Shown here piece after piece: positions 1 to 64,000 of a stretch of DNA of 64,000 nucleotides. The DNA is taken from assembly GCA_964016885.1 (NCBI GenBank), contig OZ024742.1, positions 120,156,001-120,220,000 of the forward strand, written 5' to 3'. The position numbers were made by a program, and so were the translations under genes. The DNA comes from Eledone cirrhosa. Its lineage: Eukaryota. How positions within the stretch are numbered: position 1 is the stretch's first letter; each line of letters begins with the position of its first letter. The notes beneath the pieces were generated by a model. It searched no databases and was not told the DNA's origin. It was given only the letters and a program-made list of their open reading frames with translations.

Positions 1-1718
1 GTTAACATCAGCTGGAGAATCCTTGGTAGGCGTGAAGATCAAGAGAGGTATCTTCCAGGGAGATAGTCTGTCCCCTCTGTTGTTTGTCCTTGCCCTGATG
101 CCCCTGACCATTATACTGCGAAAAGTGAGAGCAGGATACAAGTTGGGAAAGGGAGAGCTTACCATCAACCACCTCCTCTTCATGGACGATCTTAAGCTCT
201 TCGGGAAGAGTGAAAAGGAGTTGGATGTACTTGTTGACACTGTCTGTATTTTCAGCAATGATATATGTATGCAATTTGGTATTAGTAAGTGTGGAGTCCT
301 TGTGATGAAGAGGGGTAAATTGAGCAGAAGCAACAGAATCCAGGTACCAACAGGTGAGATGATAAAGGAAATTGACACTGAAGAAGGATACACGTATTTG
401 GGTGTTCTGGAAGCTGATGACATCAAGAACAAAAAAATGAAGGAATTGATAAAATCTGAATACATTCGGAGAGTATAGAGCGTATTAAAGTCACATCTGA
501 ACAGTAGGAATGCCATAAGTGCAGTAAATTCCCGAGCTGTGTCTATTATTAGGTACAGTGTGGGAATTCTGAGATGGAATGTTGCTGAACAAAAAGAAAT
601 GGATAGGAAGATTAGGAAGCTATTGACTATCTACAACATGTTCCACAAGAGGAGTGATGTCGATAGACTCTACTTAAGGAGATCTGAAGGTGGAAGAGGT
701 CTTATCAGCATAGAGGACTGTGTTCAGATGGAGAAAAACAACCTACACAATACGTGACTGATAGTAAGGAGCCAATGCTCAGAATTGTACTGAAGGAGAG
801 GACAATAGACCAGGGGATGTCCAAGGAGGAAATAACAACGAGGAGTAAGAGCAGCCTTCATGAAAAATCCCTTCATAGTACTTTCTTTGAGAAAACTGAA
901 TTCAGATATCCACAAACATGGAACTGGTTGAGAAGAGGAGACCTTAAAAAGGCTACAGAAGGAATGCTAATGGCTGCGCAAGAGCAGGCCCTCAAAACGA
1001 AGTGGCTGAAACACCATATTTACAAGGAGGAGGCTAGTCCACTGTGCAGGATCTGTGGAGAGAGAGAGAGGAGACTGTGGCTCACATTGTATCCGAGTGT
1101 AAACACCTCGCCCAGACTCACTATAAAGGCTGGAGACATGATGTGATGGGCAGGGTGATCCACTGGCACCTATGCAAAGTAAACAATTTACCACATTCTG
1201 AGAAGTGGTATGAGCATAAGCCAGAGTCGGTGATAGAAAACGATCAGGTGAAGGTGCTGTGGGATTTTAGGATACAGACGGACAAGAAACTGGAACACAA
1301 TAGACCTGACCTGGTGGTTTTAGACAAGGAAAAAAGATTGTGCCTGATTGTGGATGTGGCTTGCCCATTCGACACGATAGTGCAAGAGAAGGAGAGGGAG
1401 AAAATTAATCGATACCAGGACTTAAAGTCGGAGGTAAAAAGGATTTGGAACTACCATGAAGTCAAAGGGTCCCGATTGTCATAGGTGCACTAGGTACTAT
1501 CTCAAAAGTTTCCAGGGATGGTTAAAGAAAATTGGCCCCGCCCCGCTTTTTGGAACACTTCAAAAGGCATGCTTGCTGGGAACAGCAAGAACCTTCCGAT
1601 ACGTCCTGAATATCTGAGGCTGCAGATAGTGGCTTGATATTCATTTCAACAAACTTTCCAGTTAACTAACATCAATGACTGAGACTCAAAGAACAATAAT
1701 AATAATAATAATAATAAT
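1..1718 (+). mobile_element. R4/Dong-clade non-LTR retrotransposon, 3' part (RT, CCHC zinc knuckle, restriction-like endonuclease), decayed
   Basis: RT motifs GIFQGDSLSPLLF and HLLFMDDLKLF; CRICG..ETVAHIVSEC, RHD and RPDLVVLD...IVDVACP...EKINRYQDL (PD-(D/E)xK); C-terminus LQKACLLGTA..TGA at 1615-1617; stop at 476-478 and several frameshifts; (AAT)n tail 1695-1718. Confidence 0.92.
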
Positions 1719-3010
1719 GCTTTCTTTATTAACCACAAGGGTTTACACAAAGTAGACATTAAGGACAGTACAGGACAATACAGGACGACCGTCCTGTATT
1801 GTCCTGTACAAATGGGCATTTCTGTGTGTAAAAAACAAAAAAACAGAGGATGTAATAATAGAACAATGAAAAAATTCCCCAATAGGGGGGAGACTTCCGA
1901 TGGCCATCGTGGAGAAAGCCCATTAAAAAAGCCACGGTGATCCTGACCACCAGGGCAATTGTCCTCTCCCAGTTTTCCACCTTCAATTTACAGGCATATA
2001 TTCAGAGTAGGTCCACTCACTCGGGCCATTCTTGCCTCTGTCACCCATCTTTCAACAAAAAGCTGGGAAGAGAGCACCTCCCTCTCTACCCTGATTTTTT
2101 TTTTCAAATGAAATTGGAAAAGGTTAATCAACGCATTACCGAAGAGGTAAGTGCTCGTCTTCAGCCCTTTCAGACGTATCCACCATACTATCTTTTTCGC
2201 CATGGCCACCAGACAGATAAAAACTGCCTGCCCTTCCCAGCTAAAGGAAGAGGGCGGGGCAATCCTCACGATGGACTCAGCTTGATAGTCGGATCTGTTC
2301 TACAGGCGACAGCAGGTGTTCGACATAAACCCACAAGTCAGCAATGCTCGGACACTGGACGAGTGCATGCAGGACGGTTTCGTCGCCCTGTGCGCATCTC
2401 GGACATGCCCGACTGACGGCACCTCCATGCCTGTAGAGTTTATCCCGAACTGGCAAAGCTCCTCGGTAGCACTGCCAGGCCAGGCCAGGCCAGGAATTTC
2501 TGGAAGTTGTCCATAGGCCCCGGCCCGAAAGTTCTTCCAAAGAGATTGGCTAGTTGATTTTCGTCGACGCCTAGAGTTTCCCCAAGTACGTTGTCGCTCT
2601 TCCCCTCCACTAATCCTCTATAGAACGCCAAGGTGGAGTTTCCACCGATCACATTGCCCAATTGGTCTAGGGCTGTGAGCGCCTGAAGACATTCCAGTCT
2701 CCAAGTGCTCCCTCTCGGTCTTCGCTTGACCCAGGACTGCAGCTCCGTCAAGGAGATGAGCTGAGGAAAGACGTGTCTAGCAAACGGCGACCCCACCTGA
2801 TCACTGTCGAGGAAGAGGTGTCGTAGCCTGAGCACGTGTCTGCGCATTATTAGCCACAGCATGCCCAGCTCTCCACGTAGCGGGTGTTGACAGCAGATGG
2901 ACCACCTGACCATCGGAACGTGTCCCTTCCACATAAAGCGAGAGAGCATACGCTCCAGCGCAGTCAGGCGAGGCTTAGGACAACGCACAACGGTCAGGCG
3001 GTAGTAATAA
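1719..3010 (-). mobile_element. Tx1/L1-clade LINE, 5'-truncated 3' fragment (post-RT region and zf-RVT-like zinc finger)
   Basis: Minus-strand ORF pieces RFMWKG..P.VRWSICCQHP..GELGM and WQCYRGALPVRDKL..CPRC...ETVLHALVQCP; minus-strand 3' end CCCTTGTGGTTAATAAAGAAAG followed by (ATT)n. Confidence 0.85.
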
Positions 3011-4029
3011 TACAGTTCCATCAGTTTATAGAATAGATTAAACTTTTAACAATATTATCTATCAAAAGAATGCCAAACACAATACTGAGTGATACAAAAC
3101 AATTGCTTCAGAAGAAAAAAAATAAACATCTATCAAAAAGATGAGCCCTTTCAACCTCAAAAGTTTTCTCAATTCTCTTTTTAACCTTGCTACAGTTCAA
3201 GGGGTTAGTGGTCATGCTGATTCATCACATGCCATTATTAATAAAAATAGATAAACTAACAGTATTTATTAAAAAAAAAAAGAATAACACATATCAAACT
3301 GTTGATTAAAGCACACACCATCATGCATAACTTCCTTTAGTCTCTTTTCTCTTAGCTGATACCAAGTAAATCCACTCAGAAAATTCAAGACATACATTTA
3401 ACATGATAGCTAACTGAAGACATATATTTAACATGATAGCTTTCTCACTTCACATCAGTTTCTATTATGTATGAAATACCAATAAATGTCAACAAATATT
3501 ATAATTTTATGTTTTGGAAACTAAGCATTGAACTAGAACATTATTTCTCTATACTATATTATTGCCTTAATTATGCTGCAGTTACAAATATCTTGTGTTT
3601 AGAAAAATAAATTCTTCTCTTCTTGAATATAATGATGACAATAAGTAGGAGACATCCTATTGTCACATCATTCTCAATGTTTTTTACCATGATTTGTTGC
3701 ACTTTTAACCACCACCATTCTAAATTACATCCTTCCAAGCTTAAGTTTTTTTTCCCCTCTCTCTCCCAAAACACCTCTATAGTACAATAAATATTCAAAA
3801 CTTGATTTCCTATAAAAAGCTTTATACCTTGTTGTGTACAAAATAGAATGTTTACAACTTATCAATACTTTATGTAGAGTACGTGGTAAAATATAAGTAG
3901 GTCTGAAGAAAGTTTAAAGAGATTCAGAATTGAGGAAGTCTATTTCCTGATTATATATTCACATTAATTTAGGATTTACTCAAAATGATATTTTTGGCAA
4001 ATCTATATATCTATCTAACTCAGACTGTA

Positions 4030-4272
4030 GGTGAGGAAGATGAAAGATCAAGGGAGCACCCTCTCTCTGTGCTCCTGAGGAGAAGGGTTGCACACTTTTT
4101 TCGGGGGCGCCTCCTCCCTATTGAGGATTTTGTTATTCAATTTATTTTGTTATATTTTATATTTTTATATTTTGTTATTGCCTCCTCCTTATTGAGGACG
4201 CCTTTTTATGTAAACTCCCCCCCACCCCCCAGTGTAATTGTCCCACTCTTTGGTGGCAAATAAAAAGAAAGT
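4030..4272 (+). mobile_element. Short Tx1-like LINE 3' end remnant
   Basis: T-rich 3'UTR ending GTCCCACTCTTTGGTGGCAAATAAAAAGAAAG, similar in style to the Tx1 end at 1719. Confidence 0.45.
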
Positions 4273-4899
4273 TATCTATTTGTGTGTCATGTATGACTTT
4301 ATCTAAATCTGGTTTAGAACAAACTGCTACTTTATTGTGAAATGAAAGTAGAAATCCAACAGATTTTTATAGTAGTTTCTTTTTAAAACATTAAAATCTC
4401 CTGGTTGTGTATGAAAACTTTGATGAAGGAAGCTGTCCAAAAAGAGTATTGGTTCTATATATACATCGTAATTATGGAGTTTGTGAACTATAAATAATTT
4501 GATTTCTGCAACAGTTCTCATTAACGGGTGTTTACATACACTAAATTCTGTAATACATTCAGATGCATGTACAGGCATGCGTAAGAACACAGAGAATCTG
4601 AAAAGACTTTTAGATATAGAAAAACAACACCAAATAAAAATTACAGCACTTTGACATTCCTTATGATAAATAAATGGTGCCATTATTGAATGAAGGGGAT
4701 AAAACTGCCATTATGGAAAGGGATAAAAGTGACATAATTGAATGAAATAGATGCGACATTATAAATGCATCTTTCGTTCAAATAAAACTAGAAACTTAAT
4801 CTATATTTCACATTACAAAGCAATGACAAAAGACATGTCTAGTTCATTCATTACAGGAGCCCTCAGCACATCATAAAATTTCAAATTCAAGAAAACTAC

Positions 4900-5220
4900 A
4901 GAGTTCATGAATGATGGAAGGCAGGAGGTTGAATTAAGTGCAAGAATTGCAGAAGCTCGTGCAGTAATGCACTAGCTTCAACATTCAGAAGAAGAGAAGT
5001 AGGTATAAAAGCCAAACAATATCTTCAATTTGGTATTCGTTCCAACCCTTACCTATGGTCATTTTACAGGTAGGAGACCGAGGAGGGACCCCGAGCAAGA
5101 TGGTTGGATAATACTCGTGAGCTCAGTTGTTTTTGACAGGACCCACTGGAAAATGTGCCTGAGGAGTTTGGCCCCCACAACCCTCCCAAGGAAGCAGAGG
5201 AAAAGAAGGAAGAGGGAGAG
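4900..5220 (+). mobile_element. Degenerate RTE (Expander-like) LINE fragment
   Basis: Translated pieces DGRQEVELSARIAEARAVM, VFVPTLTYGH and GRRPR resemble RTE ORF C-termini. Confidence 0.6.
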
Positions 5221-5710
5221 GGGGGGTAGCAGCAGCAGCAGCCTATTATTGCTTCCAAAATTGATGGCGGCAACAATTTAGAGAAGTGTTAACCAGTCTG
5301 AGAATACAACATTTACAGATTCATAAAACACTGTGGGATGTTCTTAATAGCAACAAGTTTAATTTTGAGATTTCACTGAATATTTACAAGAATTTGCTTA
5401 GTAAATGTTTGCTTTTCCATGCTAGTAATGTAAAGTGTTCAGCAAAGCAGCAGAACACTCTAGCTTCCTGTCTTTTGTCAGACTGTCTTTGAGGATCAGC
5501 TTTCTAATAAAAGACCTATCCTCCCACACTTGATACACCCACTCCTTCAAACATCTATTAAAAACTTATTGCATTTATTAACCCAGCTTGCATCCTTCAC
5601 TTTTATTACATGTCCATATCTGCTCATTGCCATAAACTAGAAAACATTTTCAAATAACTTATTATTTTTTAAAACTATATAGACTTAATTAAGTTCATAT
5701 TGTATTTCCT

Positions 5711-5936
5711 TTAACCCTTTAGTATTTAAACCAGCTGTATCTGGCCAGAATCCTCTCATCTCTTTCTGTTCAAGCTGGCTGTAACCAGTTGCTCATACTT
5801 ATGTTAAGGTATTGTTCTCAAAATAAATAATATCAAAATCTTGTAGATTTAATATGTGAGATAATTATGTGAAATAAAGTGTTTACCATGCAAATACAAT
5901 AGTAAATATAGAGTAATGTAAATGCTGAAGGGTTAA
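5711..5936. mobile_element. MITE with TTAACCCTT termini (TTAA-type, piggyBac-like)
   Basis: Left end TTAACCCTTTTAGTATTTA and right end TAAATGCTGAAGGGTTAA are imperfect inverted repeats; an inverted relative lies at ~59263-59476. Confidence 0.6.
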
Positions 5937-7752
5937 ATCTATCCCCTGATCATGTATCTCTACCAACTGATAACAACAACCTTTCTCCAATCTGTTGTTC
6001 AAAGTTTTCAATCGCCATAATTTCATCTGTGAAAACCCCTTTCTAGTTAAATGTTTCCACTAATTCCAAACACTATCAATTCAACCAGTGAACGAGATCT
6101 CTGTGCACTTACCTGACCTGCTACAAATAGCAACCAAACCTCCCCCAAATCATACTCTGTGATCTTAAAACAATAAAGACAGGAAAATCATGGCTGGAAT
6201 GTCTTTGATAGCAGGTTTGCTCAATGAGAGCTGACAACAACAATCATTTTAAACATGAAATTAAACACATCAACTAAGAAGAATCTACACATCAATGTAG
6301 TACCAAATGAAAGGAAATACAATATTTACCAATATATATATATATAGACATGGTGAACAACTTAGGATTATAAACCATGGATTGCTTCAATAATTCATTG
6401 ATAGAAGCAGATATATTGTATTGTATTAGTGGCTGACTTAGTGCTGAGGATAAGCCTGGTAATATACAGTTCTGAATATAAATCTTATCATGATCAACCT
6501 AGTTTTCCATCTTCAACAAGATCAATAAAATAGTTAACATACAAATGTTTTGAGAGGATCAACAATCCAACATATGCTATATTTATGGGTTGACGTGGTC
6601 AAATATTTCTGCCAAAGGTGACTATAGCATCTAAACAACAAAAACAAGTTACAAACGCTTTCCCCCTCATGAAAGATCATATATTTCGTTGTTTTGGAAT
6701 CCATAAACTGTGCTACTTTCTATGTGTAAGTGAATTAAAAGAGACATCAGGAACAAACAGCTTAAAATAAACGCACCAAAAATACAAACCAAACATGATA
6801 AACACACCTACAATTACATAAAGAGAAAATGATCCCGCTACACCTCACAAAATAGCCTGTTCCCTTTTCAACAATTCTATTGTAGTGTTCATCAATGGAA
6901 GTTTGTTCAAATAGTTTTTCCTCGAGCTGTATTTTGATTGGTCACTGTAATTGTGTTGCAAGTGCATTTCTTGATTCAATATTTGTTAGGGAGTCATCAC
7001 AATTGACATGAAGATAGTGGCAGTTGTCAAATGTTGATGTAAGTTAAATAGAAGACAGTGTCAATCAAAATAGAGGCAGGCATTGTTCAAAACAGTGGCA
7101 CAAGACATCAGTTGAAGAAGGAAAAGGTACAATTTAAATGGAACAGAAAAAAAAAAATTAAGGCTTTATACATCTAGTCAATGTATTAAGAGTACATTTA
7201 TAATCTCTCTTCCTTCTGCCTATAAAATTCTAAATGTTGATGTAAAATGCATTTCTTCAAGTGATTTAGTTTCAAAGTTATTAAATAAAATTCAATATAA
7301 TAATAATAAAAACAACAGACAAACTAAGAATTAAGTCAACTCAACTACTTGATATTACATTTCTTGCTTCATGATTTGCAAGTTAAAAATAACTTTTCTC
7401 GATGGTGTAATTCATAAGCCACCAGTACTCTTGCACAAATGAACTTCTTCCTCCTACTTGTTTGACTACATTTCCATTATTCTATCATTGGCAACAGGAG
7501 TCCACAACTCTTGTTGCTCTCATTATTTAGGAATAACGTCTCACATGACAACCAATCCAATGCCCAAGTCATGCATTAACTACAGAATGATAGAGAAATA
7601 TAACATTCAGTTTTGTTCCTCTATCTTTTAAATTTGTGCACAGATTGACTTGAGTTTTCACTTCTTCAAGTTGAACAACTTAGTATAGTAAACTGTTTCA
7701 ATTGATAATACATTCACATACAGAAATTGGTCAGAAGTCTATTTATGAAATT

Positions 7753-8230
7753 CATCATCATCATCATCAATATCACCACCGCTTAGCATCCAATTTTCAT
7801 GCTAGCATGGGTTAGACATGTTGTCCTGTTGTGATACAAGTCAGATCAGATGGCCATGTCTTGCTCACACAGAACTGTTTCTGGCTTGGTTTCTATGGCT
7901 GGATGCCCTTTCTAATGCCAACCACATGTACAGTGTGTACTGGGTACCTTTTATCGTGGTACAAAAACAACAATTTTACAGTGTGGGCTGGGCAGTTTTT
8001 CTTTTGACAATAACACAGCCAGTTTACAGTGTGGACTGGGCACTGACCTGCCATGTCACCTGGACAACCACTCTGCAGGGAGGATTAGGTGCTCTTTTAT
8101 CATGTTACTTTACAGAGAGGATTCAATGCTCTTTTGTCATGACACTAACATGAGCACCTTACATGGTGGACTAGGGGCTTTTGTTATGTCACCAGCATGA
8201 CAACATTACAGAGTGGACTGAGAGCTTTCA
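7753..8230 (-). mobile_element. Non-autonomous element sharing the RTE 3' tail, with internal tandem units
   Basis: (CAT)n, then CATGCTAGCATGGGTTAGAC and GGCTGGATGCCCTTTCTAATGCCAACCAC, the reverse complement of the RTE 3'UTR at 24220-24397. Confidence 0.7.
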
Positions 8231-8397
8231 GCCATTTCAGCAGAATTGTAAGAGAGCGAGTTCAGCTTTCCATACTTGTACACATTGGCTGGTCAAGAGT
8301 GGTACATCAGATGTGGAAATTGGGGGTGGGAGGGATTAGTAATTCAAAACAGCGCTGAAGGAGATTTCACTAAATTCATAGGTCATTTTATTATTTA

Positions 8398-9254
8398 CTA
8401 GCAGTAAAGCCCGGCGTTGCTCGGGGTCGCTCAGTAGCTGTGTTAAAGTTACAATGTTAAGTTTCTTTTTTGGCTTAAAAACTGTAGTGTCTACTGTGCA
8501 GACTTGCATGTGGTGTTTTTGATTAATATTCCCTCAACCAACAATATGCCTTATGAAGTTAAGAAAACATAACGATAACCCTAATGTTATAACAAAAGAG
8601 GATGCTGGGGATAAAAACTGCACTGGTTATTTATTAACAAAGATCGAAAATGTAAACACTGCAACGCAGAGAAAAACATTAGCGTAACCAAATTATCAGT
8701 TATGTCTGTCTGCACGCCTATATCACCTCTCTGCACGACTGTCTGTCTGCACGCCTATATCACCTCTCTGCACGACTGTCTGTCTGCATGCCTAACGAAA
8801 TTTACAGATACATATATTTTATATAAACTTATATAATTTTTGCTTTTTTTTACGAAATATTTGCTTGTTTTAAGTAGTTTTTAAATAGACTTGTTTTCAA
8901 GTAAAAATATTGTTTTAAAAGGCTTGTTTTACGTAGTCTTTAAATCGTGTATTGTGTTAATGTCATTTTAAACGCTGAGAAAGCCAGCGTAATTTTTTTA
9001 ATTTTTGCACGCAGACGCTCAATGTAAACAGAACAAAGGGAAATAACTGATCACTTACGCTCAAAAATCGATACATTATATTCGATTTCGTCACATAGGG
9101 TGGGTCAATTTGAAATTATTTTTTTTCCGATGTCTTCGCTAGGGCTCAATGTACAAGTCTAGCAATTTCGGTGCAATTCCGTGAGAGATTCTAAGAGGAG
9201 ATGTGTGCCAAAAATCGATAGACAGACAGACAACCACAGTTTTATATATATAGA
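8398..9254 (-). mobile_element. Complete non-autonomous Helitron
   Basis: Minus strand starts TCTATATATATAAAA and ends with hairpin CCCGAGCAACGCCGGG (8410-8425) then CTAG; inserted between A and T with no target-site duplication; internal ~37-bp tandem repeat at 8703-8793. Confidence 0.9.
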
Positions 9255-9977
9255 TTATTCCATTATATCTGATTTCAAGCTGAACATCAATTGCTTTCAT
9301 TAAACCAACTTTGGAGGGCTAGCTAACATCAAGAGAACTGCCTTTTCCCTTTGTTTAAGCCATACAAAAGAACAACAAAAGTAGATATTCTAATATTCTA
9401 TTAGCCCGAAGAAAAAAAAAAACAAATAAATAAATAAATAAAAGTTTGTAATAAACAATTACAAGTAATATGGTTTCTTTCTCCTGTAACAGCTATTCAC
9501 TCGATTAGATTGATTTCAGTATATTACTGGTAATTTTCATTAAGGGGAAAAGCATTTTAAACTGTCACTGATTGTATTTCAACTCAACCATGGATAGAGC
9601 AAACTGAAAACTTCTTTTGGGTTATCAAACATATACCGGAAAGGGAACCTCAAATGAGTGATTCAATATGTTAAAAATAGAAGCCAAATTCCCTAAAATC
9701 CCATCCTACTGTCTTAAAACAACAGATAGTCACATTGGAAAATGTAGTCCTAAATACACTTTACATGTTCTTAACATCATAAAGACATAATACAATTTTT
9801 TTTTCTTTCTCAGAAATTGGTAAGTCAAACTAAATATATAATTCTCAACACCAATAACTGGATCATTTTTTAAAATCACACATTTGTATAAATGATGAGA
9901 TAGTCACAAATAACTGTTTAACTAACCACACTGACAGAGGAAGCAATATATAAAGAGAAAGCGTAAAAATACAACAG

Positions 9978-10233
9978 TTAACCCTTTCGCTATCATATTT
10001 TAAATGTCTGAGATTTTCAATTGATTTTGAAAATACTCAAGATTTTGTATGAATATAGTTACATAACTTTGTAATTATCAAGTTGGTGTTTGAAACATAA
10101 CTTTACAAAAATTTCTTACATATGAGTAAAATTATGATGGAAGATTTTTAGATGAATATGAACATTTTAAAACAAACAGTTTTGCATCATAAAACCAGGG
10201 GTAGTTTCAGGTGCTTTGATATCATAAGGGTTA
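9978..10233. mobile_element. MITE with TTAACCCTTT termini, second family
   Basis: TTAACCCTTTCGCTATC ... GATATCATAAGGGTTA; related copies at ~21340-21545 and ~25780-26037 share AAACAGTTTTG(C/T)AT..TA..ACCA.GGG. Confidence 0.6.
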
Positions 10234-10789
10234 TATAAAACAACTATTATCAAAGATTGTTTCTTTGAAAATAGTCAAATTTTGAGTAGTGGATGAGAGA
10301 ATAGGAATTAAACTCAGAATAATAGGTCACTAAGCTAAATACTGTGCTCAATAATGAAGTGATGGATCTTTTGAAAGCCGCTATGTTGTGAAAAACCTCA
10401 TAAAATAAAACTACCTAGTAGTTTATCTTTTTACAGATCAAAAATAGATTTAAGCCTTTTGATATCAACTTGGCAAAAAACATATTTGGGTCTATAAACA
10501 AAGCCACTCATTTTAATGTTTTTCCTAAACCATAAGTTACAATGTTTGTTATGAAATCATTCATAATTTTAATGAACCCATCAAAATACGTCATTATTTA
10601 ATTGAAATAGAATGTATTTCATTAGAACTATGGTAATAAAAAAGGGCGAAAAAGGAACCTTAAATATAAAGAGAGATGATGTCTCTTGATTCAACCACCA
10701 CTAATGACTGATTTTCATGCAACATATGTAGAACAAATAAATTTAACAGGGCCAATCTCTCTGAGTCATATACTCACAGTGAAGGTACA

Positions 10790-11080
10790 TAGCTTATTTT
10801 TTAGAGCATTTGGCTCATGATAGTTAAGGTCGTGAATTCAATTCCTAGTAATGTGTTGTGTCCTTGAGCAAGACTCTTTATTTCATGTTGCCCCAGTCCA
10901 TTCAGCTGGGAAATATGAGATGTATCTGTAATTCAAAGAGCCAGTCTTGTCACGCTGAATGATCTCTCTAAAAACTGTGTTAAGGGCACACATATCTGTG
11001 GATAGCTCAACTGCATACATGGTAATTTCCTGAGCAAGTTGTTCTTTGGATGAAACAATTGGAACACTCACTATTGGAAA
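10790..11080 (+). mobile_element. tRNA-derived SINE (CORE/V-like core)
   Basis: Degenerate B-box (GAATTCAATTCC) followed by GTGTCCTTGAGCAAGAC; a relative with a duplicated head lies at ~54565-54800. Confidence 0.6.
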
Positions 11081-12179
11081 TCATGGAGCTTCAATAAACA
11101 CACACATATATACTCACTCACACAGGGAGATTTGAGTTTACAGTGTGTGGTACCTCATATAGCACTTGAGACAAACTTGGCCAGTTTAATACTGTAAATA
11201 TGTTACACACAATTAGGACTTTCACTAGGAAGCAGGAACTCTATCGAATCTGACCAGCTGCTACTCCAAATATAAATTAGTATATAGTATATAAATCTAA
11301 CAAATCTAAGAAACCTTATATAGATGTATTTCATTGTCACATAGAAATTCAATAATATGGAGTGTGTGGCAAAAAGTAAACAAACATCAATCACCCAGCA
11401 GCAAATAGTCACATGGTTTGAGTCCCTTCAGGTGAATTTAGCAGTTATCATCATCATTCAATGTCTGCTTTTCAATGTTGCAATCAGCTGGATGGGTTGT
11501 CACTGACAAGTCAATACTCAATTGGAGCTACTGTCCACCTAGACAGGTTGGGGGGAAGGGGTGGGGGTGGCATGACTCATTTACAAATTCTGGCTTGGGC
11601 ATGGTTTCTGTGACTGGATGCCCTTCCTAACATCAACTACTTAGGAAGCTGTAATGTCCTTCACACATGTGAAGAGTCCTCTTAACCTTTTGTTTGACAA
11701 TCTTTCTAATGGCTGGATGCACTTCTTAACACCAGCCATTTGACAGGCTATAGTACGTGCATTTTTAATGACACGAGCACCAGAGAAGTTATCGTGTCTA
11801 TGACATGACAAAAGAGACCTCTCAACAATTCTAGCATGGTTTGTACAGTTGGATACCCTTGCTAACACCAACCACTTTACAGAATATACTGGGTGAATTT
11901 TACTGAGTGACACACACCAACACTAGAGAAGTTCTCAGTCAATGACTTGACAGAACAACTCCCTCTACCCTAGGGGATGATAGGCTTTAGGGGTGAAATT
12001 AGGAAGGGAGGGAGAAGGATGACAAGTATGATATTATAAGTGACAGTTATGCTATTTAACAGGGTGATTGAGGGAGAAAGGGGATGTGAATAATCTTGGA
12101 TAGAGTGGAGGTGTATAGAGATAATAAGAATAGTTACATATTTAAATGCTCACAATAATTCAACCACAATATACTTCAG

Positions 12180-12487
12180 TCACTAATGACCATGGGATTT
12201 GCACCTCTGAGACACAAGTCCGGGCAAGGTTATTTTGTGGAAGACCAGCAGTTGCCCATGCATACCAGTCTCCCCTCTCTATGCCACCAATGTTGTCCAA
12301 GGGAAAGGCAATGGCCAATACAACTTGGCACCAGTGACTTGGCACCTCATTTCTACAGCTCAGTGCACTAGAACAACGTGAAATAAAGTGTCTTGCTCAG
12401 GAACACAGCGCAAAGCCTGGTCCGAGAATCAAACTCACAACCTTGCGATTGTAAGCCAGATGCTCTAACCAAGCTATGTGCCTTCAC
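12180..12487 (-). mobile_element. tRNA-derived SINE
   Basis: GAAATAAAGTGTCTTGCTCAGGAACAC..GAATCAAACTCACAACC..CTCTAACC is a reverse-oriented tRNA head; relatives at ~36150-36390 and ~38450-38690. Confidence 0.6.
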
Positions 12488-13492
12488 ATACCATATATAC
12501 TTGTAGATAAATTGTAGTTTTTTCACTTAAAGAGAAACCACCTGCAGCTTATCTACTGAACTCTGTTCTGGGTTTGAAATTTGTAGCTCACACTAAAATC
12601 CATATTATTCACACAATAGCAAATGATTGTGGATATAAGGCAGGTTGGTCATATCACTATACAGTTTATAGAAATACTGGTGTTGGAAACAAAGAAAAGT
12701 TAGTGACGTCACATGCAAAAACAAACAACTGCATATAGGGAACTTGATTTTACTATAAAACAATTACTTTTGAGTTAATCCACGTTATATATCTGCCTGT
12801 ATATTTTGCCTGTACATGCACAGACTTGTCGGCATGTGTGTTGAAGAAATTTATCGTAGTTCTAATAAATAAATAAAAGAAAGTTTTCTGGCTATATTGC
12901 AATGTTTTCGTGGTCTCATTTGTACTAGTCACCAATTTGGTACTTTTCTCAGACCCACGAAGAGTAAGCTTTTTTTTTATAGGCAGCCTTACTGGGTTGT
13001 GAGAGTTTTCTTGGGAACTAACAGTGTCTCCCTTGCTTCATTCCCCTAGCTGTCGATCTGGGGTTGCATATTCATCCGTCAAAACAAAAATATAGGTAGT
13101 GACTAAAGACAAAAGGCAAAAGTAAGTTTTGCGACTGGATTTAAGTTGTGTATTATTGAATATGTTATAGTGTTGTAAGAGAGTTTTGTGTCAAAAAGTA
13201 TTAGTGAAGGGATGAAGGATATAAAAAGAAACAACCAATAAAGGGGGAAAAAAACTTGCTATCTCCCCATATGAGAAATCAGAGATAGATCTCCATACCT
13301 AGGCATATGAATTATACAGATACAAGGACAAATACACACATATATGCATATCTACCAAATCCACTCATAAGGTATTGGTGAACCAAATGCTGTAGCAGTA
13401 GACACATGTTCAAAGAGCTCTGCAGTAGGACTGAAGCTGAAACCGTGTTTGTGAAGTGAACATGTTAACCACACAGCTCTGCCTGCACCTAT

Positions 13493-13689
13493 TATAGATA
13501 CTCGAATATAAGTCGACCCCTATTTTATGTCTGAGAAGTGGGCAAAAATCCAAACCCGTTTATAAGCTAAGGCAGCTATTCAACACATTGTTTAGATGCC
13601 GAATATAAACTGACCCCCCCCCCCCCCACCCCTCCATCGATTCTGTTTTGATCACATATTTCTCAGCTTATATTCGAGTATATACGGTA
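13493..13689. mobile_element. Tc1/mariner (pogo/Tigger-like) MITE nested in a triplicated SINE head
   Basis: Inverted termini TATAGATACTCGAATATAAG ... CTTATATTCGAGTATATACGGTA. Confidence 0.7.
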
Positions 13690-14069
13690 TTTAACCTGAA
13701 TCGATGTGGTTGTGAAGTGAACTTGTTGACTACATAGCCATGTCTGCACCTATTATACATGTATTTAACTAAAACCATGAGATGGTGAGGTGAACTCGTT
13801 AACCGCATAAGTATATCTGTACCTATTATAGATGTATTTTTAATAAGATTAATTAGAATGAATTCAAAAATATGTATTTCATTCTAACAGGCTGATGAAT
13901 TTAAATGCCATGTGTAAAACAAATCTAGTCAAGTCTCAATCAGCCGCTGAAATCCTAATACTCATTAGACACTGCATATATTGTCAATCGTAATGCCCAT
14001 TAAATGTTACGTATATTGTCATTCAATTGGGAGTGACACATTTTCGTCACCGTATTTCACTTAATTAAT

Positions 14070-14155
14070 TGTTTCTACTTTTGGCACAAGGCCAGCAATT
14101 ACCCAGTGCATTACTGGTACTTTATTTTATCGACCCCGTAAGGATGAAAGGCAAA
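14070..14155 (-). mobile_element. 5'-truncated young SINE with 12-bp target-site duplication
   Basis: CACTTAATTAAT at 14058-14069 and 14156-14167; body nearly identical to the copies at 31287 and 53688. Confidence 0.9.
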
Positions 14156-15562
14156 CACTTAATTAATGAAGACTTTTAAGAGAATTAACTAAAACTATGA
14201 ATTAATTCATTACTAAGATAGCAACTGAACATACATATATAAAATAGATTTTAATTTAAATAGGAACCCTTTGAAATAGGCGTGTTTTGTTTCCTAGAAT
14301 CAGAGCCGGTTTTGCCTTTCCCCACATTGATTCTAAAAGAGTTTTAAACACTGATTGATCTATGTTTCAAGTATAAATCATGACTAAATTTATGGTTCCA
14401 GAACTTTACTAGACTGTATTGGCAACGATTGGAATTATTGTAGCTAGATTCATTTATTACTATAAATGCAAATATAAGTGAAACTGCAAACAGTATTCAC
14501 TAAAAACAATATACACACGGGTTAAAGGGCGAAGCCAAAAATATTTGATAAAAGTGGTTGGACTTATGTTTCAGTGCAACTTATGAAAAATACGGTAATT
14601 ATAGTCCCAACAGGATCTCTGATCAATGCACTTGTCATAACAAGAACGGAAGAACTTATATGTAGATGTCATATCGGTTTTGACAAGTCACATGGGTAAT
14701 ATTTGAATTGTTTGTACAGTAGATTGAATCAATCAGTGTAAATACCTATAAGCAGAGTAAATCGGCCATTTGGAAGGAATGAAAGAAAAGAAAGGAAGGA
14801 AGAAGTTGACACAGGTGGAATTTGAACATGACACCGAGATAAGTATGATGAAGTACTACTGTAATGAGTAGAAAGTTGGATTAAATAGCCCACTTTACTG
14901 TTTCTTCCAACTAATAAAGTATACATAGAAATCAACACGTTTCTATTAATATGTTGCGCATATGCATTTTTATTGCCCTGCAGGAAGTAAACAAACATCC
15001 GTGTTTTACTCATTAAAATATTAAATGAATGCGACGTAATATACAGCGTACACACACACACACATACACACATACACACACACACGAATCCTGGTAACCT
15101 AACAAAACATTAAAGACACTCCCCACGCCTAGTTTTAATAACTAAATGTTATCGTCAGAGATAGTGTGTGTGTATGTGTGTGTAAGGTGGAACAGAATAT
15201 GTAATAACAGAAAATTACAGAAAAGTAAAACAAAATAACTAACATGTATCGAAAAACAATAGAAAGCTACGGATGAAAAACAAATCAGCTTTGTAATAAA
15301 ACCAAGAACCCTCAGGGAGAATATTCGCCGTAGGTAAAATTGCAGACTAACACAATTAGACTGTTCACAAATTACACTGTGAGAGAGAGAAAGAGGAGGA
15401 GGGGGGGGGGGTAATTCCGGTATTGGACACAATAAGATTCTACATCAATTTCTAAGTAACACATACATAGCCTAGAAATAATAATAATAAACAAATTAAT
15501 AACTTCTACAAGTAGTGGTAGCATCAAAAACAGCAGCAGTAGCAGCAGCAATAAACACATGT

Positions 15563-15960
15563 ACTCACGTTATTTGTAAAACGTCGTGGTAAAGTTGTTT
15601 TTTTTTTTTTTTTTAATATATCTACAAAACTTGTATATTTTGTCCACCTTTCTGGGAATCGCAGGCGCAGTAGCCAGGTTTGTATACTTTTATAAATGAA
15701 AAAAGAAATGCTGACGGATATGGTAAATGTTTCTCGTCGACTATTAATTTTAAGTTAAGAAAAAATGTGTATCTAAAATAAGAGGGTGTCGCGAGTCAGC
15801 ACACGCCCTTGTTTCTCGAAAGCGAGAGCTGTGGGCGCTAAATGACGTGTTCAAATTTTATTTTTTGTTTGTCTAACTACTTTTCAGTTTCTTGTGTTGA
15901 CTTAGTTGCAAAAGCTACGTGTCGTCCAGCTCACGTAGGTAAGACGACTCGTTGCTGTCG
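15563..15960. promoter_or_regulatory. Probable CpG-enriched (bidirectional) promoter with non-coding first exons
   Basis: Local CpG excess in apparently non-repetitive sequence; GTCGCGAG 15788, TCTCGAAAGCGAGA 15814, TGACGTG 15843, TACGTG 15916 and CACGTA 15932; minus-strand donor GTGAGT at 15568-15563 and plus-strand donor AG|GTAAGA at 15938/15939. Confidence 0.55.
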
Positions 15961-16054
15961 TGATAAAAGCCAGACAAACAAAGAGAGATAACTTATTTTT
16001 GTACTACAATTGAAATAATACCAACAACAACAACAATAAATACACCGGTTTTTA

Positions 16055-16141
16055 AACTACTTATAGTGATAAATATATAGCACACTACTTATAGTAACAA
16101 ATATTTAGTACACTACTTATAGTAACAAATAAATAGTACAC
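16055..16141. repeat. 28-bp tandem repeat, 3 copies
   Basis: ACTACTTATAGT(G/A)A(T/C)AAATA...AG(C/T)AC units. Confidence 0.8.
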
Positions 16142-16490
16142 ACAGGAGAGATATACAGATAGATTCTAATGCTGAAAGAAAAAGAAGAGAAGACAGAACG
16201 AATAATATACAATGGATGGAGAGAATAAAAGAAAATAATAAGGTGATATTGTAAGTAGTTGCAGCAGGTCAGCCTTGATCGAGCAGGCCTATGATCAAAG
16301 GCATTTCTGCAGTGACTATCCCACTTTTAACTTAAATAGAATAAAGTACCAGTAATGCATTGATAATCGCTGGCCTTGTGCCAAAAGTAGAAACAATTAT
16401 TTAACGTCTCCTTTTATAGGTTTGTTTGGCTGCCAATTCTAGCAAGTCGAGCAACCATGTTAAGTCTAAACAATGATTGTATTAAGTGAA

Positions 16491-16561
<71 letters not shown>
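16491..16561. repeat. (CT)n(TA)n compound microsatellite
   Basis: Direct reading. Confidence 0.95.
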
Positions 16562-16564
<3 letters not shown>

Positions 16565-16639
16565 GGGTTCAATCGGGGGGTAACCACAGTAAGTAAGGTG
16601 CTCAATACATAGTAGAGTATAAATATTTAATATAGAAAT

Positions 16640-16690
16640 GGTTTCTACAGGACTAGAACTGTTTCATTTTGGAGAAATCATCAGGAAGCC
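16640..16690 (-). ncRNA. Type I hammerhead ribozyme-like motif
   Basis: Minus strand GGCTTC-CTGATGA-TTTCTCCAAAAT-GAAA-CAG(TTCTAGTC)CTG-TA-GAAACC: intact core, stem III CAG/CTG, stem I 5 of 6 pairs, weak stem II. Confidence 0.65.
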
Positions 16691-16729
16691 CTGATGATTT
16701 CTTCCGAACGAAACAGTTCTGTAGAAGCC
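16691..16729 (+). ncRNA. Hammerhead ribozyme-like motif, second arm of the foldback
   Basis: CTGATGA-T-TTC(TTCC)GAA-C-GAAA-CAG(TT)CTG-TA-GAAGCC; no good cis 5' strand for stem I. Confidence 0.5.
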
Positions 16730-16929
16730 AGTTCTATATTATATATATACACAGAGATATCCACGGTAAGTTGTGGGGTCTAGTCGGCATGAAGAACTCA
16801 ATGTAATCCATGTTGAAAATGTAGGTTAAAATAAATCCCGGAAAACAGAGTCATGATATAAGTTAAAACAATGAAATAAAAAATAAAGTCATTAGAAATA
16901 TACTTCACACACACACACACACACACACA

Positions 16930-17140
16930 CAGTGGCGGACTGGCCTAGTCGTGGGCCCCCGGTAGTATATTAGGGGCTAATACAAATACATTGCTTTCAA
17001 AGAAAATATCAGAAATCCTAGCAAAAAAAAAGACAAGAACAAATAAAACAATTAGGCAAAGCAGATGAATGCATACGTACTTATATATGAAAAAAAATAT
17101 TTGATTTGACCTACCAAACGAAATTTTATTTATCTTCTCA
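16930..17140 (+). mobile_element. Probable hAT-like non-autonomous element end
   Basis: Begins CAGTGGCGGACTGGCC..TGGGCCCCC, a typical hAT-MITE terminus; the partner terminus was not found. Confidence 0.35.
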
Positions 17141-17182
17141 CACACACACACACATGTATTATATATATATATATATATATAT

Positions 17183-18150
17183 AATGAAGGGGGAGGGGGC
17201 AGCCGGTCCATCGGGAATAGTTGCCAAGATGCTAAGAGCATTTGGGTCGGTAGGTCACACCTTAACCACATGTATTGTAAACCAAGTAATACTAAATGGT
17301 GTCAAATTGAATTATTGATGCAGCAGCACCATTGTCAACTGCTACAAGAGTAAAGGAAATGAACTGGATAGAGGAAACTATAGAGGTATAAAGCTGATGG
17401 ACCAGATCATGAAAGTAACAGAGTTATACCGCAGCTGATTAGGGATTGGGTAAATCTAGGTGAGACGCAGTTCGGATTTGAACCAGGCAAAAGCACCACA
17501 GATGCTCTCTTCCTGGTGGAGCAGCTACAGGAAAAGTACCTTGCTAAAAGTAAACTGCTCTACAAGGTATTTGTTGATCTGGAGAAAGCTTTTGACAGAG
17601 TGTCCCATGCCATAATCTGGTGGGCTCTTTGAAAACTAGGAGTAGATGTGTGACTTGTGAAGGCTGTACAAGCCATGTATAGGGGAGCAGTCATCAAAGT
17701 TAGGATTAATAATGACCATAGCGAGGAATTTAGCATATAGGTTGGTGTCCACCGGGACTGTTCTTAGCCCTCTCTTGTTTATTATCGTACTGCAGGCTAT
17801 AACAGGAGTTTCAGACCAGCTGCCCATGGGAAGTCCTTACACAGATGTTCTTACACTTATAGAGAAGTCTATGGTGGAACTTGAGAATAAGTTCCCTTGT
17901 TTGTTGGCCCTGCTTCCATGCTTGGAATTTCAAGTCAACCTGACAAAGACTGAGGTCCTAGTAAATAGAGGAGAAAACAGAACCCTGATCCTCTTGGGGA
18001 AATGGCCTCGTTCAGTGTGTAGGTATAAATTCCATCCTCTGTCCCAAATGCAAACTATGGGTACACAAGAGATGTAGTGAGATCTCACAAAGTTTAGCTA
18101 AGAATGTATGTTTTATATGTAGCAGTTGCACCGAGGCAGTAAGCAGGAAA
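17183..18150 (+). mobile_element. RTE-clade LINE reverse transcriptase fragment, decayed
   Basis: AAGPSGIVAKML, VNCYKSKG..LDRGNYRGIKLMDQIMK, QFGFEPGKSTTDA, FVDLEKAFDRV, VLSPLLFIIVL; multiple frameshifts. Confidence 0.9.
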
Positions 18151-18399
18151 CAAGAACTATCAACAACAACAACTTCGAACGAATGAAAGGCAAAGTTCAC
18201 TCTGACTGGATTTGAACATGGAGTGCAAGAGAACCAGAAAAATATAGCAAGATATTTTGTCTTACACTGTAATTCACCTACTACAACTGTCATTGAAAAA
18301 TGAGTAGAAATCTGTGTTGGGAAGGAAGTAAACCTCTCAAAGAAATAAAATCATGTTTATTGTGAGAGGACATTCGTGTGCATAGAGGTAATTGTCACA

Positions 18400-18760
18400 T
18401 ACAAGTATGGAAAACATGTCAGCAATATCTACAGAAATATTTGAAATCTGGTTTTACTCCTTTGATCAATAATCAGACAATACCTATGGGCTTTTTATGT
18501 GAAAAGACATTTGGAAATGATGCAATGAAAGCTTCAAAGGTGAAGATTAAACATCGAATAAGGAAAACAAACATTAACATGTTGTTAGACACTGAATGAA
18601 CAGTTTGGAAAATGTACATCCTGAATGTCTTTTCTGATGAGAGATAGAAACTGTGGAATGTTCTTCAGTCAACAGTATGATGCTACCAAATTGACAAGCT
18701 TTGAGAAATTGTGTGATGAATGTGAAGCTTTTCTCAGAGACACTAGAAACAAAGTGAAAT
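18400..18760 (+). mobile_element. hAT Buster/Charlie-type transposase N-terminal remnant
   Basis: CQQYLQKYLKSGF...PMGFLCEKTFGNDAMKASKVKIKH resembles the BED-finger region (Y..YLK.GF..P.C..C...SN.AMKPSKL..H) of Buster transposases. Confidence 0.65.
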
Positions 18761-20002
18761 GGCTACAGTTATTGATATAGAACTATGACCATGAGTGTAA
18801 CCATTACACTTATATTGAGTTATGACTTTTACTCAGTACTATGGGAGCTTCTCTTTACTCTATCGTGCATGCCATAGTATATTACTAGTAGTGATATATT
18901 TTTACATAAGTACAAGGTCAAACATTTTAGGGATAAGAACACTCAATTATTTCAACTCCAATACCTAACTGGTACTTTATTTTATCAACCCATAGGATTT
19001 GAACTGATGTAAATATCACAAGGCATTTTGTTTAATGCTCTAATGATTTTACCATAGCACTGTCATGCTACTAGAGATTGTGTCTTTAGATTAGCTTGTG
19101 TTGTATTCTTTTCAATAACCTTTGTTAATTCCTTCTGTGACAATATTGCAAACTGAGAGGTGTTAAGCCTCTTAACCAAGTTAAGTAGAGTATTGAAGAG
19201 AACATAGAATTTAACTGAAAGGGCTTTCAGAAATATCAACAGCAAGATAGACAATAGTGGATTCAAACTCAACCATTTAAAAAATGCATGGAACAATATT
19301 AATAAACCATTGTCATTTAATGTCAGATGAGAATGTTAGTAGCAGAAATAAATGGGCAACTTTGAAATTAACACTGATAGAATAAATACCAATTTATGTT
19401 ATAACAGTAAGCCATGACTTTTCTAAAATTGTTCCAGATTTACATAGAATTGCTAATTCATATTTTACAATGTAAAATAAAAACAGACAAAACAAGAAAA
19501 AAATCTAATGGAACTATACATGACAGTTTTTTTTTATCTAACAGAGAAGGAAGTGGCTTTCTTTTATTCTTATTACAAAAAATTAATTCCATAAGTTCAT
19601 ATACTCATACTCTAGTAGTCTATTGAAGATTTAAATTTATTTTAGTGAGAGTAGAAAAAAGAAAGTTCCTGTTAGCAAAATAGAAATCAATAGTAAGCCT
19701 GTTGTACACTTAATAGCAGTCCGACACACAAAGCTATTCTTTAAATTTAATGTTGGCTGAAACTATATTTACACAAGTAAAATAGTTGCTGTAAAGTTGT
19801 TGAATCTTATAGTGAGACAGATAATTACTAGTTAAACTTGTGGCAAATAATTTAACAAAAATATATCCACCTACTTTGATTTATGTTAGGATATTGTGAT
19901 AGAGAAAAACCCCAAATACACACACATATATATATATAGGATCTCCGTCGGTTCTGATGATGAAATTAACATGCAAGTGGTTGAGCATTTTACAGATATA
20001 TA

Positions 20003-20487
20003 TAAAGTGGTCGTGTTGGTGTCACAACAAAAGCGCTCAGTCCACTCTGGAAAGTGGTTGTGTAGCTGTCACGAATAAAAGTACCCAGTCCACACTGTAA
20101 AGTGGTTGTGTAGGTGTCATGACTAAAGCACCCAGCATACACTGAAAATATGGTTGGTGTTAGGAAGGGCATCCAGATATATATAAAGTGGTTGTGTTGG
20201 CGACACAACAAAAAGTGCCCAGTCCACACTGTAAGGTGGTCATGTAGGTGTCACGACAAAAAGCACCCAGCCAACACTAAGGTGGTCATATAGGTGTCAT
20301 GACAAAAAGCACCCAGCATACACTGTAAATATGGTTGGTGTTAGGAAGGGCATCCAGCCATAGAAACCAAGCTAAAATCAGTTCTGTGTGAGCGAATAAC
20401 GGTCCTTCAACCTGGATCTCTAACAATTGGACAGCCCGTTCTACCCATGCTAACATGGAGAATGGATATTAAATGACGATGATGATG
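20003..20487 (+). mobile_element. RTE-tail non-autonomous element with ~42-bp tandem units
   Basis: Repeated AAGTGGTTGTGTAGGTGTCACGACAAAAAGCACCCAGTCCACACTGT-like units, then GTTAGGAAGGGCATCCAGC and a (GAT)n tail. Confidence 0.8.
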
Positions 20488-22524
20488 TACCCTTAATGCA
20501 ATTCCCAGGGTCATTCAGCATAACACAGAGTGTAACAAGGCTGGCCCTTTAAATTACAGATACAACTCATTTTTACTACGATCATGCACTAACACCCTAA
20601 CCACTGAGCCATCCACCTTCACAACACACACAAACTGGCTTTTTCAAAGTTGCCTATTCTATTACACACAGTAACTTTTATCAATATATAATGAAAACAG
20701 TAGGTAAGATCTAAGGGGTGTAACCTGGGAATAATTGTACATTGAAGTTGGCAAAATGTGAATAGTAAAAGAATTTTGCAATTTTGGTTTTTTAAAGTCA
20801 ATTTAATTTGTAAAAGTAGACTCCAATAGTGAGAGAGAGTTTATTTTCTTCTTAATAGCACTAACTTCTATTTAGCTGGCGAGAAGAAAGTTTTCCAACC
20901 CATCTAATGCAACAGACACAGATGATTTGATTATGGTATCAATGAAAATGGCACTTTGTAAGTCTTTGAATACATTTATTACATTGGTAATCTAAGTGAA
21001 AGAGTAAAGCAAATTAATTTCATTGTAAGACAGAGATAGTTTAAATGAAAGGTTAAATAATATTCCCTATAGCATCATATATAATACTTTAAAAGCATAC
21101 TTTCTAGTCAGGTCGTCAAATATGCAGCTAGCATTTTAAGGACAATATAGCTTACAATGTTTTACACCAAGATGCCCTTCCTGACACCAACCCTTTTAGT
21201 TGCCTCTTACAGCATGCAATATTTCTTTAAATTGCAATGAAAGCGAGGTTTACATAAATGTGTTTGTAACACGCAATATTTCTTTAACTTAAAATATAGA
21301 CTATTATCTCTTTTGTTATCACATTTCTAACAAAGTACACTGCCAATGTGTTTAATATTTTAAATATCAAAAAAAAAAAAAAAAAGGAATTTAGTAAAAT
21401 AACTAACTTCTTCATTAGTAAGCTGATGTTTGAAACATTGCTTAAAATATTTAATAGTTAGAAGGTTTTAATATAAGTGTGGACATTTTCAAACGAACAG
21501 TTTTGTATCATAAATCCAGGGGCAGTTAGGTATCAAAAAGGTTAAATTAATGCAATTTAATTTTCTATATTTGTGGCTGATTGGTAGAACATTAAAACAT
21601 TTTATTCAATTTTTTTTTTCTTTTTAGAAGTACAAATCAATGTCAACCTAATATATTTAAACATTTAAAATTATATTTCAATTACAGTTAATGACTGTCT
21701 GATAATAATCTAAAAGCTTCTATAGGCTAATTTTTAAAAAATTTAGATGCTTCAAGAAGATACATGGCAAGACTGTTCATTCAAAAGAAGTTTGCAGTTA
21801 CTCATGAAAATAATCTTGTTGATTTGTAAATATCTGATAATGTGAAGAATTAAAAACAATAGAATCTGAACAAGTTGTTCTGAAGCAAATATCACAAAGA
21901 TTAGATCTTCATCGTCCTTGTTTTACATTCAGTTTTCCATGTTTGCATGGGTTGGGTGGGTTTTTTTCTAGTACAGCATCCCTCCGCTTGTGATTTTGTC
22001 ATCACCTCTATGAGCTTCAGCTCTTTATGATCAGCTCTCACAACTTTTTCCCTGGTCTTCCTAAGTCACCTTTAACTGCAGCTTCCTTCCACTAGGATTT
22101 CTTGGCATTTCTTAACCCAACAATTATCATCTATACGAATCACAAGGCCGTTCATGTGCAGTCTTCTCTCTGGCACACTACATCCAATTCCTCTTATATC
22201 CAGCTTATCCATGCTTTGTCTTTCACATACATTAACAAACCATTTATTTCAAAGGAACCCTATTTGAACATAATTTTGTATATTATATTAGTAATGAAAT
22301 ATTTAATAATTTTAGTAAATCACTTAAAATTCTTCATAAATTAATTAACATTGCATGTATTTCATTAGAAATACTATCATGAAAGGGTTAAACATAAACA
22401 CATTTGGAAAGTTATTGTAATAGTGAGCTAATTTTTTTGACAATCATAAATCACCTTATAATCGAGTTGCCTGATGTTCACATCCTTTACCCAAGATTTA
22501 TCATCATTTCACAATGATTTTCTC

Positions 22525-22850
22525 AAATAGAACAGCTTTACAACCCCAAGCCATTTCATATTGAGCAGTTATTACTAGCTATACATCCTTAGATTATTAG
22601 TACCACAGAAACCAACAGCTTTAGAATCACAAAACATTGTAGATTTAGCAATCATTACAAGTTATACATCCATTGATCAAATTATTGGTACCATAGAAAC
22701 CAACAGTTTTATAACCACAAGACATTATAGACTCAGCAGTCATTATGAGATAAACATCCTTAGATCAAATTGATACCATAGGAATCAACAGTTTTACAAA
22801 TCAAGACATGGCAGATTCAGCAGTTATTACAAATTATACATCATTTGATT
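22525..22850. repeat. Diverged ~85-bp tandem repeat, about 4 copies
   Basis: Recurring CATCCTTAGAT..TACCA(C/T)AGAAACCAACAG(C/T)TTT..GA(T/C)TCAGCAGT. Confidence 0.75.
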
Positions 22851-23578
22851 ATCACTATTAGAGAAAACAAACAAAATTCTCTCTTTTTTATTCTTTTTTT
22901 TATTCTACTTACTAGGTCGAGAGAAAGGGGCAGCATTCATCACCTTTACAAGCCCTCCAAACTTTCTTTTCATCTCGTCTAAAATATTAAACATATTTAA
23001 TTTGAAAGAATAACAATTTGCTGCATCTCATTTTTTCTTCCAGTTTTCCCTATAAGCAAAATGTTTATTTTCTCATTCTTTTTCACTATAGTAACATAAC
23101 ACCTACCAACCAGTGTAGCATTCGCAGTATAACATTAATTTATACACACCATGCGGAATACATTTTCAACAACACATGCATTACTCAAGTGACTTTACAA
23201 ACACATTTATGTAAACCTCGCTTTCATTGCAATTTAAAACTTGTTATTTTTCTCTGCTTCAATTACTGCACATTTTCAAACATGTACCATAACAGACTTT
23301 CTTAGAACACATGCTGTTTTATTGCTGCTAAATCATTTAAATTATTATACCCACCTAGAACAAATCAGGTTCACACTAATGGTGCTATACACTTTAACTC
23401 CTTTATTGTTTGAGATTGTGGCCACGCTGGGGCACTGCCTTGAAGGGATTTAGTCTATTATGTTGACCCCAGTAATGATTAAAAAAAAAACCAAAAAAAA
23501 ACCAGGCACTTATTTTATCAATCTCTTTTTGTCAAGCTGCTAAGTTACAGGACATTAACACAAACATGTATAAATGTA

Positions 23579-23610
<32 letters not shown>

Positions 23611-23611
<1 letters not shown>

Positions 23612-24359
23612 TGTGTGCAGAGGATATACGCAGACTAGAGAGGAACGAAGCTTGCATGCTCCGCTGGATGTGTAACAGTAACATACGTGAACGGCAAAGC
23701 ATAAACGAACTAAGGAAAAAATTAGAAATAAGAGGGATCAGATGTTGTTTACTCGAGAGAAGGCTACGTTGGTATGGACACGTGATGCGCATGAAAGTCG
23801 ATAGCTGTATAACAAAGTGCAGGGCAATAAAGATAGACGGTAGCCAGGGAATAGGCAGACCTAGAAAAACCTGGGACGAGCTAATAAACTCCGACCTCAC
23901 ACACTTACACCTCTCCAAGACAATGTCACTGGACCGAGACCTTTGGCGGTACTCAGTAACAGAGAAGACCCGCCTTACCTAAATACATAGTAAAACCTAC
24001 TACAGCCAGTAGGCATCTCTAACAAAATACACCCCGTCCCACCACCACCACCCCCACCCCATCCACACCACCCCGTTCTATGTAAAGTTATGTTGGTGCC
24101 GCGCCATCCAGGCCGAAACAAATGAGATCGTGTAGGTGTCACGACAAAAAAACACACAGTCCACGCTGTAATGTGGCCGTGTAGGCAACACGGTAAAAAC
24201 CTCCCAGACCCACACTGTAAATGTGGTTGGTGTTAGGAAGGGCATCCAACTGTAGAAAACCTGCCAGACAGTCCTATACGAGCAAGACAATCATTCTTGC
24301 CTCAAGTGGGACTACCCCCGTCCAAACCCATGCAAGCGTGGAACACGGACGTTAAACGT

Positions 24360-24397
<38 letters not shown>
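23611..24397 (+). mobile_element. RTE LINE 3' fragment
   Basis: RRLERNEACMLRWMC..RRLRWYGHVMRM..GRPRKTW, stop at 23982, 3'UTR and (GAT)n tail; starts directly after (TA)n. Confidence 0.95.
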
Positions 24398-24399
<2 letters not shown>

Positions 24400-26861
24400 A
24401 ATCATCATCATCACAGTTTTACATCCATTTTTCCAAGCTAGCATGGGTTAGACGAGTTGTCCTGTTGTGAGCAATGCTAGGTCAAGTGACCATTTCTTGC
24501 TCATACAGAACTTATATATATATATGCAATGGTTTCAGGTTCATTCCCATAGTGTGACACCAAGGACATGTGTCTTCTACTGGAGTCTCAGCAGGTCTCT
24601 ATTCAGAAATAACATAACAATACATATGGAATGACCTGGGTCACAGAGAACAAGCACAATAACATTATAGATATAAATAGAGTTGTTTTACTATATAATG
24701 ATATAATGAAAACACATTTGGAAAGGTAGTTATTAACTTCTTCACAAAAGAAACTGAGGTTTAAATCAGATAAAGGCATGTCTTCTACTAATGTCATTGT
24801 GTGTGGGCATTCATTATGTTCGCATGTAGGGAAAACATTTTTCTTCTTACAATTAAGCATCATTAAATTAAAAAGACAGTAGATAAGTGGCTAAAATGTT
24901 ATGTTCTTGAACTACTAGTCTATAAGCCATTTAATTGGAAATTACATACTACATTATAGTTTGGATTAAGAAGGGTATTACACTTTAGAATGATTCCTTC
25001 AAATACCTATGCAAATATCTAAACCAGCGTTTATTTTTATTTGGGATCCTGCAGTGTTTTGCTATCACCACTTACAGTACCTAAGAAAGACAGACATATT
25101 TATAAAACTAAGCTTGGTATATTGATATCATATAATAAATAAGTTTCTAAAAGAAAATTATCTATGTATGTCATAGATTAAGATATAGAATTTGTGGATT
25201 GTCAGGGGAAAAAATGTTCACTCACAGAAAATAAAGCCTAAAAGTCAAATAAATCATAAAAAAATTGTTTAAATGTGCATTGAAAATTATTGCTATATAG
25301 ACATTTATTATTTTCAATAACGGACAATTCGAAGCTGTGCTTCAGCAATAGAAGAATGAGTATGTGTATTTGAGACCACTATATAGATTTATAAACCTAA
25401 CTTGTCTTAAACTAATGATATCATATAATTTCTAGCTATAAGACATAGGAAATTGAAGTGCTGAACAGCTAGAAGAAAATATCCTTAAGCTCCAGAAATA
25501 TAACCATTTACCTCTCAGAAATTTCCTCTCTAATATATTATGTACATAATTTCAACTATGAAATACTGTTCTTATAAATGATCAGCATTCTGAATCAAAA
25601 CAGTACAGATGTCCGAGTGGACAAAAGTACCAAATAACTTGTCAAGAGATTCGAAGTGTATAGCAATCTGGTCAGCAATATAGCAAATAGTCCAGTCCAC
25701 ATACATATAATCATTATAGTACACAGTAAAAACACAGAGTTATAAGTATCAGCAATACAACAACTGTTGCTGTAGGTGCACCTTAAGCTTTCCATTACCA
25801 TATTTCTCATGAAATCATTACATATGATTGTTAAAAATAATTTTGAAAATAAATAATAATTTGGAAGGATTTAGTTAAATAAATTTACTTTCTAAGTATT
25901 TAAGTGTTTGGAACTTATAAGTTCTTACACAAAGTTATGATAGAAGGCTTTTAGATAAATATAAACACTTTAAACCAAACAGTTTTGTATTGTAGAACCA
26001 AGGGCAGCTTTAAGTGGTTTGGTATCAAAAGAGTTAAAGAATGAATCTCATAAGGCTAAGTGGTGCTAACTATATTTCATGCCTACCATTTCTAATCAAA
26101 TCTAGTCAGAGAAAATGAATAAAATACAAAGAGATTGTTCTCTTCTTTAAATAAATATTTCTTAGCAATAAATATCTTTATAGTTACAGATATAATTTTA
26201 GTTATCTTAAATTTTATCTAATATTGTTACAACATTAATATCTTGTTATCTAAACTTTCTCATTCGAACCCAACTTTAGAAAGCAATACACTATACTAGT
26301 TAATCTACTACAGATTAGTGGTAAGACTTCTAAATGCAACATTGTGCACCAAATTGACATAATTTTAAAATATTTTATTTATTTATTCATTTTTAGTAGA
26401 GCAGCCACACTCGATATCTCCCTGCAGCTAAATATACAGAGATTTTATAGAAGATACTCAGCTCCTCTAAACAAATTAACTTAATCTTACCATACTTATA
26501 GTTGCTTTCATTCCAGGAAGATCCCTGCATGCTCTTCTCACAATTATATATATATATATATATAAACAGACTCCACTCTCATTAGCATCAATCAAGAGAT
26601 ACTCCAAGAACTACAAAATATTAACTCTAATTCACCAACAAACTTAACTCTACAAGTGAAGAAACAATCCCCAAATACACATCCTATTAAATCAACGACA
26701 ATATCAATAACTTATGTGAAACAATAAAAACACACCTGAATAACCTGAATAACAACACAAACCCTATTCAAACGAATGAAAATACACATGACACTAATAC
26801 ACTTACAACTTACCAAATAAAAAACAAATTAATACCACAATGGTACACATCCTTTTGGAAG

Positions 26862-28055
26862 ATGATACAAAACAATAACAAAGCCGAGATCTATGAAAAA
26901 TGGATTAACTCATCTCCATTAATCAACCCCCGCAAACTACAAATTAAATCCATCCCAAACGAACCAGGGACACAAAGACGCCTTAGGGAAAGAATGGCAC
27001 TTGATAACATAAAAACCGAAATTGAACTCCTTAAATTGAGAGCCCAAGCAAATGAAGATAGGATCAAATCAATCGATGATGAGATTAATCTAGCAATAAT
27101 CAATATAACCAAAGACACCACCCTAGAAAATATTTCAAAATTATGGTTAGAGGACTGTAATAAGGAAGAATTAAAATCCCTTCAACGCTGGGAAATAAAC
27201 GAAACCTGGTTCTCTAACTATGAAACACTTTTCCAAAAAGAACACACATCCAAGAACCCCTTCATTAAAACCATAATAACAAGAAAACTCAATCAACACC
27301 CAAACACCACACAACAACCAACAACAACAAAAAAACAATACCTCCCCACATACCAACAAAAGAAGGCATCACCTCCCTCCTACCTCCTACATCCTCCACA
27401 CAACTACCACACGGACTCCCAAGCAACAAATATAGTAATAGAGAAACATCAGCTACAAGATAGACACTACAACTTCTCTCCTACCAGGAGAAACCATAAA
27501 ATCCCCCACACTTACAACCCCCTAACATCCCCACAACAAACCCACAACCATCATTACTTCCAACATAGAACCCAAAATACACAACTACCACACATGTCAC
27601 ACAGGGCCTCACAACCACACACCAGCTATAAGGAAACCCTAATCTACCCTCCCCCACTAACCACATCCTACTACAACAAACCCAGCAGGGGACAATACAA
27701 CCACACGAGACACCCTAACCACTACAACCACCATAGCTACACACCATATAACAGCAACAACAGGACTCAATATGACCACACAAGACAACCCTACTACAAC
27801 TACCACCAAGTCAACACAACCATACGATACAACCCAACTTCAACAACCACCACAACTTCACACCCTATAACCACGTCCATCAAATCTACACACCCTAAAA
27901 CAACATCAGCCAGGCTCAATACAACCACACAATACAACTTAAACTCAACAACCACCACAGCTACACACCATCTTACAACAACAGCCGGGGCCAATACAAC
28001 TCTAAGAGACATCCAAACTTCAACAGCCATCACAACTTCCGTAATCATTTTTTAG
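26862..28055 (+). CDS. PLE upstream ORF, 397 aa: helical N-half and His/Thr/Tyr/Gln-rich low-complexity C-half
   Basis: Long stop-free frame with the same A/C strand bias as the downstream RT; its end overlaps the start of the RT frame. Confidence 0.6.
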   Translation: MIQNNNKAEIYEKWINSSPLINPRKLQIKSIPNEPGTQRRLRERMALDNIKTEIELLKLRAQANEDRIKSIDDEINLAIINITKDTTLENISKLWLEDCNKEELKSLQRWEINETWFSNYETLFQKEHTSKNPFIKTIITRKLNQHPNTTQQPTTTKKQYLPTYQQKKASPPSYLLHPPHNYHTDSQATNIVIEKHQLQDRHYNFSPTRRNHKIPHTYNPLTSPQQTHNHHYFQHRTQNTQLPHMSHRASQPHTSYKETLIYPPPLTTSYYNKPSRGQYNHTRHPNHYNHHSYTPYNSNNRTQYDHTRQPYYNYHQVNTTIRYNPTSTTTTTSHPITTSIKSTHPKTTSARLNTTTQYNLNSTTTTATHHLTTTAGANTTLRDIQTSTAITTSVIIF

Positions 28056-30374
28056 ACACAGCACACAGACACAGGATTACAAGATAACACAAAACACACA
28101 GGAGACACAAAATGCAATAAAAATTGTCAATTTAACCTCTAAAGAATTAACAATAGACCAAATCAACATACTCTCCAAAGGTCTAAAATTTACACCAACT
28201 CCCCAACAACCAAACTACCCCGAAATGAAGGAAGATATTGCAGAATTCTGTAGAAAACTAAGACTCAGCGAGCAACTATATGACAAATACAATGAGGATG
28301 ACTCAATAGCCAGAAATAGAAGCAACTACACTCCACCAAAAGGCAAGAATAAATTCCTTGATCAATTCTGGGAACACATTACTAATTACCCATACTACCA
28401 CCTACACAAACATAAACAAAAACCAAACCTAAGCAAAAAAGAATGGAATGGTCTTAACAGTCTAAAAAACGACAAAACCCTAACAATCAAAGAGGCAGAT
28501 AAAGGGAGTGCAGTAATTCATATGGGGACAGATTACTACACGACTCTAGTACTCTCAACTCTAGAAAACCAAACATATTATGAAAAGGCCCAACACTACA
28601 CACAACAGAAAATAATGAGAAACCTAAAATCCTTAACACTCCTTTACAAAGAAGGCCTTACAGACAAGGAATACAACTACATCACCAATTTCAAAAGCAG
28701 AACCAGCCTCTTCTATGGTATCCCCAAGACACACAAAAACGAAGTAATAGGTAGGACCTGCAAGCAAGCCACAGACGTTTACATCAATATAGCCCCTCCT
28801 GATGACCTTAAATTAAGACCCATAATAGCAGGCACCACATGTGAAATCACCGCCTAAGCAACTTCCTAGATATTCTGCTTAAACCTTTCCTAAAACACAT
28901 AAAAAGCTTCATAAGGGACGACCTTGACATGCTCAACCGCCTCCCAACAACACTCAATAATGAACATACCCTACTAGTAACCTTTGATGTCATCAATTTA
29001 TATTCCAATATCCCACACAACCTAGGTATAGAGGCAATACAATTCTGGATGGAAAATTTCCCTAGTGAACTCCCACAGCGCATCCCTAAAGAATTTGTGT
29101 TGGAGGGACTCAAATTCATCTTGGAAAACAATTTCTTCGAATTCAATGCCAAATACTACAGACAGAAATCTGGGACTGCCATGCCCCCTCATACACCAAC
29201 CATGTCATGGGATATTTGGAAACCACTCTCTACTGCAAAGTTCTAGACAAATACGGCGACCACTTCTACCAACACATAGAAAAGAACTGGAAGAGATATC
29301 TGGACGACTGCTTCATCTTCTGGCATAAAAGTATAGATAGACTGTTTGAGTTCAAAACCCTTCTGAATGGACTCAACACAAACTTACAATTCACAATGGA
29401 TTACAGCCATGAACAACTCCCTTTCCTCGACATCCTCATCAAGAAAACAAGTAACAAAATAGAAACAGACATATACTACAAACCCACAGACTCCAAACAA
29501 TACCTTCCATTCAACTCGTGCCACCATCGCCATACCAAAATGGCAATTCCTTATAACCTAGCCAGAAGGATCTGCACAATAGTTTCAGATAAATACACAT
29601 GCTACACGCGACTAGAAGAATTAAAAAACACACTTATCAGCAGAAACTACCCACCATCCCTAATCAACAATGGATTCCAACGTGCTCTAAAACTAGACAT
29701 CCAGGAACTCAGACACCCCAAACCCAGGAATGAACCGCAACAGAAAACTCTACCATACATCTCCACACACAACCCCCTCAACAACGAGGCATTCGACACC
29801 ATCCTCCAGAACATTCCTTTACTAAAAAGAGACCCAAGAATGAACAATATCTTCCAAACACACAACATCATAAAGAGCAAAAGACAACCTAAATCCATAA
29901 AAAACATCCTCACACAAGCCAAAATCCAACAAACCCTCACAATGAACCCAACAGTAACAAAATGCGGAAGGCCCAACTGTGGCATATGCATAAATCTAAT
30001 AGAAGGTTCAACATTCCATTTAAACAAGGACAACATTTAACAGTTAAACACAACTTTACATGCGCATCTGAAAACCTATAATCTATGTTTTGATCTGCTC
30101 AGGTTGTCAAGAGCACTACATAGGACAGACAAACAACAGCCTCCGTCAACGTATGACCATCCATAAATCACAAATTAAAATACAGGAATACAGAAAGATT
30201 GCATTTAGTGAACATATCGCCAATTGTGCTCACAACCAACATCCAAACTTTAAAATTTTCCCCATTTACAAATTCATAGACAACGCTACTTTCATCCAAT
30301 GTACCAATAAGGAAACATATTTCATTAACAAATTCCAACCTCTACTTAATGTTATAAAAATCGGACCAATCTAA
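28045..30374 (+). pseudogene. PLE RT plus GIY-YIG endonuclease ORF, broken by frameshifts
   Basis: Fragments 28225-28857, 28929-29246, 29207-30040 and 30090-30374 carry consecutive domains; the first frame is open from 28045. Confidence 0.9.
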
Positions 30375-30756
30375 AACTGCAACAAACAATCAAACATTTA
30401 CACCCTACCTAATCCTTTTTCTTAAATAAATTAAATATCATCCAGCAAGAATTGCTTCCCTCTGCATATTAACTCTCTAAAAAGGGAAATCATATCAAAC
30501 CTCAGTTCACCATTTGCCTCCATCATGGAATCATGGATCAACTAAGCACTCTTGCTATATTAACACATTTTGATCTGCTTAACTTCAATAATTATGCCTG
30601 TAAATAACATTATTTTTTCTTCCACATTGACTTCTTATGCCCTTCATTATACGTTTTGTTTTCCTTCTTCTTTTCACTTCATAAATCTTGTTTGTAAATA
30701 ACATTATTCTTTCTGCACCTTCTCTTTAACATGTGCGACACCACACTAATACATTT

Positions 30757-30805
30757 CACTATCATTTGATAATGCATAAAAATGCTGAAACCGGTAATAG
30801 ACAAT
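30757..30805 (+). ncRNA. Minimal hammerhead-like motif (U3-A8 core variant) in the PLE 3' end
   Basis: TTGATAA(30766-30772)-T-GCA(TAAAAA)TGC-T-GAAA-CCGG-TA; palindromic stem III; weak stem I. Confidence 0.55.
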
Positions 30806-31041
30806 TATTAAATATATAAATAGATAAATAAATGCCATTGTTAAATAATAAATAAATCAACTAATACCTTAACACTTCACACAAAGTAAAACATTTCGTT
30901 TTAATCATTTTCTAACCCAGAAAAAAGAGAGAGAGAAACAAAAAAGGAAGAAAATATATTTTTCTTCCTAATAATCGTCTCTTGCTCCCTGTTTTCATAT
31001 ATATATATATATATACGATATTAATAAATGGAAACTATATT

Positions 31042-31140
31042 TATAAAACCATATTTATTTCATTATATATATTTCAAGGATACCAAGTTACATTATGGTA
31101 TGCCTTCATCAGACAAAATACAATATATAACAGTTTTATA
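31042..31140 (-). ncRNA. Type I hammerhead ribozyme, left arm, uninterrupted
   Basis: Minus strand TATAAAAC..ATATTGTATTTTGT-CTGATGA-AGGCATACCA(TAATGTAACT)TGGTATCCTT-GAAA-TATATA-TA^ATGAAATAAATAT..GTTTTATA; long stems I and II; predicted cut between 31064 and 31063. Confidence 0.8.
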
Positions 31141-31286
31141 AATAGACATTGACGTACCGCTTTTAAAACAACGGTCAATTTTTAAAAGGGGTACGTCAAT
31201 GTCTATTTATAAAACTGTTATATATTGTATTTTGTCTGATGAAGGCATACCATAATGTAACTTGGTATCCTTGAAATATATATAAT

Positions 31287-31467
31287 TGTTTCTACTTTTG
31301 GCACAAGGCCAGCAATTACCCAGTACATTACTGGTACTTTATTTTATCGACCCCGTAAGGATGAAAGGCAAAGTTAACCTCGGTGGGATTTGAACTCAGA
31401 ATGGCAAGGGCCGTAACTCTATGCATCAAAGCATGGCATCCAACCCTCTACCGATACTGCCAATTCA
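31287..31467 (-). mobile_element. Full-length tRNA-derived SINE (Meta/MESC-like core) with 16-18 bp target-site duplication
   Basis: Minus strand A-box TGGCAGTATCGG, B-box GAGTTCAAATCC, core CCTTTCATCCTTACGGGGTCGATAAAAT; duplication CCTTGAAATATATATAAT at 31269-31286 and 31468-31485. Confidence 0.92.
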
Positions 31468-31639
31468 CCTTGAAATATATATAATGAAATAAATATGGTT
31501 TTATAAATATAGTTTCCATTTATTAATATAGTATATCTACTCCAAATATTTGTCGAGTGCTTTATATCAGTTATAAAAATATTTGCTTGTTGTATCCCAA
31601 CAGTTTAAATAAAACTTTTGCATATATATATATATATAA

Positions 31640-32510
31640 TACCACTATTAGCTGCTAAAGGGTTCTCCCTAAAAATGAAAGGCAGGTTGTACGATGCCTG
31701 CATACGAACAGCAATGCTGCATGGCAGTGAGACCTGGGCATTGTGTGCAGAGGATATACGCAGACTAGAGAGGAACGAAGCTTGCATGCTCCGCTGGATG
31801 TGTAACAGTAATATACGTGAACGGCAAAGCATAAATGAACTAAGGAAAAAATTAGAGATAAGAGGGATCAGATGTTGTTTACTCGAGAGAAGGCTACGTT
31901 GGTATGGACACGTGATGCGCATGAAAGTCGATAGCTGTATAACAAAGTGCAGGGCAATAAAGATAGACGGTAGTCACGGAATAGGCAGACCTAGAAAAAT
32001 CTGGGACGAGCTGATAAACTCCGACATCACACACTTACACCTCTCCAAGACAATGTCACTGGACCGAGACCTTTGGCGGTACTCAGTAACAGAGAAGACC
32101 CGCCTTACCTAAATATATAGTAAAACCTACTCCAGCCAGTAGGCATCTCTAACAAAATACACCCCGTCCCACCACCACCACCCCCACCCCATCCACACCA
32201 CCCCGTTCTATGTAAAGTTATGTTGGTGCCGCGCCATCCAGGCCGAAACAAATGAGATCGTGTAGGTGTCACGACAAAAAAACACACAGTCCACGCTGTA
32301 ATGTGGCCGTGTAGGCAACACGGTAAAAACCTCCCAGACCCACACTGTAAATGTGGTTGGTGTTAGGAAGGGCATCCAACTGTAGAAAACCTGCCAGACA
32401 GTCCTATGCGAGCAAGACAATCACTCTTGCCTCATGTGGGACTACCCCCGTCCAAACCCATGCAAGCGTGGAACACGGACGTTAAACGTTGATGATGATG
32501 ATGATGATGA

Positions 32511-32513
<3 letters not shown>
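31640..32513 (+). mobile_element. RTE LINE 3' fragment
   Basis: KGRLYDACIRTAMLHGSETW..RRLRWYGHV; (GAT)n tail; (TA)n on both sides; nearly identical to 23611-24397. Confidence 0.95.
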
Positions 32514-32570
<57 letters not shown>

Positions 32571-32788
32571 CAATAAATAAAAAAGGGAAAACAATCTAAA
32601 AAACACAAGCGACAGGTGGCAGGATTTGAAATCAAAATAATCAGGTCAGTATTCAATATCCAATATTTCATGTAGCTTAGTTAAATTCTTTTTTTTTTTA
32701 GTAATAGAAATCAAATCTCTAATAAAAAAAACTTATTACCATAGTTGCAGGCATGGCTGTTTAGTTAAAGAATTTGTGCCATAACCTT

Positions 32789-34123
32789 GTGGTTTCTAGT
32801 TTACTACCACCATGTGGTTTCTAGTTTACTACTACCATGTGGTTTCTAGTTTACTACTCCCATGGGGTGTCTAGTTTACTATCACCATGTGGTGTCTAGC
32901 TTACTACCACCATGGGGTTTCTAGTTTACTACCACCATGGGGTTTCTAGTTTACTACCACCACATAGTTTCTAGTTTACTACCACCATGTGGTTTCTAGT
33001 TTACTACCACCATGGGGTTTCTAGTTTACTACTACCATGTGGTTTCTAGTTTACTACTCCCACGGGGTGTCTAGTTTACTACCACCATGTGGTTTCTAGT
33101 TTATTACCACCATGTGGTTTCTAGTTTACTACTACCATGTGGTTTCTAGTTTACTACCACCACGTGGTTTCTAGTTTACCACCACCACGTGGTTTCTAGT
33201 TTACTACCACCATGTGGTTTCTAGTTTACTACCACCATGTGGTTTCTAGTTTACTACCACCATGTGGTTTCTAGTTTACTACTACCATGTGGTTTCTAGT
33301 TTACTACCACCATGTGGTGTCTAGTTTACTACCACCATGTGGTTTCTAGTTTACTACCACCATGGGGTTTCTAGTTTACTACCACCACGTGGTTTCTAGT
33401 TTACTACCACCATGTGGTTTCTAGTTTACTACCACCATGTGGTTTCTAGTTTACTACCACCATGTGGTTTCTAGTTTACTACTACCATCTGGTTTCTAGT
33501 TTACTACTACCGTGTGGTTTCTAGTTTATTACTACCATGTGGTTTCTAGTTTACTACTCCCATGGGGTGTCTAGTTTACTATCACCATGTGGTGTCTAGT
33601 TTACTACCACCATGTGGTGTCTAGCTTACTACCACCATGGGGTTTCTAGTTTAGTTTACTACTACCATGGGGTTTCTAGTTTACTACCACCATGTGGTTT
33701 CTAGTTTACTACCACCATGTGGTTTCTAGTTTACTACCACCATGTAGTTTCTAGTTTACTACCACCATGGGGTTTCTAGTTTACTACCACCATGGGTTTT
33801 CTAGTTTACTACCACCATGTAGTTTCTAGTTTACTACCACCATATGGTTTCTAGTTTACTACCACCATGTGGTTTCTAGTTTACTACCACCATGTGGTTT
33901 CTAGTTTACTACCACTATGGGTTTTCTAGTTTACTACCACCATGTGGTTTCTAGTTTACTACCACCATGTGCTTTCTAGTTTACTACCACCATGTGCTTT
34001 CTAGTTTACTACCACCATGTGCTTTCTAGTTTACTACCACCACGTGGTTTCTAGTTTACTACCACCACGTGGTTTCTAGTTTACTACCACCATGTGGTTT
34101 CTAGTTTACTACCACCATGTGGT
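32789..34123. repeat. 25-bp minisatellite, ~53 copies
   Basis: Unit CATGTGGTTTCTAGTTTACTACCAC, head-to-tail with no spacers. Confidence 0.98.
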
Positions 34124-34219
34124 ACCTTGGACAAGTGTCTTTCACTATAGCCTCAGGTTGACAAATGCTTTGTGAGTAAAATTTGGTAAATGGAAAATAC
34201 AGAAGACCATCGTGTATGC

Positions 34220-34535
34220 ATGTATGTTGTGTGTACGTATATATGCTGTGTGTATGTATGTATGTTGTGTGTACATATGTACGTTGTGTGTACATATGTA
34301 TGTCGTGTGTACATATGTATGTTGTGTGTACATATGTATGTTGTGTGTACATATGTATGTTGTGTTTACATATGTATGTTGTGTGTACATATGTATGTTG
34401 TGTGTACATATGTATGTTGTGTGTACATATGTATGTTGTGTGTACATATGTATGTTGTGTGTACATATGTATGTTGTGTGTACGTATATATGCTGTGTGT
34501 ATGTATGTATGTTGTGTGTACATATGAATGTTGTA
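34220..34535. repeat. 19-bp minisatellite, ~16 copies
   Basis: Unit GTGTGTACATATGTATGTT. Confidence 0.95.
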
Positions 34536-35795
34536 TGTGTCTGGGTTTACATTTGTGTCGGTGTTTATGCCCTATAATTTAGCATTTTAACAAAAAAGTG
34601 ATGGACAAAATAAGTACTAGACTTGGAAAAATAAGTACTGGGGTGTGTATCATTGATTAAATCCTTTTAAAGCAGGGCCTCAAGATGGTCACAATCTAAT
34701 GACTGAAACCAGTAAAAGAGTAAAAGTATTTGTCACGTGCAAGTGGTTACAAGTGCTCCATGTAAATTAAAACCATGCTGAAGATGGAAAGGATGAGGGA
34801 GGGGTGAATCTATGATAAAATTTACAACTCCCCCTTTCACTAACACACACAAAAAAACAAAAAAACAAGGTATGAAATCAACTGGTTGGAAATCCAAATA
34901 TATAAAGATGAAAATACTTTTTTATTTTGCCACTTCCAATAACAACTACTAGAGCTACTTTGCTGTTGCTTTAATCCTACATACATCTAAACTACTTTTA
35001 GATAAATCAGCAAAAATACTGTACAATGAGGTTAGAAGGCCAATTAGGTCAGGAATAGGACCAATTTTAAAGAACTATTAATATTTCTATCAACACACTC
35101 AAAATAGACTGCTAACCAAGTTTTTAGTTCCAGCTAGGAGTTTAAAAAAAGATTGCTGTAGCAGATCAATATTTAATGTCTGCAGTGATATTTGTTTTTT
35201 GTTGATTTTAAATAACATCAAAAAGAATAAAATAACAATAACAACAAAACAAAAACTATAAAAAAACAAAAAGACACTGATTCACAATGTAAAATTTAAA
35301 AAAAAATTGGATATTTTTGGTCATTGTTAGTTTAATGTTAGCCCTAGAAAGCACACATATCTTTAAGTAGCTTTCTAGACTAACTTGAAATAAGAAGAAA
35401 GAAATTTAATCCTTAAAAAAATGTTCAGTTGGGGGTGAGTAGGAAGGTGAACATTTTAGTATTCTTTGAATAAAGCAAGTCAACAATGAAAAGTTACAAT
35501 AAAAGTTGCCAGGTAACAACAGATGTTGGGGAAAAAATGTGTTTTAATTCTACATTGAGCACAACTATTGCTTTAGCTTTTGATCAAAGGTTCATATTAG
35601 CAGACAATAACTCCACTGCTGCCACCACTAAAATATGACCCCACCTGCTAAACCAATAGATTATTAAACACTGACATCAGGAACAATCTAAATACAATAA
35701 TTTTATTTGGACTACTTTAGTTTTAACAAAAATATTCATAAGTGATAATTGCTGAGAATAAAAGACAAAATCAATTTTTTACTTCAGCCCCCATT

Positions 35796-36095
35796 ATGAT
35801 GATGATGATTTGTTTATTAGCCACAAGGGCTTGCACATAAAATACAGTAAATATCATAAACATAGGGGTTAGGATACATGTGGGACTGGACAATCATCAT
35901 TATCATCCTCATTTTACGTCTGCTTTTCCCTGCTTGCAAGGGTGGGACATTGTTGTATAAAATGAGGGCAGGAGCAAGGGCATTATAGAAGAGACAGATA
36001 AATTTGATAAAACATAAGATAAGTATAAAAGTATTATAAAAAATATACAATAATTAAATAACATGTTTTTGTTACCCACCAACAGAGGGGAAACC
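35796..36095 (-). mobile_element. Tx1-like 3' end remnant with a nested short RTE-tail insertion
   Basis: TTTATTAGCCACAAGGGCTTGCACA matches 1726-1750; CATCATTATCATC..TGCTTGCAAGGGTGGGAC insert at ~35893-35950. Confidence 0.55.
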
Positions 36096-39000
36096 ACTAG
36101 TTAAGCCAATCATGCATTATGCTTCCTGGCTAGGCTAAAGTCTGTCTCAAGCCGGAAGGCTCGTTAGGCCGGTGCTTAACCCGGTTCCATGATATGAAGC
36201 AACTGAGAGTACAAGGCTCCCCTTGGACAGGATGCCACAGAGTTAAAACCCCAGTTATTGCTGGTACTCATTTTCAGCTGAACAACATGAAATAAAGTGT
36301 TTTGCTCAAGAACACACCATGCAACCCAGGAATTGAACCCACAACATTATGATCTTAAGTCCAACACCCTTAACATTAGACCTCACACTTCCACTTCCTG
36401 GGGATCACTGAAATCTCATGTAAGCATTTCTTCAATGGGTTCAACAAAAGCACCCTCATCTTCTGCACAAAAATATTTTATCTTTTTGTATACTACTTTT
36501 GTTTTTAGGATTAAGTAGGATTAAGAGTCTATCGAGCAGGAACTCTTGGTAGCAATCCTATATTTCTGTGTCCACCCACATATTGACATATTGACTGGGA
36601 TTCCTTCCTCCATTCTATACACTTTGTAAAACAACACAGTAATGTGTATATCTTAAGGAATCAAATTGTTTCATTTCTTATTTTTTTAAAAGATTTCTAA
36701 CAGAGCTGGCTTTGTGTGTTTTTCTATTTCTTTTCTACTCCTCAGTTTCATCCTCAATGGGAGGGGTGGTACTCCTCTTAAAGTAAGAACTTCAGCATCT
36801 TTCACTACTATCTCAGGTGCCTCAACATTGTCAAATCCAGGAACCGAGGATGAAGCAGATTTTCCTTAGAAATGGACCTGATGGTATGAGTTGATGGTGC
36901 TCCAAAAAGAGTAGCTCCAGGTATTTGCTTACTATTTGGCCTTTTTTTCAGCCCCTCAGGAAAGGGAGTTCCCAAATGGCTTTTGCTGCCGCAAGTGTAG
37001 CAAATGCACTTATTGCCTTGTCCCATCAGTCTTATTGCTTCTGACTCTGCACATATTGCAGGACAACGTTCTGGAATGGTCTTATGGTACTAAAGGGTCA
37101 AGAATACTTGCAAATCCATAAACTGACTTTTTCTGACCACATACCATTTCTCATTACTTTGGCACTTATTAAATACCTACATTGCTTAACAAAGGCAACT
37201 ATGACCTAGAGGTCAATATCATTTGCTATGTCTCTCACTTATCTTTATGATATGCTGATTCATATACTGGGGTAAAAGCTTATAAGTGGAAGTTATGTGC
37301 ACTATTTCTGCTTTTCTCTTCACTTCCTCTTTATTCCCTAAAGTTAGGTCCTATGAGCTTTGCCCTTTTCCATACTTAAAATCTTAGTCCAGATTTCTGA
37401 TAGTACCTCCTTAGAATTATTTTGTGAAAGGATAGAAACACTTCCCTCCCTTTATGAGACAAATTTAAATCAGTTTTATCTGTGCCTAATTCTAAAGTAG
37501 AATCTAAATGTAAAAGACTGCAGAAGTAGATCTTGGATGACTACTAGATAAGAGTTTTTTGTAGAATGAAGAAAACAATATGAAGAATATATTAATATAA
37601 ATAGTAACTGTGGTGCAGTCATTCTAGCCAACATAATAGAAATGTAAATTATATGAGTGTCTACACACACACACACACACACACAATATGACTGAAATAT
37701 TATATTGAACAGATATAGTTCTGTTTGTTTATATAATATAGAATTATTCTTGTAATAACAGAAAGCTTAGCTGCAATCAATGTAAAAGTAACTATATATT
37801 TGAAAAATAGTCAATTTTCTTGCATGAAAGAAACCAAACAAATAAATGTAAAAACAAAAGAAATTAAATAAACATAGAAACACTGATTAAATAGTAGTGA
37901 CTGCCAAAGAAAGAAATCTAGTGTGAGTCTTATCCAATTTATCAAAGAAAACTAAACAAATTCTGACCCTACCCAACACGCAAAATAAAAACAAAATTCT
38001 CGACATATTATTTATGAACAAGTGTGACCCGACCCTATCGTTAAGAATGATGACAGTTTTATTAATTATAGAGGATACTATATCTGTTCAAAATGATAGT
38101 GGAACTAGTGATAAATTTCTTACCTAAAGACATCACAGTCTGTATTCAATAGTAAAATATTACCAATAATTCATAACTGTAGCATGCTACCAGCTGAAAA
38201 ATTATGGATTTTATAAAAATGATAGATTTTTTACCTACATCATCTTTTAATGAACCACTTCAAAAAGATAGACAGGAGTTGGGAAGAAGAGAAAGAGTAT
38301 ATAGCAAAGTTTATGAAGATCGTCCCCAATCCACTGATCCTCCTCCTCTTTTACCACTACTACAGCAGTTTCTGTTTCTCTAAACTTCTTCTTGAGTCAT
38401 TCCTCTTTCAAAGGTGAAACATTCATTTTGCCTTTTCTAATGGATAGAATATATGCAGTTCCCCCTATCTACATAAACATCCACAGCAGTGATGTTGTCC
38501 AAAGGAAAGGCAATGGTTGATACAGCTTGGCAACAGTTACATTGCAACTCATTTCTAAAGTTGAGTGAACTGAAGCAACATGAAATAAAGTGTCATGCTC
38601 AAGGACACAATGTATCACTTTGTCTGTGAATCAAACTCACAACCTCCTGGTTACAAACCCAATGCTCTAACCACTAAGCCATGTGCCTTCACACCTAGCA
38701 GTATATCATCACTGACACATAATTCAGATACCTCTATCATCATCATCATCATATATAATGGGCCTCACCTCAAAAATCCACACAGAACTAACTCTTTGCT
38801 CAAACTTTTATCCCTAGACTTTGCTCACTGCTCATATTTTCTCTGACAAAAATCAACTTGCAAAAGCTCAAGCTGAACATTTGCCACATAAACTTCATGA
38901 AACTAGGAGGCTACTGGCTCACTTCTTTGACTAAAATAAAAACAAACCTATAGTATAATAAATATCAATCACACATGAATGTTACAATCAGACAAAAAAC

Positions 39001-39399
39001 TGGCCCCCAACATGTATATTTAGAATTCATGGAAGTCAAAAATATGTGTGTGTGTGTGTGCGCGCGCACACACATGTTGAAATGTTCTAAATCTTCTAAA
39101 ATGCTTTAATTCTTGCCAGAGGTCAGCCTTCTCTGACAACGCAATCTGTCTCTGTATATGTGCATGGGTGTATATATAAGCACACATGCACAAGGTGGAT
39201 GACAGCTGTGGGACATAGACAAATAAAACTGGTTGTTAAACATGCTTGTAAAAGTAGATGCAGACACTCACACATACATATAGCTCTTTGTTAAAGTAAA
39301 TGCAGACACACACAGGTACCCACACATGTCTGTGTTTAATAGCTCAATGAAAAAGAGATCAACGAAATAAGTAACAAACTTTTAAAAAATTTAACTCCA

Positions 39400-40652
39400 G
39401 CTGTTGTGACCAGCTTATCGAGTTCCTTGAAGACATTACCCGGATCACTGACAGCGGCTCATGGGTGGATGTTGTTTACCTTGTCTTCGCTTAGTCTTTT
39501 AATTCTGTGCCACACCAAAGACTTATGGTGAAACTATCTGCAATGGGTGTGAAGGATGATCTTTTTAACTGGTTGAAATCCTTCATTCTCAGCCGAAAAG
39601 AGGTAGTCACGGTTATAGGACAGCATTCTTCACCATATGAGATGTCATCTGGTGTACCACAGGGATCTGTTCTTGGTCCCCTTTTGTTTGTTGCATACAT
39701 TAATGACATAGATGCCAACTTAACGAATGCCACGGTACTGAAATATGCAGATGACATCAAGCTGTACCTTAAAATCAAAAGGATAGATCCTGAAATCTAT
39801 AACTCTTTCCTACAATCAGACCTGGAGACAAGTGTACCACCATGCATTTTGGGAGGAAAAATCCAGCGTCCATATACTCCCTCCACAACACTGATATCAA
39901 GAAATCCTTGTGAACGTGACCTGGGCATTACTGTCAGCAGCGATTTGCGTTGGACAAAGCACATCTCTAAGATTGGCAAGAAGGCCGCGGGTGTCTTGGC
40001 ATAACTCAGCAAGACCTTTGTTAGCCGCTCTCCAGCCATCTATTTAAAGCTGTATACAGCTATGGTACGACCACACTTGGAATTCGCATTATCAGTCTTG
40101 CTCAAACCATTGACCTCCTGGAAACTGTTCAGAGACGTGCAACCAAGCGCATACCCTCCATCAGACACCTACCATACTCTGAACGCCTTGCTTCCTTGGG
40201 CATGGATTCATTGAAGCTCCGATGTCTGGCAATGGACTTGGTAAACACCCACAAAGTTATTAACTATCTCACCAACAACAACCCTGAGCACCTTTTTGAA
40301 CTCCATGTGTCTAACACACGTGGACATGCCTACAAAGTCAGAAAACTGCACAGCTCCCATGACTTTCGGAAACATTTTTTCACGCTTAGAGTTGCTGAAG
40401 GATGGAACAAACTGCCTGCGTCAGTTGTTAGCTGCCGAGACACTGCATCCTTTAAAACCCTCATGCTCCCCGAAATTAGCCAAAACTACACCTGATGTCC
40501 CCCTTCCATACACATGCACACATGTGTATATCATAACTCATGCTCTGTTCATTTTCCTGACGTTTGGACATTACCCTATGTACTATACATACACTTTTGA
40601 TGAGTTGTAGTGCACCTGAGCACTGTACACAATATTTTCATTATTATTATTA
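39400..40652 (+). mobile_element. CR1-clade LINE 3' fragment
   Basis: SGVPQGSVLGPLLFVAYIND, KYADDIKLY, ERDLGI, VRPHLEFA, NTRGHAYK, FFTLRVAEGWNKLP; (ATT)n tail. Confidence 0.93.
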
Positions 40653-41249
40653 TAAAGTGGTGCCCCAGCATAGCTACAACCAATGATTGAAACCAGTAAA
40701 AGATTAAAAGAATTACAAGAAATTTATAAATTTTTCACACAACATTTTTAGAAGTGTTGTACTATAGTCAATATCAAGAATCTTAACCAAAACATTGAAT
40801 ATAACATCAGAATAACCTCAGTATATGAATCAACTAGGTTACACATGAAAACAAAAATGAAGGAGTAGCAGCTGTATATGTGTTTAATAAATTGTGAATA
40901 TGACTCTCTCAATATGTCATCATATATATTTGAACACAATTCTCATCAGTTCAACAATTATTTTCTTTAAAAATGATAGTTTCAATGAAAGAAAAGATTT
41001 GTACAGGTAAATAATTAAATACAAACTGACACTTGAATTTAAAATAAATAGAGTGGATATATATAAAATGTGATTTATTTAATCCATTTTCAAGGTTCTT
41101 TTGCATGTTTACTGAAGCAATAAAGACTTAAGAAGTGGTAAATTGTAGACATTAAGAACATTAAAGTGTTTAAGTCTATATGAAGAGCTATTAACGAGGC
41201 CATTCTTATGTATATTAAGAAGACTTTTCAGCTTCAATGACTAAAACAT

Positions 41250-42143
41250 ACATCATCATCATTATCGTTTAACGTCTATCTTCCATGCTAGCATGGGTTT
41301 AGACGGGAATTGTCCCATGTGAGGCAAGATTGGTCGTCTTGCTCGTATAGGACTGTCTGGCAGGTTTTCTACGGCTGGATGCCCTTCCTAACGCCAACCA
41401 CGTTTACAGTGTAGACTGGGAGGTTTTTACCGTGTTACCTACACGGCCACATTACAGCGTGGACTGTGTGTTTTTTTGTCGTGACACCTACACGACCTCA
41501 TTTATTTAGGACTGAATGTTGTGGTACCAACATAGCTTTACAGAGAAAGGGATGGTGTAGATGGGGGGGGGGGGGTATTTTTGGTTAGGAGGTGCCTACT
41601 GACTGTAGGTTTCGCTTTGTACTTAAGCAAGGCGGGTCTTCTGTGTTACTGCGTAGTGCCAAAGATCTCGGTCCAGTGACTTTGTCTTGGCGAGGTACAA
41701 GTGTGTAAGGTCTGAATTTATCAAATCGTCCCAGGTTTTTCTGGGTCTGCCTACTCCGTAGCTTCCATCTACTTTGATCGCCCTGCACTGTTTTATACAG
41801 CTGTCGTCTTTCATGCGCATCACGTGACCATACCAACGTAGTCTTCTCTCGAGTAAACAGCATCTGATCCCTCTTATTCCTAATTTCTCACTTAGTTCAT
41901 TTATGCTTTGCCGTTCACGTATATTACTATTACACATTCAACGGAGCATGCAAGCTTCATTCCTCTCCAGTCTGCGCAGATCCTCTGCACACAATGCCCA
42001 TGTCTCAATGCCATGTAACATTGCTGTTCGTATGCAGGCATCATACAGTCTGCCTTTCATTTTTAGGGAGAAACCTTTAGCGGCCAATAGTGGTATAAGC
42101 TCTCTGAACTTTTTTCATCCCGTTCTGACTCTAGCTACTGTAC
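41250..42143 (-). mobile_element. RTE LINE 3' fragment
   Basis: Same family as 43514-44448 but in the opposite orientation; (CAT)n at 41250. Confidence 0.95.
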
Positions 42144-42835
42144 AATATAAAATAACTGATTAACTAGCAGAAACAAATTTTTTTTTTTTTTTGCTGATCT
42201 TCATTTATTAAGAGCAAGACTAAACGTCACCCCATGGAATTCTTTCTGACTAATCTCAAGGTACCTTATTTATAGAGGGAGTAAAAATGGGCTGAATATG
42301 ATGTTTATGACTTTCTTACTAAAAATTGAAATTAAATAATGACTTTAAATGTTTTAGCTTTTATTTTATGGGTCACTTTGTTTGTTGTTGTTGCTTAGCT
42401 GTAGGTGAACCTTCGGGTAGACCTATAATCGAACTCCTAAAAAAGACTATCACAACTTTTTAGGAGTATGTAGGAAAATAGCCAGTAGAATCTTTCCTCA
42501 GCAGATGAAGGAACCCTGTAGAGATATCCTTGTTGTCTTGTCATTTTATCAGTATTCTTAACCCTCAACATCCTGTACCACATGAAACCGCATTATCAAT
42601 GCATTTTTTAAAAGTATAAAACAATATTATGATTGTAACGAAGGCTTTATTTAAGACAATGGAGTGTGATTTGAGGAGATTTGGTTATTACTTTTAACAG
42701 ATCAAGGAGCCCTGTAAAGACGCCCTTGTTGGCTTGTCATTTTATCAGTATTATTAACTCTTAATATTCTGAACCTTATGAAACAGCATTAGCAAGGCAT
42801 TCTTCAAAAATATAAAACACTATAACTGCATCACA

Positions 42836-42966
42836 TAAAAAATAAAAAATAAAAAATAAAAAATAAAAAATAAAAAATAAAAAATAAAAAATAAAAAATA
42901 AAAAATAAAAAATAAAAAATAAAAAATAAAAAATAAAAAATAAAAAATATAAAAAATAACAAAAAT
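42836..42966. repeat. (AAAAAAT)n heptamer array
   Basis: Direct reading. Confidence 0.95.
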
Positions 42967-43513
42967 AAATTTTTTTTAGTTTACTATGAACTTTCACAAA
43001 CATTTGAATTAACAAACCTATTTTTAGATTTTTCTGCTAAAACTGTACATGCTGTTAATGTGGGTATTACAATGAAAATAGTTACCTATATACGAGGAGA
43101 TTTTACAAAAAAAAAAAAAAAAAAATGTTCCACAGGCATTGAATAAAAGAAAATAAAACAATGCACATATTATGTAGTTTTCCACTATAAGAAAGAAATA
43201 GAGAAAGAGTTAGACATTTTGGACAATTGGTGCTTCAAGTGGAAAGGAAAGAGAAACAAATATTCCTTCCAAAATATATTTTCTCTCTCCTTTCCTGTTG
43301 AAGAACCATTGTCCAAAATTGTTTGGCTCAATTACTGGGCTTTTTTTTCTTCACAGTGAAAAATAAAAAAAAATAAAAACCAAACTAGTGTACTTTTGCA
43401 TTTTGTTGTTGTTGCTGTTGTTGTTGTTGTTGTTCCTGAGATCTTTTCACTACATTACCACTGCTGACAGACTATCAGATTACAGTAAATATATTATTGA
43501 AGAGAATATATTG

Positions 43514-44407
43514 AGTACAGTAGCTAGAGTCAGAACTGGATGGAAAAAGTTCAGAGAGCTTATACCACTATTAGCCACTAAAGGGTTCTCCCTAAAAATG
43601 AAAGGCAGGTTGTATGATGCCTGCATACGAACAGCAATGTTGCATGGCAGTGAGACCTGGGCATTGTATGCAGAGGATATACGCAGACTAGAGAGGAACG
43701 AAGCTTGCATACTCCGCTGGATGTGTAATAGTAAGATACGTGAACGGCAAAGCATAAGCGAACTAAGGAAAAAATTAGAAATAAGAGGGATCAGATGTTG
43801 TTTACTCAAGAGAAGGCTACGTTGGTATGGTCACGTGATGCGCATGAAAGACGACAGCTGTATAACAAAGTGCAGGGCAATAAAGATAGACGGTAGCTAC
43901 GGAGTAGGCAGACCCAGAAAAACCTGGGACGAGCTGATAAATTCCGACCTCACACACTTACACCTCTCCAAGACAATGTCACTGGACCGAGACCTTTGGC
44001 GGTACTCAGTAATAGAGAAGACCCGCCTTACCTAAATACAAAGTAAAACCTACTACAGTCAGTAGGCATCTCTAACAAAATTCACCCCCGTCCCACCACC
44101 CCCACCCCATCCACACCGCCCCTTTCAATGTAAAGTGTTATGTTGGTGCCACAACATCCAGGCCGAAACAAATGAGATCGTGTAGGTGTCACGACAAAAA
44201 AACACACAGTCCACGCTGTAATGTGGTCGTGTAGGCAACACGGTAAAAACCTCCCAGCCCCACATTGTAAATGTGGTTGGTGTTAGGAAGGGCATCCAGC
44301 TGTAGAAAACCCGCCAGACAGTCCTATGCAAGCAAGACAATCACTCTTGCCTCAAGTGGGAAAACTCCCGTCCAAACTCATGCAAGCGTGGAACACGGAT
44401 GTTAAAC

Positions 44408-44448
<41 letters not shown>
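43514..44448 (+). mobile_element. RTE LINE 3' fragment
   Basis: STVARVRTGWKKFREL..RRLRWYGHV..stop 44035; (GAT)n tail; possible duplication TATTGAAGA at 43495-43503 and 44449-44457. Confidence 0.95.
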
Positions 44449-44449
<1 letters not shown>

Positions 44450-45862
44450 ATTGAAGACCAAGGTTTGAGGTCTGGGTGTCTAGATATGCCATTTACATAG
44501 AAAAAAAACATGTATGCTCAAGTAAATGTTTCATGGGGAATTAGCAATTAACAGTTGCAAGCAGGGTTGCCTGTATCAAAGATGCCCCAAACCTAATGCT
44601 GCTCCAGTTTCTATAATACAAGACTATTTATATTAAAATATTTATATTTGTCTAAATAAAGCCCCATCCATTATAATATTACATAGGAACCTCAGTTAAG
44701 TTATTCTCCATACACTAGCATAATAATTAGAAAGTTACTAAATACCTCCAAATTCTTATTTTCAAAATTATTTGAAAATGATAGGCAACGCCTTTAATAC
44801 AGAAATACAGACAGAAACAGGGTTAAATTAAAGACGTTGCCGAAAAATAGGCTCACATGATGTCTTAACCAGCAAAGAAGTGAACTTTTAAGAATGACCA
44901 CTGACAGCAGTTACCTGTATACACTAGAGTGACAGCTATGGCAACAATGTCCACAGGTAAATGTACAAAACATCATCTTCCTCAGATTCTCAGGGATGTC
45001 AGAAATTTACAAAACTACTAATTCTAGAATCAATTACAAGTTTCATTAAAATTTCAAATGACTAGGAAGCTGATTTAACTGAATAGCTATTTCTATTTAT
45101 TTTCAGCTTAACCAGTAGTAGGTTTCATGTAAAATTAGTATATTTTGCTTTAATATCATATCATCTGCATAAATTGAGTTTATTTTTATATATACTTTTG
45201 AAAACTAAATATTCATTAAAAAAGATAATGTTGTGTGTCAAAAATACTTATGCCAATCAGGTAGTTAGTTATTAATAGATCTACTAGAATATGATGTGGC
45301 TTTCAGGAAGAAGCCAATACAGATTCTACATGGCTTAGTCTTCTGTTAATAAAAAACGATCGTGATAATATACTTCATTTTACTTGATTAATTTTTTTTT
45401 CTATTTTTAAAACCTATTTTCTATTCAGATTTTTTAGCTGAATATACAATGATTTTTCACAAAAGCAATTATAATTTCAAAATAAGGAAATTTGAGAATA
45501 TAATATGAAAAAATAAATCAGTCTATTAATATTTAAAATTCTTCCTTATCGACTGAGATATAATGCTTTACAAATATCCTAGGAAATAGCACAAAATATA
45601 AATTATGATCTATAGGACAAGCTGTTAATATTATTGGTGATATTCTAAATATGCAAAAGAAGAAAATATCTGAGTAGATAAATTATTGGAATACCTGCTC
45701 ATGGTGTCAGTTCATATTTGCTGCAGGTATAATTGTTAGATTCTCTAGGAATCATTCCTATAAAAATGGCTTCATTCATTCAGGTGCAAATTTATCTTAC
45801 TCTCTTACCATCACAAATTCCAGGGTTGACAACTGGATTATGATTTCCTAATATTATTCTAA

Positions 45863-46050
45863 GGGTGGTGGATTAGCAGTATCGGTAGAGGGTCGGACGC
45901 CATGCTTTGCAGCAAAGAGTTACAGCCCTTTATGGTCCGAGTTCAAATCCCGCCGAGGTTAACTTTGTCTTTCATCCTTACGGGGTCAATAAAATAAAGC
46001 ACGAGTTATGCACTAGGGTAATTGCTGGTCTTGTGCCAAAAGTAGAAACA
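45863..46050 (+). mobile_element. Full-length tRNA-derived SINE, same family as 31287
   Basis: A-box, B-box GAGTTCAAATCC, core, 3' GTGCCAAAAGTAGAAACA; flanked by TATTATT(C/T)TAA. Confidence 0.9.
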
Positions 46051-46297
46051 ATTATTATTTTAACACCTTACCAACTTTTATAACAGAAACTAGTAAAACT
46101 ATAAGGGGTTAACACTTTTGTGATCACATTTCTCACAAGAGAAGATATTCTCTATATAACTTTAAAAAAATAAAACTTTATCAAAATAAACTTTTCCCAT
46201 ATATTAAACTAGAGCATCTCTCTCCCCCTCTCTGCATGCACACACATACACAAAGTAAAACTTATATGCATATGTATGAATTTATAAACATATCTAA

Positions 46298-46500
46298 AGT
46301 AGTTGTGTAGACATCATGACAAAAAGCACCCAGTACATACTGTAAATGAGGTTGGCATTAGGAAGGACATCCAGCTGTAGAAACCAAGCCAGAATCAATT
46401 CTTTATGAGCAAGTCATGCTCACCTGATCTGGCATTACTCACAAGGAAACTTGTGTAACGTATGCTAAGCATGGAAAAATGGACGTTAAACGGTGATGGT
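46298..46500 (+). mobile_element. RTE-tail non-autonomous fragment
   Basis: GACAAAAAGCACCCAG..TTAGGAAGGACATCCAGCTGTAGAAACC..GGACGTTAAACG. Confidence 0.7.
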
Positions 46501-46519
46501 GTACATATACAAGTGTAGA

Positions 46520-46563
<44 letters not shown>

Positions 46564-48423
46564 ACTATATAGAGATTGATGGAGAAAGAAAAACAGTATT
46601 TTGTATCACAAGCATGTTTTAGAGTATTTCTGAATTGTTTAATCTTTGTGTTTCTTCCTTATCCAACTCCACTATAACTTTCATGAATCTTCCATGTTTT
46701 ATCTGATGGGGCAATGGACACACAAACCTTTGTCTGTGTATCATACTGGGATGAATCTGCATCTCTGCTAAATTTTGTTAAGAATTGTTCAGAAATGGCG
46801 ATGTTTCAAAACAAATAGTCAAGCTTTCATGCTTATGATATAACCCCCCCCCCCCCACACACACACACACACTCACACACACACTGACTCATACCAGTGC
46901 AGTAACAACTAACATAATATAAGCTTGAAGGAAATACTTCAATAGTAGCTAGTTCAGAAAATTTGGATAGTTAAGTAAAAATAAAGACAAAATAATGAAA
47001 GCAATGACAAAAACATAAAATTTATTTTTTATATTTCGCAATGTTTTTACGTGGGGGAGGAGCAATGGCTGCAAGCTATAAAGTGTTTATAGGAAGCAGA
47101 AATAGAGAAGAACCAAATCTGAATGTAACTTTGATGCTTTAATTCAAACTAATCCTATTTATGGCTGTCAGGAGAATTCTTACGATACTACAAAACAATA
47201 AACAATCGAAAATATCAAAGAAATGAACTGAAAAATTCAGGCCTACTCAGCTGCAATACTGTTTAAATATATTTTCCCAATCTAAATCCTTCTCTGAAGC
47301 CATTTTCCTAATTAATCTGAAGGTTAAAATATAAAACAGATATAAAAGATAAATGTAACTATTAGCATTTTTAAGTGTAATGAAGTTTGGGTTAAGTGGC
47401 ATCAAATAAACAAAAAGTAATTAAATAAAAAGTAAAAATGTAGCCATCTACAGTGGATGAGGAGGAGTTGTACTTGTAGATATTTGCAGTGGTTGAGAGT
47501 TTATTGATTAGTCAAATGTCTAAATGCAACTAATAATTGGAATTAATCTAAATATTATTCAACTATGAATTGTCAACATTCTCTGATGAAATCATGAAAT
47601 TATTTAAAGGAAAGGGAGCTTAAGTTGTTTGCTTGATAGTCATTATTGCTGAGCTAATAATCAGAGTCAAGCTTGCTTTCATAACACTGGAGAAGGGAAC
47701 TTTCTATTATAACTATCAATAAAATAGTAGTATTAAAAAATATATTTCTAGTTAGAACAGCAGCTATATCTTTTTGCAGGGTCTCTGAGACTGGGGAGAA
47801 AAATGGAGGACAAAGTGATATTTAGACTACAGAGATATGACTTAGAATACTTCCTATAGGGTTACTTCCACTAACAGCAGCCAATGGCCAGGTGGTGATG
47901 GGTGATGGTAGACAAGCATACAGATAAAATTTACACCCACAAATAGGAATAGTCGCTCCAGTTTTTGTCTACCCACTTTCACTCAAATGATTGGAGTTGA
48001 TTACACTTGCCCAAGGTGGTGAGCAGTGGAATTCGACCAAGAGCTGAAAAGTGAACTTGTCAACCACTTGACCACACCTGTGTCCATTGGATTTTATTTA
48101 ATATACTCTTGTCCTACTAAAAGAGCTTTGTGCTTAGTCAGGAGAGCACGATTTATATTAATGTGGTGTAACATGTTGCAGTGATCAGGTCTCAAATTAA
48201 ATTTAAAGCCTGGGAAAAACAACAAACCTCACAACTTCCATTTACTTCTTTTCTATTAATCTTTCTTCAATATCCAAAACATTTACTTCATCCATATAAT
48301 TTTCTATATATCTATAATAGGTCCACCCCTTTTCTGCTTTACACGTTTTGTATTATATAATGTTTTCATATCTGAGTGGCAAGAAAGAAACAACAACAGT
48401 TCTGACGGTGATAACTATGGCTA

Positions 48424-48475
<52 letters not shown>

Positions 48476-49045
48476 CCAGTGTCACCACAACTACTACTAC
48501 TACTACTAGAATTGCTAACTAGAAATATAGAGTGTACTATCAGGAAACAGTTACAACAATGAGGACAGCCATGCATATAGATAAAAACTGAACTCCAGAC
48601 ATTTAACATTACTTGTATTTATGGGTGAGTATAATTGGAATTCCTCATGTATATTATGGCTATAGAGATAAATGTGCACGATGTAAGTAGTCGCAGCAAA
48701 AACTATGACAACGACAACAAAAATATAATGGACATGACAATGATAATAATTTACATAGGACCATCCAGAAATAAATATACTTTTCTTGTGAAAATAATTT
48801 TTAGGTGGAGAGAAAATGTTACACTGGAGAAGGTGGTGAAGAAAGGCAGTAAAATTAATGGCTATGTTATCAGTGATGGTAGCACTGTGTGGTGTTACAG
48901 TGCTTATGGTAAGTGAGGGTCAGTTTATTAAGCACAGAATATTTAATACAACACTGACGCAGGGCATAGTCTAGCCTTATTGTGAAAACTACTTTTGTGG
49001 TGTGGACCAAATTTAGACAAAATGCTTGTGGAGACTGATGCACAC

Positions 49046-49047
<2 letters not shown>

Positions 49048-49121
<74 letters not shown>
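49048..49121. repeat. (GA)n microsatellite
   Basis: Direct reading; others at 46524-46559 (GA)n and 48435-48475 (CAT)n. Confidence 0.95.
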
Positions 49122-49123
<2 letters not shown>

Positions 49124-49544
49124 CTGAATCAAAACAGTGTATGAGTTGATTTCTATTAATGAGAATTCTTCTATGGCTAACATTTAAAAATAGGCAAGTT
49201 AACAATAATGAGAAAATTCAGACAGGATGGAGTTTTTTGTCATGTATAGCATGACTAAATCAATTGATAGGTGGTTTTATAGCTTTTTCAAACCTAAATT
49301 CACTTGAGGGTTCAGACTTTCTCCAGCTGAACAGGCTGCCAAATTGAATAGACATATTTCCTATGTGGTTGGTAATCCACGGATATATTTACGATGTAAA
49401 ACATAAAAGCCATAGAGATTTGTCACGGGAATGGGAATACAAAGCTCAAATGTGTAACAATGCCTTAATAACAGTCTACAATTTTGAAGGGAAATATTTG
49501 TCTGAAAAGCAATGCAGCAATGTCAGCAGTTCCTCAGATACTGT

Positions 49545-49575
<31 letters not shown>

Positions 49576-52500
49576 TCACAACACTTTTGGTTAATTTATG
49601 AAGCTTTGGGGAAATTTGAAATTTTAAAATATATTTCCTTTTTCTTTTTGGAAGCTGTCACTATGAAAATAACTATAAACAATAGTTGAATAAGCCAAGT
49701 CAGGTAAAGTACCCCTAAAGATGAAAAAAACTAGGCAGCAACACCAATGGGAATCAAGCCATATATTTGCCATATACCAGACAACTGTGATTAACCATTA
49801 CACCATAGCACACCATGCCACCAATTGCTGTCTTTTAGAAGCTTTAATTGTTAAGCTAGAAGTGTAAACAATATTTGATTAATTTACTAAGCATGAGGGA
49901 AATTTAAAATATGAAAATATGCTTGCTTTTCCTTTTGAGAAGCCATTACAATGCAGACAACTATAAATAATAGTTGAATAAGACTGTTTTATTGCAAAAC
50001 CCGTGTAGAGGTAGATAACTGTAGACACTAAATTTCACAGGGAGATATTGTACTATAGAAGCCTCCACTCTTCAACAAAGGCTCTACATGTGTGGAAAAT
50101 TTCTACCTGTGTGGTTTTGGAGTCGTTCAATGGAGCAGACTTTTCTGACTTACTAGAATTGTATATACTAGATGCCCTACGCATTGAAGGGAAAATACCT
50201 CAGTATTTGCTGTTTGACTGCCTTCTGAGTTTGAATCCCTCCCGTCATGATCAAATTTGCTTTTCCTCTTTTTCAGGTTGATAAATAAAGTACCAGTTCA
50301 GTACTGGGATTGATTGTTCCTCTATCTTTCTTAACCCCTTTCTCCCTCCCCTTCTTTCTTTCTTTGGAAGAAATCAGCTATGTTCTGGCCTGAAGAGGGA
50401 CAGGCTCTACCAAGTTCAAAATGCCCCTACAACTCCACCAGGTATTAAGGGCTCTTTACTTAGATGTCCTTGGTAGTTTGGTATATACAGAGGTAATCAT
50501 TAGTCATTTAAAGAGGCGCCAATGACCATTCCCTAGACTGACTAAAGAAGTACATCATCCAGGCTTTCAAATTATTTGGCCTAAATATTATTACTCTAAA
50601 ATTAATTTAACCATAGTAAATCGCCTGGCTGTCAACTTAGATTTATATTATAAGCCACCTCTATTGACATGGCAAGGTTAATCTACACATACACACTGTT
50701 GCAAAGGTGTCTGTCTAGTCTAATTTGAATATATTTAGGAATGGTCAGTATTTTGTTAGTTCCATAAAAGTGCTTTTAATTCTGTTTATGTTGTATTGTA
50801 GAATTTTTAGATCTTTTTGTGTCATGTTTACAAAGTTTATTCTTGTGTGTGAAATCTTTATTTCTAAAAGTATTCTGTACAGACATATGACACTGGGAAA
50901 GGAGATAACAATGGCTGGGAAAGTAAGGGAATTCAAATTCAATCAAACTGTCATTTGAAGATGACCTTTAAATATCAGTAGCTCATACATCATTAAACTG
51001 TACTTTTAATTAGTGAACAAAAGACAACAACAAATTAATAACTTGAACAGTATACTATTCAGCTTGGCAATATGATTTGGACTATGAGGACAGAACTCAA
51101 TGAAACTTAATATCAAAATTACTTCTCCTGCAATGTAACCCAACAATTTGAATAACAGTAGTTGAAATAAAAAGAAAATGAAGGAAATAGTTAATATTAG
51201 AAAATGTAATATACACATCAATAAAATTATATTTGCTTTAAAAAGTAAAGACAGATGGAGAAGTCAGAGAAACTATAAAAAATAATAATAATAAATAAAT
51301 AAAAGATAGAAGAGTCCAACATAAATGATCCCAGCAGTCAATAAGATTAAATGTCAACACAGGGCCTAACATTGAGACTAAAACAGGGCAGATTCTGATT
51401 TGTCTATATTTACTGATCTGAACTCTTTCCTGTTATATTAAACATAGGTTGTTTTCTGTGGCTTTCGTTATATTTAAATAGATAACGTCAGAAAACATGT
51501 CTACAAGAATTTCATGTTTATACAGTCTCTCAACAGCCAAATACACTGACTACAAGGGTAAATAGAAAGACAAAAAGGAAAATTAATTGATTGAATAAAC
51601 CTAGCAAAATAAAAAGAAACCCCAGTGGAAAATTAGAAAAAGACTGTAAAATTATTTAAAAAATTTGGTAAAGTACTTGGAGAAAAAAAGAAAAACTGTC
51701 ATTTTCAATCTGAGAGCTGAAGAACAACATTTAACATATGTAAACATGCAATTAATTGCACTAAGTAAGACGATTCAAAGAATTTCCCAGCAGACATAAA
51801 TATAAGCTTTGTAAATAAATACCAAATATTCAATAAACCTATGGAAATTTAATAAAATGCCTAATCCTACCAGCAGCTCTTTTAATTTGAGAGTACTTCC
51901 TCTCATAAATTTAGCATTTTTTGCATGTCTGTTTCATATGTTTACAGTCCTTCAGCTAACTGCAAACCATTGCACCACTCACAGAATAATTATGATTCTT
52001 TGCTCTACAATGCAATGCCAATTCCCAGTTGTTTTTCAAAAGTTACCAAATTTTAACTATTTCTTCTAGCAAGAAACCATTCAGACTGTGGCCTGAATCT
52101 TGTAGGATTTTTTTTCCCCTATTAGGGCACTAAAGTGGCAGAATGGTATAACACCATCCTAAAATACCTGTGTATTTAGTTATATCCTTTTATATTTTGA
52201 GATCAAATTTGACTGAGACTGACAATGGTCTTTTATCTCTCTGGTATTGGGGAGTTTATAAAATATAACAGCTGATTCATACAAATTTTGAGACATGTGC
52301 AAAAATTAATAAACAATCATTTTCAATGTGTGTAATGAAAGTATTACCCAGAGAAGAAAAAAAGTAAATTTTATGAAGAAATATTCATAGTATATATTTT
52401 CTATTAGTTTTATTTTTCATTAACTTGGTTGATATGCTGCAGTACTTCCTCCCTTCTGACTCAATTTCAGTCAGGTGTGTTCACTGTAAATAAAAATAAA

Positions 52501-53055
52501 AATATCCTATTTCTTATTAGAAATATAGAATTAGATTTCAATTCCATTGTATTCAATAAATGTGCCTTAGCAGTTGTATCCAGGTGATAAGAAACAACTG
52601 CATTGCACACATAAATAATGTTTTGGCTGTTTTTTAATTATTTTCTTTAGCCATTAACTTCCTTATAGTTAAGAAATGATATATATATATACACACACAC
52701 ACACACATCACATTTATTGGAACTTTTCAAGTTAGTGTTGCATAAAGTAATTCATTAGAAGTAATTTTGCCCCTGGTTTGTCTGAGAAGAGTTTATTTCC
52801 GAAGCTTTAAAAGAAAGAAAACTCCCTCCAAGCAAAAAACAACCAGATTATAAAAGCTATTCAAGTACAATAAGCTAAAAATAAAAGAAGGAATAAAACA
52901 AAAGGAGATAGCATCTAGCAGGGTAATGTGAATAAAATGTTACAAAGAAATATACACTAGTTATTTATATTAGATTTCAGAACAAGTTATAATTCAAATC
53001 AATGAAGTGTATGAAAGAAATTTTCAGAGTTCCACAAATGTTTAAATAAACTTAC

Positions 53056-53115
53056 TGTTAACATAGGGTTTTTTATCAAAGGAAATGGGTATTGAAAAGT
53101 GTCCAGAAATGGAGA
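53056..53115 (-). other. Candidate 60-nt exon
   Basis: Acceptor TCTCTTTATAG, donor CA|GTAAGT; phase-0 reading SPFLDTFQYPFPLIKNPMLT; no recognisable homology. Confidence 0.3.
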
Positions 53116-53366
53116 CTATAAAGAGATTTGTTACAAATATAAAGAAATGGTTATGTTTTGATACATCAGCTGTTTAATCAATGGTTGAAGGAATGAATAT
53201 ATGCCAATGTCTACTAAGTAACATACACATTCTCAAGATTCCCAATTACACACAAGGAAATTATTTGATGCCATCTAAGATATGGCAGCTGTGAGTTCAA
53301 TCTTGCAATAGTGAAATGACTTTCTATTTTTGAAAGTTCTACAATAATTCATCCATAATTGGAATA

Positions 53367-53470
53367 TATAGGGTGTCTCAAAAAATGTATACATAATTTG
53401 ATTACCTGTACAGGCAATATTTATTAAAATGCACAGCCTTTATGTATACATTTTTTACGGACACCCTGTA
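53367..53470. mobile_element. Tc1/mariner MITE
   Basis: TATAGGGTGTCTCAAAAAATGTATACATA ... TATGTATACATTTTTTACGGACACCCTGTA inverted termini with TA flanks. Confidence 0.85.
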
Positions 53471-53547
53471 TATATAATTATATACATATATACAGATACA
53501 TATACATACACACACAAATTATATATCTTTATTTTATGTAGAAATGA

Positions 53548-53594
53548 ATTCTACAGAACTAGTACTGTTTCATTCATATAAGATCACCAGGAAT
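53548..53594 (-). ncRNA. Degenerate hammerhead-like motif, same family as 16640
   Basis: Minus strand ATTC-CTGGTGA-TCTTATATGAAT-GAAA-CAG(TACTAGTT)CTG-TA-GAAT; core A6 changed to G. Confidence 0.5.
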
Positions 53595-53687
53595 ATATAT
53601 ATATATATGTAAAGCACCTAGCCTGCATCTGGAAGATACAGAATTCAATTCTGATTAATGTTGATGATGATATATATATATAATAAT

Positions 53688-53871
53688 TGTTTCTACTTTT
53701 GGCACAAGGCCAGCAATAACCCAGTGCATTACTGGTACTTTATTTTATCGACCCCGTAAGGATGAAAGGCAAAGCTAACCTCAGCAGAATTTTAACTCAG
53801 CATGTAAAGCGCCATAACTCTATGCAGCTAAGCATGTTGTCCGACGCTCTACTGATTCTGCCAATCCACCA
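53688..53871 (-). mobile_element. tRNA-derived SINE, same family as 31287
   Basis: TGTTTCTACTTTTGGCACAAGGCCAGC..CTGCCAATCCACC. Confidence 0.9.
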
Positions 53872-54070
53872 ACCTTGATGAAAAGGAAGCTTAAAGGCCG
53901 CTGTTTTAACACCATTACTGAGATCCAACATGAATCACAGAAGGTTTTTGACAAGCTTACAAAATTGACTTTGAGGCCGCACTTCAGGAGTGGCAGGACC
54001 GCTGGGATTGGTGCATTGCGGCACAAGGAGACTATTTCAAAGGAGATGGTGTTAAACTTATGTAAATAAA
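53872..54070 (+). mobile_element. Mariner transposase C-terminal remnant
   Basis: MKRKLKGRCFNT..EIQ, and in a shifted frame EWQDRWDWCIAAQGDYFKG, matching the mariner C-terminal W..RW..CI...GDYFE motif. Confidence 0.85.
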
Positions 54071-55512
54071 GTCCTTTTTTAAATAAAAAGCTAGGCCAAA
54101 AATATGCAAAAAATTGTAATGTAGGACAATATAAAAAGAAAGTGAAACAGACTGAAACTAGTACACCCATCATTCATTGTTGTCTATGAGGGTTTCAGCA
54201 GTTTCAGCATTTATTAAGACAAGACTGCTCAGCTTATGGTGTCAATGGCCTTGAATATATCTAGCAGAGTGAGATATGACAAACAAGCAGAAGACGTGGG
54301 ATGAAGAAGTATATAGAAAAGTGTTCTTTTAAATTGAGAAGACAGATAAAGAAATGTTAAACATTAAAATTTTTCGGCTGAGATTAACTAAAACATAAAA
54401 CAGATATTCATCTTTTGATCTTTCCACTTTTGCCAATGACAGAAGTAAGATGTCCTTCCTATTCTTTCCTGGAACTAATCTACACTTCTTATACACATTA
54501 TGGATATCCTTGCCATCCTCCTCACTTGAAAGACTTCAACATTTAACAATTTGGGAGAAAGTATATAGCTTAGTAGTTGGGTGCTGAGTATACAATTGTA
54601 AGGTCATGTGTTTGATTTCTAGACTGAACAGCAGCTTGAGTCTTTAAGTAATACATTGTATTTCATGGCATGTGGCCTAGTGGTTAAGGTGATCAGTACA
54701 CTATTGTAAGGTCATGCATTTGATTTCTAGACTGATTAGTACATTGTCTTTCAGTCAGACATTCTATATCATGTTGCTTCAGTCCACTCAACTAGAAAAA
54801 ATGAATTGTAATTAGACTGATGCTAAAGTGCATCAGCCTTTGCCTTTCTCTTAGGCAACGTTGGTGTCATGGAGAGGGGTGGAGTGTATACATCATTAGT
54901 GCTGGGCTTCTACAAAATATCCTGTCTGGACTTGTGCCTCAAAGAGGCAAACTCATGAACAGAAGGGGGCCCTTTCCTTTTTAATATTTGCCTACATTGT
55001 TCTACAATGTAATTTTTTTTGCATATATATTCATGTTTATATGTATATTTATTGATTGATCGAATTAATTGACAAGATCCCACATCTCATGTACTGAGTG
55101 GGGTAAAACTCGTCAAATCAGACCAAGGAAAAATGAATCCATTGGTCTTTCCATTGTTGATGCTATCTACCAGACACAACTCCTGGTGCATATATATATA
55201 TATATTCATATCTTTATATTCAAACATATATGTAAATACACACACACACATATATGGAAAAATGAGAGGCAGCCTCAGCAACAGATTTCCATGGGTTATC
55301 ACAATAGCTATAAACAGAACACTAATCAAATAATTTAGCTACTTTTGTAATTCATATAGAGATGAGTGGCACTAGTCAATCTAATAATGTCCTAACACTA
55401 ACAAATCAATGATAAAGTAAGAATGGAACTAGTCTGTTAACCAGAGAGATTGGAGCAACTAGTCATACTTCTTAAGTAGATAGTAATTCAACACAACTGC
55501 TCTAGTAGTAGT

Positions 55513-55684
55513 TACCATATTTCCCAACTCCGAAGACGCTTTGTCCTCGAGAACGCACCCTAATTTCGACAACCAAAAATTTGAAAAAAAATAATAAACA
55601 ACCTTCAGTCTCCAGAACGCATGGTAGATTTTTGAGACTTATTTCAGGGAAAAGGTAACGTCTTTGACGCCAGGAAACATGGTA
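55513..55684. mobile_element. Tigger-like MITE
   Basis: TACCATATTTCCC..AAGACG ... CGTCTT..GGAAACATGGTA imperfect inverted termini. Confidence 0.6.
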
Positions 55685-56364
55685 TATTTAAACTCATGTA
55701 GTTCGGCTTTGGCAAGTATCTTTACCATAGCTTTTGGTCAACCCAATTATATCAGTAGTTCAATTTCATGGCCATTGAGCTTCTTTACATCTTGTCATAT
55801 ATCTACAAAGACTTTTTGATGACATATAACCAGCTCTCTTGATACTAATAATAATAATATAGCATCAAAGGAAATGTTAGCAGTTGTCATAAAATTAGAA
55901 AATATTCAGAATGCAAATCAGCATAGTTGGCATAGAACTTAAGAAAACATTCTCACAAATATGTTGAAAGAATGTCAAGCTATCATATATATCACATGGA
56001 ACATTCAAGATAAAATATTTATCAGTGTGGATTTGAAAAATATGAGTGAAAACACATTTTCCAGTGCTTTCAAGAAAGAATTTCTCAATACTTTAGAATG
56101 CAAATTTTTTTAAAGAACTAAATCCCATTTCCACAAATCCCAGTTACTGATATCATGAAACTTGATATTATGTTAGTACTATATAAATATAGCATCAAGA
56201 AAACCCCACAAAACCATATCAGTAGACTGTTATTTATGTAATATATCCTTAAAAAAATTTAACAAAAAGTTTAAAAGTAAGTTGATGACAAATGACAGAT
56301 TTGCCAAAAGAGGAAAGTTTTCAATGTTAAGATAATTTGGTTCATATAAACTTTAAAACTGTGT

Positions 56365-56710
56365 GAGGGCAAGCATGGGTGATTGGTTAAGAAGTCTGCT
56401 TCACAATCATGAGGTCATGGGTTCAATCCCACTGTGTGGCAGCTTTGGCAAGTGTCTTTAACAAAGCCTCAAGTCCAGCCAAGCTTTGTGAGTAAAATTA
56501 GACAGATGAAAATTGTGTTGAAGCTTGTCGAAAGGATTGGCTTTACCTCAAAGGTTCAGCCTTGTCACTTATTGTATCATGTTAATTCTGCATAAGAATT
56601 ATGTTAAGGGTACACTTGGTTATGAAATAATCAACTGCTTAAACATTAATTCACAAGCCAAACAGTTGATTAAATGACTGAATGCTCATTGTAGAAATCA
56701 ACAGAAAGTT
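56365..56710 (+). mobile_element. tRNA-derived SINE(s)
   Basis: A-box region ATGGGTGATTGGTTAAG, B-box GGTTCAATCCC, core TTGGCAAGTGTCTT; the 3' part resembles 10930-11080. Confidence 0.7.
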
Positions 56711-59700
56711 CATCATCTTCACAACACCAACTGTACTGCTCCAAAAATTAGTTTGTTTTCATTGACACAGTAACAAAAAACAGTAAAGTTTTATCTAATG
56801 GTTTGTATAGCTGTCATTTTATGCTGATGTGAACCAAATAGTATTGAAGTAATCAAAACTGAAATGATTTCTATGATTTGTTGGAGGTGAGAACTATTTC
56901 CAATATTTCCACTATTCATTGAACATGTTTTCATCTTACTACATTCAAATTACTGGTATTTATCCAATTAAGTAAAACTAAAAAATCCCTGACATAACAT
57001 CTTGATTTTGAAATAGATTTCTAAATATTTTGACAAAGTTTCAGCTTTTCTACAGGAAATTATGATATAACCATTGTGTGAACTAGAGATCATGTGTAAT
57101 TGTTGTTCATATAAAACAGTGTGGATTACATGGTGTACAAGACCATTTATTATTACATTCTTACAAGACCATTTATTACCTTTGGGAGTGACAAGAATAT
57201 TACAATTTTCCATTTGCTTTCTACGATAAATCTAAAGCTTTTAATAAGTAAAATATTCCAATTCCTGAAATATTCACCTAGCCTTTTCCTCCAAAGTAAT
57301 TTAAGTTTTATGAACACACACACACACACACACACATCACTCTCTCAAAATAGATGTGAAGAAACAAAAACTGAAATATGATGGAATGCTTAGAGCAAAA
57401 GATATATTTAATATTTTGAGCAGTAACTTCCATATACCTTCTTAAAAATATATATATAAAAAAAAGGAGAAAGATAAAGAAAGTCCTGGCTGCTTGCTAC
57501 GTTAGATATTTCTACCTGTGATACATCTGCATACCAGATATTTGACTTTTTATTGAATTGACTCTTGCTCCAATGTCCTTGAATTTCATTGATTATAATT
57601 TAAGTAAGGAATGGAAAGGTAAACTTCATTATATCATCATCGACACTCAAAACATTCAGCCATGTAGCCAACTCCTCTAGAATGTAGGCTTCGATTAAAT
57701 GAAAAACTTACACCTTTGACAGTAGTCATTATTGGCTTAGTCACAATGTGTAATATTTATCGAAATGCTATATGCTTCGAATGTCTCCAACATTTAATGA
57801 CATATGTAAAATGAATAAAAACGTGTAACAGGTCATCTCTCAATTTAGAAGTACTTTCCAGGTATATAAGTTTTGTCATATTAATTCAAACTAGGTTAAT
57901 GGAAGCATTACGTGTTTCTATATTCGGATATTATTTTTTCTCTTTTTACAACAGCTATTTCTTGTGTTGTGCCTATGAGAAAGCACATATTCTGAATGCC
58001 TCAATTCACTTAGCTGACACACGGATGCCTATTTCAATCCACAATTCAGTGATTTACAGCAAGAAAAGTATTGGAATGTAAAATAAACTGTTTCAATAAT
58101 GTGTAGATGTCCAAACTTTCACAAAACTATCCTAACAATGCTAACACAGAGAAATGGATGTAAAATAACAATAAATGAATGTTGAAAAATATTTAGAGTA
58201 ACTAATTTATATAGAATTTATATTTCTAGTTAAACTTTTGAAGACAGCAAAATATTCAATGATTGGGGTTTAGCTCCAGAAACCTAGGTATGACTATGGT
58301 TTAAGACATAGATTTTTAATGTATGACATAATCAGGTAACTGATCACAAATGAAGATGTTTAATTATCATAAACAGGAAATATATATTTTGTATCAAACA
58401 TAAAACTGAATGGTTTGTAAGCAATACAGCAGAATCTTGGGTAGGCTAACAGAGTTTTTAGAGTGTGCCACATGTAACATCTAGTGTCAATATTCCACAT
58501 GTAACATTCAGTAGTGGAAAACATTTAGTAGCTGAAAACAAAAGTGAATAGACTACTTTGAAAAATTCCCAATGGACAATAGATAACATTTGTTATTTAG
58601 ACATCATCATTAGTTTAGAACTACAGAGCAGAAATAATATAATATTAAGTGAAACAAAGTTAGAGAAGTATCATCTCAGGGAAACAATAAAGAAGTTCTG
58701 TGCAATGTGATGTCTATGTTATAATTATGTTGTATGACATTAGAACAATAGTATAATAACACCTATTGTAACAGAAATGAACTGTTTATGGATATTCAAT
58801 ACGTTGTTGAAGTAGTGCAAGTGAACTATAAATGGCTGATATTCTGAGGTGTTAGCCAGGTTCTACCAGAAAAAATAATCATGTATAATGAATTTTTAGA
58901 AACAAAGGGTGGTACATCGAAGTGAAATTGGAATACAGAATGCATTAAACATGGTAGTTAAGTAAAATAAAACATTTTTTAAAATTGGGATTTTTGACAA
59001 GATACCCTCGAGTTACATAGAAATACACGACTGTGAAAATTGCCCAGCTCATGCTAAGTATGGAAGTAACTGATATTAAGATAGTAATTTTAAAAAAAAA
59101 TTATCAAGGAAAATATTGTGAAGCAAAAGATAATTCTATCAAACAAGTGATATTTTAATCTAAGACCAAAGACAAAACATTAAAAGGAAGAAAACTCCCT
59201 AAAAAACTGTGCATCCAGTTTAGGATACATACACTGTATCTCTGCATGACCCAAAAAGTGACAACCCTTTAGCATTCACATTACTCTATATTTACTATTA
59301 TATTTTCATGGTAAAGGCTTTACCTCACATAATATCGAATCTATGAGATTTTGATATTATTTATTTTGAGAATAATACCTTAACATCAGTATGAGCAGCT
59401 GGTCACAACTGGTTTGAACAGAAAGAGGTGAGAGAATTCTGGTTGGACACAGCTGGTTTAAATGCTAAAAGGTTAAAGACAACAAGTTGTAAAACACAAT
59501 CTTATCCAAGCCATGCTAGTGTGGAATCATCAATTTGATGACAATGATAATGATCACTACTTGTATTGTCTATAAAACAGATTCTTAATTCTATTATTAA
59601 ATGTATGGATAGAAATCTGGTTTGAATAAGCGTCAGGTGTAGTCAATATATGCATATAATATTTTATGGAAGTGGTTAAAGTATTAATGACACATAAGTC

Positions 59701-60419
59701 ACAAGTAAAACATCTGTGATAAACTATGGGATTATATTGTGCTCTCAGACAAGATAATACTTTTCCTGTCTGAATCAATCTCACAGTAAATAACTACCAC
59801 TATACTTTACATTTTAGAGACAGCAATAACAAAAGATAATCAGCTATCAAAGTTGATGACCTTATAAAGTTGCCTGAAAATATCGAAAATACTAAAAGAA
59901 AAACAAGTGATATTAGCAGTTGGGTTTCTGAGATAAGATAAAAAAGAAAAGGTAAAGTTAATTATTAGAAAAGGAATTTTTAATTAGCCTTTGTAATGAT
60001 AAAAAAAAGAAGGTAGTAGTAATAAGGTTTTTTTTTCCTATTCTTTTCTTTTCTTTTTATTAAAATAGAGGTAAAAAAAGATGTAATCTAAATGGTGGCT
60101 GGGAGTTAAGGGAACTTCATAAATGGGGTGGATGTGTTATCAAGGAAAGAAATTATTATATCATTTTCAGGATTATATCAGCCACCTTTCGTTATCACCT
60201 GGCACATATCTCTCTCATTTGACTGTCCCCATAGCTGTTTGCATTTCACAGTGGTCATACTCCGAACAGTAGCAAGACAAGGAGAGAAATTTCAAAACTT
60301 TTTGTTTTCGCTTCATTTTTTTCATTATTGGATTGGTCTGGAGGACGGTTTTGTGTTCCTGGTTTTCACAGGCCTTCCAAAACCAGATAATTTCTTCTTG
60401 AACAATTGCAATTGATGAC

Positions 60420-60800
60420 TGCAGCAAACACATGTGCAGGGAGAAAATTCCAGAGTGCTGATGCTAAGGGGTGAAAGACTGGGTATAGTTATTAGTGTAG
60501 AGGCAGACATTATGTGGGTGTTAGTAAGAAGAGAGAGAGAAGTGATTTAAGAGTGTCTCAGTGAAGGATACATGAAAATGGCCAACTTTGAGAGTAGAGA
60601 CTTCTATAGTAGCAGTAAAAAAGGAGAAAAACATGATGTCTATGGGTCTATGGGGTAGAGGCTGGAGTGAGCCTGTGAGCAACTTCACACCAATCAGTTG
60701 AATGTCCTTTCTTTGAATATGGTCTAATATATCTGCATGTGTAGCAGTACTATCCCAGATGTAACAGCAGTATACATTGTACATTTCACTTTAGATTTGT
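60420..60800 (-). mobile_element. Degenerate CR1/L2/Jockey-group LINE 3' fragment
   Basis: YCCYIWD..ILDHIQRK.IQLIG..LT.SLQPLPHR. Confidence 0.65.
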
Positions 60801-60819
60801 AAAGAATTAGTAATTGTTG

Positions 60820-62020
60820 ACAACTGAAGTATTTTCTGGTTCTGAAGGGAAAGACCAGTCTTTGAAATACAAGCTTTACTATAATGAGGGTGTATGTGTT
60901 CCAGGACAGATCCTAGTATTTGTAGCAACCTTAAAGATGATGATCAACGAGAGTTGTATGAGGACATCATTAAGTCACCCATCAGGAAGAAACAAGTATG
61001 ATGTGCTATTGATGTATTGAGTGGTGCTGAGTGCTGCCCAGACTACCAAACTTTATCACTATGGTCAACATCTCAAAGAAACACAGAATATGTTTACAAG
61101 TCTAAATTGTTCGAAAACGAATTACAATCATAATACTAAGAGTGACCACCATGAATCTGCTATTGACTGGCATTATACAACAATGCCTGAAATCTACAGC
61201 TTTGGACAATCAAAACATAGAAATGGCTGAATGAGGTTCAAAAACCTCATCTACAGCTAGAGATATCTCTTCTCAGAGCAGATGGGGGAAACATTGATCA
61301 CAAATGAGATTTTTAAACAGTGGGCTGGAAATTTCAATGTTACCTTAAACTATCTCTCATCCATTAATGATGAAGCCAAGTTTTCAGTAACAAACACTGG
61401 ATGTCTCTCTAACAATGATTGAGACCTGAAAAGCAATCTGTCTCATCTTCAGTGGGAAATTTAAACATCAGTCCTGATTGATAAGCACCATCAGCTATTT
61501 CTAATCCTGTGACAACAGATGGTCCATCAACATAATAACCATTGAAGTATCTCCTTGCTCTCATCGCTGGTAAGATATTTGCCAGAATCCTGTTAAACTA
61601 GCTCACACGTTTCTTTGATCAGGGACATATACCAGAGAAATAATATAGATTTTGGAGGAAGCAGAAACTGTAACAGTTTAATAGATGTGGTGCTTGATGA
61701 AAGTCAGATGCAAGAGAAACACCTAGAGCAGTACTATGACATATTTACTACACCTATACCAATCAAACCAAAGCATAAATACTAACAGCAGATGTGGTCT
61801 GTATTAGATTATGGCCATTCAACGTGCTTACATATGTTCATCTCCATAGTGCAGCAATTCTGTGAAAACTTACAGGCAGGATTCCAGAAAAACAGAAAGG
61901 CATCAGAAACACAATCTCAAATGGTTTTGGCAATGATATTATCTCAGTTTTATGTTTTCTGCAATGTATGTTGACTGATGTTTTTGGAGATGGTGATATT
62001 GGAATTGGCATCAGATATTA
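60820..62020 (+). mobile_element. Heavily deleted RTE/BovB-like LINE remnant
   Basis: Scattered pieces VVLSAAQT, SLLSSLVR/AGKIFARILLN and QMQEKHLEQ. Confidence 0.6.
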
Positions 62021-62960
62021 AATTGTCTAAAATTACCCTATCGGTAATCATTTTATTTCTCTGGAGGTCAACCTCACTTGGATTTAAATTCAAAACGTAA
62101 AAAGATGAAAGCATTTAGTGTTCTTCACCTTCTGCCAATCCCACCACCTGTCTTTTTCACAATAATATATATATATTTCTTCTACTGACATAAGATCATA
62201 AATTTGCAAAAGAAGTACAGTTGGTTGAATTAACATCTAAATCTCCTTAGAAATAACTTTATCAATCATGAAATGATGAAAGAAACAGTTAACCCCAGTA
62301 GGTTTTGAACTGTTAATGTAGAGAGATAAAACTACATACTTGTAAGATTCTCAATGCTATTTCTGCCAACTCAATCATTCATTTCTGCTCTATACCAATA
62401 ATATCAACCAACTAAATGTCATTTGCTTATGTTACATGAGTCCTTCAAGTAATAGTCAATACTGTCTGTATTTCACTTTAAATAAGTTTGTGGACAATCA
62501 ACTAATATATCAAAATGTTAAAAAGGTTGGATTAAAAATTAACTGTAATAACAACATATAGCTCAAGAAAATGATCATCAATCAAAACATTAATCTAACA
62601 GTGAGGTCAATCTTTATTAAGAAAAGTCAGAGTTCCTAGATAAATTGTGAACCCAAAGGTTAATATTAATAACATGTTCAATATAATCATTCATTCCTTG
62701 TCACTAATACACCCGGCCTGACAAAAAAAATGTACTCATCTACTGAAGATATTTTGATCGCTATTGCCTCATATCACCCTGAGCAATAATGTATTAAATA
62801 CCAAGAAATTATCATTTGAAGATGAGTTTAATAATAGAACACTCATTTTGAATAATCTTACTGACAGAAACTTAAGTCATTGTTCATAGAGATTAGTGAT
62901 GCCACATAACAGAGAAATAGAAAATATCGGTAACAGCTGACACTTTCACTTATAACTTAC

Positions 62961-63012
62961 TTTTTCTAATAAATCAAATATTTTTCTATCAACAGAAGTC
63001 CTGGCTTTCATA
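62961..63012 (-). other. Candidate 52-nt exon
   Basis: Acceptor CCTTTCTATTTTTAG, donor AA|GTAAGT; only one open frame, MKARTSVDRKIFDLLEK, ending in phase 0. Confidence 0.3.
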
Positions 63013-63192
63013 CTAAAAATAGAAAGGTGATATAGCATGGTCTCGTATCAGGAGAAGAAAAAAAACATTAATTTCTCTTAAACATGGAGAGAAAATACCA
63101 AAGATCATTGAATTTATATAAGAATTATAAAACTAAATTAATGTTTTATACTTGTATTTTTAGATGACTTGCTAGAGTAACATGCAATAACT

Positions 63193-63377
63193 AGACTATA
63201 AATTGGCTGTGATTATGTAGCTAAAACACTACATGGACTATAAATTGGCTGTGATTATGTAGCTAAAACTCTACATGGACTATAAATTGGTTGTGATTAT
63301 GTAACTAAAATGCTACATGGACTATATACTGGCTGTGATAATGTAGCTAAAAATACTAGATGGACTATATACTGGTT
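63193..63377. repeat. ~42-bp tandem repeat, ~4.3 copies
   Basis: GACTATAAATTGGCTGTGATTATGTAGCTAAAACACTACATG units. Confidence 0.9.
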
Positions 63378-63750
63378 GCATGGTAGTGTAACATGAGATG
63401 TGGCTGCAGAGGACATGTGCAAACTGGGGAGAAATGAAGCAACCATACCTCATTGTGAGAGAAAGGCAGAGTTTGGACAAGTTGAGAGGAATCCGAGGTG
63501 GTGTGTAGGAGAGAGACTGTGTTGGTATGGACATTTGATATGCATAGATGGTGATGGCTGGGTGAAGAAGTGCCAGGAAATCCCAGCAGCATGTAACCAC
63601 AGTAGAGGTAGACTGAGAAGACCTGGGCAGAGGTTGTGAGAGCTGACCTCGCATCACTGAAACTCACAGAGGAGATGATGAAGAAACACGATGAGTGGAG
63701 AGATGACCTGTTCAACCCATGCAAACATGTAAAAACGCTGATGATGAAAC
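63378..63750 (+). mobile_element. Old diverged RTE 3' fragment
   Basis: ERLCWYGHL..WVKKC..RGRLRR; 3' end AACCCATGCAAACATG..GATGATGA. Confidence 0.75.
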
Positions 63751-64000
63751 AATACTCTGGGAAAAAGATGCTCTATTTTAACTAAACTTATGTGTGTGTG
63801 TTGATTAGTGATCTTATGAACATTCAGGCAGAACTTCAGAGTAACAGGATGCTGGCTCAACCTTCATAAAATTATTCATGTCTACTATGATATTAAATAC
63901 TTGTTCTCAAAACTATCAATATTATCTATAAATATACACAAAATAGATGGGCTTTCGCCTGGTTATTGTTTACAAATCTTTGTTCAAAAGTCTTTGGTGA

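Follow-up and report, generated by a model that had tools for sequence, protein, structure and literature searches.

A probable head-to-head stub of a Hydra-clade Penelope-like element with paired hammerhead cores in Eledone cirrhosa

Inverted ends and hammerheads in described elements

Head-to-head arms, palindromic junctions and a one-sided tail have already been published for Penelope-like elements (PLEs), as described in the available portions of PMC3846280 and PMC8557442, and minimal hammerheads paired on opposite strands have been reported as well (PMC4209133, available portion); the other papers cited below were likewise available in part, and the comparisons refer to those parts. The inverted pLTR insertions of PLEs have been explained by self-priming on an antisense template (PMC3846280) or by endonuclease resolution. 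In vitro, Poseidon of Anolis used two internal starts and extended both target strands (PMC11167929). Drosophila Penelope has a TATA-less internal promoter and an intron before its hammerhead (PMC2377424, PMC4209133), and a TATA layout is therefore not general among PLEs. For L1 and SVA, an untemplated G at full-length 5' ends has been read as a copied cap (PMC4859970). A cap or strong-stop reading of PLE junctions was not found in the literature covered, subscription papers lying outside the search, and the available portion of a cephalopod repeat annotation paper (PMC13282606) does not discuss such structures.

The present study analysed a window of 64,000 nucleotides from the genome of Eledone cirrhosa, to which all coordinates without a locus label refer, and followed up a foldback element with two divergent hammerhead cores. 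The element and its family resemble the Pen2/Pen3 inverted pLTR insertions of Adineta in their head-to-head arrangement, palindromic junction and tail at one end only, and a putative TATA box has been noted in the Adineta pLTR as well (PMC3846280). Compared with the published inverted pLTR insertions, however, the junctions here pile up at one base and show an extra G, and some of the arms do not overlap. The family would share with Poseidon two internal starts bounding the tail, an AT-rich target, extension of both strands and an uncleaved RNA template, whereas its tail is about 70 bases long (30-40 in Poseidon) and its hammerhead lies 180 bases before the ORF rather than over the ORF start (PMC11167929). 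The likeness to L1 twin priming consists in two opposite-strand primers leading to an inversion and in the untemplated G at full-length 5' ends, but both starts here appear to be fixed, internal and near the RNA 5' end, and usually copy overlapping sequence (PMC4859970). Metazoan non-LTR retrozymes are similar in their type I hammerhead, PLE relationship and non-coding nature, yet they form head-to-tail arrays, whereas the window copy is a head-to-head stub of the terminal repeat of a coding element (bioRxiv 10.64898/2026.07.22.740005). Head-to-tail joints do exist in the family (10 and 3 exact matches), but they vary and do not fall at the cut site.

The foldback element, its hammerhead and its parent

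Alignment of genome copies revealed that the foldback element spans 16562-16741, and is thus larger than the 112 nt originally described, the tail at 16562-16628 having been missed. The 112-nt stretch does fold as a single hairpin, as had been claimed (z = -12.5 on the plus and -11.2 on the minus strand, with 0 of 200 shuffles equally stable). The placement of the element between (TA)n tracts was right for one side, where the (TA)n target flank at 16735-16749 merges with the short end, and wrong for the other, where the tract lies 67 bases from the 112-nt stretch because 16562-16628 is the element's own tail. The left target flank proper is a (CT)n followed by a (TA)n microsatellite at 16492-16561, as read from the sequence and from family copies, which sit in (TA)n. 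Elsewhere in the window, a GTAAGA at 15939, a putative donor, ends a CpG-richer stretch (15780-15945) that is a possible first exon, and a fragment of a LINE reverse transcriptase, recognized by eye, is likely at 17300-17800.

Within the element, the long arm (16562-16690, minus strand) corresponds to the PLE terminal repeat from +1 to about +131, comprising hammerhead and tail, and aligned end to end with the natural copy L058 with 5 mismatches and 1 extra base in 132. It includes the tail (16562-16628, minus strand), a stretch bounded by two 3' end sites, a short one (+60 to +67) and a long one (+136), as delimited by the bimodal 3' ends of the family, and a complete type I hammerhead (16640-16690, minus strand) with a predicted cut at 16646/16645, supported by motif scan, family alignment and folding. 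The short arm (16691-16741, plus strand) was assigned by motif scan and alignment to +7 to about +62; it is without +1 to +6, and so carries a core without the 5' helix I strand, and has a 6-base loop III deletion relative to the family. The arms meet at 16685-16691 in the 5' strand of helix I, with +1, the putative transcription start, at 16690. The window copy, with its long arm reaching +1 and its short arm +7, is joined by the commonest junction of the family. Base 16691, a G on the minus strand, may be cap-derived or part of the other arm, and this junction is unable to show a cap G because that base also fits the other arm. A likeness to a Pol III B box, one base short of the consensus, lies at 16564-16574.

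Both of the cores predicted, one per strand, were recovered by motif scan. On the minus strand, CTGATGA (16684-16678), GAAA, a CAG/CTG helix III and TA were found, together with the helix I GGCTTC/GAAACC already named in the original prediction, which forms 5 of 6 pairs. On the plus strand, CTGATGA (16691-16697), GAAA, CAG/CTG, TA and GAAGCC were detected, with 2 of 6 helix I pairs available in cis. Rfam at gathering scores gave 0 matches within the window, hammerhead families included. The family consensus contains the type I core CUGANGA / GAAA / UH. Among 73 copies with their own upstream side, helix I reads AGATTC/GAATCT in 41 and GGCTTC/GAAGCC in 22, with pair 1 being A-U in 43 and G-C in 26 copies and pair 3 A-U in 42 and C-G in 30, and the helix II stem is kept while loop II varies. 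The covariation check suggested for the genome copies thus came out positively, in the form of two compensatory changes in helix I between two subfamilies rather than many independent events. Judged from these alignments, the hammerhead is a conserved structure in the family, in line with the minimal type I motif first proposed. The base of helix II is U-U in 71 of the 73 copies, in place of the canonical G10.1-C11.1 pair.

A search of the species' own genome (3.0 Gb) with 16562-16800 returned 6,700 candidates, and all 40 of those scored matched most of the first 190-200 bases; in the alignment of the top 30 copies, the unit begins at the left (TA)n. Exact-pattern counts, which are lower bounds and for which reversed controls gave 0, amounted to at least 256 genome copies for a 51-mer covering the entire hammerhead, at least 9,537 for a 21-mer of the family, and at least 2,482 and 8,070 for two 30-mers of the young subfamily. 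One family fragment recurs with identical flanks at L217, L219, L220 and about 12 further loci, and therefore travels inside another repeat. Twelve young hammerhead copies stand on one strand at about 1.08 kb spacing at G000:C1:83679793-83691713, a tandem array that could be retrozyme-like. A single diverged arm at 53530-53592, a relative of the window family, also adjoins (TA)n.

Some copies extend past the tail into an ORF, and tracing this ORF led to intact parent elements, supporting the PLE origin that had been proposed. The parent carries a 713-aa ORF with its ATG at +182, the terminal repeat directly before the ORF and again about 5 kb downstream, and a long TG/TA-rich region between the ORF and the 3' repeat, with about 2.5 kb of mixed low complexity (L275 4259-7000). 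The protein contains RWR at 38, DKT at 116, YRDD, CxCX5C at 566, IVY..YIG, CxxC at 666 and CxH at 694, while CX2-5CxxC is absent from it. With a reverse transcriptase plus a GIY-YIG at the C terminus in one ORF and hammerhead repeats at both ends, the parent has the layout of an endonuclease-bearing PLE; the Pfam GIY-YIG match is weak (E = 0.005, below the Pfam cut-off), and a search for a solved structure related to the protein found none. By its motifs, as defined in the available portion of PMC8557442, and its (TA)n target, the parent is a Hydra-clade PLE, and an assignment to Nematis was dropped because the motifs match the Hydra-clade definition. It shares with that clade RW(K/R), DKT, the CxCX5C linker, CxxC and CxH around the endonuclease end, the C-terminal GIY-YIG, the (TA)n target and, with many of the Hydra hammerhead motifs listed, the U-U at the helix II base. 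It differs in a hammerhead sequence unlike Hydra-1_Obim and the other listed Hydra motifs, in a longer loop III, and in a length of about 5 kb owing to the long TG/TA-rich 3' region, compared with under 3 kb in the clade (PMC8557442).

Other elements were encountered alongside the family. The Neptune-type element joined to the tail in L088 was rejected as the parent, since it has its own, different ends and the L088 locus is a chimera. At this locus (L088 / L131 6068-9928), a Neptune-type element truncated at its 5' end directly abuts a Hydra repeat with its long tail, which suggests a template switch between two PLE clades. A near-intact Neptune-type element with a 791-aa open stretch, an upstream ORF, its own ends and frequent inverted ends was identified at L176 1963-6955, with no match to the hammerhead of the window family. 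The window itself contains a second head-to-head hammerhead pair of an unrelated family at 31062-31286 (96% palindrome, long helix II, TATATA helix III), the arms of which run about 55 bases upstream of the cores, and in the flanks of copies no fewer than eight additional hammerhead families were observed whose helix III is palindromic (CTAG, TATATA, TGCGCA, GTAC).

Ends and junctions of the family

The window copy is probably best understood as a stub of a Hydra-clade PLE, likely inactive, in which the first 60-135 bases of the terminal repeat stand twice, start to start, in a TA microsatellite, and which would have arisen by paired internal priming on capped, uncleaved RNA. According to this proposal, a TATA promoter in the terminal repeat would place the start of a capped RNA on the first helix I base, the element's enzyme would cut both (TA)n strands, and two cDNAs would be primed on opposite target strands at about +136 and about +65 of the uncleaved RNA. 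Both cDNAs would extend toward the cap, opposite which the enzyme would often add a C, and their ends would be joined directly, via 1-3 bases of microhomology, or with a few filler bases; longer copies running past +1 would result from priming in that same transcript's downstream repeat. The stub, being without a promoter, would be transcribed only by read-through, and such RNA from either strand would fold as a hairpin, not a ribozyme. If both arms came from one RNA molecule, the overlap would need to be copied twice by strand displacement, which counts against this reading. For the family at large, we regard as about evenly balanced the statement that the transcript starts on the first base of the hammerhead, that two fixed internal starts, one per target strand, are used on capped uncleaved RNA, and that the thousands of stubs each consist of two strong-stop-like cDNAs joined at the cap.

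The 5' ends of 76 young arms fall at +1/-1 in 25 cases, at -2 to -5 in none and at scattered positions upstream in 21, whereas the other 30 continue past the end of the 244-250 bases covered. Per base, arms stop at a rate of 0.16 at this limit against 0.002, about 70-fold more often. Of 68 loci of the old subfamily with an exact hammerhead, counted after removal of two segmental duplicates, 48 have their 5' limit at +1, one of these (L129) being misclassified. Tail-anchored samples, which are blind to the hammerhead, placed 23 of 60 5' ends in -1 to +9 and 12 upstream, and in a separate, weak set of 100 arms, with subfamilies mixed and about 15 rows being one repeated fragment, 3 ran upstream of +1. 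In 63 of the 69 copies holding it, the TATA box TATAAATA starts precisely 30 bases upstream of +1, a spacing held in both subfamilies though their 22-base spacers and +1 base differ, and a CCAAT lies further upstream. A splice acceptor at +1 was rejected, given TC or CC at -2/-1 and no constant upstream exon, and cleaved RNA as the main template is not borne out by a clear pile-up at the cut site, with 3 of 60 5' ends in the tail-anchored samples lying within 2 bases of the predicted cut (1.4 expected if even), although a small share is possible.

At -1, the parent has a C. A G before +1 that the partner arm does not supply was found in 14 of 22 old and 6 of 9 young junctions and in 6 of 10 head-to-tail joints, or 26 of 41 when pooled (p = 2e-7 against 0.25 and 0.002 against 0.4). 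Junctions were classified by eye, and four ambiguous ones, three old and one young, were set aside; the samples consist of the matches met first along chromosomes 1-3 and were not drawn at random. About one third of the clean junctions are without the G. L382 consists of two full arms with a single G between them, and L404 has a G before +1 on both strands. It is possible, if rather unlikely, that these stops reflect a roadblock, i.e., a bound protein or an RNA fold on a longer transcript, with the same PLE origin and paired priming, and with the G coming from microhomology or from base addition by the enzyme. Untemplated base addition is a property of enzymes of this kind and counts for such a reading, as does the filler of 1-10 bases that is common at the joints. 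Nevertheless, a roadblock would have to act exactly 30 bases below the TATA box in two subfamilies with a different spacer and +1 base, the G excess persists in head-to-tail joints where neither side supplies a G, and the helix would already have been opened before the enzyme reached its 5' strand.

The 3' ends of the same 76 young arms cluster at two sites, with 42 at +52 to +73 (27 of them at +67) and 30 at +136 to +141, while 2 lie between the sites and 2 extend into the ORF. A tail pattern of this kind is attributed in PMC11167929 to two internal starts of reverse transcription. Palindromes with one arm reaching +1 pair a long with a short end in all 22 young cases and in 31 of 37 old ones, the old exceptions being 1 long/long case and 5 with an intermediate end. 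A third, looser boundary, at which the sequence is joined head-to-tail to the +1 of another copy, was observed just upstream of the ATG, about 30 bases past the long end (L187-L216); a template jump or the terminus of a short RNA could account for it.

An alternative to paired priming is that one strand loops back to copy itself, which is the origin put forward for PLE palindromes, with an antisense template, in the available portion of PMC3846280. A loop II variant is common to both arms in 10 of 10 informative young cases, indicating a single source for both arms, and in a few cases (L059, L286, L334) the complement of helix I itself serves at the joint, both of which would suit a fold-back. 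A copy cannot hold sequence that its template lacks, however, and the tail occurs on either arm: in 19 of 31 old and 14 of 20 young insertions it is the short arm that reaches +1. Moreover, the partner starts past the end of the +1 arm at +114 in L374, +120 in L389, +100 in L390 and +74 in L126, so that these arms do not overlap and neither was copied from the other, unless later deletion produced the arrangement; the 1-base spacer in L382 also argues against looping back. Self-copying is thus improbable as the source of the palindromes. Spacer flipping as the cause of tails on either arm was dismissed as not needed, such tails being already frequent in the young subfamily.

It is quite improbable that the palindrome instead spread as a non-autonomous, MITE- or retrozyme-like unit, with one master copy being amplified in full. 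Among the 30 copies most similar to the window copy, the majority do share its central junction, but these were chosen for likeness, and in unselected samples the same junction, one among many, has the tail on either side and both old 3' variants, and is therefore recurrent rather than inherited from one amplified master. The unit also has no promoter and is not arranged as head-to-tail repeats that meet seamlessly at the cut site. The inverted insertion foreseen in the original prediction is supported. The insertion is not a tiny element complete in itself: arms, ends and junctions differ from copy to copy as separate insertion events would predict.

Cleavage potential and meaning for the family

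The minus arm of the window copy has a C-A mismatch in helix I and another in helix II, these two broken pairs being due to two of its 5 mismatches to the natural old copy. In the window copy, keeping the hammerhead pairs costs 45 (minus) and 53 (plus) kcal/mol relative to the full hairpin, bearing out, as far as modelling goes, the earlier caution that the foldback may out-compete the ribozyme; even for the minus arm alone the cost relative to the best fold is 9.7 kcal/mol, compared with 1.0 (old) and 4.6 (young) kcal/mol in intact copies. Whichever strand is read through, the ribozyme arm follows its antisense partner in the transcript. The window copy thus probably cuts no RNA and is inert. 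A working two-way switch cutting host transcripts of either strand, as had been suggested, is highly improbable because half of helix I is missing from the plus arm, two pairs are broken in the minus arm, transcription reaches the antisense arm before the ribozyme and the hairpin is strongly favoured, even though both catalytic cores are intact in sequence and a lizard PLE hammerhead cuts only with protein help (PMC11167929, available portion), so that folding models may mislead.

By itself, the window copy is ordinary, and it is the family-level junction pattern that provides a testable lead on mechanism. The family is useful because the origin of PLE inverted ends and the role of the hammerhead are called open questions in the available portions of PMC8557442, PMC11167929 and PMC3846280. 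The young subfamily, with intact ORFs and thousands of near-identical stubs, allows exact predictions, namely an RNA start at +1, priming at about +65 and about +136 with one of each per insertion, and an extra G. If the proposal is true, the ribozyme would be an off switch, as a cut at +45 would remove the cap in the 5' repeat and both start sites in the 3' repeat, and PLE palindromes in the Hydra clade would be attributed to paired priming instead of antisense self-priming.
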